In this document: piece by piece, positions 1 through 64,000 of the stretch | Position numbering within the stretch: the first letter of the stretch is position 1 | Layout: each line of letters opens with the position of its first letter | Origin: a virus | Lineage: Duplodnaviria; Caudoviricetes | Virus record (IMG/VR): IMGVR_UViG_3300006175_000012 | Coordinates: 1,304-65,303 of that record | Length of the DNA stretch: 64,000 nt | Strand: one strand, 5' to 3' | Translations under genes and position numbers: made by a program | The notes under the pieces: generated by a model | What the model was told of the DNA's origin: nothing | The model's input: only the letters and a program-made list of their open reading frames with translations | The model's database searches: none

Positions 1-273
1 GTGGCGCACCGGCAGGCGGTAGCCGACGTAGAGGCTGGTGCCGGCGTACACGTCGAGACTCGCGGGCAGCAGCCAGGCGAGAGCGGCGGGCCAGCCGACG
101 AGGATCGCGAGCCAGTACAGGGAGACGGCGGAGCTGGCGGCGGCGCAGGCGAGGGCGGCGGTTCCGCCGTGCCGTAGGACGGTCATGACGTCGCCGGGCG
201 CGTCGGGGGTGGGTTCGTCGTCGCGGGGGGTTCGCTTGCCCTTGGGCGCGCGGATATTCTCTGCCGTAGGCAC
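1..273 (-). CDS. DUF2637/SpdA-like membrane protein, N-terminal part (runs off window)
   Basis: Hand translation MPTAENIR...SAVSLYWLAILVGWPAALAWLLPASLDVYAG; GTG start behind AGGAG; resembles actinomycete plasmid spread proteins. Confidence 0.55.
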   Translation of the reverse strand, partial: MPTAENIRAPKGKRTPRDDEPTPDAPGDVMTVLRHGGTAALACAAASSAVSLYWLAILVGWPAALAWLLPASLDVYAGTSLYVGYRLPVRH

Positions 274-557
274 GTCGCTCGCTCCTGGATAGCGGGTCGT
301 GTTAGTCGGCGTCGGATCGGTGTTAGCGCACTGGTCCGACGCTGCATTGTTGATGTCCACAGTACGCTCCTCTCCGGACGTTTTCCGTGGCGGTGAATCA
401 GGGTCCGGCTTGTTTCTGGTGTGGTTTCGGAAATGCGGTGGATGCCCGGCCCCGAACGGTGTGGAGGGGCACCACTCGGGGCCGGGCGTTCGTCACCGGT
501 TAGCGCCGGTGGCGTTTGCCCCGCGCTACGCCTGGACGCGCGCGGGGAGTCTTGGGG

Positions 558-3500
558 TCAGCCGTCGTTGGCGTTGCGGATCGTGACGGTGACGCCGGGA
601 TGGCTCGGCAGGTCCTTGAGCCGGTCGTCCAGCTCCTGGTCGCTGTAGACGGCGGCGCCTCCGACGACGCCGAGCGCGCGGTCGACGGCGCTGACGGACT
701 GCCCGTCGCTGCGGGTGGCGGTGATCACGTACTTGGGCTTGGCCATTGGTTAGAACCCTTCGTGGCGGGCGTTGGGAAATGCTGCGGCGTAGTCGGCCAG
801 CGTGGCGCCGGCCAGGTCGATGACGATCAGTTCGTGGGTGCCGAACCGGTGCGGGTGTGAGCGGCGCACGGGCTGCGCGCGGCGTCGAGCCCAGCGGCGG
901 CGACGGATCGCGCCGAACCGGCTGACGTCCTCGATCAGCGCGCGGGTCGGGCCCTGTGCGACGGCGACGCGGATGGCGCCGGGGAACCATTGGCGCGCCG
1001 CGAACCACCAGAAGGCCGCGAATGCTTCCATCGCGGGGAAGACGATCGGGCTGGTGACGTGCCAGTGCCACCAGAAGCCGATCTTCCACAGGATCGGGTT
1101 CTGCCGCTTGCGGCGCGGCCGGCCGACGGCGTCGTCGAAGGCGTCCTGGGCCTGGTCGAAGTCGGCTTGGGTGAGGCTGCTCCAGCCGCCGCGGGCGCCG
1201 GTGGTGATCAGTCGGGTGAGGGCTTCCTCGTGTGCGCCGGCGCCGGGGATGCCGGCGAGTTCGTTGACCGCCTGGGCGGCGTCGCGCGGGGTGGACAGTT
1301 CGGGGATCACGGCGTGGCTCCGCTCGGGACGATGACGTTGGTGGTGGCGGTCAGGTAGGTCGCGGCGGCGGTGATGCCGACGGCGATCAGGACGATCAGA
1401 GTCGGCCCGGACGCGCCGTAGTGCGCGAGCGCGTACAGGGCGAGGCCTGCAGCGGACATCCGGCGGCCGGTCTTCGCGAGGATCTGCGCGAACCGCAGGC
1501 TGTCGTGGTCCGGTGCCGCCCAGTTCAGGGCGAACCCGGCGGTGCCGAAGGCGGCGAGCACGGCGCCCAGGACAAGCAGCAGAAGAGTGATCGCGAGCAT
1601 CGGTCTCGCCTCCTTCGGCGGTGTCGTTGGATGGTCGGGCCGGGCGGTGGTGGTCGCCCGGGCGATTGGTTACGGCTTGCGGAGCAGTTCCTTGACGAAC
1701 GCCTTGCCGCCCTGGATCGGGTGTCCGGCCTTGATTTGGTCGGCGGCGTCACACAGGCGCTCGGAGGACTGCTCCAGGAACTCCTGCGTGACCTCGGGCT
1801 TGGGGTCCTTGCGGCCCATGCGGTGGGTCTCCTCTCGGTTGTTTCGGCGGGGCTTGGTCGCCCATGCCATCCGGTCGGCTCGCGCCGCGCCGGATCGCGG
1901 AGGCGGTCAGAACCGCTTGCTCACGCGCGTTCCGAACGGCCCCTTGGCGCTGACCCACACGCTGAGCCCGTTGCGCCGGTGTCGGCGGTAGTGGCTGTGG
2001 TGGAACAGCAGGTAGAGCACGGCGAGGGTCGCGAGGGTGGCGATGGCGGGGTGGTGGTGCGCGAAGGCCGCGAGGGCGTGGGGCATATCAGTTCTCCTTA
2101 GTGGCCGCGAACGGCTCGGGGCTCAGGCACTGCTGCGGGCGGTCGTCGTCTTCGTCGTCCCCGTCGTCCTCGTCGTCCTCGATCGGGCCGTCGAACCAGC
2201 CGGCGTCGGGCAGGTTCTCGACGATGTCGGCCTCGGCGGCGCGGTCGTCCCAGATCAGTTGCCGTCCGGCGGGGTCGCCGTCCTGGTCGGTGATGTCGAA
2301 CAGGACGGCCTCGTGGGCGCCGGCCAGGGCGTGTTCGATGGCGGCGCGCAGGGTTTCGGTCTGCTGGGCGTCGAGTCCGCGGGTCCAGGCGCCGCTGCCG
2401 GCGGCGTCTTTGGCGAGCATGTCGGCGACGGTGCCGTTTTTGGCGTAGCCGCCGACGAGGTAGGTGTAGGCGATCAGGCGTACCTGGTCGGGGTCGGGGG
2501 TGTAGCTGGCCATGGCGCTGCTCCTTAGGGAGCCGGGTAGTGGTCGGTTTCGCCGTAGCCGGGCAGCGGTGTCGCTGCGTAGCCGGCGTGGGTGCGCCGG
2601 GCGGGCGCGGTAATGCTGGCGCGCTGGACGGCGGGCAGGGTGGTGTCGTGCTCGTCGTGGCGTTGCCCAAGCAGGCAGGCGACGCAGCAGCCGACGGTGA
2701 CGGTCGGGGTCGCGGTGATCGGCGGTGTCATCGGCCTGCGTCCTGTTCGCGCGTGATGGCGTGCGTCGGGCCGGCGAGCAGCGCGGTGATCGCGTCGGCT
2801 TCGGCAGGGGCCAGCGGGCCGATTCGGTAGGTGCCGGCGTTGTCGTGGACGGTGAGCGTGACGGGCGCTTGGCATCCGCGCGTCGCGGTGGCGGTGATCG
2901 GCTGGCTGGTCATCGCAGCGCTCCTTGCGCGATCGAGACCGCGTCCTCGTGGCTGGTGCTCTTCGCGATCCGCTGGAGGGCGTCGCGGTAGTGCTCGGCG
3001 TTTTCTGTCGCGAGCCGGTACATGCGGGCCCGGGTTTCCGCGGCCTCTTCGGTCTGCGCGTGTACGGCGGCCCAGGTTTGCGCGGTTTGTGCCGCGTCGG
3101 CGAGCGCGGACTGCAGCTGCTCGGCGTCCGCGGCCAGGTCTTCGGCGCGTTCGGCGAGCAGTCTTACGGCTTGCGCGAGCAGCGGCTTGCCTGCGGCCTC
3201 GAGCGCGGCGGCGGCGCGGTTGATGATGTCGGCGGGGCTCGGCCCGGTTTCGATGCCGCTCATCGCGTCGCTCCGGTCAGGATGAGCCGGACTTCGGGTT
3301 CGGCCTTTTCGTCGAGGGTGTAGAGGATGCGGGTGCGTGCGTCGTCGACGAGCAGGTGGTCGACGTCGGGCTGGTTGCGCAGGTGGTCCCAGAGCACGAA
3401 CCGCAGGGCGGTGCGGTCGTCGACGTCCACGCTGGTGCGCAGGGTGCGGCAGGTGCAGGTGATGCGGGCTTCGCCGGGTGCGGCGTGCGCGATGGTGGCC

Positions 3501-5923
3501 ACGTGCCGCAGCTTCGGTCCGGCGGGGGCGGTCGTCTTCGGGGCGCAGGCGGCCATCAGGCGCCGTCCTGTCCGCGTCGGGCTTCGGCGCTGTAGTAGCC
3601 GGCTGCCGCGTCGTCGCCGAGCAGCAGGGCGTCGTGGGCGAGCAGCGCCATCGCGAAGGGCCGGATCTGTCCGGGCCGCAGGCTGAAGCCGTACGTGCCG
3701 AGGGTGTCCTCGGGGTGGGTGGTGAACACGTTCAGCAGCGCTGTGCCGTCGTCCTCGGCCGTGAGGTTGAGGGTGGCAGCGGTGATCCCGTCGGCGTATC
3801 CGGGCTGGGTGGTGGCGGCGTGCAGCGGCGCGGACGTGCAGGGGGTGTCGGGGGTGTGGCCGGTGTCGGCGCACCAGGGGCGGTGGGAGGCGAGGGCGCT
3901 CATCGCTGGTCGCCCCATCCGGCGGCGTCGGCGTTGGAGGTCGCCGCGGGCGCGGGGGCGCTGGTGACGCCGGCTTCGACGCAGCCGTGGCACCAGGGCT
4001 CGGGGTCGGTGTCCATGCCGTCCTCGCCGTGGTGCGCGCACCACCAGTCGGGGCTGTCGGCGACGTGCTCGGCGCGGCCCTGGTTCAGGCCGTCGGCGAT
4101 GCGGGAGGCGGTTGCGACGATGCGGTGCAGGGCGGCCAGGCGCCGTGCGGGCTCGTTGATGGCTGCTGCGGCGTCTTCGCGGATGGCGCGCAGGTCGTCG
4201 AGTGTGGCGGCGGGGATCGCGGCGCGCAGGGCGTTGTTGCCGCCGGCGTCGTACGCGTCGGCGAGGTAGTCGGTGACGGTGCCGCGCGAGTCCTCGTGCA
4301 GGGCGAGGGTGCTCATCAGCCGGTTGGCGGCGTTCTCGACGGCCTGGGGCGGGTAGGTGCTCATCGCTCGCTGTCCTTGCGGGTCATCTCGCGCAGTGCG
4401 GGGTCGTTGCCGGTCGGGCGGCGGATGTGCTGGCGCCGTTCGATGATCTGCGCGGCGCTGAACGCGGCCGCGGTGGCGGCGATGGCGGCCAGTTCGGGGC
4501 GGTGGTGGCTGCGGTTGTGGTCGAGAAACAGCACGGCGATGGCGGCGAGGGCGAGGATCGCGGCGGCCGCCATGGCGACACGGGTCGCGCGGCGGCGGTC
4601 GCGCGGCCGGCGGGTCGCACTGTCGCAGTGGTCGGGGTTGTAGTGCACGAGCCGGCGGTTGCCTGGGCCGGCAGCGGCGCTCTGCTTGCCGGTGATGCGC
4701 CGCCCGCACCTGTCGCAGTGCGTCCCGCGCCACCGGCCGAGGCTGTGGATCAGGCGCCCCATCGCGCGGACTCCTTCGCGGGCTTCTGCAAATCAGCGAT
4801 CAGCTGCCGGATTTCGCCGGTGACCCGCATCGGGTGGGCGTCGAGGATCGCGCGCAGTCGGGCGGTGGTCTCGCGCCGGGCTGCGGCGTGTCCGTCGTCG
4901 TAGTCGCCTTTGCCGGCGCTGGCGCCGAGCAGGCGCAGGGCGAGGCGTGTGCGCAGGCTCATCGCGCGGACTCCTTCACAGCGGCGGCTCGGATGAGCTG
5001 CGGCGGGCACGGGCCTTGATGGATCAGCACGCGGCGCAGGGTCTTGTAGTTGCGCAGCACGAGGACGGAGTGCGTGTCGGCGCTGATGCGATGTCCGCAG
5101 CGCCCGCAGACGCCGATCAGGGGCCATAGGCGCAGGTAGAGGCGCGCGGCGGCGAGTGCGATCGGGGGGCGCCTCATCGCGTCCACTCCGCTCCGGTGGC
5201 TTCGCGTGCCCGGTCGATCCAGTCGGCCGCCGCAGCGGCGATGCCCTGGCCGGCGCGCTCGAGGTGTCCGGCGATCAGTCGCGACTGCTCGGGGTTGACG
5301 CCCTGCATGCCGAAGCTGGTGGTGGCGAGGTTGTCCAGGACGTCGAGCAGCGCGCTGATGACGGTGTGCTCGCTGTGGTTGTGGACGGCTTGCAGGACGC
5401 GGGCCAGTTCGTCGGCGTTGGCCGGGGTCCAGTTCGCGAGGTTGTCCAGGGCGCTGATCGCGGGCGCTGCGGTCGGGTGCGTGTTCGGGCTCATCGTGTG
5501 CCGCCGTTCGCGCCCGTGGCGGGGTGGGTCTTGTCGGTGTGGCGGGCTTCGGCGTGCACGGCGGCGGACTGGGAGGGGTAGCCGGCGCCACAGGAACGCG
5601 GTCCGGTGCAGCCGGGGACGGTGCAGCGCCAGGCGTGCGTGGGCGAGCCGGGCTCGTGGATGGTCATCAGGCACCGCCGTTCTCGCGCCCGCGCTCGCGG
5701 GTGATGCGGGCCATGCAGTCAAGGGCCCGGGTCTGGGTGTCGGTGAGGGTGGGGCGCGCGGCTTCGAACACGAGCAGGAGCGCGTCGGTGTTCTCGGCGC
5801 GCAGGGCCCGCATGCGGGCCTCGTACGCGGCGTGCGCGGCCTGGACGGCGGCGGTCTGCTTGGGGTCGAGCTGCGCGGCGGCCAGCGCGAGCGCGGTGGT
5901 GTCGGTTCCGGTTAGGCTCTGCA
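558..5923 (-). other. Operon of about 17 small coupled hypothetical ORFs (e.g. 558-746, 750-1310, 1307-1600, 1907-2086, 2088-2513, 2910-3263, 4361-4762, 5174-5494)
   Basis: Head-to-tail minus-strand ORFs with overlapping stop/start and RBS-like GGAG; several are hydrophobic; no recognisable families. Confidence 0.7.
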
Positions 5924-5998
5924 TGATCCGGTTTCCCTCCAAGGTGGCGGATCGATGGCTCGGCTGGAGTTCGCCCTCCGGCCGGGCCGTTTTCGTAT

Positions 5999-6262
5999 TC
6001 ATGCGGCGTGCGTCTCGGTGGCGGCCCGGACCTTGACGCCCGAGTCGACTGCGCTCTGCGGGATGCGGACACGCCCGGTCGGGGTCAGCCAGTGCGCCAG
6101 AAGGCCCCGGTTGATCCAGCGGCGCACCGTGACGCGGTGCACGCCGATGGCGTCGGCGAACTCCCCCACGGAAAAGCTCGGCTCGTTGAATCCGGCCGGG
6201 GCCTTGGGGCTACTCACTGACGCCTCCCTCGCTGCCGTTGCTGCGTTTGCATCGATTCTCAC
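5999..6262 (-). CDS. Excisionase-like HTH (MerR/HTH_17) protein
   Basis: FSVGEFADAIGVHRVTVRRWINRGLL...TPTGRVRIP. Confidence 0.8.
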   Translation of the reverse strand: MRIDANAATAAREASVSSPKAPAGFNEPSFSVGEFADAIGVHRVTVRRWINRGLLAHWLTPTGRVRIPQSAVDSGVKVRAATETHAA

Positions 6263-6350
6263 GGTGTGCTACCTCTGATAGTCTTCTATAAGTGTGGCTC
6301 TGTCAACTCTGTCGCTAGACTCAAAGAAGGCGAGGACAGGGAGTTGAGTT

Positions 6351-7121
6351 GTGACCGTCAATCCGGGCGACCCGACGCCGGCCTACGCGCAGATCGCCAA
6401 CGGACTGCGCAGGCGGATCACGCGCGGGGAGTTGCGCGACGGCGACAAACTCCCGACCCTCGGCGAGCTGATCGACGAGTCCGGCAGCGCCCTGGGCACC
6501 GTGCGACAGGCCATCAGCCAGCTGGAGTCCGAGGGGCTTGTCGTCACTCGGCAGGGCAAGGGCACCTTCGTACGGCACCCGCGCCGAATGCGCCGCGAGG
6601 GATCGACCCGCCACCTCTCGCAGCGCCGATCCGAGGGGACGCCGCCGATGAAGGCCGAGGCGCAGAAACAGAACTTCGAACGGGGCCAAGAGGTCACCGC
6701 GGCGCACCTCGAACCCGCGCCGGCGAGAGTCGCCGAACTGCTGGGAGTCGGCGAGGGCGATCCGCTGCTGTTGCGCCGGGTCCTGCTGACGCTCGACGGC
6801 GAACCCGCGCAGGTGGCGCTGAGCTACTTCCCGCGGGAGTTCGCCGGCGATCCCGTGCTGCAAACCGCTGCGGAGGTGCCGGGCGGCACGCACGCCTACC
6901 TCAAGCGCGAACTGGGGCTGCCGCTGGCCTACGCGGTGGAGGACCTGGTGGCGCGGATGCCGACGCCCGACGAGACAGCGCAACTGCGCCTGCACCCCGG
7001 AACTCCGGTCGTGGACCTGGTGCGGACCATCTACACGCAGGACGACCGGCCGGTCGAGGTGACGGTGTTCGCCTGCGCGGGCGACCGCTTCGAGTTCAGG
7101 TACCGCGTCCCCGTGGAATAG
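6351..7121 (+). CDS. GntR/HutC-family regulator with UTRA domain (KorSA/TraR-like)
   Basis: YAQIANGLRRRI..GELRDGDKLPT..TVRQAISQLESEGLVVTRQGKGTFV; UTRA C-terminus RPVEVT; divergent from the xis-like gene. Confidence 0.92.
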   Translation: MTVNPGDPTPAYAQIANGLRRRITRGELRDGDKLPTLGELIDESGSALGTVRQAISQLESEGLVVTRQGKGTFVRHPRRMRREGSTRHLSQRRSEGTPPMKAEAQKQNFERGQEVTAAHLEPAPARVAELLGVGEGDPLLLRRVLLTLDGEPAQVALSYFPREFAGDPVLQTAAEVPGGTHAYLKRELGLPLAYAVEDLVARMPTPDETAQLRLHPGTPVVDLVRTIYTQDDRPVEVTVFACAGDRFEFRYRVPVE

Positions 7122-7143
7122 CGTCCGGGTCGGCGGCCGCCTC

Positions 7144-7473
7144 GTGACCGCCCTGGACGAGCGCCCCGCCGCCGCCTGCCACAGCCCGGCGCGCTGCCCG
7201 CAGATGCCCGATGTCGCGGCCGAACTGCGCGACGCGCTTCGCCGCGAGCGGCTGGTGTACGAACTCGGCCGCCACGACGGGTATGCCGCAGGGGTCGCAG
7301 CCGCCGAACGCGAACTAGCCGAGCACTGGTCGCGCCTGGCCGCGTCGATACGCCGGGACGCGAACCGGCTCAAGCGTCCCGTCCCCGAACCGGTCGCCCG
7401 CTCGAACGACAGCGACGACGACTCGATCTGGTTCACCGCCCACGAATGGGCCAGTTGGGCGGGCCAACGGTGA
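7144..7473 (+). CDS. Hypothetical protein
   Basis: 109-aa ORF coupled (GTGA) to the AAA gene. Confidence 0.6.
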   Translation: MTALDERPAAACHSPARCPQMPDVAAELRDALRRERLVYELGRHDGYAAGVAAAERELAEHWSRLAASIRRDANRLKRPVPEPVARSNDSDDDSIWFTAHEWASWAGQR

Positions 7474-8624
7474 CCGACCTGCTCACCGTCCGGCCCGGCG
7501 AGGGCGAGCAGCTTCGCGACCTCGGCTGGAGCGAAGAAGACATCGCCCGCCACGCACCCGAACCCGACGCCCTCGACCGGGCGGTCGCCGCGCTCGAAGC
7601 CGAACTGCTCGACAGCGACGGACTCGACGCCATCCCCGAACTCCAGCCGCTGATCGACGGCTACCTGTACCGCAACAGCATGGCGCGCGTCATCGGGCCG
7701 TCCGGCTCCATGAAGTCCTTCGTGATGCTCGACTTCGCCGGCCACATCGGCGGCGGCCACCCCTGGCACGGACACCGCACCAAGCAAGGACTGGTGATCT
7801 ATTTGGTGGCCGAGGGGGGCGGCGGCGTGCGCAAACGCGTGCGGGCCTGGGAGCAGTACTACGGGCGCAAGATGACTGGGGTGAAGTTCCTGCCCCGACC
7901 GGTCCAGGCCGCCGACCTGGGGGAGTGGGCGGTCCTGATCGAGGTGTGCAAGCGACTGCGCCCGGTGCTGGTCATCTTCGACACGCAGGCCCGCATCACC
8001 GTCGGTGTGGAGGAGAACTCCGCCAAAGAGATGGGCCTGATCGTGCACCGGCTGGAGGCCCTGCGCGAGGCCTGCGGCGCGTGCGTGGCGCTCGTGCACC
8101 ACCAGGGCCTGAACGGGGAGCACGGACGCGGTTCGACGTCGGTCAAGGGGGCTTTGCAGACCGAGCTGCGGGTGGCGAAGAAGGGCAAGGGCGCCGCCCA
8201 GACGCGGATCACGGTCGCCTCGGACAAGCAGAAGGACGACGAGGAGTTGGGCGACATGGTGTTCGCGGTCGAGGTGGTCAAACTCGCGGGCGAGGCGAGA
8301 GAGGACGGTTCGCCGGTCACCTCGGTCGTCCTGGTGCCCGGGAAACCGCTCGCAGACGGCGATGGCACAGAAGGTTCCGGGGGTGGCCCGCGCAAGGCCA
8401 GCGCGCGTGTCCTGGCGGTACTGCGGGACGAGCGCAGGCCGTTGACGCCGAACGGAATCGGCGACGTGCTGGCACGGCTGGAGGGTGGTCCGCTCAAGCT
8501 GCGAACGATCCAGAACGCTCTGAAGGAGTTGGCCGACAACGGATCGATCCAAGCTGCCGGGATGTCCGGTTACGCGCAATTGTGGCGTGCCGACTTCGAT
8601 CAGAGCACTGAGGCGGGAGCCTGA
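7470..8624 (+). CDS. AAA_25/RepA-like RecA-fold helicase
   Basis: Walker A GPSGSMKS, YLVAEG, Walker B LVIFDT, LVHH, RGST motifs; C-terminal wHTH-like tail. Confidence 0.85.
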   Translation: MTDLLTVRPGEGEQLRDLGWSEEDIARHAPEPDALDRAVAALEAELLDSDGLDAIPELQPLIDGYLYRNSMARVIGPSGSMKSFVMLDFAGHIGGGHPWHGHRTKQGLVIYLVAEGGGGVRKRVRAWEQYYGRKMTGVKFLPRPVQAADLGEWAVLIEVCKRLRPVLVIFDTQARITVGVEENSAKEMGLIVHRLEALREACGACVALVHHQGLNGEHGRGSTSVKGALQTELRVAKKGKGAAQTRITVASDKQKDDEELGDMVFAVEVVKLAGEAREDGSPVTSVVLVPGKPLADGDGTEGSGGGPRKASARVLAVLRDERRPLTPNGIGDVLARLEGGPLKLRTIQNALKELADNGSIQAAGMSGYAQLWRADFDQSTEAGA

Positions 8625-9314
8625 TGCGCGGCGTATGGCCTCTGACCTGTGCGCATCTCGCGCATGCGCGCCGCATGCGCGCCTTGCGCGCCGTGCGCGC
8701 CGACCACTGGGCACTCCGCCGCGAGCGTCCGGCCCGAGGTGCGGACTCGGAGTCGGGACGCTCGCGGCGGCGGCCATCAGGCGGCGCTCCCGGCGCGTTC
8801 GGCGAGCTTAAGTTCGTTGTCCGCGATCATCAGCGCGAGATCCGTGGTGTCGGCCGCAGACCGGGCGAACTTCCAGATCTGCTGGGCGCCCTGGATGTCG
8901 GTGCCAGCGTCGTTGGCGAGGTCGGTCATGTCGTCGGCGATCTGGCCGAGTTGCGCGATGACTTCGGTGAGCCGGTCGACGGTTTGGCGCATGACGGCCT
9001 GGTCGCGGGTCGGGGTCGCGGTGTTCACGCGGCGCTCCCGGCGGCGAGGTCGAGCAGGTGGGTGAGCTGGCGGCGGTTGACCCGCTGCCCGGTGCGGCGC
9101 ATGGCGCGGCGCAGGCTGGCGACATCGGTCTCGCTGTAGCCGCTGTTCGCGGCAGTGACCAGGGTGCGGCTGACGCGCTTGGCGGCGCGGCCGATGGCCC
9201 TGTCGGCGGGGGTTGCTACGGTGTGATCCACGATCCGTTCCCTCCAAGTTGCGGATCGGGCCTCGGCTGCCGCGGGATCGGCGCCGAGGCCGTTTGCTGT
9301 CTGCGTGCTGTGCG

Positions 9315-9386
9315 TGCCCCCTGCGCGATTCGAACGTGCATCCCCGGCTCCGTGGGCCGGTGCTCTCTCCGTTGAGCTAAGGGGGC
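9315..9386 (-). tRNA. tRNA-Arg(ACG)-like gene, atypical
   Basis: Cloverleaf GCCCCCT TA GCTC AACGGAGA GAGC A CCGGC CC-ACG-GA GCCGG GGAT GCACG TTCGAAT CGCGC AGGGGGC A; C at position 33, one T-stem mismatch, no encoded CCA. Confidence 0.75.
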
Positions 9387-9502
9387 TTGCCGTTTTGCTG
9401 GTGGTGGACCGCCCGCGCCCCGGCCGTTGGGGGAGGAGTCACGGGACGCGGGCGGCCGATCGGGGTGTCCGGCGGCCCTGGATAAGTCGCCGGGCGGTGG
9501 GG

Positions 9503-9736
9503 CTAGGCGGCGGTCAGGGCGCCGGACTCGAGGTCGGCGGGCTTAGCGACGGTGCGGCGAGCGAGGTAGGCCTCGACCGACGCGCGGGTGACGCGGATCG
9601 ATCCGCCCTTGGGTCCGACGCGCTTGACGTCGAACTCTCCAGCCTCGATCTCGCGGTGGGTGCTGCTCTTGCTCTGCCGGGTCATGGCGCAGACCTCGGC
9701 CACGGTCAGCAGCTCCGGCATCTCTGCGGTCTCCAT
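9503..9736 (-). CDS. Excisionase-family HTH_17 DNA-binding protein
   Basis: ELLTVAEVCAMTRQSKSSTHREIEAGEF...GSIRVTRASVEAYL. Confidence 0.85.
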   Translation of the reverse strand: METAEMPELLTVAEVCAMTRQSKSSTHREIEAGEFDVKRVGPKGGSIRVTRASVEAYLARRTVAKPADLESGALTAA

Positions 9737-9834
9737 GGGTTCGGCTCCTTCGGTGTTCCTTCTGTTTCCAGAGAACCAGCTTCTCCTAGGGATGTCAAGC
9801 TTCTATATAGGATGCTACGGTGTTCTGAAGAACC

Positions 9835-9870
9835 AAAAAGCCCCGGCGACCCATCGGGCTGCCGGGGCTT
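9835..9870 (-). terminator. Intrinsic terminator after the second GntR gene
   Basis: AAGCCCCGGC...GCCGGGGCTT stem with a minus-strand T-run at 9835-9839. Confidence 0.7.
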
Positions 9871-9884
9871 GAGTCCCTACGTGA

Positions 9885-10628
9885 CTAGGCGGTGATATCG
9901 AATTGCAGCGTGAAGACCGTCGAGTCCAGCACCATCTCGTTGACTTCGACCGCCCTGCCGCTGGCGTCGAACGCCGTGCGCAACTCGGTCAGCATCGGCA
10001 CCGAAGCGCTCACGCCGAGGCGCAGAGTCTCCTCATGCGTCGGCGAGCGCGCGCCGACCAGCACTTCGAATCGCACAGGCCCGTGGCCGGCGTCCCGCAG
10101 CCGCGCGTACGTGCCGCCGGGGCCGGTGTCAGGCTCCGTGATGCGTGTACCGTCCGCAATCTCCTCCGGGACGTACGAGGCGGCGAGCAGTACCACCTGC
10201 TCTCCGACCTTGTAGCCGCGGTCCCGCACCCACGTGTTGGCCTGGCCGAGAACCAGGGCAATGTGCGCTGGCGCCGAGACGCGGTCCACGACCAAGTCTT
10301 CGGGGGTGGGCACCGTGCCAATGTCCTCGACCCACATCGACCGGCCGTCGCCCCACACGCTCTCCAGGAGGCGTTTCGTCTCGTTGCGCACGATCTTGTG
10401 TGTGGAGCGAACGAAGAAGCCTTTGCCGCGCTGCGCCGCGATCAGCCCTTCCCGTTCGAGCACTGCCAGCGCGGCGCGCATCGTCGGCTTGGCAACGTCG
10501 TACAGCTTTGCGAGATCGTCCTCCATCGGGAGCTTGTCGCCCGGTTTGAGCTTGCCCGATCTGATCTGCGTTCGGATCTTCCCGGCTGTCTGCTCGAACT
10601 TCGGCGCTCTAGGGCGGCGCTCTGGCAT
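9885..10628 (-). CDS. Second GntR/HutC-family regulator with UTRA domain
   Basis: IRSGKLKPGDKLPMEDDLA..PTMRAALAVLEREGLIAAQRGKGFFV; GRAVEV at C-terminus. Confidence 0.92.
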   Translation of the reverse strand: MPERRPRAPKFEQTAGKIRTQIRSGKLKPGDKLPMEDDLAKLYDVAKPTMRAALAVLEREGLIAAQRGKGFFVRSTHKIVRNETKRLLESVWGDGRSMWVEDIGTVPTPEDLVVDRVSAPAHIALVLGQANTWVRDRGYKVGEQVVLLAASYVPEEIADGTRITEPDTGPGGTYARLRDAGHGPVRFEVLVGARSPTHEETLRLGVSASVPMLTELRTAFDASGRAVEVNEMVLDSTVFTLQFDITA

Positions 10629-10759
10629 ACGGCCCTCCTCCGTCAGCCTGGGTGCGCGCGTCTCTCGCTCGCACGGGGCAACCGTACATCCCTAGAGACC
10701 TGCTGTAACTTTGACACCAGGCTTACTTCCCTAGTCGCGCTACGGCAGGAAGGTTCACG

Positions 10760-11323
10760 ATGCCCGCGCAAGCCTCTCTCTTTGATGTTGGTCCGCAGCC
10801 CGGGGCAGCCTCCTGGGTCTACCTCATCGGCGTACCAGGAAAGGCCATCGCAAAGATCGGCAGAGCGCAGGACGTCAGCAAGCGACTCGCGTCCTTGCAG
10901 ACGTCGCACCACGAACGCCTCTCCGTGCTGTGGCGAACGCGCGGGGGTCGTGAACTGGAGAAGAAGTTGCACGAGTTCTTCGGCGCCATACGCCTCACGG
11001 GCGAGTGGTTCGACTTCGGCGGCGAAGACCCCGTCGGGGCTGTCGAAAGCGCCGTACGCGAACTTGGTCAGCCAATTGCCGACTTGCCGCCAGTTGACGA
11101 CGAAGGCCCTGCCGATCCATCGCCCGAAGTCGAAAAGAAGGGGATCCCGTACTCGCTCTATCCAGCTGACGACGACCCGGACCGAGACGACCCGGCCTAC
11201 GCGCCGTTCCATCTACCAGCCGGATGTCGCTATCTCACCCCGACCGAAAACGCGTCCTGGGGGAACCCTCCGGACGACGAGGTCTTCTGGTACCGCTGCC
11301 GGGACTTGCTCGGGGCTCACTAG
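10760..11323 (+). CDS. GIY-YIG-like (T5orf172/MUG113) domain protein
   Basis: VYLIG..KIGRAQDVSKRLASLQT..ELEKKLHEFF..RLTGEWF. Confidence 0.8.
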   Translation: MPAQASLFDVGPQPGAASWVYLIGVPGKAIAKIGRAQDVSKRLASLQTSHHERLSVLWRTRGGRELEKKLHEFFGAIRLTGEWFDFGGEDPVGAVESAVRELGQPIADLPPVDDEGPADPSPEVEKKGIPYSLYPADDDPDRDDPAYAPFHLPAGCRYLTPTENASWGNPPDDEVFWYRCRDLLGAH

Positions 11324-11410
11324 AGCGCATCGCTTAAGGCTGCACCTGCGCGCTCACGGATGGAATCAAGGGCTGTGCGGAGTGATGATCCATCGCGGCC
11401 GGGGTGCTTG

Positions 11411-12430
11411 ATGGCACTGAGCCTGATCCTCGAAGTCCTCGATCATGCGCCCGACTCGCTCACCCCGAAGGAGCATCTGGCGGCGATTGTGCTCGCCGAG
11501 AACGCCAACGAGCGCACCCGGCAGATCTGGGACAGCATCGAAGACCCGAAGATCATGGCGCGCATCCGAGTGAAGCGCGCCAGGCTCTACGAACTGATCG
11601 AAGGACTGATCGAGAAGGGCGTCCTAGAGCAGACGGCGGTTGGCCAGAAGCAGACTCGCGCCCGCTACCGGTTCCGCGTGCTGTGCCCAGCCCAGTGTCC
11701 GGAACACCCGGACACTGAAGCCAAGGTCAGTGTCCGGGAATCCCGGAACCTGAACAATGCTCAGCGTCCGGAAGACCCGGACGTCAGTGTCCATGGTTTC
11801 CGGACCCCTACTCCCTCCTTGCTCGTTAATAAACCTCCTCCACCCCCCGCAGCGGACACGGACACGAGCGGGGCGCAAGAGGCGGCGGCGGGGGGTGGCT
11901 GCGCCGAACAAGAACCCAACCCCGACGCGGACACCGTCATCGACAAGCTCGACCTGCAACGCCAACCAGGCCGCAGCGAACGAGCCCAACTCCTCGCCCC
12001 CATCACCGCCGCGCTCGCCGCTGGTTGGAGCGTGCCCGACCTGATCGCGACGCTCGACCGCGACTGGACCGGCGCCAACGACCGCGTACGCACCGCCATC
12101 TACCGCGCCAAAGACCTCGGAGCGCCGCGGACCAAAACCAGCGGCGCCCAGGGGGGTTTCGCCATGCCCCCGCATTGCGGCACCTGCCACCCGCAAACCC
12201 GAATGCTTGAGGACCCCGAGACACGCGCCCCGCTCGCCCGCTGCCCCCGCTGCCACCCGGCCGCCACGGAAGAGCCCCGCCAGCGCCCGTCCGCGACGGC
12301 CAGAGCGCTCGCCCAAGCGGACGCGGCCGGGGAGGAAGCCAAGCGCATCATCGCCGCGGCGCGAACCGGCACCCACCAGCCCTACCGGAACCCGGACGAC
12401 CCGTCCGTTTACTTCGAGCCGATCTCGTGA
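11411..12430 (+). CDS. Replication initiator-like wHTH protein (copy 1) with internal iterons
   Basis: N-terminus MALSLILEVLDHAPDSLTPKEHLAAIVLAENAN; CxxC..CxxC near C-terminus; internal DNA repeats; paralogue of 12969-14156. Confidence 0.6.
   Translation: MALSLILEVLDHAPDSLTPKEHLAAIVLAENANERTRQIWDSIEDPKIMARIRVKRARLYELIEGLIEKGVLEQTAVGQKQTRARYRFRVLCPAQCPEHPDTEAKVSVRESRNLNNAQRPEDPDVSVHGFRTPTPSLLVNKPPPPPAADTDTSGAQEAAAGGGCAEQEPNPDADTVIDKLDLQRQPGRSERAQLLAPITAALAAGWSVPDLIATLDRDWTGANDRVRTAIYRAKDLGAPRTKTSGAQGGFAMPPHCGTCHPQTRMLEDPETRAPLARCPRCHPAATEEPRQRPSATARALAQADAAGEEAKRIIAAARTGTHQPYRNPDDPSVYFEPIS
11693..11807. repeat. Four iteron-like quasi-palindromes (T)CAGYGTCCRK...CCGGA
   Basis: Copies start at 11693, 11727, 11761 and 11784 inside the initiator-like gene. 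Confidence 0.75.
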
Positions 12431-12450
12431 CCAGCGACGACGAGCAGACG

Positions 12451-12714
12451 TCAGGCCGCGGGGCGGTGCGCGTTCGGGTCCGCTTGATGCCGGCGTGCCC
12501 ACGCCTGGAAATCGCCGATGTGCCGGTCGATGAACCCCGTGTCCACCTTCACCGCCATGACGTCCTGGCCGAGCAGATCGACCTTGCTCTCGACGTCGTC
12601 AAGCTTCTCGGCGACGGCGGCGAGCGCGGTTCCCTGCTCGGCCTGGGTCTGCGCAATAGCAGCCAGCGCCGCCAGCACGTCGCTCAGCGTCGGCTCGGGA
12701 GTCGGCTCGGTCAT
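12451..12714 (-). CDS. Small coiled-coil hypothetical protein
   Basis: MTEPTPEPTLSDVLAAL..EKLDDVESKVDLL. Confidence 0.6.
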   Translation of the reverse strand: MTEPTPEPTLSDVLAALAAIAQTQAEQGTALAAVAEKLDDVESKVDLLGQDVMAVKVDTGFIDRHIGDFQAWARRHQADPNAHRPAA

Positions 12715-12968
12715 GCTCACACGGTACCCGCCGCGCGGTGTGATCGGCAGTTCATGGCCGGGATTCGCCGTGCCCTGAACTGTGGGTGCTCGGCGGGATG
12801 ATTGGTAGCCAGGAAAGCCGAAGGGCCGGTCCTCGGGGAAGGACCGGCCCGACACGACCAGCGAGTTACCAGCTCGCGGTATCACTCCCGACCAGGAGCT
12901 TCGGAGCCCACCAGAAAGGCCACCGTGCTTACGACGATAGCAACCGGTACCGACAAGGACGCCCGCTG

Positions 12969-14156
12969 ATGGGCATCCGGCTCATGGTTGAGGTCATGGA
13001 CGACGCGCCGGACTCGCTTACCTTCCGGGAGCGGTACGTACTGCTCGCGCTCGCGGAGAACTTCAACGACGGCACGCGCCTGGGGTGGCCCGCCTACGAC
13101 GGAGACGAGGAACGCTCGAAGCGGTTCCGTCACCGCGCCCGCTGTTCGCGCGCCCAGTTCTACGACACGCTCAAGGCGTTGGTCGACAAGGGGGCGCTGG
13201 AACAGGTGGTGCGCGGCCAGAAGGGCCGACAGGCGGTCTACCGAATCCCTGCGCTGGCCGCCGCGCTCAGTGTCCCGGAAACCGAGACCCTGACAAGGGG
13301 GTCCGCAAGGGGTTCCGATACCCCTGCGGAAGGGTTCCGGGAATCCTCCGGGAAGGCTTACGGAGGACTCACTGAATCCGCTCAGCGTCCCGGAAAACCG
13401 GACCCTGAAGAGAGTTCAGTGTCCCGGTTTTCAGAGTTCAGTGTCCCGGAAAACCAGACACCTACTCCTCAGGTCCCCTCAAGGCTAAATGCCCTCAAGG
13501 ACGCTAACGCGGCGCGCGTGGGGTGGGGGGTGTGGGGGGAGGGGAGTGCCAACGCGGTCGCCGACGCCGACTCGCGGCCCGTAGCCGCCTCCGCTGACGC
13601 TGCGGCGGGGGACGGCCTTCGGCCTCGCGGCTACGCCGCGCCCGCGAAAAATATGGATCAACCCCAGACCGGCGACGAAGAGCAGCCCCCTCCCGTCGCG
13701 CAGGTGCTCAAAGACGCATCGACAGGAACGGCATCCCAGCGCCCGGGTGTAGGCGATCTCGTCCCGAAGCAGATCCAACGCGCCCAACAGGCCTACGAAC
13801 CCGCGCCGAAAGACGAGAAGCCGCCGCGCTGGTCGCTGCCCGATCAGTTCAACGAGAAGCAGGCCGAGTGGGAGCGCATCGTGGACGCGCTCGGCAGTAT
13901 CGACGACGCCGAGTTGAACCGGATCGAGACCCTGTTACCGCGCATCGACTTCGGCGCGTTCAACGTCGGGCGCCGCGAGGGCAAGGACTTCGTCGCCGAG
14001 TTCTCCGCCGAGCCGGACACGGACCCGGCCCGCTTGCGCCGCGAACGCCTGTACGGGCTGATGTACGCGATCAAACTGCGCCCGTTGGCGACATGGCCGC
14101 AGGACATGCTCCCGGTCTCCCTGCGCCACGCTCAGCCGCAGGAAGGCGCGGCGTAA
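12969..14156 (+). CDS. Replication initiator-like wHTH protein (copy 2) with internal iterons
   Basis: MGIRLMVEVMDDAPDSLTFRERYVLLALAENFND; shares KG.LEQ...GQK...A.YR with copy 1. Confidence 0.6.
   Translation: MGIRLMVEVMDDAPDSLTFRERYVLLALAENFNDGTRLGWPAYDGDEERSKRFRHRARCSRAQFYDTLKALVDKGALEQVVRGQKGRQAVYRIPALAAALSVPETETLTRGSARGSDTPAEGFRESSGKAYGGLTESAQRPGKPDPEESSVSRFSEFSVPENQTPTPQVPSRLNALKDANAARVGWGVWGEGSANAVADADSRPVAASADAAAGDGLRPRGYAAPAKNMDQPQTGDEEQPPPVAQVLKDASTGTASQRPGVGDLVPKQIQRAQQAYEPAPKDEKPPRWSLPDQFNEKQAEWERIVDALGSIDDAELNRIETLLPRIDFGAFNVGRREGKDFVAEFSAEPDTDPARLRRERLYGLMYAIKLRPLATWPQDMLPVSLRHAQPQEGAA
13267..13463. repeat. Four iteron-like repeats TCAGYGTCCCGG...
   Basis: Copies start at 13267, 13382, 13416 and 13438. 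Confidence 0.75.
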
Positions 14157-14244
14157 AGAGCCGCGACGACCGCCCGTGGCTGTCGGCTGAAACACGCACC
14201 ATGGAGTCACCGAACCCCCCCTGCGAAAGGAGACAGGAGTAGAC

Positions 14245-15510
14245 GTGAGTAACCAGCGCGCCGTGACCCACCTCATTCGGACCGCCGACGGGCTCGGACT
14301 CGACTTCGCCCGTGAAGACCTGGGCCACCCCGAAATGCCGTCGCTGACCGCACACCTTGAGGCGGAGGTGTACCAACACTGCACTGGCACCGCGCCGCTA
14401 CTCGTGTGCCGCACCTTCGGCCACGCCATGTACCTCAAGCGTCACGGCGGACACCTCGCACCCCGCCATGTATCCGCACCCCTCGACCAGATCGATCATG
14501 GCGAGTCCGACGAACACAAGGCCTGTAAGGACCGCGCCGTACGGATGGCGGACGAGCGCGGGCTGGAGGCCTTCACAGAGTCCAGTCTCACCGCCGCAGG
14601 CGTACCCGCGCGGGGTCGGCGCAACGACGTGCTGATACGCGGCGATGTGACGGTTGGCTATGAGGCGCAGTACTCCGACATCACCCCGGCCGTTGTAACC
14701 CGGCGCCTGAACCTCGGGCTTCGCGACGGTGTGAGCGTGTATTTCGGCGCCCCGCGCGAGTCGCGCGCTGCGCGAAGCATCGTGGATCGCGCACCGGCTG
14801 GCACGTACAACTACATCCCGGCGCTGGAGATCTCCCGTGGCAGCCCGATGCCGATCGTTAGCGGTGTCCGGGGGCTGCGCCGCTGGCGCTGCTCCGAAGA
14901 ACCGCACCTGTGTCCGCTATTCGGGACGGGTCGGCTGTGTAAGGCGTCGTGGCACAGCGATTACGGCGAACCGCTCGGACGCATCGAGCAGGACGATCTG
15001 CTGTATGGACTGGCGACCAGCGAGTTCGTTCCGGTGTGCCTGCCGTTCAAGTCCGGGAACAGCTGGCAGATCGTCCCGTCGAAGACGGTGCAGGACTTCT
15101 TGTCGGACGGCGGGGTGTTCGTTGAGCTGCCCCAGCCGCAGCGCGGGGCGGGGCGTCGTGCGGGGTCGGACGCTGCGATCGAGGAGAATCCGCAGTGCCG
15201 GTTTGAGGCACGCCGCGCGGGATCGCCCGGTGCGCTGGTGGAAGTCGCCCACGGCGGGGTGACGTGGGGTGTACCGGCGGATCTGATCGGTTTGCAGCGT
15301 GCCTGGTTTGCCGAGGACGCCGCGGTCGCGGAGTTGGCTGCCGGCGGTGACCGGACAGCTTTGGATGCGGCTCGGGCGCGGCGCCTGGAGCTGACGGAGC
15401 GGATCGTAGATCACGCGTGGCTTCTGGACGCGATGCGTGACGGACGGCGCTTTCAGGCTGACCAAGCACTGAAGTTCGCCGCGCGGTCCGCAGACGAAGG
15501 CGTCTCGTGA
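14245..15510 (+). CDS. CoiA-like PD-(D/E)xK nuclease-domain protein
   Basis: GESDEHKACK..RRNDVLI..GYEAQYS motif arrangement. Confidence 0.55.
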   Translation: MSNQRAVTHLIRTADGLGLDFAREDLGHPEMPSLTAHLEAEVYQHCTGTAPLLVCRTFGHAMYLKRHGGHLAPRHVSAPLDQIDHGESDEHKACKDRAVRMADERGLEAFTESSLTAAGVPARGRRNDVLIRGDVTVGYEAQYSDITPAVVTRRLNLGLRDGVSVYFGAPRESRAARSIVDRAPAGTYNYIPALEISRGSPMPIVSGVRGLRRWRCSEEPHLCPLFGTGRLCKASWHSDYGEPLGRIEQDDLLYGLATSEFVPVCLPFKSGNSWQIVPSKTVQDFLSDGGVFVELPQPQRGAGRRAGSDAAIEENPQCRFEARRAGSPGALVEVAHGGVTWGVPADLIGLQRAWFAEDAAVAELAAGGDRTALDAARARRLELTERIVDHAWLLDAMRDGRRFQADQALKFAARSADEGVS

Positions 15511-15589
15511 GCGACCTGACCACTGAAGCACCCGACCCCGTCCGCCGCATCCACGAGATCCACCTAGCCGACGTGTGGAGGAACCACTG

Positions 15590-15877
15590 ATGCCACGCAA
15601 GACCCCCCTGACCCCCGACGAGCACGCCGAACTCGGCGCCACCCTGGCCGCGATCCGGGACGAACTGCTCGCGCGCAGCGTCCGGGTGGCTAACGCCTAC
15701 CCGAAGACCGCGCCGCAGGTCACGCACCTGAACAAGGCGCTCGCCGCTGTCGACTCCGCGCGCGCCGCACTCGATAGCGCCCTGGCCCGCGAGCACCCCG
15801 GCGCGTTCGACACCCACACCTACTACCCCGGCGAAGTGCGGCCACGGCTAAGCGTCCACCGCGACCAGGAGGACTGA
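15590..15877 (+). CDS. Hypothetical protein
   Basis: GGAGG RBS and high-GC3 codon usage. Confidence 0.6.
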   Translation: MPRKTPLTPDEHAELGATLAAIRDELLARSVRVANAYPKTAPQVTHLNKALAAVDSARAALDSALAREHPGAFDTHTYYPGEVRPRLSVHRDQED

Positions 15878-15880
15878 GCG

Positions 15881-16687
15881 ATGACCACCGCGAGCGCCAC
15901 CGACGAGATGGCGCGCCTGCAGTCCTACGACGACCTGACCGCGCAGATCTGGCACGACAAGCGCGCCACACCCGGCGCCAGGGAACTGCTGCTCGCGATG
16001 GCCTGGACCCTGCTGCGCGACCCCGAACGACCCACTGGGCACGCCTACTGGAACGCCGTGCGCCGACTGCTCGGGCGCGACGAACGCGGACAGCACCGCC
16101 TGCCGTTCCTGATCGCCGCAGACGCCCCGTGCTACCGAGCCCCCGACACGTGGCCCACCGCGGCCTGCCAGGCCCCGCGCATCCGCGTGCGCGAGGAGCG
16201 GCCCGCCGTCACCACGATCCGCTGCGCCTACCCGCACCACCCGCACCTAGGCGCGTGCAGGCCCGTGAAACGCACCGGCCCCGCCGACACCCCGGCGACT
16301 TGGAAACCCGCGCCGGCGGGCGCGACGTGCGGCGGCAGCGTGAACCCCGAGCTGCGCGTGATCGAGCACGACCCGGTGACGGGCTGGCGTATCGACCACT
16401 GGTTCTGCACGCGGCACAAGGACCACGCCAACCGGGTACGCGCCCAAGTCGAGTCCGCAGGGCCGGCGCCCGAACCCGTGCCGAACGTCGGCGGGCTGCT
16501 GCCGTGCTACTTCAAGGCCGACTTCGAGCGGCTGTACCGGGATGCGACGGGGCGCAACCGTTACTTCCGGTGGGAGCCGCCCGTGTACGGGCTGTACGCG
16601 GACGACTGGCCTGCGGTCGGCGGGGCCGTGACGCGACCGCGCAAGGCGGCGCTGCGGCTGATCGTGGGGGAGTTGGCGGCCACGTGA
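15881..16687 (+). CDS. Hypothetical Cys/His-containing protein
   Basis: 268-aa ORF (WFCTRH), followed by a hairpin at about 16708-16743. Confidence 0.65.
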   Translation: MTTASATDEMARLQSYDDLTAQIWHDKRATPGARELLLAMAWTLLRDPERPTGHAYWNAVRRLLGRDERGQHRLPFLIAADAPCYRAPDTWPTAACQAPRIRVREERPAVTTIRCAYPHHPHLGACRPVKRTGPADTPATWKPAPAGATCGGSVNPELRVIEHDPVTGWRIDHWFCTRHKDHANRVRAQVESAGPAPEPVPNVGGLLPCYFKADFERLYRDATGRNRYFRWEPPVYGLYADDWPAVGGAVTRPRKAALRLIVGELAAT

Positions 16688-16922
16688 AGCGGCGACCGGA
16701 AGGCAGAAGCCCCGGCGCACCTGCTGAGGTGCCACCGGGGCCTGTGCTGCCGGGATCTGATGTGCCTAGGAACATCCCGACCGTAGCACGGCGCTCAGCG
16801 GACGCCGCGCGGCTGGCCAAGTCGTTTTTGCGTTCCACGCAAATGAGTACATTGGTAGCGGGCCGCGCAATCGAGGACGCGGCGGTGCGGCGGCAGTGCA
16901 GTCCCGGCGAGGGGCAGGTGTC

Positions 16923-17603
16923 ATGGCGGTCGTGGTCGAACGCTGGACCGGGCAGCGCGCCTGCCTGCTGCAAGCCGCGCTGCGCGCCACCAACGAGTCC
17001 TTCGCGCACAGCCTCGGGGTCGCGGTGCGCACGGTGGCCGCGTGGCACGCCGAGCCCGCGCTCGTCCCGCGCGCCGAGGTGCAGCAGATCCTCGACACCG
17101 CCCTGGAACAAGCCCCGGCGGCCGCCGTGCAGCGCTTCACGGCCTCGCTGTTCGGCCCCCTGTCCTACGAGCCCCCTGCGGCGGCCGCCGGCCCACAGGC
17201 CCTCACGGTCGCCGTCGCGGTCGTGCGGCATGAAGACGATGTGCTGCTGGTGTGCCGGCGCGGCGGCGAGCGCAGCGGGCTGCGCTGGCAGTTCCCGTCC
17301 GGGATCGTCAAGCCCGGCGCCGACCCGGCTGCGGTCGCGGTCAGCGAAACCCTCGCCGAGACCGGCGTGCACGCCGCCGTCCGCGAGAATCTGGGCCGCC
17401 GCGTGCACCCGCTCACGGGCGTCGTGTGCGAATACCTGCTGTGCGACTACCTGACTGGGCAGGCGCGCAACGCCGACACGCTGGAGAACCTGGACGTGGC
17501 GTGGGCGCCGATCGCTACGCTGGCGAAGTTCATCCCCCTGGAAGCCGTCTACCCGCCGATCCTTGACGCACTGGAGGCCGAGCGTGACCCAGCCGGAGAC
17601 TGA
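16923..17603 (+). CDS. XRE-like HTH fused to a Nudix hydrolase
   Basis: N-terminal ESFAHSLGVAVRTVAAW; degenerate Nudix box WQFPSGIVKPGADPAAVAVSETLAETGV. Confidence 0.8.
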   Translation: MAVVVERWTGQRACLLQAALRATNESFAHSLGVAVRTVAAWHAEPALVPRAEVQQILDTALEQAPAAAVQRFTASLFGPLSYEPPAAAAGPQALTVAVAVVRHEDDVLLVCRRGGERSGLRWQFPSGIVKPGADPAAVAVSETLAETGVHAAVRENLGRRVHPLTGVVCEYLLCDYLTGQARNADTLENLDVAWAPIATLAKFIPLEAVYPPILDALEAERDPAGD

Positions 17604-18015
17604 GCCGACCAGCGCGCTGGCAGGCAGGCCGCCGATCGCCGCCGCCGTCATCGTCAAAGACGGACGCGTGCTGCTCGTGCGGCGCCGCGTCGCGGAGGGC
17701 TCGCTGTCGTGGCAGTTCCCGGCCGGCGCGATCGAGCCGGGGGAGAGTGCGCAGGACGCGGCGGTGCGCGAGGCACGCGAGGAAACCGGCCTGGACGTCG
17801 AGGCCGAGGCGCTGCTGGGGGAGCGCGTGCATCCGGCGACCGGGCGGCTGATGGCGTACGTCGCGTGCGAGGTCGTCGGCGGCCAGGTCAAGGTAGGCGA
17901 CCCGGAGGAGATCGACGCAGTTACCTGGGCGCCGCGCGACCAGCTCGCCGAACTCGTACCGTATGGGTTCTTCGCCCCGGTGCAGACGTACCTGGACGAC
18001 GCGCTGGCACGCTGA
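17584..18015 (+). CDS. Nudix hydrolase (MutT/Pif-like)
   Basis: Canonical Nudix box GAIEPGESAQDAAVREAREETGL. Confidence 0.92.
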   Translation: MTQPETEPTSALAGRPPIAAAVIVKDGRVLLVRRRVAEGSLSWQFPAGAIEPGESAQDAAVREAREETGLDVEAEALLGERVHPATGRLMAYVACEVVGGQVKVGDPEEIDAVTWAPRDQLAELVPYGFFAPVQTYLDDALAR

Positions 18016-18024
18016 GCCTTCCCG

Positions 18025-18300
18025 TCACGGCCTCTCGACGAGCTGCGCGAGCAGCGGATACCCCGCCGCCCGCAACGCCCCCGCCGGATCACGGCGCAAC
18101 ACCAACGCCACCATCACCGCCGCCTCCGCGGCCGGCACCCCGCCACCGAACACCCACCGCGACACCTCCGCGGCCGGCACCCGGTCACGCAGCGCCTCCA
18201 TCACACCCGCGGGCGCCACACCCGCGCGGCGCATCGCGTCCTCGAACCAGGACCGCCACACCGTCATGCGGTGCCTGTTGTCGATCGGGGGCTTCCTCAT
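18025..18300 (-). CDS. Single-domain HTH protein, paralogue of the repressor repeats at 62529-63260
   Basis: WRSWF..EVSRW..VALVL..GALRAAGY aligns with WSAWL..TLSQW..VADLL..DALRAAGH. Confidence 0.6.
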   Translation of the reverse strand: MRKPPIDNRHRMTVWRSWFEDAMRRAGVAPAGVMEALRDRVPAAEVSRWVFGGGVPAAEAAVMVALVLRRDPAGALRAAGYPLLAQLVERP

Positions 18301-18387
18301 GCGGCAAGGATCCGGCCGCCGCGGCGGCCCTCGCGCGGCTTCACCGACCCGCGACACTCGATCGGGCGAACAAACGCCCAGCGCGCC

Positions 18388-18857
18388 ACCATGCCTGCCG
18401 CGCCCTGCCTTGCGGTGCCGTAACGAGCCGAACCTAACCTCGCCTGCCATGCCGAGCCCGGACATGCCGAGCCGAAACGGGCCATAACGCATCGCGCCAA
18501 GCCACGCCTGCCACGCTGTCCGCGCCGTGCCCCGCCTAGCCGGGACACACCAAACCCCGCCCTGACTGCCATGCCCTGCCTAGCCGCTCCCTGCCGCACC
18601 GGGCCCGTCCGTGACGCGCGGAGCCATGCCTGCCGTGCCACACCTGGCGATACCTCGCCTAGCCACGCCTGCCAAGACCTGCCATACAGGGACCTACCGT
18701 GCCGAACCCCGACAACCCAAGCCGTGCCTGCCGTGCCCTACCTAGCCACGCCTAACCGGGCCGGACCGGAACTAGCCTGGCCCTGCCGGACCTGCCAGGA
18801 CATGCCCCGCCTCGCCGCGCCTCGCCTCGACGCGCCTATCCATACCACGCCTGCCAT
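18388..18857 (-). ncRNA. GGY-NN pentamer array, 8 units separated by GGCAGGC; putative guide-RNA array (vrRNA-like)
   Basis: Separators (plus strand GCCTGCC or one-mismatch variant) start at 18849, 18790, 18726, 18667, 18628, 18564, 18506, 18442, 18393; spacings 59, 64, 59, 39, 64, 58, 64, 49 (5n+4, one unit 1 nt short); begins a few nt after the upstream stop codon. Confidence 0.85.
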
Positions 18858-18862
18858 GAGCG

Positions 18863-19285
18863 CTAAGCCGCCACATCCTCGCGCACCATGTCCAGGAACT
18901 CCTGAAACTCCTGATACCGCCGGTACAGCGCCTTCCACTCCCGCTCCATCGCCTGCAACACCAGTTGGCGGCGGAACGGATCGTCTCGCACTTCCTCGGC
19001 CGGGTCGAACACATGCCCGTCCCCGGACGCCGCGGCCACGAACGCCCGCACCGAACGCGCCGGCCCCGACTCGTCGGCTTCCCTGTAGACCAGCCGGACA
19101 CTGCGGATCAGCTCCCCGGCCTGGTGCAGCCGGTACGCCTCCCCGGCCACCGCGTCGTCCCACTCGAACCGCGAGTGCAGCGGATGCCCGGGGTCGCGGG
19201 CCGTGTCCACCACGGCCTTCTTCGACAGGACACCGTCGTACTGCTTGCGGATCTCCAGCAACTCGGAACGCAGGTCGGTGCTCAC
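18863..19285 (-). CDS. 140-aa accessory protein coupled to the Cas7-like gene
   Basis: GTG start overlaps the upstream TGA; VVDTARDPGHPLHSRFEWDDAVAGEAYRLHQAGELIRSV, a phage-type hypothetical. Confidence 0.75.
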   Translation of the reverse strand: MSTDLRSELLEIRKQYDGVLSKKAVVDTARDPGHPLHSRFEWDDAVAGEAYRLHQAGELIRSVRLVYREADESGPARSVRAFVAAASGDGHVFDPAEEVRDDPFRRQLVLQAMEREWKALYRRYQEFQEFLDMVREDVAA

Positions 19286-19917
19286 GCCGCCACCAGTTCC
19301 CGCGTGCCGCGCACCACGTCCACCGGGCGCTTCGGGTCCAGGATGTAGGTGCCGAAGTCCCCGTCCTTCTCCGGCCGCCACTCGCCGACACCGACGCCCG
19401 TGCCGCCCGCCTCGATGAGCGAAAGCACCGAATCCTGCGTGAGCGCCGAGGTCACGTAGGTGACTTCCAGCGTCGCCGTCCACGGCAGGAACTGCGGCCG
19501 GTAGCGCAGATCCGAGCCGTTGCGCCCGACCGTGACCACGTCCTCGCGCATCTTCGGCTCCCCGACGATGCGCACCAGCCCGCGCCCGTCCGAGCCGATC
19601 TCGCCGCGGAAGAACATGTACTGCTTGAGCGCGGTCATCGTGACGGCGGAGAAGAACCTGGCGCCGCTGACCGTGGCGGCCTTGAAAGCGAGCGCGGGAA
19701 AGCCGTAGCCGCCGTCTTCGAGGCGGTAGAACGCGGCCTCGTATTCGGCTTCGGGGTTCTTGTTCTGCTTGGGCGACTTGCGGCCCTGCATGTTGTCCAG
19801 CATCTGGCGCTTGGCCTTCTCGCTGAACTTGTGGACGATCAGCGGCGCCGTTCCCGCGATGGGAACGAGGATCGTCTCGGTGCCGATCCGGCTGATGTTG
19901 ATGGTGGCGTCGGCCAT
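19282..19917 (-). CDS. Stand-alone Cas7/RAMP-like protein (Vipr-like), 211 aa
   Basis: RAMP hallmarks in order: first strand I.GTAPLIVH, YGFPALAFKAA (the P.ss.KG helix), LRYRPQF..W, and G-rich loop GVGVGEWRPEKDGDFGTY; no other cas genes nearby. Confidence 0.75.
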   Translation of the reverse strand: MADATINISRIGTETILVPIAGTAPLIVHKFSEKAKRQMLDNMQGRKSPKQNKNPEAEYEAAFYRLEDGGYGFPALAFKAATVSGARFFSAVTMTALKQYMFFRGEIGSDGRGLVRIVGEPKMREDVVTVGRNGSDLRYRPQFLPWTATLEVTYVTSALTQDSVLSLIEAGGTGVGVGEWRPEKDGDFGTYILDPKRPVDVVRGTRELVAA

Positions 19918-19959
19918 GGCTGTCCCCTTGGGAATGTGGAGGGTCTGTTTCAGCCGCTC

Positions 19960-20082
19960 CATGCCACGAACCGTGTGAGCAGTATAGGAGATACAGTGCG
20001 AACGTACGCAAGAAACCGGCGGCGGCAGTGCGTAGCGTGCGGTTACATGCCACGAATCGACTTGCTTGTCACTGCCGCCGCC
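19960..20082. promoter_or_regulatory. Divergent promoter region of the Cas7-like operon
   Basis: Minus-strand -10 TATACT at 19981-19986; direct repeat CATGCCACGAA at 19960 and 20046; 13-bp inverted repeat 20018-20030/20070-20082. Confidence 0.55.
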
Positions 20083-20096
20083 TGGTCGGTTAAGCC

Positions 20097-20666
20097 ATGA
20101 CTGAACCCGCCGCCCCGCACCTGGTCGTGCGCCAGCTCGCCCTGCCGCCCGTGCGCGACCCGGACCGGGCCAGCGACCTGCTCGCCGACTACCTGCACGA
20201 CCACCCGCACGTCACCGACCCGGACATCGCCGCCAGCCTCGCCACCGGGCAGATCGACGTGCAGCTGACCGTTCACGCGCCGGACCGGGAAGCGGCCGAG
20301 GCGCGAGCCGACCAGGTCCTGCGCGACGCCCTCGTGCACGCCGTCATGACGAGCGCGGCCGAAGCGATCCGTGACGAACGCACCTACCGGCCGATCGGCC
20401 ACAAGACACCGGCAGGGCCGGTCGCCGAGGACGCGGCGATGTCTAGTTCAAGGCCACAAGCGGACGCCGGAACGTCTACTTCAACTCGACATGCCGACGA
20501 CCTTCACGCGCGGATCGCCCGCGTCCTGCGCGAGCACGAGCCACCAACGCACGTCGACCGGGACGGCCTGCCGCCGGACGAGTTCGACTGCTGCGCCGAC
20601 GCGGTCATGGCCGTCGTCGAGCCCGCGATCCGAGCCGCACAGCGCGGCGAGGACGCCGAGCGGTGA
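20097..20666 (+). CDS. Hypothetical protein
   Basis: 189-aa ORF with plausible codon usage. Confidence 0.5.
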   Translation: MTEPAAPHLVVRQLALPPVRDPDRASDLLADYLHDHPHVTDPDIAASLATGQIDVQLTVHAPDREAAEARADQVLRDALVHAVMTSAAEAIRDERTYRPIGHKTPAGPVAEDAAMSSSRPQADAGTSTSTRHADDLHARIARVLREHEPPTHVDRDGLPPDEFDCCADAVMAVVEPAIRAAQRGEDAER

Positions 20667-20671
20667 GCGCG

Positions 20672-21553
20672 TCAGCACTTCTCCCATCCGTCAATACCCG
20701 AGCACACCTGCGCGCTGGCTATGTTGTACCCGCCGTCAGCCGAGCCGTTGTTCGACACGGTCTGCGCGTACCCCAGCAGGTCATCCGTCTGCACCGTCGT
20801 CGTGCAGGACACCGACCCGCCGCCCTGCAACTGCGCCGTGGTCACGTAGTACTGCGCGCCTGGGTCCAGCTTGTCGACGTGCGTGAACGGCAGACTCGAC
20901 GCGGAATGCTCCGACCCGTTCGCACCGTAGGTGATGTCCACCCCACCGTCCCCCGCGCAATGGAACGTGACCTGCTCCGGCGCCGGAGTAGCAGCCGGGG
21001 TCGGCGACGGTGCGTCACGCGGCAGCGCCACCGAACCCCCGAGGATCCGCTGCGCGGCCTGCGCGTACGTGCCGCTCGTGGTCGTCAGCACCCAGTTCAC
21101 GCCCGCCAGGGCCGTGGTGTCCGCCGGAATCCCGTAGAACGGCGCGACCACGGCCCCGGCCGCGTACGTCTGCGCGGCACCCTGAGTCTTGAACACCGCG
21201 ATCTGCGTGTCCTGGCTCGCGCCGTCCGGACTGGAGCACTGCACCGCGTCCGTCGCGCCCGAGTAATCCGACAGGCCCGGCGTGTCGCCGGGGGAGCACT
21301 GCTGCCCGGCTGTAGCGAGCGCGTACTCGATCTCGCCGGCGTTGCCGTAACTGCCCCCGTCGACCGGAGCAGCGGACACGGACGGGCTGGGCACCTCGGG
21401 CGGCGCGTAGCTGTAGTTGTCGGCGGCCGGGTCGGTGGTTTGGACCGGCCGCGGCGAGGCGCCGGACGCGGCCTGGTTTGCCGGCGAGCAGCCGACCGCA
21501 GCGACGAGCGCGAGCCCCGCGACCACGATGGACGTGCCGGAACGACGGCGCAT
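20672..21553 (-). CDS. Lipoprotein with MmpS-like C-terminal domain
   Basis: Signal peptide MRRR..LALVAAVG-C; C-terminal VDITYG..SLPF..GSVSCT.. Confidence 0.7.
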   Translation of the reverse strand: MRRRSGTSIVVAGLALVAAVGCSPANQAASGASPRPVQTTDPAADNYSYAPPEVPSPSVSAAPVDGGSYGNAGEIEYALATAGQQCSPGDTPGLSDYSGATDAVQCSSPDGASQDTQIAVFKTQGAAQTYAAGAVVAPFYGIPADTTALAGVNWVLTTTSGTYAQAAQRILGGSVALPRDAPSPTPAATPAPEQVTFHCAGDGGVDITYGANGSEHSASSLPFTHVDKLDPGAQYYVTTAQLQGGGSVSCTTTVQTDDLLGYAQTVSNNGSADGGYNIASAQVCSGIDGWEKC

Positions 21554-21726
21554 GATCCCCCCACTGTTCGAGTACTGACAGGCCGCCACGCTACGCCCGG
21601 AGCGCGCGGCACGGACCGGCGCAACCGGACCGCGACCGGATCGAGACGAACCCGACGCGGCCGGGCCGAAAGGCATCGCGTGACACCCACGAACACGCCA
21701 CCATCAGACGAACACCGGAGGAACCT

Positions 21727-22503
21727 GTGACCGACTCGACAAGCCTCGGCGATCGCATGAAAGCCTACGAGGCGCCCTGGAAACTTACCTTCCCCCGCCG
21801 CCTGCCGCTCGTGATCCGGGTCGACGGCCGGGCGTTCCACAGCTACCTGCGCGGCGCCGCGAAACCGTTCGACATGCCGTTCGTCGAGGACATGGCCGAA
21901 GTCGCCAAGACGCTGTGCGCTGAGATCTCCGGCGCGGTGTTCGCCTACCATCAGAGCGACGAGATCAGCGTCCTCGTGCAGGACTGGGCGTCCACCACCA
22001 CCGAACCCTGGTTCGCAGGCGAACTCCAGAAGATCGTGTCGATCTCCGCCGCCATCGCCACCAGCGCCCTGACTTCACGCCGAGGCGGCCGACCCCTGTT
22101 CGACGCCCGCGCATTCGTGCTGCCCAACCCCGTCGAAGTCGCCAACTACTACCAATGGCGGCAGCGCGACGCCGTGCGCAACTCGATCAGCATGGCCGCG
22201 CAGGCACACTTCAGCCACAAACGGCTACAGGGCGTCAGCGGCGAGCAGATGCAGGAATGGCTGTTCCAGGAGAAGGGCGTGAACTGGAACGACTACCCCG
22301 CCGAGTGTCGACGCGGGCAGGTCGCGGTGAAACGCTCGGGGGAGCGCGAAGTCACCTACACCGACAAGCGGACGAAAACCGAGTGCACGACGCTCGCGCT
22401 GCGCTCGTGGTGGGACGTGGAGCCCGCACCCCGGTTCACCGCGGAGCCGGGCGGGTTCCTCGCCGAGACTATCCCGAGCATGCCCGCGCTGGCCGCCGCA
22501 TGA
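21727..22503 (+). CDS. tRNA(His) guanylyltransferase Thg1-like protein (3'-5' polymerase)
   Basis: RVDGRAFH, QSDEIS, FDARAF, WRQRDAVRNSI, GVNWNDYP motifs. Confidence 0.92.
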   Translation: MTDSTSLGDRMKAYEAPWKLTFPRRLPLVIRVDGRAFHSYLRGAAKPFDMPFVEDMAEVAKTLCAEISGAVFAYHQSDEISVLVQDWASTTTEPWFAGELQKIVSISAAIATSALTSRRGGRPLFDARAFVLPNPVEVANYYQWRQRDAVRNSISMAAQAHFSHKRLQGVSGEQMQEWLFQEKGVNWNDYPAECRRGQVAVKRSGEREVTYTDKRTKTECTTLALRSWWDVEPAPRFTAEPGGFLAETIPSMPALAAA

Positions 22504-23216
22504 CCGCATCCGAGGAGTCCGACATGCGTATCCTGCTGGCCGGCGTCGTCGGAAGCACGGCCTACGGCCTGGCCGGCCCCGACTCGGACATCGACCGGCT
22601 CGGCGTGTTCACCTGGCCCACCACCCGGTACATGGGCCTGACCCCACCCACCGACTCCATCGTCACCACCAAACCCGACGTCACCTACCACGAAGCCGCC
22701 AAAGCCTGCCGCCTGATCCTCGGCGGCAACCCCACTGCGACCGAACTGCTGTGGCTCGAAACCTGGGAGATCAAAACACCGCTCGGCGACGAACTGGTCG
22801 GACTGCGCTCCGCGTTCCTCTCCGCCAAACGCACCCGCGACGCCTACCTCGGGTACGCCACCCAGCAGTTCCGCAAGCTCCTGTCCCGCGACGGCAAATC
22901 CTTCGGCTCCGACATTCCCGAGCGGCGCACCGCCAAGCACGCACGCCACCTGATGCGCCTGTGCGACCAGGGCTACGAGCTGTACACCACCGGGCGCCTG
23001 CGCATCCGCCTCACGGACCCGCAACGCTACCTCGACTTCGGCGAACAGGTCGCCGCCGACCCGCAGTCCGTGATCCCGTTCATGGCCGCCGCCGAACAGC
23101 GGTTCAACGACGCCAAGACGGTCCTGCCCGACGAGCCCCAGACCAGTGTCGTCGAGGGCTGGCTGCACCGGGTACGCCGCGCCTACTACGAGAGCGATGG
23201 GGAGCCGCGCCGATGA
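22500..23216 (+). CDS. DNA pol beta-superfamily nucleotidyltransferase (RlaP/Nuc-transf-like)
   Basis: GSTAYGL..DSDIDRLGVF; GNP..ELLW; K.A.HL.RL. Confidence 0.85.
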   Translation: MTASEESDMRILLAGVVGSTAYGLAGPDSDIDRLGVFTWPTTRYMGLTPPTDSIVTTKPDVTYHEAAKACRLILGGNPTATELLWLETWEIKTPLGDELVGLRSAFLSAKRTRDAYLGYATQQFRKLLSRDGKSFGSDIPERRTAKHARHLMRLCDQGYELYTTGRLRIRLTDPQRYLDFGEQVAADPQSVIPFMAAAEQRFNDAKTVLPDEPQTSVVEGWLHRVRRAYYESDGEPRR

Positions 23217-23716
23217 AACCCGAGGCGATCATCGCGGACATGGACGGCACACTGTGCGACGTGAGCGGCATCCGCCACCTGCTGCTCGGCCCCGGCAGCT
23301 ACGACGCGTTCCACCGCGCGAGCATCGACTGCCCCCCACACCAATGGGTCGTCGACGCCGTCACAGCCGAACACGCCGCCGGGCGCGCCGTCCTGGTCGT
23401 CACCGCCCGCTCGGCCCGCTACCGCGACATCACCGCGATGTGGCTCGCCCTGCACGGCGTCCCCTCGGCGTCGATGTTCATGCGCGCCGACAAGGACAGC
23501 CGCCCGGACCGCGAGGTGAAAGCCGAGATCCTGGCGAAGATCCGGCAGCGGTGGACGGTCGTGCACGCGTGGGACGACCGGCCGGAGATCGTCGAGTTAT
23601 GGGAATCCGAAGGGATCCCGGTCACGGTCGTTCCCGGCTGGGTCGAGACGGTGTCGTTTCCGCCCGACTCGCCCGCGGCTGCCAGTATCGACGCGACACC
23701 CCGGAGGAACCCGTGA
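23213..23716 (+). CDS. HAD phosphatase of the polynucleotide kinase 3'-phosphatase type
   Basis: DMDGTL, VTAR, MRADKDSRPDREVK, WDDRPEIVELW. Confidence 0.85.
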   Translation: MKPEAIIADMDGTLCDVSGIRHLLLGPGSYDAFHRASIDCPPHQWVVDAVTAEHAAGRAVLVVTARSARYRDITAMWLALHGVPSASMFMRADKDSRPDREVKAEILAKIRQRWTVVHAWDDRPEIVELWESEGIPVTVVPGWVETVSFPPDSPAAASIDATPRRNP

Positions 23717-26503
23717 ACGACACCGAACCCCGCGACTTCCCGCTATCCGACATCCTGTCCGTCACCACCGGCCGGCTCCTGTCCCGCGACGGCATCGACG
23801 GGGTGTACCGAATCCTGTCCCACCTCACCGGCGACCAGATCATGATCGAGCCGCAGATCCCGCGCGCCCTCGACGCCTGCCAACCGCAAGTGCTCGCGCA
23901 GCATCCGCAGCTGCTCGGCGTCACCCCGCGCACGAACGCCGAGATCGAGCACATCGGCACGTGGCTCGACGAGCAGGAGACCCGGTTCGGGGCGTCGCTC
24001 CCGGTCGCCCCGATCGACGGCTGGGAGCGACGCAACCCGATCGTGGAGCTCGCCGAGAGACTCGGGCCGGAGCGCGTCGTTCCGGTTGTGCTGCCGTGAC
24101 CGCCGCAGGGAATCCGCCGCGCTGCGAGACCTGCGGCAAACGCGTCCGGCCCTGGCAGCGCTATGACGGCGTCGGACCGCTCGGCTTCACCCGCAGGACC
24201 GCCGCCATGCTCTGGCACTCGAAGTGCGGCCTGGAGCGCCCCGCGTGACCGGCACGCACGTGATCTCCGTGCGCGTCCCCGCCGACCTCGCGACGGCCGC
24301 CAACAACCACGCCGAGCGCACCGGGCGGCGCCTGTCCGACGTCGTGCGCGACGCCCTGGCCGCGCACCTCGCGCCTACCGCCGTGACCCTCACCGTCACC
24401 TGCGGCGACCGCATCCGGGCCGAGCCACACACCGGGCGCCCGCTCACCTGCAACAGCAACCCGATCGTGCCCGAGACCCTGCACCTGGTCCTGCCGTGAC
24501 CGCCCGCGCTGTGGGCGCGGCTTGCGAGAATGGCACTGTGGCCGACAACCCCAACACCCTCGAACCCCGCGAACTCGTGGAACTCTTCGTCGCCCAGGCA
24601 ACCGCACTACGCGACCAGGAGCCCGGCGTCAGCGCGCAAGACGTCGCCGAACTCGCCCGCACCGTCACACGCCGCCAGCCCAGCTACCAGCCTTGGGGGC
24701 ACACGGAACGCTGCCCCGAAGAACCCATGACCGACCTGATGCGGCAGACGATGAACGGCGACGGGTTCCACGCGACCACCGCCGGCCGGATCCGCGCTGC
24801 CGCCGCGGCCGAGCCGTCCCGTCATTCGCTGTTCGACCGGCTGGCCATGCGCGGACTCGCGCCGCTGCCGCGGGAGTTGCCCGAGGATGACGGGGCGCAC
24901 GTGCTGCTGTACGACGTCAAACGCAACACCGTGCTGACCGCATTGGCGCAGCGAGACGATGCGGGAATTGAGCGGGATGTTCAGCGGCTGCTGCGCGACG
25001 TGGACCGCGACCGGCGCAGCTACGAGAACGAACAGTGGTACCTGGCCAGGGACTACTGACCGATGGGACGCATTTCATGTGCGGGGCGCCGAAAGAGTCT
25101 TGAGGGGCTGCGAGGGATCGCGGGCGCGCTGGCCCGCGCTGTGGGTGCGTCCGGTGAGGATAGGAACATGACTGATGAACACGACAATGCTGCACAGTAC
25201 CTGCGGCTAGTCGAAGCGCACCGGGATGCGGTCATCGCGGAAGGCCACGCCGCAGACGCACTCGAAGCAGCGCAAGCAAGCGGAGACGCTTCGGCGGTAG
25301 CGGCGGCCCAGGGTGCGTACAACCAGGCGGCCGCGCGTGCCGAGTCCGCAGAGGCACAGTGGTCGGCCGGGTACGACGCGGAACTCGCGCGACTGGATGG
25401 GGCGCAGGAGCGCCTGCCGTGACGCTCAAGGCCCGCGTCCCGCACGAACCGGGCGCCGTGTTTGTCGGCAAGCGCCCCCGCTGCGCGCACTGCGGTCGGC
25501 GTGTCGCCCGCAGTGCGCGCTCCGCGATCCTGCACGCCGACGGCACCACACCGCGACGACGATGACGACTGAGCCCGCCTGGTTCGGCGACCCTGGCGCC
25601 GTCCACGAACCCGGTGTCGAACCGGCTGGCACAGGCTGGCGTCCCGTGTGCTCCTGCGGGTTCTCCGCGCCCCTGACGCACGACACGAAGCACGGGGCGC
25701 TGCGGGCCGCGCAGACCCACGCCGCGGTATCGAGCGCGCTGCCAACGGGCCGGTACAGTGCCGTGCTCGACGGCGACACCGTGCACATCCGCTGCGACGC
25801 ACACCCCGACGAGCCTTTGGCCAGCTTCCCCGGCAGTCTCGACGGGCGCGAAACCGAGGCGCTCGACGCGATACGCGCCCACGAGCGCGACTACCACGAC
25901 GATGAGCACGCGCACCCGGAAGGCGGCTGACATGCCGACCCACCAGTTCAACCTCGTCTACGCCGACCACAACATCGCACCCGGGCACGCGGCGGCGTTC
26001 TGCGACGAACTGATCGAGGAACTGCTCGACCACCAGCCGACCGTCGAATGGCAACGCGTCACCGACCTGGGCGGCGGCCGGTTCTACGCCGCGCTGCGCG
26101 TGCCCGGCGACGAGCGGGAAGCCGCCGCGGTGCTGGGGAGGGCCATGGGGAACGCGCGGGCGAGACTGCGAAGCGCGGCGCGATGACTAAGCCGCCGACG
26201 TACGCAGACCTGCTCGCCCAGCTCGAAGGCCTGATGGCCGACGTGCCCCCGCTGCCGCGCGAGGTCGCCGTGAGCGGCCAGGCCACGCTGGACGCACTGA
26301 TCGCGGGCATGCCCGCAGCCGAACCGGGCGCGCCGTGGCTCAACCCGCTCGGCAACCTGCTCTCGATCCCGGTCCGCCTTGACGACACGCTGCCGCCCGA
26401 CCAGGTCCATATCCGCGAGCACGACGGCCGCGTGAGCGCCGCCTGGCAGCTCATTGACGGGGGCCGGTGGATCAGCCTGCCGGTCGTCGGCTGGCCGTCG
26501 TAG
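23713..26503 (+). other. Run of small coupled hypothetical ORFs, including a ribbon-helix-helix protein at 24245-24499
   Basis: Overlapping starts/stops; RHH pattern VISVRVPADL..GRRLSDVVRDAL. Confidence 0.6.
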
Positions 26504-26505
26504 CG

Positions 26506-27117
26506 TCACGCGGCGTGCGGGTTGAGCGCGCGGAACGCGGCGGCGAACCCCGGATCCGGGGCCAGCGCCTCATTGTGCCGATACCGGCCGCTGTCCGGAT
26601 CCAGATACCCCCAGTCACCGGGCTGCCCGTGCCCGCACACCATCAGCGTCCACGTCTCACCCGGATCCAGGATCTCGACCACCTCGTGGAACACGGCGTG
26701 CCCGAGTTCGTTGCGGCCACCCGCGGCATGCACGCACCTCTCATGCCCCACACCCCCGCGCCCCGACCGGTAGCGCTCCTCCGTGTAGCCGCCGCGCAGG
26801 ATCGTCGAACGCATCACCGTCCACCGGTGGTTGTGCGGAACCGGGCGCTGCCCGGCCCGCCGGTCCGGCAGGAACCACCGGTTGACTTTCACCGTCTCGT
26901 CCGGGGTGCTGGCGAGAATCAACTCCACCTTGGAGATACGGCCCTGGTTGTCGGGGATCGCGAACACGCCGCCGCCGGGATGCGTGAACTGCTCCCAGGT
27001 CAAGCCCGGCAGCAGGTTCGGAGCCTGGCCCTCGAGGGTGTCGCGCACCTGCTCGTAAACGTCCGCAGTGACGCGCTGGCCGGGCATCACCTCGAACGGC
27101 GCCGTGGCAGCCGTCAT
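26506..27117 (-). CDS. Cupin-fold metal-binding protein
   Basis: PHNHRW..STILRGGYTE..FHEV..TWTL. Confidence 0.6.
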   Translation of the reverse strand: MTAATAPFEVMPGQRVTADVYEQVRDTLEGQAPNLLPGLTWEQFTHPGGGVFAIPDNQGRISKVELILASTPDETVKVNRWFLPDRRAGQRPVPHNHRWTVMRSTILRGGYTEERYRSGRGGVGHERCVHAAGGRNELGHAVFHEVVEILDPGETWTLMVCGHGQPGDWGYLDPDSGRYRHNEALAPDPGFAAAFRALNPHAA

Positions 27118-27338
27118 ATCTGGGTGCAGGGGCACACCGAGTCGCCCAGCACGTCGGTAGGGCAGTCAGCGCCCCCGCCGCGGTGGCAGCCGGTGGCCGA
27201 GCAGCAGGTGCAGTCGCCGCACTCGCCGCTGCCCGCGTCCGCGAGCGGGTCGTAGTCGGCGAGCGAGAGGCCCGTCCCGAGCGATTGGAGTACGGGTACT
27301 CCGTCCTCGAGCTCGTAGTCGCCGTCAAGGTCGTCCAT
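27114..27338 (-). CDS. Small acidic Cys-rich protein
   Basis: ECGDCTCCSATGC..DC..VCPCT; GGAGG RBS; coupled to the cupin gene. Confidence 0.55.
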   Translation of the reverse strand: MDDLDGDYELEDGVPVLQSLGTGLSLADYDPLADAGSGECGDCTCCSATGCHRGGGADCPTDVLGDSVCPCTQI

Positions 27339-27500
27339 GGTTCCTCCAGTCGCCGGCTCCGGGCCCGTAACGGAGTACGTCAGGGCTCATATGTCGAGCG
27401 TACGGCGGAGGTGTGACAGCAGGTAGGACAAAAACAGGTCAATCATGATTGACCTGTTTTCGACCACCCCGCGCCGGGTGTCCGGGGGTAGATTCGATCC

Positions 27501-27962
27501 GTGGGCGAGAAGGAGGGCCGCTGGGTGGACGACCCACCCCTGCCCGAGATCACACCCCTGCCCGAGCGCCTGATCGCGGTACGCGGCGCCCAACGGCTGC
27601 GCGTCAACAACCAGGACAACCCCGACCCGCGACGCCGCGGCGGCCACACCGACACCGTCGCTCTCGCCTGGGCGCGCACCCCCGACGGCGACTGGGCGGC
27701 GCTGCTCGCCTGGCTCGGCGCGTGGCAGCAGGGCGGGCGCACCACCGGCCGGGGACGGTTCGGGTGGTGCCGGATCCCCGAGGGCCGCGTGGAGGCGATG
27801 CCCCCCGATCCGCTGTCGGGGGCGGCGTGGTACGGGTGGTTCGAGCCGAACGAACTCGGCGCCGCGATCCAGGCGGCCGCGCTGACGTTGCCCGAGGCCC
27901 TGCGGGCGGCCGCGCTCGACCCCCGACGCGACACTAGGCCGCCACCCGGCCCCGCACCTTGA
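27501..27962 (+). CDS. Hypothetical Trp-rich protein
   Basis: 153-aa ORF convergent with the ligase gene. Confidence 0.5.
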   Translation: MGEKEGRWVDDPPLPEITPLPERLIAVRGAQRLRVNNQDNPDPRRRGGHTDTVALAWARTPDGDWAALLAWLGAWQQGGRTTGRGRFGWCRIPEGRVEAMPPDPLSGAAWYGWFEPNELGAAIQAAALTLPEALRAAALDPRRDTRPPPGPAP

Positions 27963-28557
27963 CCCACCGAAAACCCCCGTAGGCCCCACCCAGCGGCTTG
28001 ACCACGACCCCCTCCACCCCGATCTGCGGCAGCACCCGCAGCCACGTCAACGCCGTCGCGCGATCCCGTGTCGCGAGGATCGTCTCGATCGGCGGCGGCA
28101 CATCGGCGAGCAGCGCCGTCAAACGGCCCCAGCGCTCCTCGAGCGCGAGATCGCGCACGTCGATGCAGCCGCGCCGGGCGTCCGGGACCGCCAGGACGTC
28201 GAACGCCACGTAACGCACCTGCACCCCCTCGCGGGCGCGCGCCGCGGCGGTGCGGGCCAGGTCGACGCGCGAGAGCCGCACGCCGCGCCAGGCGACTATC
28301 TCCCCGTCGAGGACGGCGCCGGCCGGGAGCGCGGCGATGGCGGCTGCTAGTTGCGGGAACCGCGGCGCGAGGTCGCGCCCTGTTCTCGACTGCAGTACGG
28401 GTCCTTCGGGCAGTGCGAAGGCGGCGCCCCTGAAGCCGTCGAGTTTCACGCTGTACTGGCAGCCGCCGGGCATCGCGTCCTCGTGCGGGAGCGTGCGCGC
28501 GGGCGCGGGCCGCATGAGCTGGACGGGTGGGCGCAGGTAGACGCGCGGGTTCGCCAT
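27934..28557 (-). CDS. Minimal ATP-dependent DNA ligase (adenylation domain only)
   Basis: Motifs KLDGFR, LDGEIV, YVAFDVL, EGVVVK, WVKVR; ends before an OB domain. Confidence 0.8.
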   Translation of the reverse strand: MANPRVYLRPPVQLMRPAPARTLPHEDAMPGGCQYSVKLDGFRGAAFALPEGPVLQSRTGRDLAPRFPQLAAAIAALPAGAVLDGEIVAWRGVRLSRVDLARTAAARAREGVQVRYVAFDVLAVPDARRGCIDVRDLALEERWGRLTALLADVPPPIETILATRDRATALTWLRVLPQIGVEGVVVKPLGGAYGGFRWVKVRGRVAA

Positions 28558-29826
28558 ACCGCCAGGTTCGCTCTGTTCGGGGCTTTCCGCAGGCCGGGTG
28601 GAGCGCGGGCGCGGCATTCGGTGCGGCGATGTCGAGTTGAAGTAGACAATGCGACACTTGCGCCATGCCCGACGCGCCGACCCCGATCCAGATCCTCGCG
28701 ACCGGCCCGGACTGGACCTGGTACTGCGACGCCACGATCGCCATACACGGCGCCGACTACTCCCGGCGACGCGGACAATGCCGATGCGGCTGGCGAACCA
28801 GCGACGCACACTCCAGTCAGATGCAGGAACTGCTCGACCTGTGCGACCGGCATCGGACCACCAGCGCACAACGGCGCGGCGAGTACCGCCGCACCCTGCC
28901 GCCGAGTACACGCACGCCTGAGGAGATGGACGCGGAGATCAACGCGGGCCTGGACGCGATACACGCGATCATCGGCGAGATGGAGGAACGCTACGGCTGA
29001 CCTCGAGGCCGCCACTTAGGCGCTGACAGGCGGTCACGCCGCCTCGCGTGCCCGGCTGACCGGCGCCTCCAGCAGCAGCGCCGCCAACTGCGCCAGCAGA
29101 CCCGGGACGCCGCACGTGCACGGCCCTTCGGTCTCGTCGTAGAACCGGCAGTTGACCCAATGCGTCCAGTTGCGTTCCACCGCGGCGGCTTGCAGGCGCG
29201 CGGCGAGGTCCGGCGAGACGGTGACCATCACGCCCCCTGTGTAGCGCACGATGCTGACAAACGCACCCGCCGCGTCGTATCGGCGCGCTAGTCTCGAACC
29301 TGCGCGCCTTCCCCGCCCCCGTGACTGGCGCGCCTGGCCCTGGACGTTTCGGGCCGCGCTGTCCCGGCCGACCCCCCAGTGCCGCCGGGACAGCGGCGTC
29401 TCAACGCCCCCGCAGGGACTCCGCGACCAGGTGCCGCCCGAACTCCAGATGCACCCCGACCACGCCCGTCCACGTGCGGGACCGCCAGCCGCCGCACACG
29501 CAGAAACCCCAACTGCCGTGACGGCCAGCCCAATACATGACCGGCTCGTGCTCACCCACTGGGCACCGCGTCCGGATCGACGAACGTGGCGTACGTGTCG
29601 ATGCTCTTCTGCCGCCCCGCGAACACCGCGCATACCAACAGCGTGCCGCCCTTCGCCCGCGCATCGGCCTGCGCCATGTCCTCGGCGATGCGCGGCTCGT
29701 CGGTTGGGTAGTACTCAAGCCACCGCTCGCGGGACTCGACCCACCACCCGACCACAGTGCACCAGTCCATCTCCTCCCGCAGCTCCTCGGCGAGGATCTC
29801 CGCAGCGTCGCGCACCTCGTCCGCCA

Positions 29827-30340
29827 TCACTTGCGCCCCGCGCTGCGCGAACCGGCATAGCTGGACTTGTACGACGACGAGCCGCCGGAACGCGAGCCGC
29901 CGCCGTACGACTTCGTGGTGCGGCTGCCGCCGCCGAACTGCGCCGTGTTCACCTTCGAACCCGTCACCGTGCCGCCCGCCGAGGACTTGTAGACGGCTTT
30001 CGCGGACGCGTCCTTGATCTGCGTGCGGTACGCGGTGGAGAAGTGCACGATCGTCACATGCGTGTACGTCGAGCGGTAGCTGGCGGGCAGATACGTGTTG
30101 TAGTAGGCGGGGCTGGACCAGTACGACCAGTACATCTGCTCCCAGCTGAGCGGCATCGGCGTGGGGATCGCCCCGGCGGGGCACAGGCCAGCGGCGATCA
30201 GGTTGTACGCCTCCTGCGTGGTGGTCGTGTAGTAGCAGTCGTACACGTTGCCGACGGTCTGGTAGTAGGCGGCCGGCGTGTAGGTGGCGTCGTCGCCTCC
30301 GTAGCCGGAGCCGCACGCGGCGGTGGAGCCTATGAGTGCT
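29827..30340 (-). pseudogene. 5'-truncated lipoprotein gene
   Basis: Frame reads ALIGSTAA-C-GSGY.. directly after an in-frame TGA; no start codon or n-region. Confidence 0.45.
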
Positions 30341-31046
30341 CACGTCATTCACTCCGTCGGCGTAGGTCGGCCCCGACGCAACGTGCACCGCCTCGTTGAG
30401 CGCGGTCGCGATCTCCTCGGCGAGGTCGTGCTGTACCTGCAACTCGCTAAGCGTGAGCCCAGGACGCAGCCTCATCGGGTGGCCGCTCATGCCGCCGCCT
30501 CGATATCCGCGAGCGCCTGCAACTCGCCGACTCCACCCGCGTCCGCGAGATCCGTGAGCATCAGCCCGAAACGCTTGCAGTAGTCCGATGCGCCCGGCTC
30601 GGCCGGCAGAATCGCACACGGGGCCCGGTCGCCCTCACCGAGCTGCCACACCTCGTACGTCTCACGCGCAGCCACCCGAACCCAGCCCTGCGCCGCGAGG
30701 TAGGCGCGCGCCGCAGGCGGGGTATGCCGCCATGGGTCAACGGCGTTGGCGGGATGCGCCAGACGCAGCGAGCGGACGCGGGCCAACTCGCCGGCGAGAG
30801 CGTCAACGACGTCCGGCAGCTTCTCGCGCGCCAGCAGCCCGTCGGAGGTGTCCGCGCGCGCAGTAGCGGCCAGGGCGCGGTACTCGGCCAGGTCGGTCAT
30901 CGCGGAGGCTCCGTCTCGTCGTCGCTCAGGCTCTCGATCTGTTGCAGCTGAGACTGTGCTCGCGCCCGCAGCGGCGAGCAGGGACTGGCATTCGGCCACG
31001 GCCTGGTGGACGGCGATCGTGGTCGTGTAGTTGAGCGGTCTGGGCA

Positions 31047-31466
31047 TTACCCGCGCCTCCCATCCGTGGCGAAGTCCGGGTCGATGCCGAGGATCGTGTA
31101 CGGGCTGACGGGCTCGGGTTTCCCGCTGCCCGCGCGGATGTCGGAGCGCGCCATGATCCCGGCGACTTTCGACGCCAGCACGGCGCGCGTGACCGCCGCG
31201 TCCTGCGTGAAGTGCTGCATCGCGCACAGCGCCGTGAGCGCCACGTCTGCCAGTTCGTTCAGCAGGTCGTCCTGCGTGTGGGTGACGCCCTTGCGCGGGT
31301 TCTGGCCCACCATCCCGATGTACGCGGCTGCGGCCTCGCCGGCTTCCTCGACGAGTTTGAGCACGCGCATCGAGTCCTCGTGCGGGCCCGACTCGTTGGA
31401 GCGGTCGAGCCACGCGGTGATGTCGCGAACGTCCGCGAACGGGTCCCAGGCGGTTGCGTGGTCCAT
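31047..31466 (-). CDS. MazG-like nucleotide pyrophosphohydrolase
   Basis: KLVEEAGEAAAAYIG..GQNPRKG..NELADV. Confidence 0.85.
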   Translation of the reverse strand: MDHATAWDPFADVRDITAWLDRSNESGPHEDSMRVLKLVEEAGEAAAAYIGMVGQNPRKGVTHTQDDLLNELADVALTALCAMQHFTQDAAVTRAVLASKVAGIMARSDIRAGSGKPEPVSPYTILGIDPDFATDGRRG

Positions 31467-32621
31467 CGTCAGTCCCCTTGTTTCTCGGTGGCGGACGCGG
31501 TCTCGGCCGCGAACGTGAGCAGGTCGTCCAGGGTCCGCACCCAGTACTCGTCGTCGGGTGGCGGCAGTTCGCTGGCGTCGCCGGGCAGGTCGCGCAGCAG
31601 CCGGGCGTGCAGCGCCTCGAACGCGTTGCGCCACCGGTCGCGCTGAAGTTCAGCACGGCGGGCACGATTGCCCAGGGCGTTAAGGCCCTCGCGCGCCTCG
31701 GCCAGATCGGCCTTTACGGAGGCGACTGCGGCATCCCGCCACGCGATCAGGTCCGCGACGATCTCGGTCTCGCCCATCGGCGTGAAGTCGGCCTCGGTCA
31801 TCGTGCCGTACTGCCAGGCCTCCCATGAGCGCGTGCAGGCGTACTCGCCGTGCAGGATCTCGTGCAGTTCGTCATCGGCGCCGGGCGCCGCGTTGTCGGG
31901 CATCAGATCTCCAAGGCGCGCTTGAGGTCGGCCAGGAACTGGTTGACGGCGAGCTGCGGCCCGCGTGCGAACGCGTCGACGATCCCGCGCGCACGCTCGA
32001 CCTGCAGGCAGGCGTGCTCGTACTCTTCGCGGACGGTCGGCTCCCAACCGGTGTACTTCGCGAGCTCGACGGTCAGTCGCTCGATCTCCCGCCTGCGCGC
32101 CTCGTTCTGCGCGTCTAGCAGCCGGATCGCCGACGCCGACTCGGGCATGCAGCCCGCGCCGTCCAGGTAGTCGATGCCATCCTGGATCGCGGAGTAGCCG
32201 GGGTGCGCGGACAGCACGGCAGTGTCGTCGGCGTTGGTCTGGTCGGCCATCAGAACGCGCCGCCCGAGACCTGCTCGAACGCCTCTAGCGCGTCCGCGAG
32301 TACCTCGCCGTCGTCCACGATGGCGCGCAGCCACGACGGAACCTGCAGGCGCAGTGTCGAGGCAATCGGGTCGCCCTCGCACACGTCCGCGATTGCGGTC
32401 TCGAACAGCAGCGGCAGACCGAAGCCGAAACGCTCGGTACCGCCCACCAGCGCGATCTTCGGGTAGAAGTGTTCGATGTTCCAGGGCGTGTTGTTGACGG
32501 CTGCGAGCCGCCGCATCATCTCGGCGGGTTCGGGCATCTTGGTGAGCTTCACGGGTGTTCCTTCATTGGTAGCGGATCGGGTGGCCCCGCCCGGCGCGGG
32601 GCTCGGGCGGGGAAGGGCCGG

Positions 32622-32891
32622 TTAGGCGGCAGCCTCGGCGTGGATCGCGTCGAGCGTCGCGTTCAACTGGTCGCGGGGAACCAGGACCTCGCGTGCGGAC
32701 GACCCGCACGCAGGGCCGACGATGCCGCGCTCCTCCATCAGGTTCAGCAGCCAGCCGCACTTGACGAACCCGACGCGCATCCAGCGTTGGAGCGCGGACC
32801 GGGCGGCGTGCTGGGTCTTGATGACGCGCTCGGTGGCTTGGAGAAGTAGTTCGAGGTCGTCACCGATCGATGAGCGGACGCGCTCGGGCAT
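32622..32891 (-). CDS. Stand-alone FtsK gamma (winged-helix) domain protein
   Basis: SALQRWMRVGF..LLNLMEERGIVGP..GSSAREVL. Confidence 0.85.
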   Translation of the reverse strand: MPERVRSSIGDDLELLLQATERVIKTQHAARSALQRWMRVGFVKCGWLLNLMEERGIVGPACGSSAREVLVPRDQLNATLDAIHAEAAA

Positions 32892-34561
32892 GTCAGGCTC
32901 CGTTCTTGGCGTCGCAGGCGACGCACGTCATGGGCGACTCGTAAGCCATCTCGTCGCGCGGCGCGAACTCGCCGCAGATCTCGCACTCCGCCAGCGACTC
33001 GCAGTACGAGCACGGCGCGCTGATGTGGCATGAGCAGGAGTCCTCGCCGGTCATCGCGCGCAGCCGGGCGTAACCCTCTTCACGGCCCCACTGCGTCTCG
33101 GCGGCGCGCGAGGCGCCCTGCGGGATGACGCCCGCGACGAACCGGTCGTAGTCGCGCTGTTCGGGCGTCATGCGGTTCCAGATCGCGAGGCGGCGCTCCT
33201 GCGCGGTGGTCATCAGCGGCCTTCCGGGTCGAGGGAATCGAGCAGTTCGCGGCCCGCGTCGGCCGGGACGGCGGTGAGACGCAGATCCGCGTTGATCGGG
33301 CCAGGCTTCAGCAGCCCCGCCTCAAGCAACTCCTCGACCTCGGCGGTCATCGTCACGTTGCGAGGCTCGGGCGACCGGTCGATCCACCAGACGATGCGGT
33401 GGCCGCCGCTGGAGTAGCCGCGGAAGACGCGGCCGTCTGCGGCGGCGCGCAGGGCCGCGAGCCGGGCGGGGGAGAGGGTGGGCATCAGGCGCTCGCCTTC
33501 GCGAACTCGGGCAGCTCGCACGCGGCGTGCGCCACCGGCAGCCACCGGTCCGGCTCCATGTCCAGCCGCGAGATGTTCCCGAGATAGCCGTACGACCTCG
33601 GGTGCACATACACGCCGATACCGTCCTCGGTCCAGTAGGCGTACGCGCCGGGGACATGGTGCGACTCGTCGAACCGCTGATAGCGGGGGGCCGCGTTGCC
33701 GTCGATCCACAGGTAGCCCAGTTCGTCCTGGAAGACGGCGCCCGCCTTCGTCGTGGAGATCGGCACCCACCCCCAGCTCGCGGGCGTCTTGGCGATGTCG
33801 CGCACGCGGGGCGGGGTGGGCCAGCCGGGCAGGTCGAACGCGCGGGCGTGCGGGGAAGTGGTCATCAGGAGGCTCCGATCAGGTCGGTCAGGCGGGCGCG
33901 CTTCGGGCTCTTGACCTCGTAGCCGTCGATCACGGCGTCGAGCAGAGCGCGGTCGGCCTCGCTGTAGCCGAACCCCCACACCAGGCGGCGCGCGGTTGCG
34001 GCCAGGCCGACCTGCTGCGGTTCGGTGGCGGTGGCGGCGCGGTAGGCCTTCGCGGCGGCGCGGCCCACGGCCGAGGCGTATGTGCGGATCAGGCCGGCGG
34101 AGGCTCCGCGTGCGGCGAGCAGGTCGGCGACGGTCACGACGCGGGCGGCGGCGTTCACGCGGGCCGCGATCAGCGCGAGGTTGAAGCGGCGGCGCTGCGC
34201 GGAGTCGAACCGGCCGGGCTTGTCGGCGCGGCGGGCGCGCGGCGCCTTGGGCTGGCGGTCCATCGGCAGCTTCATCTCGGGGTCCCCTCCGGTTGGTTCT
34301 CTGATCGGGCGAGCGAGGATGCCCGGCCCCGAAGGGCCGGGCGGGGGGTCTCAGTAGCTGAGTCGCTCGACGTAGCCGTAGCCGACGCTTTCGGCGATGT
34401 TGGCGTGACCGCTGCAGAGCCGGAAGTCGATGCGGCCGGTGTGCTCGTTGCGCACGATGGCGTCGACCTTCTTGGTGCACTTCGCCTCGTCGCACTGGCT
34501 GTAGGCGGTCTGCGTGGTCATTTCCAACTCCTCGGCTTGGCGTCTCCCGCTAACACCAATC

Positions 34562-34642
34562 ATAGGCCAACACGTAGCCCTGTCAATAGGCCAACGCATA
34601 GCCCAACAAGATTCTTCCGTGTTGCCCTTTTCGTTGGCCAAC
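34562..34642. promoter_or_regulatory. Repeated operator-like boxes ATAGSCCAAC in a divergent intergenic region
   Basis: ATAGGCCAAC 34562 and 34586, ATAGCCCAAC 34598, palindrome GTTGGCCAAC 34633; minus-strand TTGACA overlaps the second box. Confidence 0.6.
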
Positions 34643-34655
34643 TCGTCGTGCAATC

Positions 34656-34922
34656 ATGAGGACCATGGCCACTCGCGAACCCACCGCCGAGCACTCGGAC
34701 CTCTTCGCCCGCTTCAAGCGGCATTACGAAGCCGCAAACAAGCTCGAACCCGACGTGAAAACGGCGGCTGTAGAGGAGATGCGCGCCGGCATGACCGTCG
34801 GCCAACTCGCGAAGGCCACCGGCATGACAGACGAAGTGTTCCGTCGGCTGGCCCGAGCGAACGGGATCGATCGACACCGCGAGCCAACGGTCGGCAAGGA
34901 CGCGAAGCCGAAGGACTCCTGA
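34656..34922 (+). CDS. Small HTH regulator, opposite to the operon
   Basis: RAGMTVGQLAKATGMTDEVFRRLARANG. Confidence 0.7.
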   Translation: MRTMATREPTAEHSDLFARFKRHYEAANKLEPDVKTAAVEEMRAGMTVGQLAKATGMTDEVFRRLARANGIDRHREPTVGKDAKPKDS

Positions 34923-34927
34923 CCGCA

Positions 34928-36589
34928 TCACGCCGCCCGAAGTCCGTCGAACTGAGTGGCGGCCAGCGGCGGCTGCCCATCGCCCTCGCACCCGTGCTTG
35001 CGCATGCCGCCGCTGGCCGCCACCGACCGCACCTGGCCGCAGCCCGGGCATATCCCCTTCGGGCGTCCCGTCTCGGACAGCGCCTGCCGCTCGCGCGAGT
35101 ACGCGGATATCGCGTCAAGGCACGCCCGGCAGGGACTCTCGCCGAGTCGGCGATGCCGCTGGTAGCCGTAAGGCTTCCCGCACGCGTTCGATGCCGCTGC
35201 TTCCCGCGCGGCCAGCTTCGGCATCCGCTCGCGGCCGACCGTTTCCTTGAACGTCGCCCGCAGGCTCTCGATCTCGCGGGCCTGTGAGGCGATCACCCGC
35301 CGCTGTTGCTCGCACTGCCCCCGCAGATCCGCGAGTTGCACCTCTTGCGCGGCGAGGCGGCGGCGCGCGGCCGTCAACTCCCGCTCCAGCGCCCGCGCCT
35401 CGCCGCGCTGCGCGTCCTCGCGTTTCCACATCCGGCACGGCGCGCACCTCGGGATCCGTTCGCGCTTATGCCGGTTCCAGCCCTCCCGGGTGCCGCACTC
35501 CGGCCAGCGCGGATCGTCCTTGCTCGGCGGCAGCTCCCTCGGCGCCCTGGCTTTCGCGCCGACCTTGCGCCGGTTGACCGCCGCCGCCGCCTCGTCCGTG
35601 GTCGTATCCAGGTATACGGAGGTCACCGAAATGTCCGAGTGCCCGAGGATGTGCGCGATCAGCGCGGGGTCGGCCTTCGCCTCACGGGCGAGCAGCGTGC
35701 CGGTGGTGTGGCGCAGCCCGTGCGGCACGTAGTGGCGGCCGAGCGCGGAGCGCGCGCAGCGCTCCACGATCCGGCGCACCATCGCGGCGTTGAACCGGTG
35801 CCGCTCCGGCGAGAGCAACAGTGCCTGCGCGTCGCCCTTGATCAGGTGGTGGTTCTTGTCGTACCGGTCAGGAGTGTCGCCAGGCACTGGGCGCCATTGG
35901 TCGATGTAGTCGCGGATCAGCGTGGCGCAGGCGTCGGTGAGCGGCACCGTACGTGCCTTACGTCCCTTGCCGCGGCGGATCTGCGCCACCCAGTGCCCGG
36001 ACGGCTCCGCCTCGATGTCGCCCAGGTCGAGGTTCTGCACGTCGCCGTTGCGCAGCCCGGATTCACCGGTCAGCCGGATCACGATCTCGTCGCGCACCCA
36101 CGCGCCGCGGTCGCCGTGGTAGGAGCCGTGGCCGGTACGGGCCGCAGCGATCATCGCTTCCAGTTCGGGGCGCGAGAGCGCCGCGCGTTCGGGGCCGGCT
36201 TTCTTGCGCGGCAGTGGGGGTGTCGCGACGTCGCGCATCGGGTTCTCGCGCAGCCACCGGTTGGCGTCGGCGAACGCGAACAGCCCCTTGCCCGACTTGT
36301 GGCAGTGGCGCAGCGTCGCGGGGCCCGCGCCCTTCTGGGCGTGGCTCGGCAGCCGTGCGCCTTGGACGCGGTAGTGCGCGAGCCATTCGACGATCTCGGC
36401 GGCCTCGACGCTGTCGCAGGTACGGTCGGGGCCGAGGTGGTCGACAAGGCGCCGGGAGTAGGCGAGGTAGCCGCGGGCGGACTGGGCGCTGAACGTGTCG
36501 GCGTCGACGCGGGCGAGCAGGTGTTTTTCGTAGGCGCGCCAGGCGGCGTCGAGGGTGACGGTCAGGTCGCGTTCGCGCGGGGCGGCCAT
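34928..36589 (-). CDS. Tyrosine recombinase (XerC/D-like) with a long Cys/His-rich C-terminal extension
   Basis: Catalytic set GLR, GKGRKAR, HGLRH, LGH, Y (SVYL); then two CG...RH.R...C..C motifs. Confidence 0.88.
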   Translation of the reverse strand: MAAPRERDLTVTLDAAWRAYEKHLLARVDADTFSAQSARGYLAYSRRLVDHLGPDRTCDSVEAAEIVEWLAHYRVQGARLPSHAQKGAGPATLRHCHKSGKGLFAFADANRWLRENPMRDVATPPLPRKKAGPERAALSRPELEAMIAAARTGHGSYHGDRGAWVRDEIVIRLTGESGLRNGDVQNLDLGDIEAEPSGHWVAQIRRGKGRKARTVPLTDACATLIRDYIDQWRPVPGDTPDRYDKNHHLIKGDAQALLLSPERHRFNAAMVRRIVERCARSALGRHYVPHGLRHTTGTLLAREAKADPALIAHILGHSDISVTSVYLDTTTDEAAAAVNRRKVGAKARAPRELPPSKDDPRWPECGTREGWNRHKRERIPRCAPCRMWKREDAQRGEARALERELTAARRRLAAQEVQLADLRGQCEQQRRVIASQAREIESLRATFKETVGRERMPKLAAREAAASNACGKPYGYQRHRRLGESPCRACLDAISAYSRERQALSETGRPKGICPGCGQVRSVAASGGMRKHGCEGDGQPPLAATQFDGLRAA

Positions 36590-36855
36590 CAGCGCGTCCT
36601 CGGGGGGACGCGGTCGGGATCGAGGGCGGCGAGCTGGGTCGCGGTGCGGTGGTGCACGCTGCGGCGCGCGTCGCCGAGGATGCGGTAGAGGGTGCCTTCG
36701 CTGATCTGCGCCCATTCGCTGATCTGCCGGACGGTCCATCCGGCCGCGCGCAGCGCGCGTAGGTGTGCGGCGACGGGCGGCGAGGGGACGAAGCCGGGAA
36801 TGCCTTGGACGCGGCGCAGGTACGCGCGGTGCTTGGTGAGTGCTGTGTCGGTCAC
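36589..36855 (-). CDS. HTH DNA-binding protein
   Basis: AGWTVRQISEWAQISEGTLYRIL. Confidence 0.7.
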   Translation of the reverse strand: MTDTALTKHRAYLRRVQGIPGFVPSPPVAAHLRALRAAGWTVRQISEWAQISEGTLYRILGDARRSVHHRTATQLAALDPDRVPPRTR

Positions 36856-38272
36856 GGGCTCTGCCTGAAGTCGGTCCGGGGGTAGGTGTCGGACAGGTGG
36901 ACGGTGACGGGAGCCGCGTCGGGCAGGCCGAGGCGGCGCAGGGTGAGGGTGTCTTTGTCACGGGCGAGCACGACCCAGGAGCCGTACGCCGAGTGGCGGC
37001 GTACGCAGGCGTCGGGCGAGGGGTGCGGGCGCGGGTCGAAGCCGGCGCATGCTGCTTCGCGGCGCGCGTCGCAGGGGCCGCAGTAGGTGCGTGCGTCTTG
37101 CGGCGGCTCGTAGGGGTGGGCGAGCCACGCGGCGCATCCGGCGCAGCAGCGCCAGTACGCGACCGGGACGGGGGCGTGGGGGTCGGGAAGCGCGCCGGGT
37201 CCTGATTTCACCACGGGCCGCCGATCAGCATGTGCGCCGCGGCCGTGACCGCGAGCGCCGCTGCCGTCATCGCCCCGAGCGTGCCGAGCAGCTGGACCGG
37301 CCACGGCGGACGGCGGCGCGCGCGGCGGGTCACGTCGCCTCCGCCCATCGCCGCGCGAGCCGTTCCCGCTGCTCGACCTCCTCCCGTTCGGCCACCTCGA
37401 CCCGGCACTGCGGGCAGATCGGGTCCTCATCCTTAGCGAGCGTCGCCGGATCGACCTTGGGCAGCGCGCACTGCCAGCAGGGGGCTAGCGCTCCGGGCGG
37501 GCGGCGCACCCAGACCTGGTAGAGCCCGCAGCCCGCGCATTTGACCTGGTCGTGCGTGCGGGCCATTTTCGACGCCCACTCCATCAGGCCCAGGCTGGTG
37601 TCCGGGATCGTGTGCTCGGCGCCGTTCGGGCACGGCAGTTCGACCGCCGGTTGGCGGGTCACGTTCTCGCCCACAGCAGGTAGGCCATGGATGCGGCGGC
37701 GAGCAGCACGACCAGCCAGTAGGCGGCCCGGTAGCGGCGCTGCGCGCGGCGGATTTCGCGCACCTCGGTCTCGCGGGCTTGGGCGTAGGCGGCGGACTGC
37801 TCATCCCATTCCCTGCCGCAGGTGACGCAGTGACGGCTCATCGCTTTCCCCATTCCGGGTCGATCTCGGGCGCGGGCAGTCGTTCGTCGGCGCGCCGCCA
37901 GGAGCGGGCGTAGCGGATCGATCGGCGCGGGTGCACGGCGAGAGCGAGCAGCACCAGCGGAACACCCGCGATCCACGCGACCCCCCGGCGGTCACCGGTC
38001 GCGGCGTCGTAGGCCCGGTCGAACAGGCGCCCGGGCAGCCGGTAGTGGCCGGCCGCGAAACCGGCGGCGGCGGCGAGCGCGAGCCAGATGGCGCTCATCG
38101 CATGCCTTTCGCACGCATCCGGTGCCCGACGTGCCACGAGCCGCAGAACCTGCACCGATACGCCACGTACTGCGCGGGGCTGGCGCCGTTGCGGATCAGG
38201 CCCCAGCGGTGCCGCTCGGCCGTCGCCCTGTCGGGGTGGCGAGCCTTGCCGGTGCAGGCCTTGGCGCGCGTC

Positions 38273-38680
38273 TCAGGCATCGCCGTCGCCTCGCACCGCG
38301 TGCGGGTTGCCGCCGCCGTTGGACGGACACGCCCACAGCGTCCCGTAGGGCTTCTCGACCGGCACGAGCCCGGCGGTGGCCGGGTCGAGGCATTCGACGC
38401 CGCCCTCGGGCCGGGTGCGCTGGTGCCGGTCGAACGCGGTCATCGAGCTGAAGGTGCGATGGCACTTCGGTCCGCCACAGTGCGCGGTGCGGTTGCCGGT
38501 CCACCATGCGCCGCAGGCGTGGGTGTGCGCCCAGGCGGGCCGGGCGTCGGGCGTGAATGCCTCTGCGCGCGTTCCTTGGTCTTGCTCTGGCGCGTCGGCG
38601 AGCACTGAGCGACCCTCGCTGAGTTCACCCCTCTGGGAGTGGATTGGCGTATCCGTGGCGAGGGCTTCGGTCTCGGTCAT
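38273..38680 (-). CDS. Phage FDxHR-type zinc-binding protein
   Basis: HC..KCHRTFSSMTAFDRHQ. Confidence 0.7.
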   Translation of the reverse strand: MTETEALATDTPIHSQRGELSEGRSVLADAPEQDQGTRAEAFTPDARPAWAHTHACGAWWTGNRTAHCGGPKCHRTFSSMTAFDRHQRTRPEGGVECLDPATAGLVPVEKPYGTLWACPSNGGGNPHAVRGDGDA

Positions 38681-38741
38681 GATCTGTCCTTCGGTTCGTT
38701 GGTTCCGTGCCGCCGAGCGGCGGCCATTCGCGTCGGGCTAT

Positions 38742-39227
38742 TCACGCCCCGCCGCCCTTGCGCACGAGCGTGAGCACCCCGAGTTCGATCGCCCGGCGCA
38801 CCGCATGGGCCCGGTTTCGCGCGGACAGCGCACGGCGCAGGTCGATCACCCGGCTCTTCGCGACGTCCGCCGAGGTCCCGCGCTCCCGCGCGATCTGCTC
38901 GTCCGTCGCACCCCGCGCGATCAGCAGCAGCACCGCGAACTGCTCCGCCGTCAGCACCCCGCGGCCGTCCGGCACCGGCTCCGGCGGCGTGAAGACCCCG
39001 ATCCGGTAGGCGCGGGCGACCATCGCGGCACGGTCCCCGATGCCGAGCTTCTCCGCGATCGCGGCGAGCTGGGTCTTGACCGTGAACGGGCTGATCCCGA
39101 GCCGTTTGGCGATCTCCCTGCTGGTCAGGCCGTCGCCGGCGAGGTCGAGGACCTGGATCTCGCGCGGGGTCAGCCGGGGGCGCTCGGCCGGGACGGGCGG
39201 GGCGTCGGAGAACGCGACGGCGGTCAC
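38742..39227 (-). CDS. Tandem LuxR-type HTH regulator
   Basis: LTPREIQVLDL..GLTSREIAKRLGISPFTVKT; second LTAEQ..GATDEQIA repeat. Confidence 0.85.
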   Translation of the reverse strand: MTAVAFSDAPPVPAERPRLTPREIQVLDLAGDGLTSREIAKRLGISPFTVKTQLAAIAEKLGIGDRAAMVARAYRIGVFTPPEPVPDGRGVLTAEQFAVLLLIARGATDEQIARERGTSADVAKSRVIDLRRALSARNRAHAVRRAIELGVLTLVRKGGGA

Positions 39228-40030
39228 TCGGCACCAGCCTTCGCGCGCTGCGCCTGCCGCTGGCGGGACAGCTGCCGGATTTTCTCGTCGGGATGCAGAT
39301 GTGCCCACGACTTGCCGAGCTTGATGTGACTCACGGTCGTCTGCTTAATGCCGAACGCCGCGGCTATGGATTCCTGAAGTTCGCCATCCGCGAGACGCGC
39401 ATGGATCTCCCTGACCTTCGCCTCGCTTAAGCGGGCCAGCGGGTTGCGCTCTCCGCGAAGAACCGGCGGCGGCACATGCCGACCCTTCGCCATCGCGTCG
39501 TGGATGTTGTCCGCTTGGGACCCAGGGCGCAGATGTCGCGGATTGCAGCACGGCGGGTTATCGCAGCTGTGCAGCAGCTTCTTGCCTGCGATGTCCTCGC
39601 CAGTGGCATGCTCGAAGGCATACCGATGGGCGAGCACCTTCGTGCCTCGCTTGGATCCCGTGAAGTAGATCCGGAAAACGCCGTAGCCCTTGTTGTTGAG
39701 TTGCTTTGTCCACGGCCAGCAGGCATCAGGGCCGGCCGAAGTCTCGACCTTCGACCAGAACCGACGCGGGACCGCATCGGGGTCCTGGCCCTGCAGGTAA
39801 CCGCCAACGACCCCGGTCGTGCGCATCCGCTGGTAGTGGCCATCGCATAAGCCGAAGCTGGAACTCCGATTGGGGCAGGTTGCGACCGCGCATGCGGTCA
39901 CGCCAGCCGCACTGCGGCATCTGGCCCCGCAGTACTCGCGGAGGGTGAAGAGCGAGTGCCCCTCGTTCCAGTTGCGGCCGAACTCTTCGCCGCAGTTCTT
40001 GCACTTCTTGAGGGTGACGCCGCCGCTCAT
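39224..40030 (-). CDS. HNH endonuclease
   Basis: CWPW..GYG..AHRYAF..LHSCDNPPCCNPRHL..DNIHD. Confidence 0.9.
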   Translation of the reverse strand: MSGGVTLKKCKNCGEEFGRNWNEGHSLFTLREYCGARCRSAAGVTACAVATCPNRSSSFGLCDGHYQRMRTTGVVGGYLQGQDPDAVPRRFWSKVETSAGPDACWPWTKQLNNKGYGVFRIYFTGSKRGTKVLAHRYAFEHATGEDIAGKKLLHSCDNPPCCNPRHLRPGSQADNIHDAMAKGRHVPPPVLRGERNPLARLSEAKVREIHARLADGELQESIAAAFGIKQTTVSHIKLGKSWAHLHPDEKIRQLSRQRQAQRAKAGAE

Positions 40031-40398
40031 GCCGACACCTGCTTTGACCGGGTTCGGGCATCGCGCCGCTTGATCGCCTTGCGCTCCTCGGGCGTGGTGC
40101 CGCCGAGAATCCCGTGGTCGTCCCCGGACTCGAGTGCGAACGCGAGGCAGCGGGCGCGGGCGGTGCAGTCGAAGCAGATCCGCTTCGCCTCATCGACCTG
40201 GAGAAGTGCCGGGCCGCCGGTGTAGCTGATCGGGTAGAACAGGTTCTTGTCCTCGACGTCGCGGCACGCGGCCTCGTCGCGCCAGTCGTCGCCGTCGTCG
40301 GTGAACCGCGCCTTGACCGCGACGGCCCGCCGCGCCGCGCTGCCGTTGCGGGCTGCCATCGCGCCGAGCCCGAGCGCCGTGTGACGCGCCCCGCTCAT
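40027..40398 (-). CDS. WhiB-family transcription factor
   Basis: W..AAC..AKRICFDCTARARCL..GILGG.T.EER (four Cys). Confidence 0.92.
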   Translation of the reverse strand: MSGARHTALGLGAMAARNGSAARRAVAVKARFTDDGDDWRDEAACRDVEDKNLFYPISYTGGPALLQVDEAKRICFDCTARARCLAFALESGDDHGILGGTTPEERKAIKRRDARTRSKQVSA

Positions 40399-43282
40399 CG
40401 CACACCGCCCTTCGCGGCGTCGGTCAGCATCTCGCCGAGCAGCGCTGCCTGCGCCGTGTCCATGACCAGTTCGGCGTCCACGTCGCCGTTCGCGGCCGGC
40501 AGGCTGATCGGGACGATCACGGTGTCGGGCGCGTTCCACGACACGCACTCGGCCCACTGCCACTGGCGCGTCTCGTCGCGATCGAGCGCGGACGGTTCGG
40601 TGGTGATCCGAACCGGGACGCCTTCCGCGAGTGTCCGGTCGAAGCCGACCTCGGTGATGGACTCCTCGGGGAGACCGGCGGGCGCCGCGTCGGGCCGGTA
40701 CTCGGGGTCCACCAGGTGCGTCTCGACTGCGGCGAGCGCGTCGCACACGTCCCCGGAGCCGGGGCGCATGGCGTTGGTCGCGGCCACGTCCTGCCGGGCG
40801 ATCTCCGCGCGGGCGTTGCCGATCCGCCCGCGCAGGTCGTCGCACTCGGCCAGCACGACGCGGGCGAGTGCCGCGATCTCGCCGCCGTCGGCGTGCTCGG
40901 CGCCTTCGAGGATCGCGCGCAGCTGGTCGGCTGCGGGGCGCGGGTGCAGCAGGTGCTCGGCCTCCCCGCTCATCGCTGACCGTCCATGTCCGCCGGAACC
41001 GAGTCCGGGACCTCCACCGCGATCTCCAGCGCCGCCGACGGCGACACCGTGATCGACTCCGAGCGGTCCGTGTCCAGGTCCACGAACAGCAGCGTGATCG
41101 CCTGCGCCGTGCCGCCGAACATGCCCGCGTGCTCGCCCTCGCGCCTGCCCGTGATGCGCAGCGCGCGGCGGCCGGGCTCGGACTTGAAGTACCGGCCGTC
41201 CACGGCGATCAGGTCGCCGACCTTCACGTCGGAGGCGAACGTGCCGCGCCAGGTGCGGGCCGCGGCGGCGGGGGCGTCGGGGTGCTCGCGGGGCTGCTCG
41301 GGCTCTTCGCTGGTGCGGGATTCGCCGATCAGGGCGTCGTGCACGTCGCTGGCGAATTCGGACAGGGCGTCGAACGCGGCGGCCAGGATCTTGGTGCGCA
41401 GGTCCATCAGTTCTCCTCGGGTTTGGTGGTTGCGATCCGCCGCCGGTGTTCGGCGAGCAGCGCGTCGGGTTCGGGCTGGCCGGCAAGCTTGGACGGCGTG
41501 TGCTGTGGGCATCTGGGGCCCGGCAGGAACCAGCGGACGTCTTCGATCGCGCCGCAGGAGACCAGGGCGCACGCCAGCGGGCCGCTCACGCCGCGCCCAG
41601 TTCCGCGAGCCCGTCGCGGATCGCTGTGTCCCACGCCTCGGCTTCACGCCGCTGCGCGGTGGTCTGCTGCCGGTGCCACAGGTGCGCCTCGGCCGCCGCC
41701 TCGCGCCGTGCCGAGATCTCGTCGGGGGTGTCGGTGAACGGGGGCGCCCAGCCCAGCGCGGTGGCCGGGCGCGTGACGGGCAGCGTGTCGGTCACGGCGT
41801 CGCCTCCGGCTGCGGGTTGCTGCCGAACGGCGCCAGCTGCTCGAGGATCGCTCGGCGCAGCAGGTCGGCATCGGCGGTGACGGACCCGGTGGCGATCATG
41901 CGGACTGCGGCGAGCGCGAAACCCAGCCGGTTGTCGGCCAGGGTGTCGCGGAACCGCTCGACCTCGGCACGCAGCCGCCGGACCTCGGCGAGCAGTTCGC
42001 GCAGCGCCGTGGCCCGCAGCTTCCGGCCGCCCTCGGGGTCGCCGGACTTCTGGCTGCTGATCACGTCCCGGTATTGGGTGCGGTGGACGGGGGCGGCATC
42101 CCACACGTCGAGGAACTGCTCGACCTCGGCGAGGCGTGCGTCCGGGAGGGGGCTGGTCACGTCGCACTCCCGGCGGTCTCGACCGGCAGCACGCCCTGGC
42201 CCTCGATCTGCGGCTGCGGCTCGGTCTCGGCCTCGTCAGCGGCCGGCTCGTCGTCGTGCAGCAGGTCGTCGTTGGCGCCCTCCAGCCAGTCCAGCCCGGT
42301 GTCGAGCACCAGCCCGATCGTGCGGGCCAGCCAGTCCACGAACGGCTCCGGCTCCTCGACCGTGTGGTCCATGGCCTCGTACTGCTCGGCGCGGCGCAGG
42401 ATCGCGGCCAGCAGGAATGAGAAGTCCCCGGCGATCGCCAGGCCCTCGAACCGGTCCAGGCCGCCGGCCTCGGGCTTCGCCCCGGACTCGTTGGCCAGGT
42501 CGTCCCACTGGGCGAGCAGCCTGCGGCGCAGCTCGGTGGGGTCGGGCTGGTTGAACTTCAGGACGTACGGGGGCTTGATCTCGGGCTTGTGCGGCCCGGT
42601 CGCGGTCGCGCTGGTGTCGTTCATGAGGTTCCTTTCCGGCCGTGCGGCCAGGTGTCGATGCAGGTCAGGGTTTGTGGTGGCTATCGGGTGTCTTTGCGCT
42701 GGCCGATCGATACGCGGCGGCCGGACACGGCGCCCCGTGCTCGTGCGGACCGGATGTCGCGTCGGCGCCCGGCGCTCTTGACTGCCGCGCCAACCCCGGC
42801 GCCCGCCACGACCACCGCGAGAATCGCGACGACGAGCGCGGCACCGCCCCACAGCGGCAGCGTCACCAGCCACCAGGACCAGTCGATGACGTGGCCGAGC
42901 TTCAGGCCGATAAACAGCAGGCCGAGGGCGCCGACCAGGCTGATCCCGCCGCCGCTTCCGTTGTTGTCGCTCACTGCCGATCTCCGTTCGGGTCGGTAGG
43001 CTGGAATCGGGCGTTCGTGCAGGTCAGTGCCGTCGCTGGGGGCTGCGGGGCGTGGTCGGACAGGCGCGGCGGCAGGGGATGGGTCATCGCTCGACGTCCG
43101 CCGTCTCGGCGAGTTCCCGACCGGTTTCGGCGAGCATCCGCAGCGCGGCGGTCAGGTGCGCCGTGATCCGCCACAGCTCGAACTCGGCCGGGGATAGCGG
43201 TTGGTCGGCTAGGGCGTCGAGGCGCTGCGTGGCCTCCGCGAGGAAGTCCTCGACGGTCGGGGTGGCGGCTGGGGCGTCCATA

Positions 43283-44623
43283 TCAGCTCTCTGCCATATC
43301 TACGAAGCGAGCGTAGTGACCTTGGAACGCGACGGTGATCGTTGCCGTGGGGCCGTTACGATGCTTCGCGACGATCAGGTCCGCCTCGCCAGCGCGCGGA
43401 GATTCGCGCTCGTAGGCGTCCTCACGGTGAATCAGGATAATGACATCGGCGTCCTGCTCCAATGACCCGGACTCGCGCAGGTCGGACGCCATCGGGCGCT
43501 TGTCCGCACGCTGCTCCGGGCCGCGGTTGAGCTGTGCGATCAAAACGACCGGGATGTTCAGCTCCTTCGCCAGCAGCTTCGAACCGCGGGAGATCTCCGA
43601 TACCTCGGTCTGCCGGTTCTCGTGCCTGCGCGTGCTACCGGAGCTCAACAGCTGCGCGTAGTCCACGACGATCAGCCGCACGCCGTGCTTCTGCACCATG
43701 CGCCGGGCCTTGGTGCGGATACGCATCATCGTCAGGTCGGGGGCGTCGTCGATGAACACCGGCGCGGTGACGATGCGCTCGCGCACCCGCGCCGCCCGCG
43801 CCCAGTCGTCCTCCGTCATCCGCCCCGGGGCGAGGTGGTGCAGGTTGATGCCGCCCTCGGCGGACAGTCCGCGCCGGATCAACTCCTCGCGGTTCATCTC
43901 CAGGGAGAACATCCCGGACGGGACGCGGTCCCTGATCGAGATGTTCCGAAGAAAATCCAGTCCAAGGGTTGATTTACCCAGGGATGGCCTGGCCGCGATG
44001 ATGATCAGCTGCCCGGGTTGCAGACCGCCCGTCAGGTCGTCCAGGTCCCGGAACCCGGTCGCCACGCCCAGCGGCACACCCTTGTCGATCTTGTCAAGCA
44101 GTCCGTCGAACACCTCCGCGTTCGACGGATCCTCTACGCGGCTCCCGTGCTCGCCCAGCGCGTTCGCCTCCGCCTGCGCCCGGTCCACGATCAGCGCCAG
44201 ATCCGCCGGATCATCCGTCGCGTAGCCCATCGCGACGATCCGCGTACCCGCCTCGATCATTCGGCGGCGCACCGCGTGCGCACGCACGATCTCGGCGTAG
44301 TGTCCGGCGCTGCCCGGCGTGACCACCGACCCCATCAGGGTGTGCAGGTACGGCGCCCCGCCGATCCGCTTCAGCTCCCCGCGCCGCTCCAGCTCGTGCG
44401 CCGTGGTCACCGCGTCCGGCCGAGCGCCGTCGGCGTGCACCTTGAGGACCGCGAGGAAGATCTTCTCGTGGGCCGGTGCGTAGAAATCCGAGGAATCGAG
44501 CAACTCCGCCACCTCGTCGATGGCGTGCTTCGAGAGCAGCATCGCCCCCAGCACCGCGCGCTCCGCGTCCGCGTCGTGCGGCAGCGCCCGGCCATGCACC
44601 TCGTCGTCGCTCCAGTCGTTCAC
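43283..44623 (-). CDS. dnaB: Replicative DNA helicase
   Basis: AERAVLG, AARPSLGKST, SLEM, VVDYAQL, AQLNRGPEQRADKRP.SDLRESGSLEQDAD, KHRNGP. Confidence 0.96.
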   Translation of the reverse strand: MNDWSDDEVHGRALPHDADAERAVLGAMLLSKHAIDEVAELLDSSDFYAPAHEKIFLAVLKVHADGARPDAVTTAHELERRGELKRIGGAPYLHTLMGSVVTPGSAGHYAEIVRAHAVRRRMIEAGTRIVAMGYATDDPADLALIVDRAQAEANALGEHGSRVEDPSNAEVFDGLLDKIDKGVPLGVATGFRDLDDLTGGLQPGQLIIIAARPSLGKSTLGLDFLRNISIRDRVPSGMFSLEMNREELIRRGLSAEGGINLHHLAPGRMTEDDWARAARVRERIVTAPVFIDDAPDLTMMRIRTKARRMVQKHGVRLIVVDYAQLLSSGSTRRHENRQTEVSEISRGSKLLAKELNIPVVLIAQLNRGPEQRADKRPMASDLRESGSLEQDADVIILIHREDAYERESPRAGEADLIVAKHRNGPTATITVAFQGHYARFVDMAES

Positions 44624-44958
44624 GCGCCGGCCTTCCGGTTCAGGGGGTGACAGTTCGGGCAGCGCACCAGCGGTTTGCGGGTCTCCGGATCCTCAAGCCA
44701 CCAGGTGCGCTCGTTGCACCGGCCACACCACGTCGCGGCGGGCAACTGCCGGCGGCTCTCCAACACCCGGCGGCGAATCAGCGCCGGAGTCAGCCACGTG
44801 TTCTCCTCGCGCAAGTGCTCCCGCGCCGCGAACGTCGCGTCCGCGAGCGACACGTCGTCGAGCAGATCCGCGAACGCCTCCGCGTCGTCCTGGCCCCAGG
44901 TGCGGTGATCCACGCGGGCGATGTACGTGAGCAGCACCCCGGCCTCGATGCGGTTCAC
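44620..44958 (-). CDS. Putative helicase loader/inhibitor (G39P-like)
   Basis: Sits between initiator and dnaB; D.R..AF..LL.D..A..A..H..W.TPA pattern. Confidence 0.55.
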   Translation of the reverse strand: MNRIEAGVLLTYIARVDHRTWGQDDAEAFADLLDDVSLADATFAAREHLREENTWLTPALIRRRVLESRRQLPAATWCGRCNERTWWLEDPETRKPLVRCPNCHPLNRKAGA

Positions 44959-46094
44959 GCCGTCAACTCCCGCCGCTGGCTGAAGTCCACGCTGATCAGC
45001 GTCCCGAGGTCGACGCCGTCCTCAGCGGCCATCTTGCGGATCAGGTCCACGCCCTGATCCACGATCCGAGTCGTGGTGGACGGCCGCTGTCCGGGCAGTC
45101 GTCCCCGTGCCCTCGCGCCCTGGACCTCGTTGACGAACGAGGAGATCGCCGAGGGGTCGGAACCCTTGCGGTCCCATGCCATGAACCCGTCGCGGACGAT
45201 GTCGTACGGGATGTGGTCCTCTTCGAGCAGGATTCGCAGCTCTTTGCCGACGCGGCCGATAACCCGGCCGGGCGGCCGGTCGTTGGGGCGCGATTCGATC
45301 CATTCGGCAACAAGGGAGCCAGCGTTTCGCTCGGGCTCTTCCTCGACGCCTGAACCCTCGATCCCGGGAACGCCGAACAGTGCATCCGGCCCCGGCGCCG
45401 CGGCGTCAGCCGCGGAAGGGTTCGGGGCAGGGGCAGGGGCAGGGGCAGGGGCAGGGGAACGCGCGTCACGCGTGGACGCGTGCGCACGCGTAGAGGCTTC
45501 CCGATACCCTTCGGCATGGGTATCGGGAAGGGTTTCCGATGGGGTATCGGTATGGGTATCGGATACCCTTCCCGATGTGTCCGGGGAAGGGTATCCATCG
45601 GGTTCCGGGACGAGCGCCCGCACGGCGCGGATGCAGTTCTCGACCTGGCGCCGCACCGAGGGTCCGCCACGCTCCCCGGGCTCGTCCTTCAACTCTTCGA
45701 GCGGCAGCCGCTCCAGCTCAGCCAGAAGCGCCCGGCGCAGAGCGAGCGATTCGATCTCCTCGACGCAGGCGACCATGGCGAGCATCACCTTCGGCTGCTT
45801 CCAGATTCCGTCATTGCGCACGAGGGTGCGGATCAGCAACTCCTCGGTGTCCCAGTCGATGACGATGTAGCGCCGGTCGTGCAGGGCGATCAGCGATTTC
45901 TCGACGCTGTCCGGGGTTTCACCGTGCGCGCAGGCCGCCCACTTGCGCAGAGTGATCTGCAAGAGCCCGGCGTGATTCAGGTTCGACTGCGACAGCAGGA
46001 AGAAGTACATGCCCTGAAGTCCGCGATCGAGCGTGCGGAAGTCCGACCCTGGCGCCCAGGTCGAGGCGAGGATCCTGCCGTGGTTACGTGCCAT
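44955..46094 (-). CDS. Phage replication initiator with internal origin repeats
   Basis: Upstream of loader-dnaB; internal GATACCC/GGGTATC repeats and a PA-repeat linker. Confidence 0.7.
   Translation of the reverse strand: MARNHGRILASTWAPGSDFRTLDRGLQGMYFFLLSQSNLNHAGLLQITLRKWAACAHGETPDSVEKSLIALHDRRYIVIDWDTEELLIRTLVRNDGIWKQPKVMLAMVACVEEIESLALRRALLAELERLPLEELKDEPGERGGPSVRRQVENCIRAVRALVPEPDGYPSPDTSGRVSDTHTDTPSETLPDTHAEGYREASTRAHASTRDARSPAPAPAPAPAPNPSAADAAAPGPDALFGVPGIEGSGVEEEPERNAGSLVAEWIESRPNDRPPGRVIGRVGKELRILLEEDHIPYDIVRDGFMAWDRKGSDPSAISSFVNEVQGARARGRLPGQRPSTTTRIVDQGVDLIRKMAAEDGVDLGTLISVDFSQRRELTA
45424..45597. repeat. Putative origin: GGGTATC/GATACCC iterons, plus (GGGGCA)n
   Basis: 13-bp inverted repeat CTTCCCGATACCC 45497-45509 / GGGTATCGGGAAG 45518-45530, with several more half-sites to 45597. 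Confidence 0.65.
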
Positions 46095-46555
46095 GTGCTT
46101 GCTGCTCTCCCGAGGATGGATTGAGGGGTTGGGTCGCGGGCCGGCGCTTGAGCCGTGCCGGTATGTCGGGGGTTCACCACGGACTGCCGGTCTCGCGAAG
46201 CCGCTTGGACCGGGCGGCGTCCTCGGCCTCGCGCCAGCGCGCCTCCAGGCCCACGCCGGGGTACACGCGGCATCCGGGGTCGTCCGGTACGGCGTGCGCC
46301 TCGCACATCCGCAGGCTGGCGCCGGACTCGTACACCAGGTCCGCGCCCTCGTCGGCCCAGAGCCAGGCGCCGCAGCCGGGCGCCTGGCAGCGCGTCAGTT
46401 CGTCGTGCCCGTCGCCGGGGCCGAGGCCGAGCAGGTCGGCGAGGCGGTCGTCGGCGTCGTCCGTGGCGGCGGCCCACAGCGCCTCGGCCTGGATGAGCAC
46501 GACGTTCGGGAGCGTGTCGGGTGCCGTGAACGTGCGGCGGACAGTGGCAGGCATG

Positions 46556-47407
46556 TCAGGCTCCGATCGGCGCGGGGGAGGCGGCCGCCACGATCTCGGC
46601 CATGGACAGGTCGGCTTTGAAGCTGTGGCCCACCAGTCGCTCGACCGCCAGGTATTCCTGGGCCATGGCCGGGTTGAGGCGCGCGGACAACACGAGTTCC
46701 TTGCGCCCGGCCAGGACGCAGAACATGCATGACAGGCGCGGCATCCCGGCGTCATAGGCCGGGTGGTGCGGCAGGCCCGAGCGGCGGATCGTCTCCCAGA
46801 CCTGGCCCGAGGACCAGTCGAAGATCGGCAGCCAGCGGTCCACGATGCGCCGCCCGTTGGATGCGGCGGTGTCCGGCCCGAACGGCGTCTTCTTCGCCCG
46901 CGCCGGGGACTCTGCGGCCCGGATGCCGAGGCAGTTCAGGATCCTGATCGGGCGTTCCGGATGCGTGCGCCGGTGTTCGTCGGCGAGCCGCGTCATTAGC
47001 TTGGCGACCTGGGCGGTCTTCTGGTCGGAGGTGCAGTACCTGGCCTGACTCGACGGCCACGCGGGGGTCGTGGTGTCACCCTTCGCCCGCAGCGTGTTGT
47101 GGCGGGTGACGATCTGGTCGAGCAGGTCCTCGGTGCGCGCGACGGTCTCGAACCGCAGTCCGTACGCGGCGGCCTGACGCTCGGCGAGTTCGCGCGTGCC
47201 TTCCCACTCCACGCGCCCGAGGTCGGCGTGGACCACGATGATCCGACTGCGAGGCACGTCTTCGGCGTCGGCGCGCTCGACCAGGTGCGTGAGCATCGCT
47301 TGGGAGTCTTTTCCCGCGCTGGAGTTGACGAGGATCACGTCGTACGTGTCCAAGTCCGGGGTGGCGCGGATGTCGCCGAGTTCGATGAGGGTCGTTTGCG
47401 TGCTCAC
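46556..47407 (-). CDS. PAPS reductase-family (PP-loop) protein
   Basis: SSAGKDS, HADLG, GIRAAES..R, PIFDWS, HPAY..GMPRLSCMFC. Confidence 0.88.
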   Translation of the reverse strand: MSTQTTLIELGDIRATPDLDTYDVILVNSSAGKDSQAMLTHLVERADAEDVPRSRIIVVHADLGRVEWEGTRELAERQAAAYGLRFETVARTEDLLDQIVTRHNTLRAKGDTTTPAWPSSQARYCTSDQKTAQVAKLMTRLADEHRRTHPERPIRILNCLGIRAAESPARAKKTPFGPDTAASNGRRIVDRWLPIFDWSSGQVWETIRRSGLPHHPAYDAGMPRLSCMFCVLAGRKELVLSARLNPAMAQEYLAVERLVGHSFKADLSMAEIVAAASPAPIGA

Positions 47408-47676
47408 GCGAGACCCCCGAAGCGGGCGCCCGTAGACTGGGCCATCAGATCCGTCTCCTGTATGCGCAGGTGCGGGTTCAGGCCTCCGGTTGGCGCTTCC
47501 GACGCCTCCGGAGGCCGCTTTGTTGCGAGCCTTCCGGTAGCCACTTTGCCACAAGTCGTTTGGTCTGTACAGTAGACCTCATGGACCGTGACAGATTCGC
47601 TGACCAATGCGCCAGCGACAAGACTTCGCAGGTAGGTGGCCTGCACATCGCAAATGGCATGTGGCACGATGACGGC

Positions 47677-47997
47677 ATGGCGCGCATCGACCCCGACGAC
47701 CCGCGAATGGCTCCGGTTATGGCGGCGCTCGCCGCATGGCGCAAGGCCGAGCAGGCCGAGAAGCGTAAGCGCGCCGAGTTCGCCGAAGCCGTCGCGGTAG
47801 CCATTCGGGCTGGCGTTCGTCCCGCTGTGATCGTGCGTAGGACCGAGAAGTCGGCCGAGACCATCCGTCAGATGGCCCGAGAGAACGGTGTCGAGCCGTT
47901 GCGCGAACCGACTACTACGAGCATCCGCAAGGTTCGCGAGAAGCTGGCCGCCGCTGGCCTTGACGCGGACGATTTCGGCGACCCTGCGGCGGGCTGA
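47677..47997 (+). CDS. Small HTH protein, paralogue of 34656-34922
   Basis: RAGVRPAVIVRRTEKSAETIRQMARENGVEPLREPT. Confidence 0.65.
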   Translation: MARIDPDDPRMAPVMAALAAWRKAEQAEKRKRAEFAEAVAVAIRAGVRPAVIVRRTEKSAETIRQMARENGVEPLREPTTTSIRKVREKLAAAGLDADDFGDPAAG

Positions 47998-48595
47998 CCT
48001 GTGCCCGAGCCGCTTTTCCTGCACCTGCGTTTCCACGGCTTCGCGCTCACGATGCGCGGAGTCCCGGCGGTCGCGTTCGTCCCCGGCCTGACCGGCGAAC
48101 CGCGCAACGGCGAACCAGAGCCGTACGCCTTCACCGCCGAGGGTATTGCGGTCAACCCGCTGGACCTCGACAGCCTGCGCGTGCTCACCGAGGCCGACCT
48201 GGACGAGCTCGACATCCGGCGTGACACGCAGTTTGACTGGCGGCGCATCGCCTGACCCGTCCAGCACCGCCGCGCCGCAGCGCGGGCACCGGGGCGTCAC
48301 GGGGCGGCCACCGGCGCGGTACGCCGAACCCCCCGGAATACGGAGCGCACCGCGCGCATCCGGCGCCGCATGCCATCCCCACCACCCCGGTGCCACCACA
48401 TGTACAGCGACCACGCGCACAGACCGGCGAACCACGACGCCGAGAAGAACTCACCGCCGGCAATCGCCGCGACCGACGCGAACCCCTCAGCGATCGCGTC
48501 CAGTCCACACGACACGTAGGTGCGAATACGGCCCGTGAGCCACAGCAACTGACTCGGCAGCCACACGCCGAAAGCCGCACACCACAGGAACGCGG

Positions 48596-48991
48596 TCATC
48601 GCGACTCACCCCGCACCTGGCGCTCGTGAAGGGCCCGCATCCACTCCGGCTCCGTGTCCGGCGCCCCGGCCGCGTCCCGTTGGTCGCGCGGCGGGAACCG
48701 TGCCGGGTCGAGCACTACCGCGGCCCGTGCGTTCTCGGCGCACGCCAACCATCCGGCGCGCCAGCCGACCCAGTACGACTCCGCTTCGGTCGTGTCCGTC
48801 CCGGCCAGGTGCGCGAGGGTGACGCCGAGCTCGCGCACGAGAGCGATCAGCTCGGCGAGCCCAGGTTCACGCTTGTCCGTCTCCCAGTACGAGACCGCGG
48901 TCCGCCCGACTCCGAGCCGGTGGCCGAGAACGGCCTGGCTCAGTTCGGCGGCTTTGCGGGCTGCGGCGATACGCGCACCGAGGCCGATCAC
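48596..48991 (-). CDS. XRE-family HTH protein
   Basis: RIAAARKAAELSQAVLGHRLGVGRTAVSYWET. Confidence 0.85.
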   Translation of the reverse strand: MIGLGARIAAARKAAELSQAVLGHRLGVGRTAVSYWETDKREPGLAELIALVRELGVTLAHLAGTDTTEAESYWVGWRAGWLACAENARAAVVLDPARFPPRDQRDAAGAPDTEPEWMRALHERQVRGESR

Positions 48992-49305
48992 GGCGCGTCA
49001 CCCCGCTTGAGCGCCGCCGTGACCGTGGCCACGCAGTCGTCCCACCCGCGCTGATACGCGTTCGCCTCCGGTTCCCGCTGCGCCGCCTCGAACCAGGAGA
49101 CCGGCACGTCCAGCCAGCGCGCCAGGATGAAGAAGTCGTGCACGCTCGGGACGCCCCCGTGCTCGACACGGTGCAGCACATTGGTACCGATGCCGGTCTC
49201 GGCGGCGACATCCCGCAACGACAGTTCGCGTACGCCGCGGCGCGCCTTGAGCAGTTCGCCGAGCTCGTCGAGGCGTGTGGCGTTGCGGCGCAGTTCACGG
49301 CTCAC
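48988..49305 (-). CDS. XRE-family HTH protein
   Basis: LSLRDVAAETGIGTNVLHRVEHG. Confidence 0.85.
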   Translation of the reverse strand: MSRELRRNATRLDELGELLKARRGVRELSLRDVAAETGIGTNVLHRVEHGGVPSVHDFFILARWLDVPVSWFEAAQREPEANAYQRGWDDCVATVTAALKRGDAP

Positions 49306-49812
49306 CGTTCACCGCCGTCCCGCGCCTTGCGCAGCAGCCACGTGGTGCCCGCGACGCCCACCGCCCCGGCCAGCGCGAACCCGACCGCCCACCACGGCGA
49401 CCCGCGCAGCGCGAACAGCGCAACGTCGACTAGCGACACGACGCCGACCGCCACACGCCATACGCGGGTCTCGCGGGCGCTCCAGTAGTGCGTCACAGGA
49501 CACCCCCTGCGATAGGCACGGTCTCGACGCGGCGGGCGGCTGACTGCCAGCCGTACCCGTCGCCGCATTCGCCGAGCACCGGCTGCTCCCACGCCGGCTC
49601 GGGCTCGGGGATCCGGCGCAGGCCCCGGAACGGCCGGATGGTGCACTGGCGGGTCTGCGGGTCCTCGATCCGGACGTTGCGCGGCGAAGTCGCCTTCAGG
49701 CGCACCAGCGGCAGCAGGGCTTGCGGCCTTGGCAGTTCCGGGTTGCGGGTCCCGTTCCAGGCGGCGGTAACGGTCACGACCTCGCCGCGCAGCAGGTAAT
49801 CCGAACCGGTGA

Positions 49813-50067
49813 TCACGAGGCGTCGCCCGCCTCGGCCGGCACCGCGACGATCTGAAGGCCCAGCTCGGCCGCCCACCGCTCCAACTGCCTCGGCGCGATC
49901 GCCCGGACCGCGCTCTCGTACTCGTGCAGCCGGGAACGGCCCCAGCCGAGCCGGGCCGTGAGTTCGTCCTGCGTAACACCCGCCGCGACCCGCGCATCCC
50001 GCAGCGTCTTGACGAACCCGGGCGCCGGCCCCGACACGGCGCGGACCTTGCTGCTCACCGCGCCCAC
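49813..50067 (-). CDS. XRE-family HTH protein
   Basis: LRDARVAAGVTQDELTARLGWGRSRLHEYE. Confidence 0.75.
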   Translation of the reverse strand: MGAVSSKVRAVSGPAPGFVKTLRDARVAAGVTQDELTARLGWGRSRLHEYESAVRAIAPRQLERWAAELGLQIVAVPAEAGDAS

Positions 50068-50494
50068 GACCCGAAACGACCGGCCAACGAGCGGCGGCCG
50101 TGGCCGTAGCTGTGGTTCGCGCGGGTCAGCGCGTCCAGGCGCCCGCGCTGCTCGGTGTTGACCTTCTCGGTCCGGATGCGCGTCGAGCGCTCGCGGAACC
50201 CCGCGTCGACGGCCTCGTCCCGCTCCTTCTCGGCGGCCGCCAACCGCCGGCGCAGGTCCGTGATCGTCTCGTCGCGCTCGTGAATCACGTTGGCTTGAGC
50301 GATCGTCAACGAGATCGCCCGCTCGAAATCCCGAGGGTCGGGACCGACCGCGGCGGGTGCGACCCAGCCCTGCGTGAGCAGGTCGTCGGCTACTTCGGTT
50401 GCTTCCATTCGGGCACTTGCTTCCTGGGGTCGTTTGCGGGCGAATCGGCAGGTCGGCGACTACAGGGCCGCGTCATCAGGCGTGGGTATTCCAG

Positions 50495-51412
50495 TCATGC
50501 GGCGACCGTTTCCAAAGCCAGATCGCGTGACGCGGCCGGGACGCCTGTTGCGGCCGACAGGACATGCGCGGCGAGCGGGACAGTGCTGGGATCATCGATA
50601 TCCGCGCCCGCCCATGCGGACGGAGGGCCCCACCCGTTCCGCGCGGCACGATTGCGTGCCTTCAACCCACCTACATCGCCGCGCGGGAGGGCAGTTGCAA
50701 GGACGTCATATACATCGCGAACCAGCTCGGCGACGTGGACCCGCACTCCACGCTGCGCCGCGAGAAGGTCCTTTAACGCGGAAGGCGACAGCTTCCCGCC
50801 AGATGCGCTGCGGATCGCAGTCAGCGAATGGCCCGCCGCCATGAGCGCCTGGACGCGACGGCGAGAAGCCAGACCGTCGATCACCGCGTGGCCGACGGGC
50901 GTGAACTTGACTGCTAATAACCGGTCGGCGAGCTCGGCCGACATGCGCCTGGTCTTACCAGACACGAGCGCCGTCACCGCGGTCTGCGACAACTCCGCGG
51001 CTCCCGCAATTGCCGCGCGCGTCATACCGGCCCGGACTAGGGCCCGGACGTGATCTGCCGCCTGCCGGGTAAGGGGGTCGATCCCGGCATACCTCTGGCA
51101 GGCCTTCGCGGATACCAGCTCATTGCGGCACGTCGGCGAACAGGTCTGTTGGCGCGCCCTCTTGGTCGCGTTGGGCTCGAACTCAGCTTTACAAACGACG
51201 CACGCCTTGATCCGGGCGTGCTTGTCGTCGTGGTGCCGGGAGTGCTCTTCGTGGGTCATCAGCTGGAGGTTCTCCAGCCGGTTGTCCCTCTTATTGTGGT
51301 TGATGTGGTGAACGACATAGCCGGGCGGTATCGGGCCGTTAGCCCTCTCCCAGAGGTATCTGTGTTCGCTATAGGTGACGCCGTCGGCCTTGATGTTCTT
51401 GTACGGCTTCAT
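50495..51412 (-). CDS. HNH endonuclease fused to HTH domains
   Basis: EHRYLWE..GPIP..VVHHINHNKRDNRLENL; CxxC..CS..C; AGMTRAAIA HTH. Confidence 0.85.
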   Translation of the reverse strand: MKPYKNIKADGVTYSEHRYLWERANGPIPPGYVVHHINHNKRDNRLENLQLMTHEEHSRHHDDKHARIKACVVCKAEFEPNATKRARQQTCSPTCRNELVSAKACQRYAGIDPLTRQAADHVRALVRAGMTRAAIAGAAELSQTAVTALVSGKTRRMSAELADRLLAVKFTPVGHAVIDGLASRRRVQALMAAGHSLTAIRSASGGKLSPSALKDLLAAQRGVRVHVAELVRDVYDVLATALPRGDVGGLKARNRAARNGWGPPSAWAGADIDDPSTVPLAAHVLSAATGVPAASRDLALETVAA

Positions 51413-52455
51413 GCAGCCACCGCCGGAATATCGCTGCGATAGCGGGCCACGACCGGCCGCCAGTCGATCCCCGTGGCGGCGCCGAGAACCGCTATCGCAG
51501 TCGGCGGGCCCCAGGCGTTGCCGATCTGAAGCGCCACCTGTCCCTTGTTTCCCTGGAACGGGTACCGCGGCGGGAACCCCTGCAGTAGCGCCGCATCCCC
51601 GGGGCCGAGGTGCATGTGGCTGGCCGTGCGCGAGTCCGCCCCGTCCCGCTTGGGCAGCCACAGGCCCGGTTCGGCCATCGCGGCGCGCATCGCCTTGCGG
51701 GCGGCGTTGCCGAACGGCTCCGCGCCGCCCGTGGCCGTCCCGCCGCCGGTCACCGTGGGGGAGGGGCGGCGGGTGTAGCCCCAGCCGAGCGTGCCGGCCA
51801 TGCTGCGCCACGGCTCCAGCGGCGCCCCGAACAGGTGCCGCGCGGGCGCTTCGGCGTGCGTCGGCTCCGGGGCCCGCACCGCCCGCACGCGGGACGCGAT
51901 CAGGACGGCGCGCCGCCGCATCTGCCCGAGGCCGTAGTCCGCGGCTTGCAGCACCCCCGTCCACGCCGAATAGCCCAGGGCGCGCAGGATGCGGGCGATG
52001 TGCTCCCACAGCGGCAGCACCGCCGGAACCTGCTCCAGCGCGATCCACTCGGGGCGCAGCGCGAGCGCGTAACGCAGCGGCTCGACGGCCAGCGGCGTGC
52101 GCGGGTCCGAGCATGCGGCGGCGAGCTGCGCGCGGGTGTCGCGTCCGGCGGCGAGGTCGTCCAGGGCCTGGTGCAGCAGCTGCATGTCGCCGCGGCCCTC
52201 GCCCTTGCCGGCCATGGAGAACGTGCCGCACGGCGGGCTGGCGATCAGTCCCGGGATGCGGCGCTGCGCCAGCCGCTCCAGCGGGAACGCCGCGGCGTCC
52301 GCCCGCACGGTCAGGTGCCCAGCGGCGGCGCGGGTAGCGCACGCCCAGGGATCGAGCTCGATCCCCAACTCGACCAGGCCGAGTTCGCGTGCGGCCACTC
52401 CCCAGCCGCCCGGGCCGGCGAACGGGCCGATCGCGTCGATCTGCACGGCGGTCAT
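51409..52455 (-). CDS. C5 DNA cytosine methyltransferase
   Basis: FAGPGG, SPPCGTFS, LEQV, Q.RRR, QIGNA. Confidence 0.92.
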   Translation of the reverse strand: MTAVQIDAIGPFAGPGGWGVAARELGLVELGIELDPWACATRAAAGHLTVRADAAAFPLERLAQRRIPGLIASPPCGTFSMAGKGEGRGDMQLLHQALDDLAAGRDTRAQLAAACSDPRTPLAVEPLRYALALRPEWIALEQVPAVLPLWEHIARILRALGYSAWTGVLQAADYGLGQMRRRAVLIASRVRAVRAPEPTHAEAPARHLFGAPLEPWRSMAGTLGWGYTRRPSPTVTGGGTATGGAEPFGNAARKAMRAAMAEPGLWLPKRDGADSRTASHMHLGPGDAALLQGFPPRYPFQGNKGQVALQIGNAWGPPTAIAVLGAATGIDWRPVVARYRSDIPAVAA

Positions 52456-52946
52456 CTCGGCTCCCACCGGGTAGCGCGCTGCCGCGGGCCGAGCACCGCG
52501 ACGACCGTGCCCATGTCGCTGGGCCGCCACAGCGCGGTCTCGAATCCGCACGCCGTCAGGTGGGTGAGCCAGGCGCGCTGCGGGTCGCTAAGGCGCCCGG
52601 TCTCGGTCTTGAGCTCGGCGAAGATCGTGCGGCGCCGGCGTGGGTGGCCGAGGACAAAATCGGGCCAGCCGCGCTCGGAGAACTTCGAGTTGTGCGTGTG
52701 GTACGTGATCCACCCGTAGTACGCGGCGGTCTCGCGGATCTTCGCGGTCCACGCCGCCTCGGTCATGCGCGCGGTCGGCCGGCGAGTGGCTCCCTCCCCC
52801 CGCGCAGGGTGCGGCCCGAGCGCGGGAGAAGGGGTCTGGGCCGCCGCGGCAGAGGCGGGGTGAGCCGCGGCGGGGGACTGGGGGAACAGCGCGTCAAGCG
52901 CGGGCTGTGCGCAACCGGTGGATGGGATGACGATGCGGCCGGTCAC
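52452..52946 (-). CDS. VRR-NUC domain nuclease
   Basis: GWPDFVL..FAELKTETGRLSDPQRAW. Confidence 0.85.
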   Translation of the reverse strand: MTGRIVIPSTGCAQPALDALFPQSPAAAHPASAAAAQTPSPALGPHPARGEGATRRPTARMTEAAWTAKIRETAAYYGWITYHTHNSKFSERGWPDFVLGHPRRRRTIFAELKTETGRLSDPQRAWLTHLTACGFETALWRPSDMGTVVAVLGPRQRATRWEPR

Positions 52947-53494
52947 GATGCACCTGCCAATTGCCCGACCACGGCGTCGAGCACGTCCTGCGGCGGGCGC
53001 CAGAACCCCAGCGCGCCCTTGCACGGCACCGGCTGCGGCAGTCGGCGCACACGGTCGAGCGTGTAGTGGAAGACACCCGGCCCCGGCTCGCCCCACGGCG
53101 CGCAGCAGCCGGCCGCCTCATGGCAGTCGGTGATCTGCGCGAGGCCGAGGATCGAGCCGAGTGGCGCGCGCAGCCGGAACGCGCCCGTGCGCGCCATCCA
53201 GCGGCCCATCACCGGGCGCTCTACGGCGCGCAGGTCGTAACTCTTGCCCGCGTGCAACAGGACCAGCCCGCGGCGGTGCGTGCGGGTCGTCCGGTTCTCG
53301 GTGCGCTTCGGATCGGTGTCGTCGGTGATGATCGCGTCGAGCCAGGGCTGACGGACGGTCAGCGCGCGCAGGTCGAGCGCGGAGACGGACCGCTCGGCGA
53401 GCCCCGGGGGCACCGGGTCGGCGTCGGCGTACGCGTCGCGCACCGTGGCGAGCAGACGGTCACCCAGGGCGTCGGTGTACCGAGGGCGGTTCAC
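52943..53494 (-). CDS. ASCH-domain protein
   Basis: ALTVRQPW..KRTENRT..RGLVLLHAG..PVPCKGALGFW. Confidence 0.85.
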   Translation of the reverse strand: MNRPRYTDALGDRLLATVRDAYADADPVPPGLAERSVSALDLRALTVRQPWLDAIITDDTDPKRTENRTTRTHRRGLVLLHAGKSYDLRAVERPVMGRWMARTGAFRLRAPLGSILGLAQITDCHEAAGCCAPWGEPGPGVFHYTLDRVRRLPQPVPCKGALGFWRPPQDVLDAVVGQLAGAS

Positions 53495-54438
53495 GCGGCA
53501 CCTGCCCCGAAGTCCAAGACGCCTTGCGCGAACCGCTTGATCGCGAGCTGGTGATAGTCCTCGCTGAGGTCGATGCCGATGTACCGGCGGCCGAGCTTGC
53601 GCGCCGCTTCGCCGGTAGTTCCGGACCCGGAAAAGGGATCGAGCACAGTGCCGCCGGGCTTACAGCCAGCCTTGATGCAGCGCAGCGCCAACTCGACCGG
53701 CATCACCGCGAAGTGCGCCTCGGGATACGGCCGCGTGCCGAACGCCCACACGTCGCCGGGATTACGCCCCCGCGCGCTCGGTCCCGCGTACGGCGCCGTC
53801 GCGGTGCGCGGCAGGCTCGCATTGCGCGCACGGAAAGCGCTTGCGCCCGCGATCCGCTCGGGCGCCCTGTGCGGCTCCCGGATCGCGTCGAGATCGAACC
53901 AGTAGCGCTGCGACCTGGTGAACAGGTCCACGCTCTCGTAGCAGTGGGAAAGCCTGTCGGTGACGGATTCCGGCATCGAGTTGGTGACGTGCCAGATGCC
54001 CTTGTTGCGCACGTTCCAGCCGTCGTCTTGCAGGGCGATGCGCAGCCGGTCGGGAACGAGCAGCAGGTTCTTGGGCCCGTATCCGGGGACGCGAGTGGGT
54101 CGCGCGACGTGGTCGTGATCGCCCCCGGTGAGGTTGCCGCCGCGGTTGCCGCCCTGGCCTCCCGCGCTGTACGAGTCGTCGATGTTGATCCAGCAGGTGC
54201 CGTCCTTGGCGAGCACCCGCTTAGCCTCGGCGAACACGGCGCGCATGGTCTCGACATACTCGGCGGGGGAGGTCTCCAGCCCGTACTGCCCGTCGACGCC
54301 GTAGTCACGCAGGCCGAAATACGGCGGGCTGGTGACGATGCAGTCCACGGACTCGTCCGGCATCTCGCGCAACCCTTCGAGCGCGTCGCCGAGAATGAGC
54401 CGCACCTGCTCGTCGGCGTAGTATTCGCGGGGGCTCAT
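53491..54438 (-). CDS. Amino (N4-C/N6-A) DNA methyltransferase, beta class
   Basis: TSPPY precedes VLDPFSGSGTT. Confidence 0.92.
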   Translation of the reverse strand: MSPREYYADEQVRLILGDALEGLREMPDESVDCIVTSPPYFGLRDYGVDGQYGLETSPAEYVETMRAVFAEAKRVLAKDGTCWINIDDSYSAGGQGGNRGGNLTGGDHDHVARPTRVPGYGPKNLLLVPDRLRIALQDDGWNVRNKGIWHVTNSMPESVTDRLSHCYESVDLFTRSQRYWFDLDAIREPHRAPERIAGASAFRARNASLPRTATAPYAGPSARGRNPGDVWAFGTRPYPEAHFAVMPVELALRCIKAGCKPGGTVLDPFSGSGTTGEAARKLGRRYIGIDLSEDYHQLAIKRFAQGVLDFGAGAA

Positions 54439-54950
54439 GCCGAAAGCACCTCCCTGATCGCGGCATCGAACGGAAATTCCTTGAATTGCTTACCGCCCTG
54501 CGTCCCAGGCGGCTTGATATGCACGAGTTGCCGGTGCTGACTCGGGCCGAGGTAGGCGATCGTGCGTATATCGAGAGCCACCAAGGCCAATACGTCGAAC
54601 TCGCCTGGCGCATAACGTCGCTTTGCGCCCTTAGCGCGCTTGACCGTGAAGGAATAGACCGGCGCGAGAAGCTGCTCCCCGCGGGGAATGCGTCGCAAGT
54701 TGCGCGTTGATTTGACCTGGACACGGACAAGTCGTGCGCCTAGATCGACAGCTACGTCATATGGGCAGTTTTGGTCAGCCAGAAACGCCAGATAGCCCAC
54801 CAGTAGTAGGTCGGCGCACACCAGGTGCTCTGCGGCAGTTCCGGCTGCCAGGTCGCTGACTTCGCTAAGCGGCCCTCTGATCTTCGGGGAAGGAGCGCGA
54901 CGCACCTCGACCGCGAGCTCCAACTGCTCGTTCGCATCAATGAGCGTCAC
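54435..54950 (-). CDS. PD-(D/E)xK endonuclease (homing-type)
   Basis: G..AE..V..DL, YDVAVD..RVQVKS; visibly lower GC than neighbours. Confidence 0.75.
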   Translation of the reverse strand: MTLIDANEQLELAVEVRRAPSPKIRGPLSEVSDLAAGTAAEHLVCADLLLVGYLAFLADQNCPYDVAVDLGARLVRVQVKSTRNLRRIPRGEQLLAPVYSFTVKRAKGAKRRYAPGEFDVLALVALDIRTIAYLGPSQHRQLVHIKPPGTQGGKQFKEFPFDAAIREVLSA

Positions 54951-55847
54951 GCTGCCGCTCCCGTCTGCTCGCGGGCGACCAGCAGCGCGGCCTCCAGGTC
55001 GGCGCCCAGCGTCGCCCGGTACGCGCGCGACCCGATCCGCTCGACGTCCGGAACCGACGGGCTGCCCGCCGCGCGCGGGAACGGCACCGCGACCGCCCAC
55101 AGCGTGCGCGTGTCGCCCCGGCGCGCGACCGTGACGTACACGGCGTCGGAAAGCACCGTCAGCGTCACACCGCCCCGCCCGGCTGCCGCGGGGATGCGCG
55201 GGGCGCGGTGGGTCTTGGTGAGAGTGGCGATCGTGATCGGGGCGTCAGGGCGCGCGTCGGCGAGATCGGCGCACAGGCCCAACGCAACCGTGACGGCGCG
55301 GACGGACGGATCGGTCGTCACGACGACCGCCGCCAGCCGATGTCCGTCAGGCACGAGCGCTTGCCCATGCACGCCCCGCCGGACCGGTACGTGCACTGCA
55401 CGAGACGCGCCCGGCTCAGCCAGTGCGCGGCCTTGTGCGTGACCGACCATCGGCGCCACGCGCCGTGCCGGGCGTGCTCGCGGCCCTCGTGCGCCTCAGT
55501 GGCCTGCGCGAGCATGCAGAACGGGCACGGATGCCCGTAGCCGTTGTCCTGGTTGGGATACCAGACGCGCGGGTGCTGCGGGCCCTCGCTCCAGCACTCG
55601 GCCATCACCAGGCCGCTCAGCTCGCCGGGGACGTGCTCGGGGCAATGGATCCGATCGAAGCGGCCGACCTCGATGCCGCACACGTTGCACAGCCAGTCGA
55701 ACAGCTGCGTGGTCTCGTTCCAGACGAACAGTTCGACGTACGGCAGCCGGCCGCACACGCAGCCGTCCTCGCCACGCTGGCAGCGGGTGCACTCGTCGAT
55801 GTCCGGGTCGTACTGCGTGGCCAGGAGCGGCCGGGTGACGGTGTCAC

Positions 55848-56540
55848 TCACAGCACACCACCGACCGGCTCGACGGTCACCATGATCGGGCTTGCCGCGA
55901 CAGCCTCACCCGGAGCCGACGCACGCGCTTCGTCGTACTGGGTGATCCCGAAGACGATCGCGCGGCAGGCCCACAGGAACCAGTGGTCGTAGTCCCGCAG
56001 GTCCCACTCCCACGTGTCGTGGAATTGAAAGTCGGGCTGCTTGTCGGCGTCCCACCGGTCATCCGGGTTCTTGTAGAACGTGAACCTCGTCAGCGCGTCG
56101 CGCGCGCCGTCCTCGAAGCCGATCTCGTCGGACTCCAGGATTTCCCCGCGCACCGCGTCCGCCAGGCTGGACAGCTCGGGGTTGTCCTCGACCGCCTCGG
56201 CGACGTGCTCCCGGACCAGCCGTTCGAACAGTGCCTGGTCGTACTTCTTGACGCAATCGCGGTCGCTGGTCAGCTTCTGCGACCAGTAGCCCGGGTTGAC
56301 GTGGCCGGCCGGGCTGCGGAAGAACTCGAACATGTCCCGCAGGCGGCTGAACACGTAGCTCTCTTCGCCTCGGTAGATGAGCGCGTTGGGCACCGTGACC
56401 AGTTCGAAGGCGTAGGACGACGTGTCGGGGCGCTGGAAGCGCAGGTGCCGATACAGCCCGTCGTCGCGCAGGACCTTCATCTCGTGCGCCGCCGTCTCGC
56501 GGGCGAAGCGCTCGGCGATCTCGGTGTACGGGTTGGGCAT
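55848..56540 (-). CDS. Phage-type hypothetical protein
   Basis: 230-aa ORF (DDGLYRHLRF..DMFEFFR..NPGYWSQKL). Confidence 0.7.
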   Translation of the reverse strand: MPNPYTEIAERFARETAAHEMKVLRDDGLYRHLRFQRPDTSSYAFELVTVPNALIYRGEESYVFSRLRDMFEFFRSPAGHVNPGYWSQKLTSDRDCVKKYDQALFERLVREHVAEAVEDNPELSSLADAVRGEILESDEIGFEDGARDALTRFTFYKNPDDRWDADKQPDFQFHDTWEWDLRDYDHWFLWACRAIVFGITQYDEARASAPGEAVAASPIMVTVEPVGGVL

Positions 56541-57856
56541 TGCGTCCCCCTCGGGGATCGGATCGGATGGTTGCCCCCTCCCGGCCCCGCCCCGCCAGCT
56601 GGACGGGAACGGGACCGGTTCGCCGCGGGATGCTTCGCGGCTACCGGCTGCGCGACGAGGGGGAGGACGCGCAGCCGGGGCTTGATCAGGACGGGACGGT
56701 CACCGCTGGAAAGGGCCGCCCGCCTGGCCTGGATCGGCGGGGGTTGCCGGCCGCTCGCGCAGGCCGTCCACGATCGCCGCGAACGTGAGCAGTTCGATCG
56801 CCGGGATGTCCTCGATCCGGTCGTGCTCGCCCGTGACCGAGGACACGTCCGCGAGAACCTGATCGCGGGACGGCATCTGGCGCCGCCGGCCGGACTGCGC
56901 GAGCTGCTGCTCGGCGGCCTCGAACGCGCAGTCGTTCAGCGCCCGGGTCCGCTCGAGGTCGGCCTGCAACACGGCGTCACGGGACTGGGCGACCAGCTCG
57001 CACTCGCGCAGTTCCTCGGCGTAGCGGCGGTCATCGCGCGCGTGCAGCACCTCGGCGCACACGATCGCCAGCCCGACGACGGCGAGAGCGGCCACGAGCA
57101 TGACCCGTAGGGCCTCACCGGCGTCCACGGTCCGCCTCCTCGACGTCGTCGCCGTCCAGGCCCAACTCGCCCGCGCACTCGATCTCCCGGGAACGCAGCG
57201 CCTGGTCGATGTACGACTGCGGGGCGTTGACCACCGCGCGCATGTGCCGGTTATGGTCGCGCTCGCGGTGGGCACGCTCGGCCGCGTCAGGGGTGCGGCG
57301 CTCCTCGATCCGGCCGGCCAGGCGGCCCGCGCCGCGCGAAAGCGACCACACGCCCGTGAACACGACCGCCGCGAGCAGTACCAGCCACGCCTGCACCACC
57401 AGCGGCAGCGACGCGAACAGGTGCCACACGTGCGCGGCCTTCACGGCGCACCGCCCGCAGCGCCGTCACGCCGGGCGTTGAACGCTTCGACCGCCTTCGC
57501 CCATGCCGAGAACGGCAGGATCGACGCACCGCGGCGCCACACCTCGCGCACGATCGCGCAGCCCGTGCACCGGCAGCAGCCCGACTCCAGCGGTTCCCCG
57601 CGCTCGTCCAACTCGCCGAACGTGGGGTGACCCTCCAGGGCGTCCGCGAACACGTCGCGGATCAGCGCCAACTCCGCGGTGAACTCCGCCCGGTCCTCCG
57701 CGAGCATCGCCTCACGGCAGTCGCAGGCCGTACGGTGCTCCAGGCACGCCCGGTAGCGCAGGTCCATCGTGCTACGCGGCAGATCGACACCGAGGCGCAC
57801 ATGGCCTGAGAACGAGACCCGCTTGAGTGGGCCGACCAACTCCTTCGTCGCGGCCA

Positions 57857-58912
57857 TCAGGCAGCCGCCCTGCGGTCCGCCGCCGCCGACTCCGCCCGGC
57901 ACGCCGCACAGTCCGGATCCCAATCGCCCTCATGCGCGTGCGCGTCCACGACCTCGACCGTGTCCTGCGACACGATCGCCGCCCGGCGCGCAGCGAAGTA
58001 CTGGAACACCGCGTCACCGTTCAAGCCATGTCCAGCCGCCTGCGCGCGCAGCAGCGCCTGAGACAACTCCTCCAAGTCGTGCGCGTTGTCGGCCATCTCG
58101 CGGCAGTCCTGAACGCTGAGCTGTTCAGTTGTCTGCGCCGGGCGCGGAGTGGAGACCGGAGCGGGCGCGATCTGCTCCGCCTGGACGCCCGCGACGATGC
58201 GCAACTGCTCGCGCATGTACTCCGACGACGTCGGCACCCACTTGCGCAACCGGTGCGCCGCAGTCTTGAGCCACATCGCCTTCTCGCTCTTGCGCCACGG
58301 CGACCACGCCTCGTCGACGCCCTTCGCGTAGGTCTTCGCCTCAGCGATGTCGAACCGATTGAGCACGATGACCTCGGAGATCGAGCCGCCCTTCATGTCC
58401 GCGTAGGCGTACACGCCCTTGAGCGGGCCGCGGTCCTCGAACCAGTCGGCGCAGTGGTACGGCTGCCGCTGCGGGCCGTCCCAGCGCGGCGGGTCGTGCC
58501 GGTCGATCGTGCCCTTCTCCCAGATGAACACGTCCTTCTCGCGCACCACCTCCACCGTCACCGAGGTCACGGCGCCCGCGCGGTAAATCAGCTCGATCTC
58601 GCCCTGGTAGCCCTCCATACCCACGATCTCGGGGCCGTTCTTGGTCTTGCGCCAGGTCAGGTAATACTGCTCCGTGCCCGGTTCGAGGCCGAGGCGGGAG
58701 GCCTCCCATAGGGCGGTCATCAGCGACGCCGGGTTGTTCTGTGCGGCGCGCAGCAGGTCCTGGTCGCGACTAAGCACCGCGACCGCGAGGCGCGTGAACA
58801 CCTCGGGCTTCATGTGCGACGGCATGATCGCGGCGAGGTCCGCCTTGTAGGACTCGATGATCGCCGACGCTCCGTCGTTGCGCAGCGCGACCGCCGTACT
58901 AACACTGGTCAT
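57857..58912 (-). CDS. recT: RecT-family ssDNA annealing protein
   Basis: SLMTAL..LGLEP, GYQGEIELIYRAG, VVREKD.F, AMWLKT. Confidence 0.9.
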   Translation of the reverse strand: MTSVSTAVALRNDGASAIIESYKADLAAIMPSHMKPEVFTRLAVAVLSRDQDLLRAAQNNPASLMTALWEASRLGLEPGTEQYYLTWRKTKNGPEIVGMEGYQGEIELIYRAGAVTSVTVEVVREKDVFIWEKGTIDRHDPPRWDGPQRQPYHCADWFEDRGPLKGVYAYADMKGGSISEVIVLNRFDIAEAKTYAKGVDEAWSPWRKSEKAMWLKTAAHRLRKWVPTSSEYMREQLRIVAGVQAEQIAPAPVSTPRPAQTTEQLSVQDCREMADNAHDLEELSQALLRAQAAGHGLNGDAVFQYFAARRAAIVSQDTVEVVDAHAHEGDWDPDCAACRAESAAADRRAAA

Positions 58913-59829
58913 GCGAAATCCCCCCTGTTGCGGGCCGGTTGAAGGCTGTAGGTCTTGCCGTTGCGCACCGTGCGCGTCGCCACGAGCTGCCCCAGGCTCT
59001 TCGCCCGGTGCCCGTCGGCGATCTGGTCGAGCACCAGCGCCTGCGCGCGGCGCTTCTCCGTCTCGGCCGCCGCTGCCGCGTCCAGCGCGTCGAAGTACTG
59101 GTCGGCGAGGATCGGCCAGATCTCCACGTCGAGGTCGACCATGCCTTCGGGCAGGTCCTTGACCACGCGCAGCGTCTGCTCGTGCCCGTCGATCTGCGGG
59201 CGGATGTTCTCGGCGACCTGCCGCTGGAATTCCTCGGCGGCGGCGCGCATCGTTGCCGTGTCCTGCTCGTCGCGGTGGATGACGTACTCGCGGAACTCGC
59301 CCTGCGAGCCGATGAACACCATCAGCCGGCACTCCTCGAGGCCGAAGGTGTCGATGTACCAGCGGCCCTGCGCGCTGTAGTAGACGGGCACCTCGTCGGT
59401 GTTTTCCTGACCCCACTTGTCGCCGGTCAGCGCGTACTTGGCCTCGAAGACGGCCGACGGCTGGGCACGGCCGGGCTCGTAGATCAGCTGGTCGGGGTTG
59501 GCGATCTGGTAGGGGCGCTGCCGGTTGCGGTAGGTGCCGCCGCCGCGCAGTTCGAGCTCGGGGTGCCGCTCGGCGAACACCTGGCAGATCACCGGTTCCA
59601 GTCGGCGTCCCGCGTCCATCTCGGTGGTCATTTCGCGGGCCGGGACGATGCCGCGTTTGCGGTGCCACAGCGAGAACGCAGACTCCCACGGGGAGATCCC
59701 GAGGACGGCGGCGATCTCGCTGCCGCCGATGCCGTCGGCGCGTGCGGCGTGCCACTTGGGCGAGCCGGGCTCGAACACGCCGAGCAGTTCGGCGTCACCA
59801 ACAGCGGGCAGGTCGAAGAGCGCGGTCAC
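58909..59829 (-). CDS. YqaJ-like viral recombinase (lambda exonuclease family)
   Basis: GIGGSEIAAVLG.SPW, GRRLEP, ANPD, FEAK, Y.AQ..WY. Confidence 0.92.
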   Translation of the reverse strand: MTALFDLPAVGDAELLGVFEPGSPKWHAARADGIGGSEIAAVLGISPWESAFSLWHRKRGIVPAREMTTEMDAGRRLEPVICQVFAERHPELELRGGGTYRNRQRPYQIANPDQLIYEPGRAQPSAVFEAKYALTGDKWGQENTDEVPVYYSAQGRWYIDTFGLEECRLMVFIGSQGEFREYVIHRDEQDTATMRAAAEEFQRQVAENIRPQIDGHEQTLRVVKDLPEGMVDLDVEIWPILADQYFDALDAAAAAETEKRRAQALVLDQIADGHRAKSLGQLVATRTVRNGKTYSLQPARNRGDFA

Positions 59830-60423
59830 GCGGCTACCTGCTCTCGCGCGCCGAACTCCGCGGCCACAGCGCCCACCAGGTCGTCGAGCAGTGCCGCAGC
59901 CTTCCAGCCGCCCGCCTGACGCTCGGCGGGATCCAGACCCTCGTCCATCTCGACGGCACGCTGCGCCAGCAGGTCCCTGAAGTCGTCCGCGTACGCCGGG
60001 TCGGCCAACTGCTCCAGGACCGCGCGGACCGTCTCCTGCGTGATGGCGCTCATCGGGCACCCGCGCTCTCGCCCAGCACCATCCACGCCGTCACGTCCAC
60101 GAGCCGCCACACCCACACCGCGCGGCCCGCCGTCACGGACAACTCCAAGCCCGACACGGTGCGCACCACGCTGCCCGTCGCCCCATGCGCGGCGAACTCC
60201 ACCCGCAGCCAGCACGGCCGCTCGCCCTCATCGAGGATGTAATCCCCGGGCATCAGCGCGACCGGGTCAAGGCGGGAACGGCGCGCCGTGCGCGGGAAGA
60301 TCTCCCGCGACTCGCCCTGCCCGTACACCGGCTCGTCGAAGTCGTTCATCTCGGCGCGGAACACGTCCGGCAGCTCAGGCGGCGCGGCGTGCTTCGGCCC
60401 GGCCGGGGCCAGCGTCAGGGCGC

Positions 60424-61572
60424 TCACCGGGAGGCCTCCGTCTCGTTCAGCCCCGCGCGGAACGCCTCCACCAGGCCCGCGGCCTCGCCGGGCGCCAGCA
60501 GCCACACCGGCGCGCCCGGCCCCAAAACGACTTCCTCGCCCTCGGCCGGCTGCGCGACCACCCGCTTCTCGGCGTCCACCTCCGCGGACTCCACCAGCGA
60601 CCACACGCCGCCGGCGAGCATCCATGCGCCGTGCTGCACCAGCAGTTCCGTAGCCGTGTGCTCCGAGCCGTCCGCCGGGACGCCGGGGACAGCGGACATG
60701 CGCGCCGGGATCGAGAGAATCTTGTGGCGCTTGGGCAGCGGCGGGCCGGCCTGGTCCGCGTCTTCGCGCGGGACAGGGGGAGCGGTGTCGTCGCGGTGCA
60801 CCGGCGAGGACGGGCGGCTGCCGTCGCTGCGCACCATCCCGTCCGTGCTGGCCACGGCGTCCCACGGGTGCGGCTGCGCGAGAACCTGCGTCACCTCGAC
60901 CGCCGCGAGGCCGGGCTTGCCGTCGGCCTTGCGCGGGTCTGGCATGCCGGGCGTGTACAGGGGCTCCGGGAACTGCATCGTCTCGTCCAGCGGCCGATGC
61001 GCGTTCGCGTGCAGCCTCGCCAAGCCCTCGCCGATGGCCGCTGTGTCGATCTCCAGCTCGACCCGCTCGCCGGTGACCCGCTCGATCATGTCCTCGGTCG
61101 CTGCGGCCTCGGCGAGCTTCCGTGTCACCCGCAGACCGGCCGCCATTGCTGCGGCAGTGCGAGTTTCGACCGTCTCCTGCTCGTCGGCGCGAGCGTTGAG
61201 CTGATCCCACGCGTCCTGCAGGAGTTCGACCGCGCCGCGCCAGGTCATCTCGGGGCGCAGTTCCCCGTCGAGCGAGAGCATCGCGATGTGCCGCAGCAGG
61301 TACGCCGGGCGCGAACCGTCCAGGTCGGTCGGCGACGCCGCGCCGGGCGGCTTGCGCTGTCCGGCGAGGTATCCGACGGCCTTGTGCAGCTCCGCGCGGA
61401 TCTGCTCGACAACCCACTGCGATTGCCCGGTGGGGTCGGTGGGCGGCAACGGCTCGTCGTCCTGCCGTGCGGGCCCGGCGAGCCAGGACTTGAGGGAGAA
61501 CCCTGATTGCTCATTCTTTGCCTTGCCCCGCTTGGTACTGCGCGCGGGGCGCTCTACAGTTGTGGTGCCCAC
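60424..61572 (-). CDS. Hypothetical early protein
   Basis: 382-aa ORF with GGGAGG RBS. Confidence 0.6.
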   Translation of the reverse strand: MGTTTVERPARSTKRGKAKNEQSGFSLKSWLAGPARQDDEPLPPTDPTGQSQWVVEQIRAELHKAVGYLAGQRKPPGAASPTDLDGSRPAYLLRHIAMLSLDGELRPEMTWRGAVELLQDAWDQLNARADEQETVETRTAAAMAAGLRVTRKLAEAAATEDMIERVTGERVELEIDTAAIGEGLARLHANAHRPLDETMQFPEPLYTPGMPDPRKADGKPGLAAVEVTQVLAQPHPWDAVASTDGMVRSDGSRPSSPVHRDDTAPPVPREDADQAGPPLPKRHKILSIPARMSAVPGVPADGSEHTATELLVQHGAWMLAGGVWSLVESAEVDAEKRVVAQPAEGEEVVLGPGAPVWLLAPGEAAGLVEAFRAGLNETEASR

Positions 61573-61611
61573 CTGTAATTCCTCCCGAAATGAGTGAGAA
61601 GGTGGATGGAC

Positions 61612-61653
61612 GCCGCTAAGGCCCGGAGGCAGCCGGGCCGAGGCGGCTTTTTT
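61612..61653 (+). terminator. Intrinsic terminator oriented antisense to the early operon
   Basis: GCCGC..GGCCCGG/CCGGGCC..GCGGC stem followed by TTTTTT on the plus strand. Confidence 0.65.
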
Positions 61654-61933
61654 GTCGGCTAGGCCGCTGACCGTTCCTCGGCCGGTTGGCGTCTACGTCT
61701 CGCGGCCGCAGACCTGCGCGCCATCTCGGCGTAGAACGCCTTGCGCGCCGAGGCGGCCGCAGCCGCCCGCGCCGCAGGGGCCATCACCCCGTCCGGGTCG
61801 ACCAGCCGCTCGAAGCGCGCCTCGCGCGCCTCCCAAGCCGCCGCCAGCCGCGCCGCGCGGTCAGGGGTCTTGGCCCACGACGCATGCGCTGCGGCGACGC
61901 GCTGGAGGCGCTGCTCGGCCTCGGACGGGCCGC

Positions 61934-62233
61934 TCACGCGGCGACCGCCTTGCTCGCGCGCCGCACGTGGCTGTAGAGGGTGCGCTCCGCGTAGGCGCGC
62001 GTCACCCCGTAGCTCATGGCCAGATCCGTCAGCCCGCCCATCACCAGCGCCGAGAGGTTGTTGACCCCGTCGACGGTCTGCTTGAGCGTGACCTCGCCGA
62101 TGCCGGCGGCGCGGGCGATCGCCGAGAGGTTGGGCTTTCCGGTGTTCCAGTTGTGCAGGCTCGGGTCGCGCTGCGCGAACCATTCGAGCGCGCCGTCGCG
62201 CAGCACGTACCGGGCGCGGTCTTCGCGTGCCAT
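61934..62233 (-). CDS. Cro-like HTH protein, first gene of the early operon
   Basis: PNLSAIARAAGIGEVTLKQ; divergent from the repressor. Confidence 0.65.
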   Translation of the reverse strand: MAREDRARYVLRDGALEWFAQRDPSLHNWNTGKPNLSAIARAAGIGEVTLKQTVDGVNNLSALVMGGLTDLAMSYGVTRAYAERTLYSHVRRASKAVAA

Positions 62234-62256
62234 GGGCGTCTCCGCATCGTCAACTT

Positions 62257-62484
62257 GGCTTGCTTAACCAAGGTAGCACCTAAGTTAAGTGTGCGGAGGT
62301 TTTTGGCGTCACGGATCGGCCTCGACTCGGTTCGCTTAGGGCGCGCCAGGGGCGCACGGAACGCGCAGTGGCGTTTTTGTCGCGGGCTGTGGCCTTCCGG
62401 TTCGTTCTCTGCGACACTCACGGCGGCATGCGCCGGGTGCGGCGGCGCATGCCGGCGCCCTAGACTCGCTTGGTTAAGCAAGCC
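62257..62484. promoter_or_regulatory. Operator pair of the lysis/lysogeny switch
   Basis: GGCTTGCTTAACCAAG 62257-62272 and its exact reverse complement at 62469-62484, one near each divergent gene. Confidence 0.75.
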
Positions 62485-62528
62485 GGAGGCTCGGTCAAAC
62501 GAGCCCGCATGATCGCGAGGTCGGTTCC

Positions 62529-63260
62529 ATGCCCCGCAAACGCACCGAGGACGACCGGCAGCGCGCCGCCGACCGCTGGAGCGCCTGGCTGCGCGAAACA
62601 GCGCAACGCCAAGGCAAGCGCCAGATCGACCTGATCAAGGAATCCGGCGGCGTGCTCTCCTCGGCGACACTCTCCCAATGGTGGGACGGCAAGTACTCCG
62701 CCCGGCCCGAGCTCGCGATCCTGGTTGCCGACCTGCTCGGCGCGAGCGAGATCGACGCGCTGCGCGCGGCCGGCCACGAAACGCTCGCGCAGCGCATGGA
62801 GCGCCGCGGGCGCCAAGGCAGCGCCGCCACCGCACGACGCTTCGGCGCATGGCTGCGCGGGCGTGCGCGCGAGCGCGAGCTGACCCCGGAAGACTTCCTC
62901 GACATCACCGCCCCCGAAAAGCCCTTCACCGCCGAGACCCTGGAGGGGTGGTGGATCGGGCAGCAACTGCCGGACCCGGTGAACGCGGCCCTGCTCGGGC
63001 TCATCCTCAACCCCGACGACCCGCGCGGCCCCATTGACGCGTTGCGCGCCGCGGGCTACGACGACCTGGCGGACACCGCCGAGGCCCTGCGCCGCTTCCA
63101 GGACCCGCATGTGCGCCGCGCCGCGCGCCTCGTGCACGACCCCAAAGCCCGCGACCAGATCATCGCAGAGTACGAACGACGCATCGAAGACGGTCGCCGC
63201 GACGCCGCAGAGGTCCTCGAACTCAAAGCGCAGGCGGCGGCGCGCAACGGCGGCAATTAG
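62529..63260 (+). CDS. Putative prophage repressor with two tandem XRE-like domains
   Basis: Two repeats of [WF].AWLR..TL..WW.G...IDALRAAG[HY]. Confidence 0.7.
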   Translation: MPRKRTEDDRQRAADRWSAWLRETAQRQGKRQIDLIKESGGVLSSATLSQWWDGKYSARPELAILVADLLGASEIDALRAAGHETLAQRMERRGRQGSAATARRFGAWLRGRARERELTPEDFLDITAPEKPFTAETLEGWWIGQQLPDPVNAALLGLILNPDDPRGPIDALRAAGYDDLADTAEALRRFQDPHVRRAARLVHDPKARDQIIAEYERRIEDGRRDAAEVLELKAQAAARNGGN

Positions 63261-63405
63261 AGGCCGGCGACCCGCCTATCGTGCCCTAAGCCATCACCCG
63301 AAGGAGTGGCCTCTGTTACGGTCCGTACCGCAAGGCAGTACTGTGACGAAGCTTCGGGCCGGCCGCGTACGCGGCCATTCGGGCGGCCCGTGTGGAAGGG
63401 GTGGC

Positions 63406-64000
63406 ATGCGCGAGGATGACGCACGCCTGCGGCCGCGCGAGCGCACCAGGAAATGGCTCGCGGCCACCGGCCTGGGCGGCTGGGCGCTGGGTGGCCTGGT
63501 CTGGGCGTCGCAGGCGCTGCCCGCGGCCCGCATGAACCCGCAACTGTGCTACAGCCTCGTGATCTGGCTCTTCGCGTGGGGGATCACCGGCGTGGACGCC
63601 GCGATGTTCTTCCCCGACGCGCATCGAACCTCTCGGCTTTTCGCGCTCGGCGTCGCCCTGCGGCATGCGGGTCCCGGCGCCGGCGGCGCCGGAGGGGTTG
63701 CGTCGCGCGAAGCGGTCTACCGTGCCTGCGGAGTGCTCGGAGCGGCGACGTGGGTGTCCGCCGCCACCGTAGATGGCCTAACCGCCGCCGGGGTATGGCA
63801 CTTCCAGGGACTGAACTTCCGGCTGTTCACCCTCTTCGTCTTGGTGGTAGCCAGCCGCGCCACCGTGATCCGTATCGCGGGGCCGAATATGGCGCTTGCC
63901 GACATGGCGGAGAGCAGCGCCGCAACGGCTGCCCGCCTCGCGCGGGAGTACGAGAGCCGCCTGCCGGCACAGCAGCACCGCCAGGCGACGGCCAAGCGGC
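63406..64000 (+). CDS. Membrane protein (runs off window)
   Basis: Open frame MREDDARL..; several hydrophobic segments. Confidence 0.55.
   Translation, partial: MREDDARLRPRERTRKWLAATGLGGWALGGLVWASQALPAARMNPQLCYSLVIWLFAWGITGVDAAMFFPDAHRTSRLFALGVALRHAGPGAGGAGGVASREAVYRACGVLGAATWVSAATVDGLTAAGVWHFQGLNFRLFTLFVLVVASRATVIRIAGPNMALADMAESSAATAARLAREYESRLPAQQHRQATAKR

What the first reader, a model, noticed from the sequence alone, without database searches (positions are those of the whole stretch)
18393..18855. Array decodes into 8 discrete guide-like units with distinct NN strings
Seen, minus strand 5'->3', NN between GGCAGGC separators. U1 GT AT TA GC GA GA GC GA GG AT CT. U2 CC AG CA TA CC CC CC TA GT TA AG AC. 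U3 AC TT TT GG TC AC AG CC AT AG TT. U4 GT TA GA AT CA GT AC. U5 AT TC GC AC CG CC GC AG GC TA AG AT. U6 AG GG TT GT CC TA GG AC GC (AC) GT, 1 nt short. U7 GT TT GC GC AT CC TC TC AT CG TC AT. U8 GA TA TC TC AC AC AA AG GC. The scaffold is conserved (occasional GTC/GTT/GGA/CGC variants) while NN strings are all different and richer in A/T than the surrounding DNA, which is not how a slippage microsatellite behaves. Inference: the 4-nt phase break GGCA is a processing or boundary signal, and each unit holds 14-24 nt of target information.
Basis: partly seen in the sequence, partly recalled or inferred. Interest (0 to 1): 0.9.

Follow-up and report, generated by a model that had tools for sequence, protein, structure and literature searches.

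The report
Phage VIPR staggered guide-RNA array
This five-base-rhythm stretch is the guide-RNA array of a VIPR system, a phage relative of CRISPR first described in 2026 preprints, so it is one more member of a known family; one of its eight guides seems aimed at the system's own promoter.

Summary
Window 18396-18855 (minus strand) is a run of 84 GGY-NN pentamers.

It is not a new kind of element. It is the "staggered" vrRNA array of a VIPR system (bioRxiv 10.64898/2026.04.26.720920). This scan has already met such arrays on other DNA at least eight times.

- The upstream gene (19282-19917) is a Vipr protein. A profile of it hits PDB 36pp, "SUSP1 Vipr protein", at E 2.4e-14, and its model has a Cas7/Csm3 fold.
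- A coupled accessory gene, vap, follows at 18863-19285.
- Of 115 loci carrying this vipr, 105 have such arrays on the vipr strand. GGCAGGC is the usual junction.
- I found no credible natural target and no RNA cover of the array, so guide function here rests on homology.

One point goes beyond the papers I read. The core of unit U4 (GT-TA-GA-AT-CA) is the only guide content shared by the six closest loci. It matches, under the one-base-skip rule, a site on the -10 region of each locus's own vipr promoter, and only the skipped bases vary there.

Verdict: new member of a known kind, modest interest.

The parts
20006..20011 (-). Putative -35 (TTGCGT) of the vipr operon promoter
   Evidence: Read by eye. 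TTGC(A/G)(T/C) is present in 4 of the 6 aligned loci, 19 nt upstream of the -10-like hexamer. The consensus promoter scan found 0 sites in 17900-20300; its spacer limit is 16-18 nt. This part is an inference only.
19981..19986 (-). Putative -10 (TATACT; TAyACT in relatives)
   Evidence: This hexamer is an invariant block except for its third base in the six-locus alignment. Promoter function is inferred.
19982..19995 (+). Candidate target site of unit U4 under the 1-nt skip rule (GTaTAgGAgATaCA)
   Evidence: It is the only match to the U4 core pattern in the 64-kb window, against 0.01 expected from shuffles. The same motif occurs once in each of the 6 closest loci, 62-71 nt upstream of the vipr start, and in 0 of the other 109 loci. 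All 10 NN positions are invariant, and 3 of the 4 skip positions vary.
19963..19975 (-). Conserved box CACGGTTCGTGGC between the -10 and the vipr start (unknown role: operator or 5' leader)
   Evidence: Nearly invariant in the six-locus alignment.
19282..19917 (-). vipr: Vipr protein, a Cas7-like RAMP of 211 aa from the conserved ATG at 19917. The ATG at 19962 is not conserved.
   Evidence: - PHROG 4652, E 1.7e-40.
- phmmer against PDB 36pp_D, 'SUSP1 Vipr protein', E 3e-4.
- A 32-sequence profile against the same chain gives E 2.4e-14 over nearly the full length.
- The AlphaFold2 model has pLDDT 86.9, and its best Foldseek hits are Csm3/Cas7 chains at E about 1e-5.
- The start codon is taken from the alignments.
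18863..19285 (-). vap: accessory protein of 140 aa. Its GTG start overlaps the vipr stop (GTGA).
   Evidence: - The junction was read.
- PHROG 15946, E 2.2e-30.
- No Pfam family above cut-off and no PDB relative.
- A homologue lies downstream of vipr in 101 of 115 loci, counting the window.
- The Atlas shows only viral hypothetical-protein clusters.
18793..18855 (-). Leading GGCA junction (18855-18852) and unit U1 (11 NN plus terminal GGCA)
   Evidence: Parse.
18729..18792 (-). Unit U2 (12 NN plus GGCA)
   Evidence: Parse.
18670..18728 (-). Unit U3 (11 NN plus GGCA)
   Evidence: Parse.
18631..18669 (-). Unit U4 (7 NN plus GGCA). It is the only unit whose core is conserved in relatives.
   Evidence: Parse. 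The 4-NN windows GT-TA-GA-AT and TA-GA-AT-CA are present in 6 of the 6 closest loci. They are the only windows the window's array shares with any of them: 2 of 63 windows with each.
18567..18630 (-). Unit U5 (12 NN plus GGCA)
   Evidence: Parse.
18509..18566 (-). Unit U6 (9 NN, an irregular 4-nt unit GGAC, 1 more NN, then GGCA)
   Evidence: Parse.
18445..18508 (-). Unit U7 (12 NN plus GGCA)
   Evidence: Parse.
18396..18444 (-). Unit U8 (9 NN plus GGCA), followed by a 2-3 unit remnant down to about 18384
   Evidence: Parse. The 105 nt after the array fold no better than shuffles (z 0.72), so no structured tail is evident.

Best explanation
The stretch is the vrRNA (guide RNA) array of a VIPR system carried by a 65-kb high-G+C virus.

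**Locus layout (shown).** The operon on the minus strand is: promoter, vipr (a Cas7-like RAMP), vap (translationally coupled), then the array.

**Mechanism (inferred by homology to the SUSP1 system).**
- The array is transcribed with the genes.
- Vipr protomers polymerise along the RNA, one per pentamer. They clamp each GGY and expose each NN.
- The exposed dinucleotides pair with double-stranded DNA that reads NNxNNx, with one base skipped per unit.
- Binding silences transcription of the bound DNA, typically in competing mobile elements.

**Unit boundaries.** In this staggered form there is no spacer or tail between guides. A 4-nt unit (GGCA, then GG) shifts the pentamer register by -1. I infer that this ends one filament or guide and starts the next, giving eight guides of 7-12 informative dinucleotides.

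**Sub-claim, about 50% likely.** Unit U4 is a conserved guide directed at the -10 region of the vipr promoter. It would act on the phage's own promoter (negative feedback) and/or on the promoters of closely related rival phages.
For: **The protein is a Vipr.**
- The gene product alone hits PDB 36pp_D, 'SUSP1 Vipr protein', at E 3e-4.
- A profile of 32 relatives hits the same chain at E 2.4e-14, covering residues 2-190 of its 202.
- The residues that the cryo-EM paper (section 5) names as holding the GGY align as follows, in 226-aa ORF numbering: H17 with H44, R138 with R155, D177 with E194, W178 with W195, R179 with R196. All are invariant or nearly so in the 32-sequence alignment.
- The model has pLDDT 86.9. 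Its best solved-structure matches are Csm3/Cas7 chains of type III and VII CRISPR complexes, with E about 1e-5 and TM about 0.5.

**The array has the vrRNA signature.**
- The GGY scaffold has low entropy and NN has near-maximal entropy.
- It lies on the vipr strand, directly after vap.

**The family shows the same features.**
- Chains of at least 6 GG at 5-nt steps number 608 on the vipr strand, in 105 of 115 loci. The opposite strand has 5 chains in 5 loci.
- The commonest junction is a 4-nt step (189 cases). Of these, 154 read GGCAGGC and 18 read GGCAGGT.
- Median chain length is 10 units, within the 9-16 repeats reported for vrRNAs.
- A vap homologue follows vipr in 101 of 115 loci.

**The NN content is hypervariable.** The window shares only 2 of its 63 four-NN windows with each of its five closest relatives, whose Vipr is 76-87% identical.

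**Context.**
- The record is a virus record.
- There is no CRISPR-like array in the window.
- No guide matches its own genome at 80% of NN or more. The paper reports the same for its systems.

**U4 sub-claim.**
- The core motif occurs once in the window, against 0.01 expected.
- It occurs once in each of the 6 closest loci, at the same place upstream of vipr, and in 0 of the other 109.
- Variation in the site is confined to skip positions. By my own arithmetic, the chance that 3 variable columns all fall on the 4 skip columns out of 14 is 4/364 = 0.011.
- A systematic test of own arrays against own upstream regions gave 7 of 105 loci at skip 1, against a permuted mean of 1.3 (maximum 4), and 1-2 loci at skips 0, 2 and 3.
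Against: **No direct evidence of function at this locus.**
- Contigs of an RNA library and two DNA libraries cover parts of vipr and vap but none covers the array. Transcription, processing and unit length are therefore unshown.
- No credible natural target was found for any of the eight guides.
- Guides of 114 related loci (400 guides) do not hit this genome clearly more than shuffled guides do. At a match fraction of 0.80 or more, 16 did at skip 1, 14 at skip 2, 7 at skip 0, and 6 for shuffles.
- 23 of 84 scaffolds depart from GGY.
- D177 of SUSP1 is E here.
- The consensus scan finds no promoter or terminator in 17900-20300.

**Against the U4 sub-claim.**
- Only 5 of U4's 7 NN match its own site: 10 of 14 bases, below the 80% threshold the papers use.
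- The sixth NN (AC) is conserved in 4 relatives but does not match their sites.
- Exact 5-NN matches are not rare in themselves. The 51 five-NN windows of this array have 10 such matches in the 64-kb window at skip 1 and 10 at skip 2.
- The six loci are one clade, so this is essentially one evolutionary observation. The seventh locus (L106) is a G-rich match, probably chance.
- Part of the site is a -10-like hexamer, which would be conserved anyway.
Confidence: 0.9

Rival explanations
1. Sub-claim rival. U4 is conserved because it targets a conserved sequence outside these phages (a shared rival element or a host gene), or because that piece of the array has another role such as an internal signal or small hairpin. 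On this view the partial match to the vipr promoter is a coincidence or a tolerated sub-threshold self-match.
For: - Only 10 of 14 bases match U4's own site.
- The sixth NN (AC) is conserved in 4 of 6 loci without matching their sites.
- The conserved segment also keeps a scaffold deviation (CGC before CA) in all six loci. That suggests the whole segment is conserved, not just NN.
- Ten other exact 5-NN matches exist in the window.
- The papers report that guides avoid self-targeting at 80% or more.
Against: - The site sits at the same promoter position in all six loci.
- The site varies only at skip bases.
- The motif is absent from the other 109 loci.
- The motif has a single match in the window, against 0.01 expected.
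- Targeting of rival vipr genes by vrRNAs is reported in print (paper 3, section 8).
Confidence: 0.4
2. The array is a decaying relic: a VIPR locus no longer used, whose units no longer load or guide.
For: - 23 of 84 scaffolds are not GGY.
- U6 has an irregular break.
- No targets were found (see Tried and rejected).
Against: - vipr and vap are intact, coupled open frames with the invariant family residues.
- All eight regular junctions are intact GGCA|GG.
- Relatives with similar degeneracy keep long arrays.
Confidence: 0.05
3. The repeats act as double-stranded DNA: an array of binding sites (iterons, a partition or packaging site) for a phage protein, with no RNA guide role.
For: The array is a long, regular, non-coding repeat in a mobile element. 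I held this as a possibility before finding the literature.
Against: - The repeats are strictly strand-specific relative to vipr in the family: 608 chains against 5.
- The variable half of each unit is hypervariable between close relatives. Binding sites for one protein would not behave this way.
- A 5-bp period does not follow the DNA helix.
- The neighbouring protein is homologous to an RNA-binding Vipr solved with its RNA.
Confidence: 0.02
4. The stretch is a slippage microsatellite or a compositional or coding artefact.
For: Tandem Repeats Finder reports short period-5, -10 and -15 pieces. Open frames cross the region on both strands in this high-G+C DNA.
Against: - Two of the five positions are near maximum entropy, with 15 of 16 dinucleotides used.
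- No frame with coding-like G+C by codon position lies between 18015 and 19282.
- A period of 5 is not a multiple of 3.
- The same architecture recurs beside the same gene across phyla.
Confidence: 0.01

Closest known systems
VIPR systems with staggered vrRNA arrays (bioRxiv 10.64898/2026.04.26.720920; Results and fig. S18 legend read, figure and supplementary data not seen)
   Same: - A Vipr RAMP gene, a vap gene and GGY/NN pentamer repeats on the same strand.
- The units abut with a one-base overlap or register shift, and no spacer, tail or ribozyme lies between them.
- The locus is virus-borne.
- No guide matches its own genome at 80% or more.
   Different: - I cannot assign the type (I-VII). 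That rests on a tree and data files I could not see.
- The paper states that only the ribozyme and single-vrRNA architectures were confirmed by small-RNA sequencing, so the staggered form is itself unverified.
- This locus adds a guide core conserved among relatives that matches their own vipr promoters. I did not find that described.
Type II VIPR of Escherichia phage SUSP1 (PDB 36pp; bioRxiv 10.64898/2026.04.26.720927, sections 5 and 6 read)
   Same: - The Vipr proteins are homologous (profile E 2.4e-14).
- The GGY-clamping residues are conserved.
- The pentamer repeat and guide length are similar: 12 repeats in the solved complex, 8-13 units here.
   Different: - SUSP1 vrRNAs are separate transcripts of about 100 nt, each ending in an invariant 3' tail with a pseudoknot. 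Here there is no tail between or after units.
- D177 is E here.
- The vap has no detectable similarity to anything solved.
- The host range differs: this record has 70% G+C and its closest genome-borne relative is in an actinomycete.
Class 1 CRISPR-Cas backbone proteins (Cas7/Csm3) on crRNA
   Same: - The fold is the same: Foldseek top hits are 6xn3_F, 8z4j_J and 6ifn_E.
- One protomer binds per repeat unit of RNA, and a thumb breaks the guide-target duplex periodically (paper text).
   Different: - The period is 5 nt, with three bases sequestered and two read, instead of 6 nt with one flipped.
- The window has no CRISPR repeats, no other cas genes and no adaptation genes.
- The guide content is hard-wired between GGY triplets rather than held in spacers.
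vrRNAs that target rival VIPR loci (bioRxiv 10.64898/2026.10.15.759431, section 8 read)
   Same: A guide is directed at the vipr operon of related phages. Match to self is sometimes lower than to a rival: the window's U4 matches 10 of 14 bases on its own site and 12 of 14 on L037's, and L036's guide matches 10 of 16 on its own site and 13 of 16 on the window's.
   Different: - The published cases map inside the vipr coding sequence or on vrRNA tails, in enterobacterial phages, and often come from phages that have lost vipr.
- Here the site is the promoter -10 region, the guide sits in a vipr-positive array, and it also matches its own promoter core.

Membership tests
VIPR system | Vipr protein: a minimal RAMP with an RRM core, a glycine-rich loop and a thumb | tested here: met
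   - The AlphaFold2 model has pLDDT 86.9, with a beta-alpha core and a long beta-hairpin at 136-158.
- Foldseek top hits are Csm3/Cas7 chains, E about 1e-5.
- The loop GxGEWRPE is invariant in 32 sequences.
VIPR system | Sequence homology to an experimentally characterised Vipr, including the residues that hold GGY | tested here: met
   - PDB 36pp_D, 'SUSP1 Vipr protein': E 3e-4 for the single sequence and E 2.4e-14 for the profile.
- H17, R138, W178 and R179 are conserved. D177 is replaced by E.
- The residue roles come from the cryo-EM preprint, section 5.
VIPR system | Tandem YNNGG / GGYNN repeats (at least 4 units) beside vipr on the same strand | tested here: met
   There are 84 pentamers in 8 units directly downstream of vap on the vipr strand. 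The same holds in 105 of 115 related loci.
VIPR system | Conserved GGY with hypervariable NN among related systems | tested here: met
   Position entropies are 0.41, 0.71 and 1.09 bits against 1.95 and 1.92 bits. Only 2 of 63 four-NN windows are shared with each of the five closest loci.
VIPR system | Minimal locus with a vipr-accessory (vap) gene, and no CRISPR array or other cas genes | tested here: met
   - vap is coupled to vipr by a GTGA overlap and is present in 101 of 115 loci.
- The neighbours are NUDIX, HTH, GntR, AAA_25 and Thg1-like genes.
- Tandem Repeats Finder finds no CRISPR-like array in the window.
- Not every gene in the window was scanned for cas families.
VIPR system | Viral or proviral location (typical, not obligatory) | tested here: met
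   The tools describe the source as a virus record of 65,303 bases. Relatives of the gene were found in 172 stretches of viral contigs.
VIPR system | The array is transcribed, processed into unit-length vrRNAs, and bound by Vipr | not testable with these tools
   Four public runs were laid on the locus and none covers the array. Contigs from one RNA library cover parts of vipr and vap only, which does not show transcription.
VIPR system | Guides match natural DNA targets under the 1-nt skip rule better than under other skips or shuffles | tested here: inconclusive
   - There is no excess in the own genome, in 748 kb of related loci, or for relatives' guides against this genome.
- Exact-core scans of viral and metagenome contigs gave only hits that look like chance.
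- In 151 actinomycete genomes, U5 gave 2 hits with 3 mismatches, in unrelated membrane proteins.
- The only structured signal is the match of the U4 core to the vipr promoter.
VIPR type II (SUSP1-like) architecture | Each vrRNA ends in an invariant structured 3' tail (a pseudoknot) | tested here: not met
   - Units abut at GGCA|GG with nothing between them.
- The sequence after the array folds no better than shuffles (z 0.72).
- Rfam gave no hit in the region.

The locus is therefore filed under the staggered architecture, not the SUSP1-like one.
CRISPR-Cas class 1 | A repeat-spacer array with cas gene set; 6-nt periodic Cas7 binding | tested here: not met
   - There is no repeat-spacer array in the window.
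- No cas families were found among the 17 neighbouring proteins scanned.
- The array period is 5 nt.

The most novel reading that the evidence does not exclude
U4 may be a selected 'housekeeping' guide. All other guide content in this clade has turned over, yet its five-dinucleotide core is kept in all six related phages. It reads the -10 region of the vipr promoter, and the site carries the signature of the code itself: every paired base is invariant and only skipped bases drift. If so, VIPR operons in this clade are wired for RNA-guided negative feedback on their own expression, for silencing the VIPR operons of sibling phages during co-infection or superinfection, or for both. The five matched dinucleotides plus mismatched flanks would set the strength of binding. 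I found no mention of promoter-directed or autoregulatory vrRNAs. The words 'autoregul', 'feedback', 'own promoter', 'vipr promoter' and 'upstream of vipr' gave no relevant passage in the two preprints searched for them. Supplementary target tables were not visible to me.
Probability: 0.45. Interest if true: 0.55.

Novelty: new member of a known kind. Interest (0 to 1): 0.3.

Why it matters
The class is already in print, so the find does not open a new field.

- **Range.** The locus adds a clean, compact example of the staggered array form, with eight guides, in a high-G+C virus whose nearest genome-borne relative is in an actinomycete. The only tested systems come from enterobacterial and Pseudomonas phages.
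- **Junction rule.** The comparative data give a family-wide rule, GGCA followed by GGY. This is a concrete, testable hypothesis for how tail-less arrays are divided into guides. The discovery paper did not verify that architecture by RNA sequencing.
- **Promoter pair.** If real, the U4-promoter pair would be a small natural system for measuring how many matched dinucleotides VIPR needs to bind. It would also show whether VIPR loci regulate themselves or each other.

Tried and rejected
**First idea.** I first thought of a TRAP-like ring or filament platform of 11-12 triplets per unit. I dropped it once the literature and the Vipr homology were in hand.

**Target hunts that gave nothing usable**
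- Own 65-kb genome: the best 1-skip scores were 16 of 22 and 17 of 24, no better than skips 0 and 2.
- 748 kb of related loci: no unit beat its shuffles. The best case was U7, where 8 of 40 shuffles did as well.
- U7 with up to 3 mismatches in the five closest viral records: 0 of 5.
- U2 with up to 3 mismatches in four genomes that carry relatives: 0 of 4.
- Exact cores in viral contigs:

| Unit | Specified bases | Result |
|---|---|---|
| U2 | 20 | 2 hits with the same sequence, 40-42% G+C |
| U5 | 20 | 0 |
| U7 | 20 | 0 |
| U3 | 20 | 0 |
| U1 | 20 | 0 |
| U6 | 18 | 1 hit, 56% G+C |
| U8 | 18 | 2 hits with the same sequence, 37-38% G+C |

  The flanks did not extend the matches, and low-G+C contigs are implausible partners for a 70% G+C virus.
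- U7 core in metagenome contigs: 6 hits, 5 of them distinct. The best is L120 (67% G+C, 22 of 24 bases), at a contig end beside an HTH gene. One such flank match among five is about what chance gives.
- 400 guides from 114 related loci against this genome: no clear excess.
- U5 with up to 3 mismatches in 151 actinomycete genomes: 2 hits against 0 for the reversed control. They lie in a P-type ATPase and an unrelated membrane protein, so I read them as chance.

**Host hunt.** A 20-kb piece of the window against 401 genomes of one class matched only through the dnaB-like gene (390 of 401). No taxon labels were shown, so no host was inferred.

**RNA evidence.** No run covers the array. 'No cover' says nothing either way.

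**Other negative results**
- Single-sequence structure prediction failed (pLDDT 32) and was replaced by the alignment-based model.
- The tail after the array has no significant fold.
- INPHARED phages hold no near match to 17000-24000.
- vap has no family, solved relative or Atlas name.
- Self-promoter targeting is not general. Outside the six-locus clade only L106 scored, through a G-rich window.

**Supplements I could not see.** They cover type assignment, the list of 664 loci and the natural-target tables. They may already hold this clade or a promoter-directed guide.
Full report
**1. What is in the sequence**

Read on the minus strand, 18396-18855 is a run of five-base units with G, G and a pyrimidine in the first three places and anything in the last two.
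- Identity at lag 5 is 0.50, against 0.21-0.32 at lags 1-4. The stretch holds 59 GGC, and their phase slips back by one base every 50-60 nt.
- A dynamic-programming parse gives 84 pentamers, eight 4-nt GGCA units and one 4-nt GGAC unit.
- Position entropies are 0.41, 0.71 and 1.09 bits for the scaffold and 1.95 and 1.92 bits for the two variable places.
- 15 of the 16 dinucleotides are used. The variable places are 50% G+C in a window of 70.4%.
- GG-to-GG at lag 5 occurs 52 times, against 18.8 +/- 4.4 in 1000 shuffles. No other part of the window comes near this.
- Tandem Repeats Finder sees only weak short pieces. No frame with coding-like composition crosses the region. Rfam has nothing there.

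**2. The genes beside it**

Two genes lie upstream on the same strand.

*Gene at 19282-19917.*
- It has no Pfam family but belongs to PHROG 4652.
- Alone it hits one solved protein, PDB 36pp chain D, "SUSP1 Vipr protein", at E 3e-4 over the glycine-rich loop.
- A profile built from 32 relatives hits the same chain at E 2.4e-14 over almost its whole length.
- Folded with that alignment, the protein gives a confident model (pLDDT 86.9). A single-sequence attempt had failed.
- The nearest solved folds are Csm3/Cas7 backbone subunits of type III and VII CRISPR complexes.
- The conserved start is the ATG at 19917. The upstream ATG at 19962 is not kept in relatives.

*Gene at 18863-19285.*
- It starts with a GTG that overlaps the first gene's stop.
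- It belongs to PHROG 15946 and has no Pfam, solved or named relative.
- It follows the first gene in 101 of 115 loci.

The tools call the source a virus record of 65,303 bases.

**3. What the literature says**

A library search found three 2026 preprints from one laboratory and a fourth, separate preprint that recovers the same arrays.

- *Discovery paper* (10.64898/2026.04.26.720920). I read the Results, Methods sections 18, 20, 26 and 27, and passages.
  - VIPR systems consist of a Vipr protein that is a minimal RAMP, an accessory vap gene, and vrRNAs of 9-16 YNNGG repeats with conserved GGY and hypervariable NN.
  - The guides recognise double-stranded DNA that reads NN-x-NN-x, and binding represses transcription.
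  - The systems are mostly viral and their natural targets are competing mobile elements.
  - The paper lists "staggered arrays with overlapping vrRNAs". The legend of fig. S18 says individual vrRNAs derive from positions overlapping by 1 nt, the end of one marking the start of the next.
  - Only the ribozyme and single-guide architectures were confirmed by small-RNA sequencing.
- *Cryo-EM paper* (10.64898/2026.04.26.720927, sections 5 and 6 read). One protomer binds per repeat. H17, D177, R138, W178 and R179 hold the GGY, and the target's skipped base is flipped out.

In my alignments these residues correspond to H44, E194, R155, W195 and R196 of the 226-aa frame. All are invariant or nearly so in the family.

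**4. Membership, tested on relatives**

The gene has 34 relatives in one-genome-per-species contigs, from actinomycetes, alphaproteobacteria and clostridia among others. It has 172 relatives in viral contigs, of which 80 were kept.
- Across the 115 loci, chains of at least six GG at 5-nt steps number 608 on the gene's strand, in 105 loci. The other strand has 5 chains in 5 loci.
- Between successive chains the commonest step is 4 nt (189 cases). Of these, 154 read GGCAGGC and 18 read GGCAGGT. Such junctions occur in 78 loci.
- Median chain length is 10 units.
- The five closest loci (Vipr 76-87% identical) have the same architecture, with every unit ending GGCA.
- Their variable dinucleotides are almost wholly different. 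The window shares 2 of its 63 four-dinucleotide windows with each of them.
- There is no CRISPR-like array in the window.

The locus is therefore a VIPR system with a staggered array. It is not the SUSP1-like form: there is no invariant tail between or after units. I cannot name its type (I-VII), because that rests on figures and data files I could not open.

**5. How it most likely works**

*Shown here:* the operon layout, the homology and fold of Vipr, the repeat statistics, the strand rule, the junction rule, and the turnover of NN.

*Inferred from the tested SUSP1 and P. fulva systems:* the array is transcribed with the genes. Vipr polymerises along it, one protomer per pentamer, and the exposed dinucleotides read DNA with one base skipped per unit. 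Bound DNA is silenced.

*Inferred from the anatomy:* the 4-nt unit shifts the register by one base, so a filament cannot run across it. This would divide the transcript into eight guides of 7-12 dinucleotides (14-24 informative bases).

Nothing here shows the RNAs themselves. Of four public runs laid on the locus, none covers the array. Contigs from one soil-type RNA library cover only parts of the two genes, which does not prove transcription.

**6. Targets**

- No guide matches its own genome at 80% of NN or more. The paper reports the same for its systems.
- There is no excess over shuffles or other gap sizes in 748 kb of related loci.
- Guides of relatives show no clear excess against this genome.
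- Scans of viral contigs with exact 18-20-base cores of seven units gave 0-2 hits each. All were in 37-56% G+C contigs and none extended into the flanks.
- One metagenome scan for U7 gave five distinct hits. The best, at 22 of 24 bases, is no more than chance allows.
- U5 in 151 actinomycete genomes gave two 3-mismatch hits in unrelated membrane proteins.

The natural targets remain unknown. These searches were narrow, so this is not evidence against guide function.

**7. The one structured signal: U4 and the vipr promoter**

A first-stage note on this window (e1-6245345) had pointed out that U4 matches a site upstream of the gene. I tested it.

*For the link*
- The U4 core, GT-TA-GA-AT-CA, is the only guide content shared by the six closest loci.
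- The gapped motif occurs once in the 64-kb window, at 19982-19995, against 0.01 expected.
- It occurs exactly once in each of the six loci, always on the strand opposite vipr and 62-71 nt before its start. It occurs in none of the other 109 loci.
- The site overlaps a -10-like TAyACT, with a TTGCrT 19 nt upstream.
- Across the six loci the ten paired positions never vary, while three of the four skipped positions do. By my arithmetic, the chance of three variable columns all falling on the four skip columns of fourteen is 0.011.
- The variation breaks the site's apparent palindrome in several loci, which argues against a simple dimer operator.
- A systematic test of own arrays against own upstream regions scored 7 of 105 loci at skip 1. 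The permuted mean was 1.3 (maximum 4), and skips 0, 2 and 3 scored 1-2 loci.

*Against the link*
- Only five of U4's seven dinucleotides match.
- The sixth (AC) is conserved in four relatives without matching their sites.
- Exact five-dinucleotide matches are common in themselves: 10 in the window at skip 1 and 10 at skip 2.
- The six loci are one clade. The seventh scorer is a G-rich match, probably chance.
- The consensus promoter scan found nothing in this region.

*Context*
- Some guides match a relative's site better than their own. The window's U4 scores 12 of 14 on L037 against 10 of 14 on its own site. L036's guide scores 13 of 16 on the window against 10 of 16 on its own.
- The third preprint (10.64898/2026.10.15.759431, section 8 read) reports guides against rivals' vipr genes, with lower self-match.
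- I found no mention of promoter-directed or autoregulatory guides. The supplements were not visible.

I put this sub-claim at about one in two.

**8. Verdict**

This scan has already reported staggered VIPR arrays on other DNA at least eight times. The locus is a new member of a known kind. Its value is as a compact actinomycete-type example, as comparative support for GGCA|GGY as the unit boundary, and for the conserved promoter-matching guide, which is a cheap and decisive thing to test.

Noticed in passing
window 19959-19975 (minus strand): A 17-nt box, CACGGTTCGTGGCGCGG, lies between the -10-like hexamer and the vipr start. In the window it reads ...GGCATGG. It is nearly invariant in the six related loci while its surroundings vary. 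It contains the inverted repeat CACG-GTT-CGTG, so it could be an operator or a leader hairpin.
   Followed up: no
window 18536-18549 (unit U6, minus strand): The middle of U6 reads GT-CC-TA-GG-AC. With one base skipped per unit, this string is its own reverse complement. Its target would be a gapped palindrome, as an operator might be (read).
   Followed up: no
window 18025-18300 (minus strand): A small gene directly after the array gives weak PHROG hits to transcriptional regulators or repressors (E about 2e-4). I did not examine whether it belongs to the VIPR operon.
   Followed up: no
window 16896-18015 (plus strand): Two adjacent NUDIX-domain genes converge on the VIPR operon. Their Pfam PF00293 E-values are 1.6e-11 and 4.8e-24.
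   Followed up: no
window 21556-22503 (plus strand): A Thg1-like gene (tRNA-His guanylyltransferase family; PF04446 at E 4.9e-22, plus the Thg1 C-terminal domain). A first-stage note proposes that it heads an RNA end-repair trio.
   Followed up: no
window 43283-44692 (minus strand): A dnaB-like helicase gene of the virus is 66-77% identical at DNA level to a chromosomal gene in 390 of 401 genomes sampled from one bacterial class. This swamped my attempt to find the host.
   Followed up: partly
window 11689-11781: The only strong tandem repeat in the window is a 35-nt unit in 2.7 copies. It lies inside the region a first-stage note calls initiator-like genes with internal iterons.
   Followed up: no
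L001 3463-3906, L031 3417-3875, L014 938-1211 and others: In several relatives, pentamer arrays also lie upstream of vipr, and some chains reach 18-24 units. The window has an array only downstream.
   Followed up: partly
L020-L029 (clostridial relatives): In these loci the array begins within about 100 nt of the vipr stop, and the vap-like match lies after part of the array or is weak. Gene order thus differs within the family.
   Followed up: no
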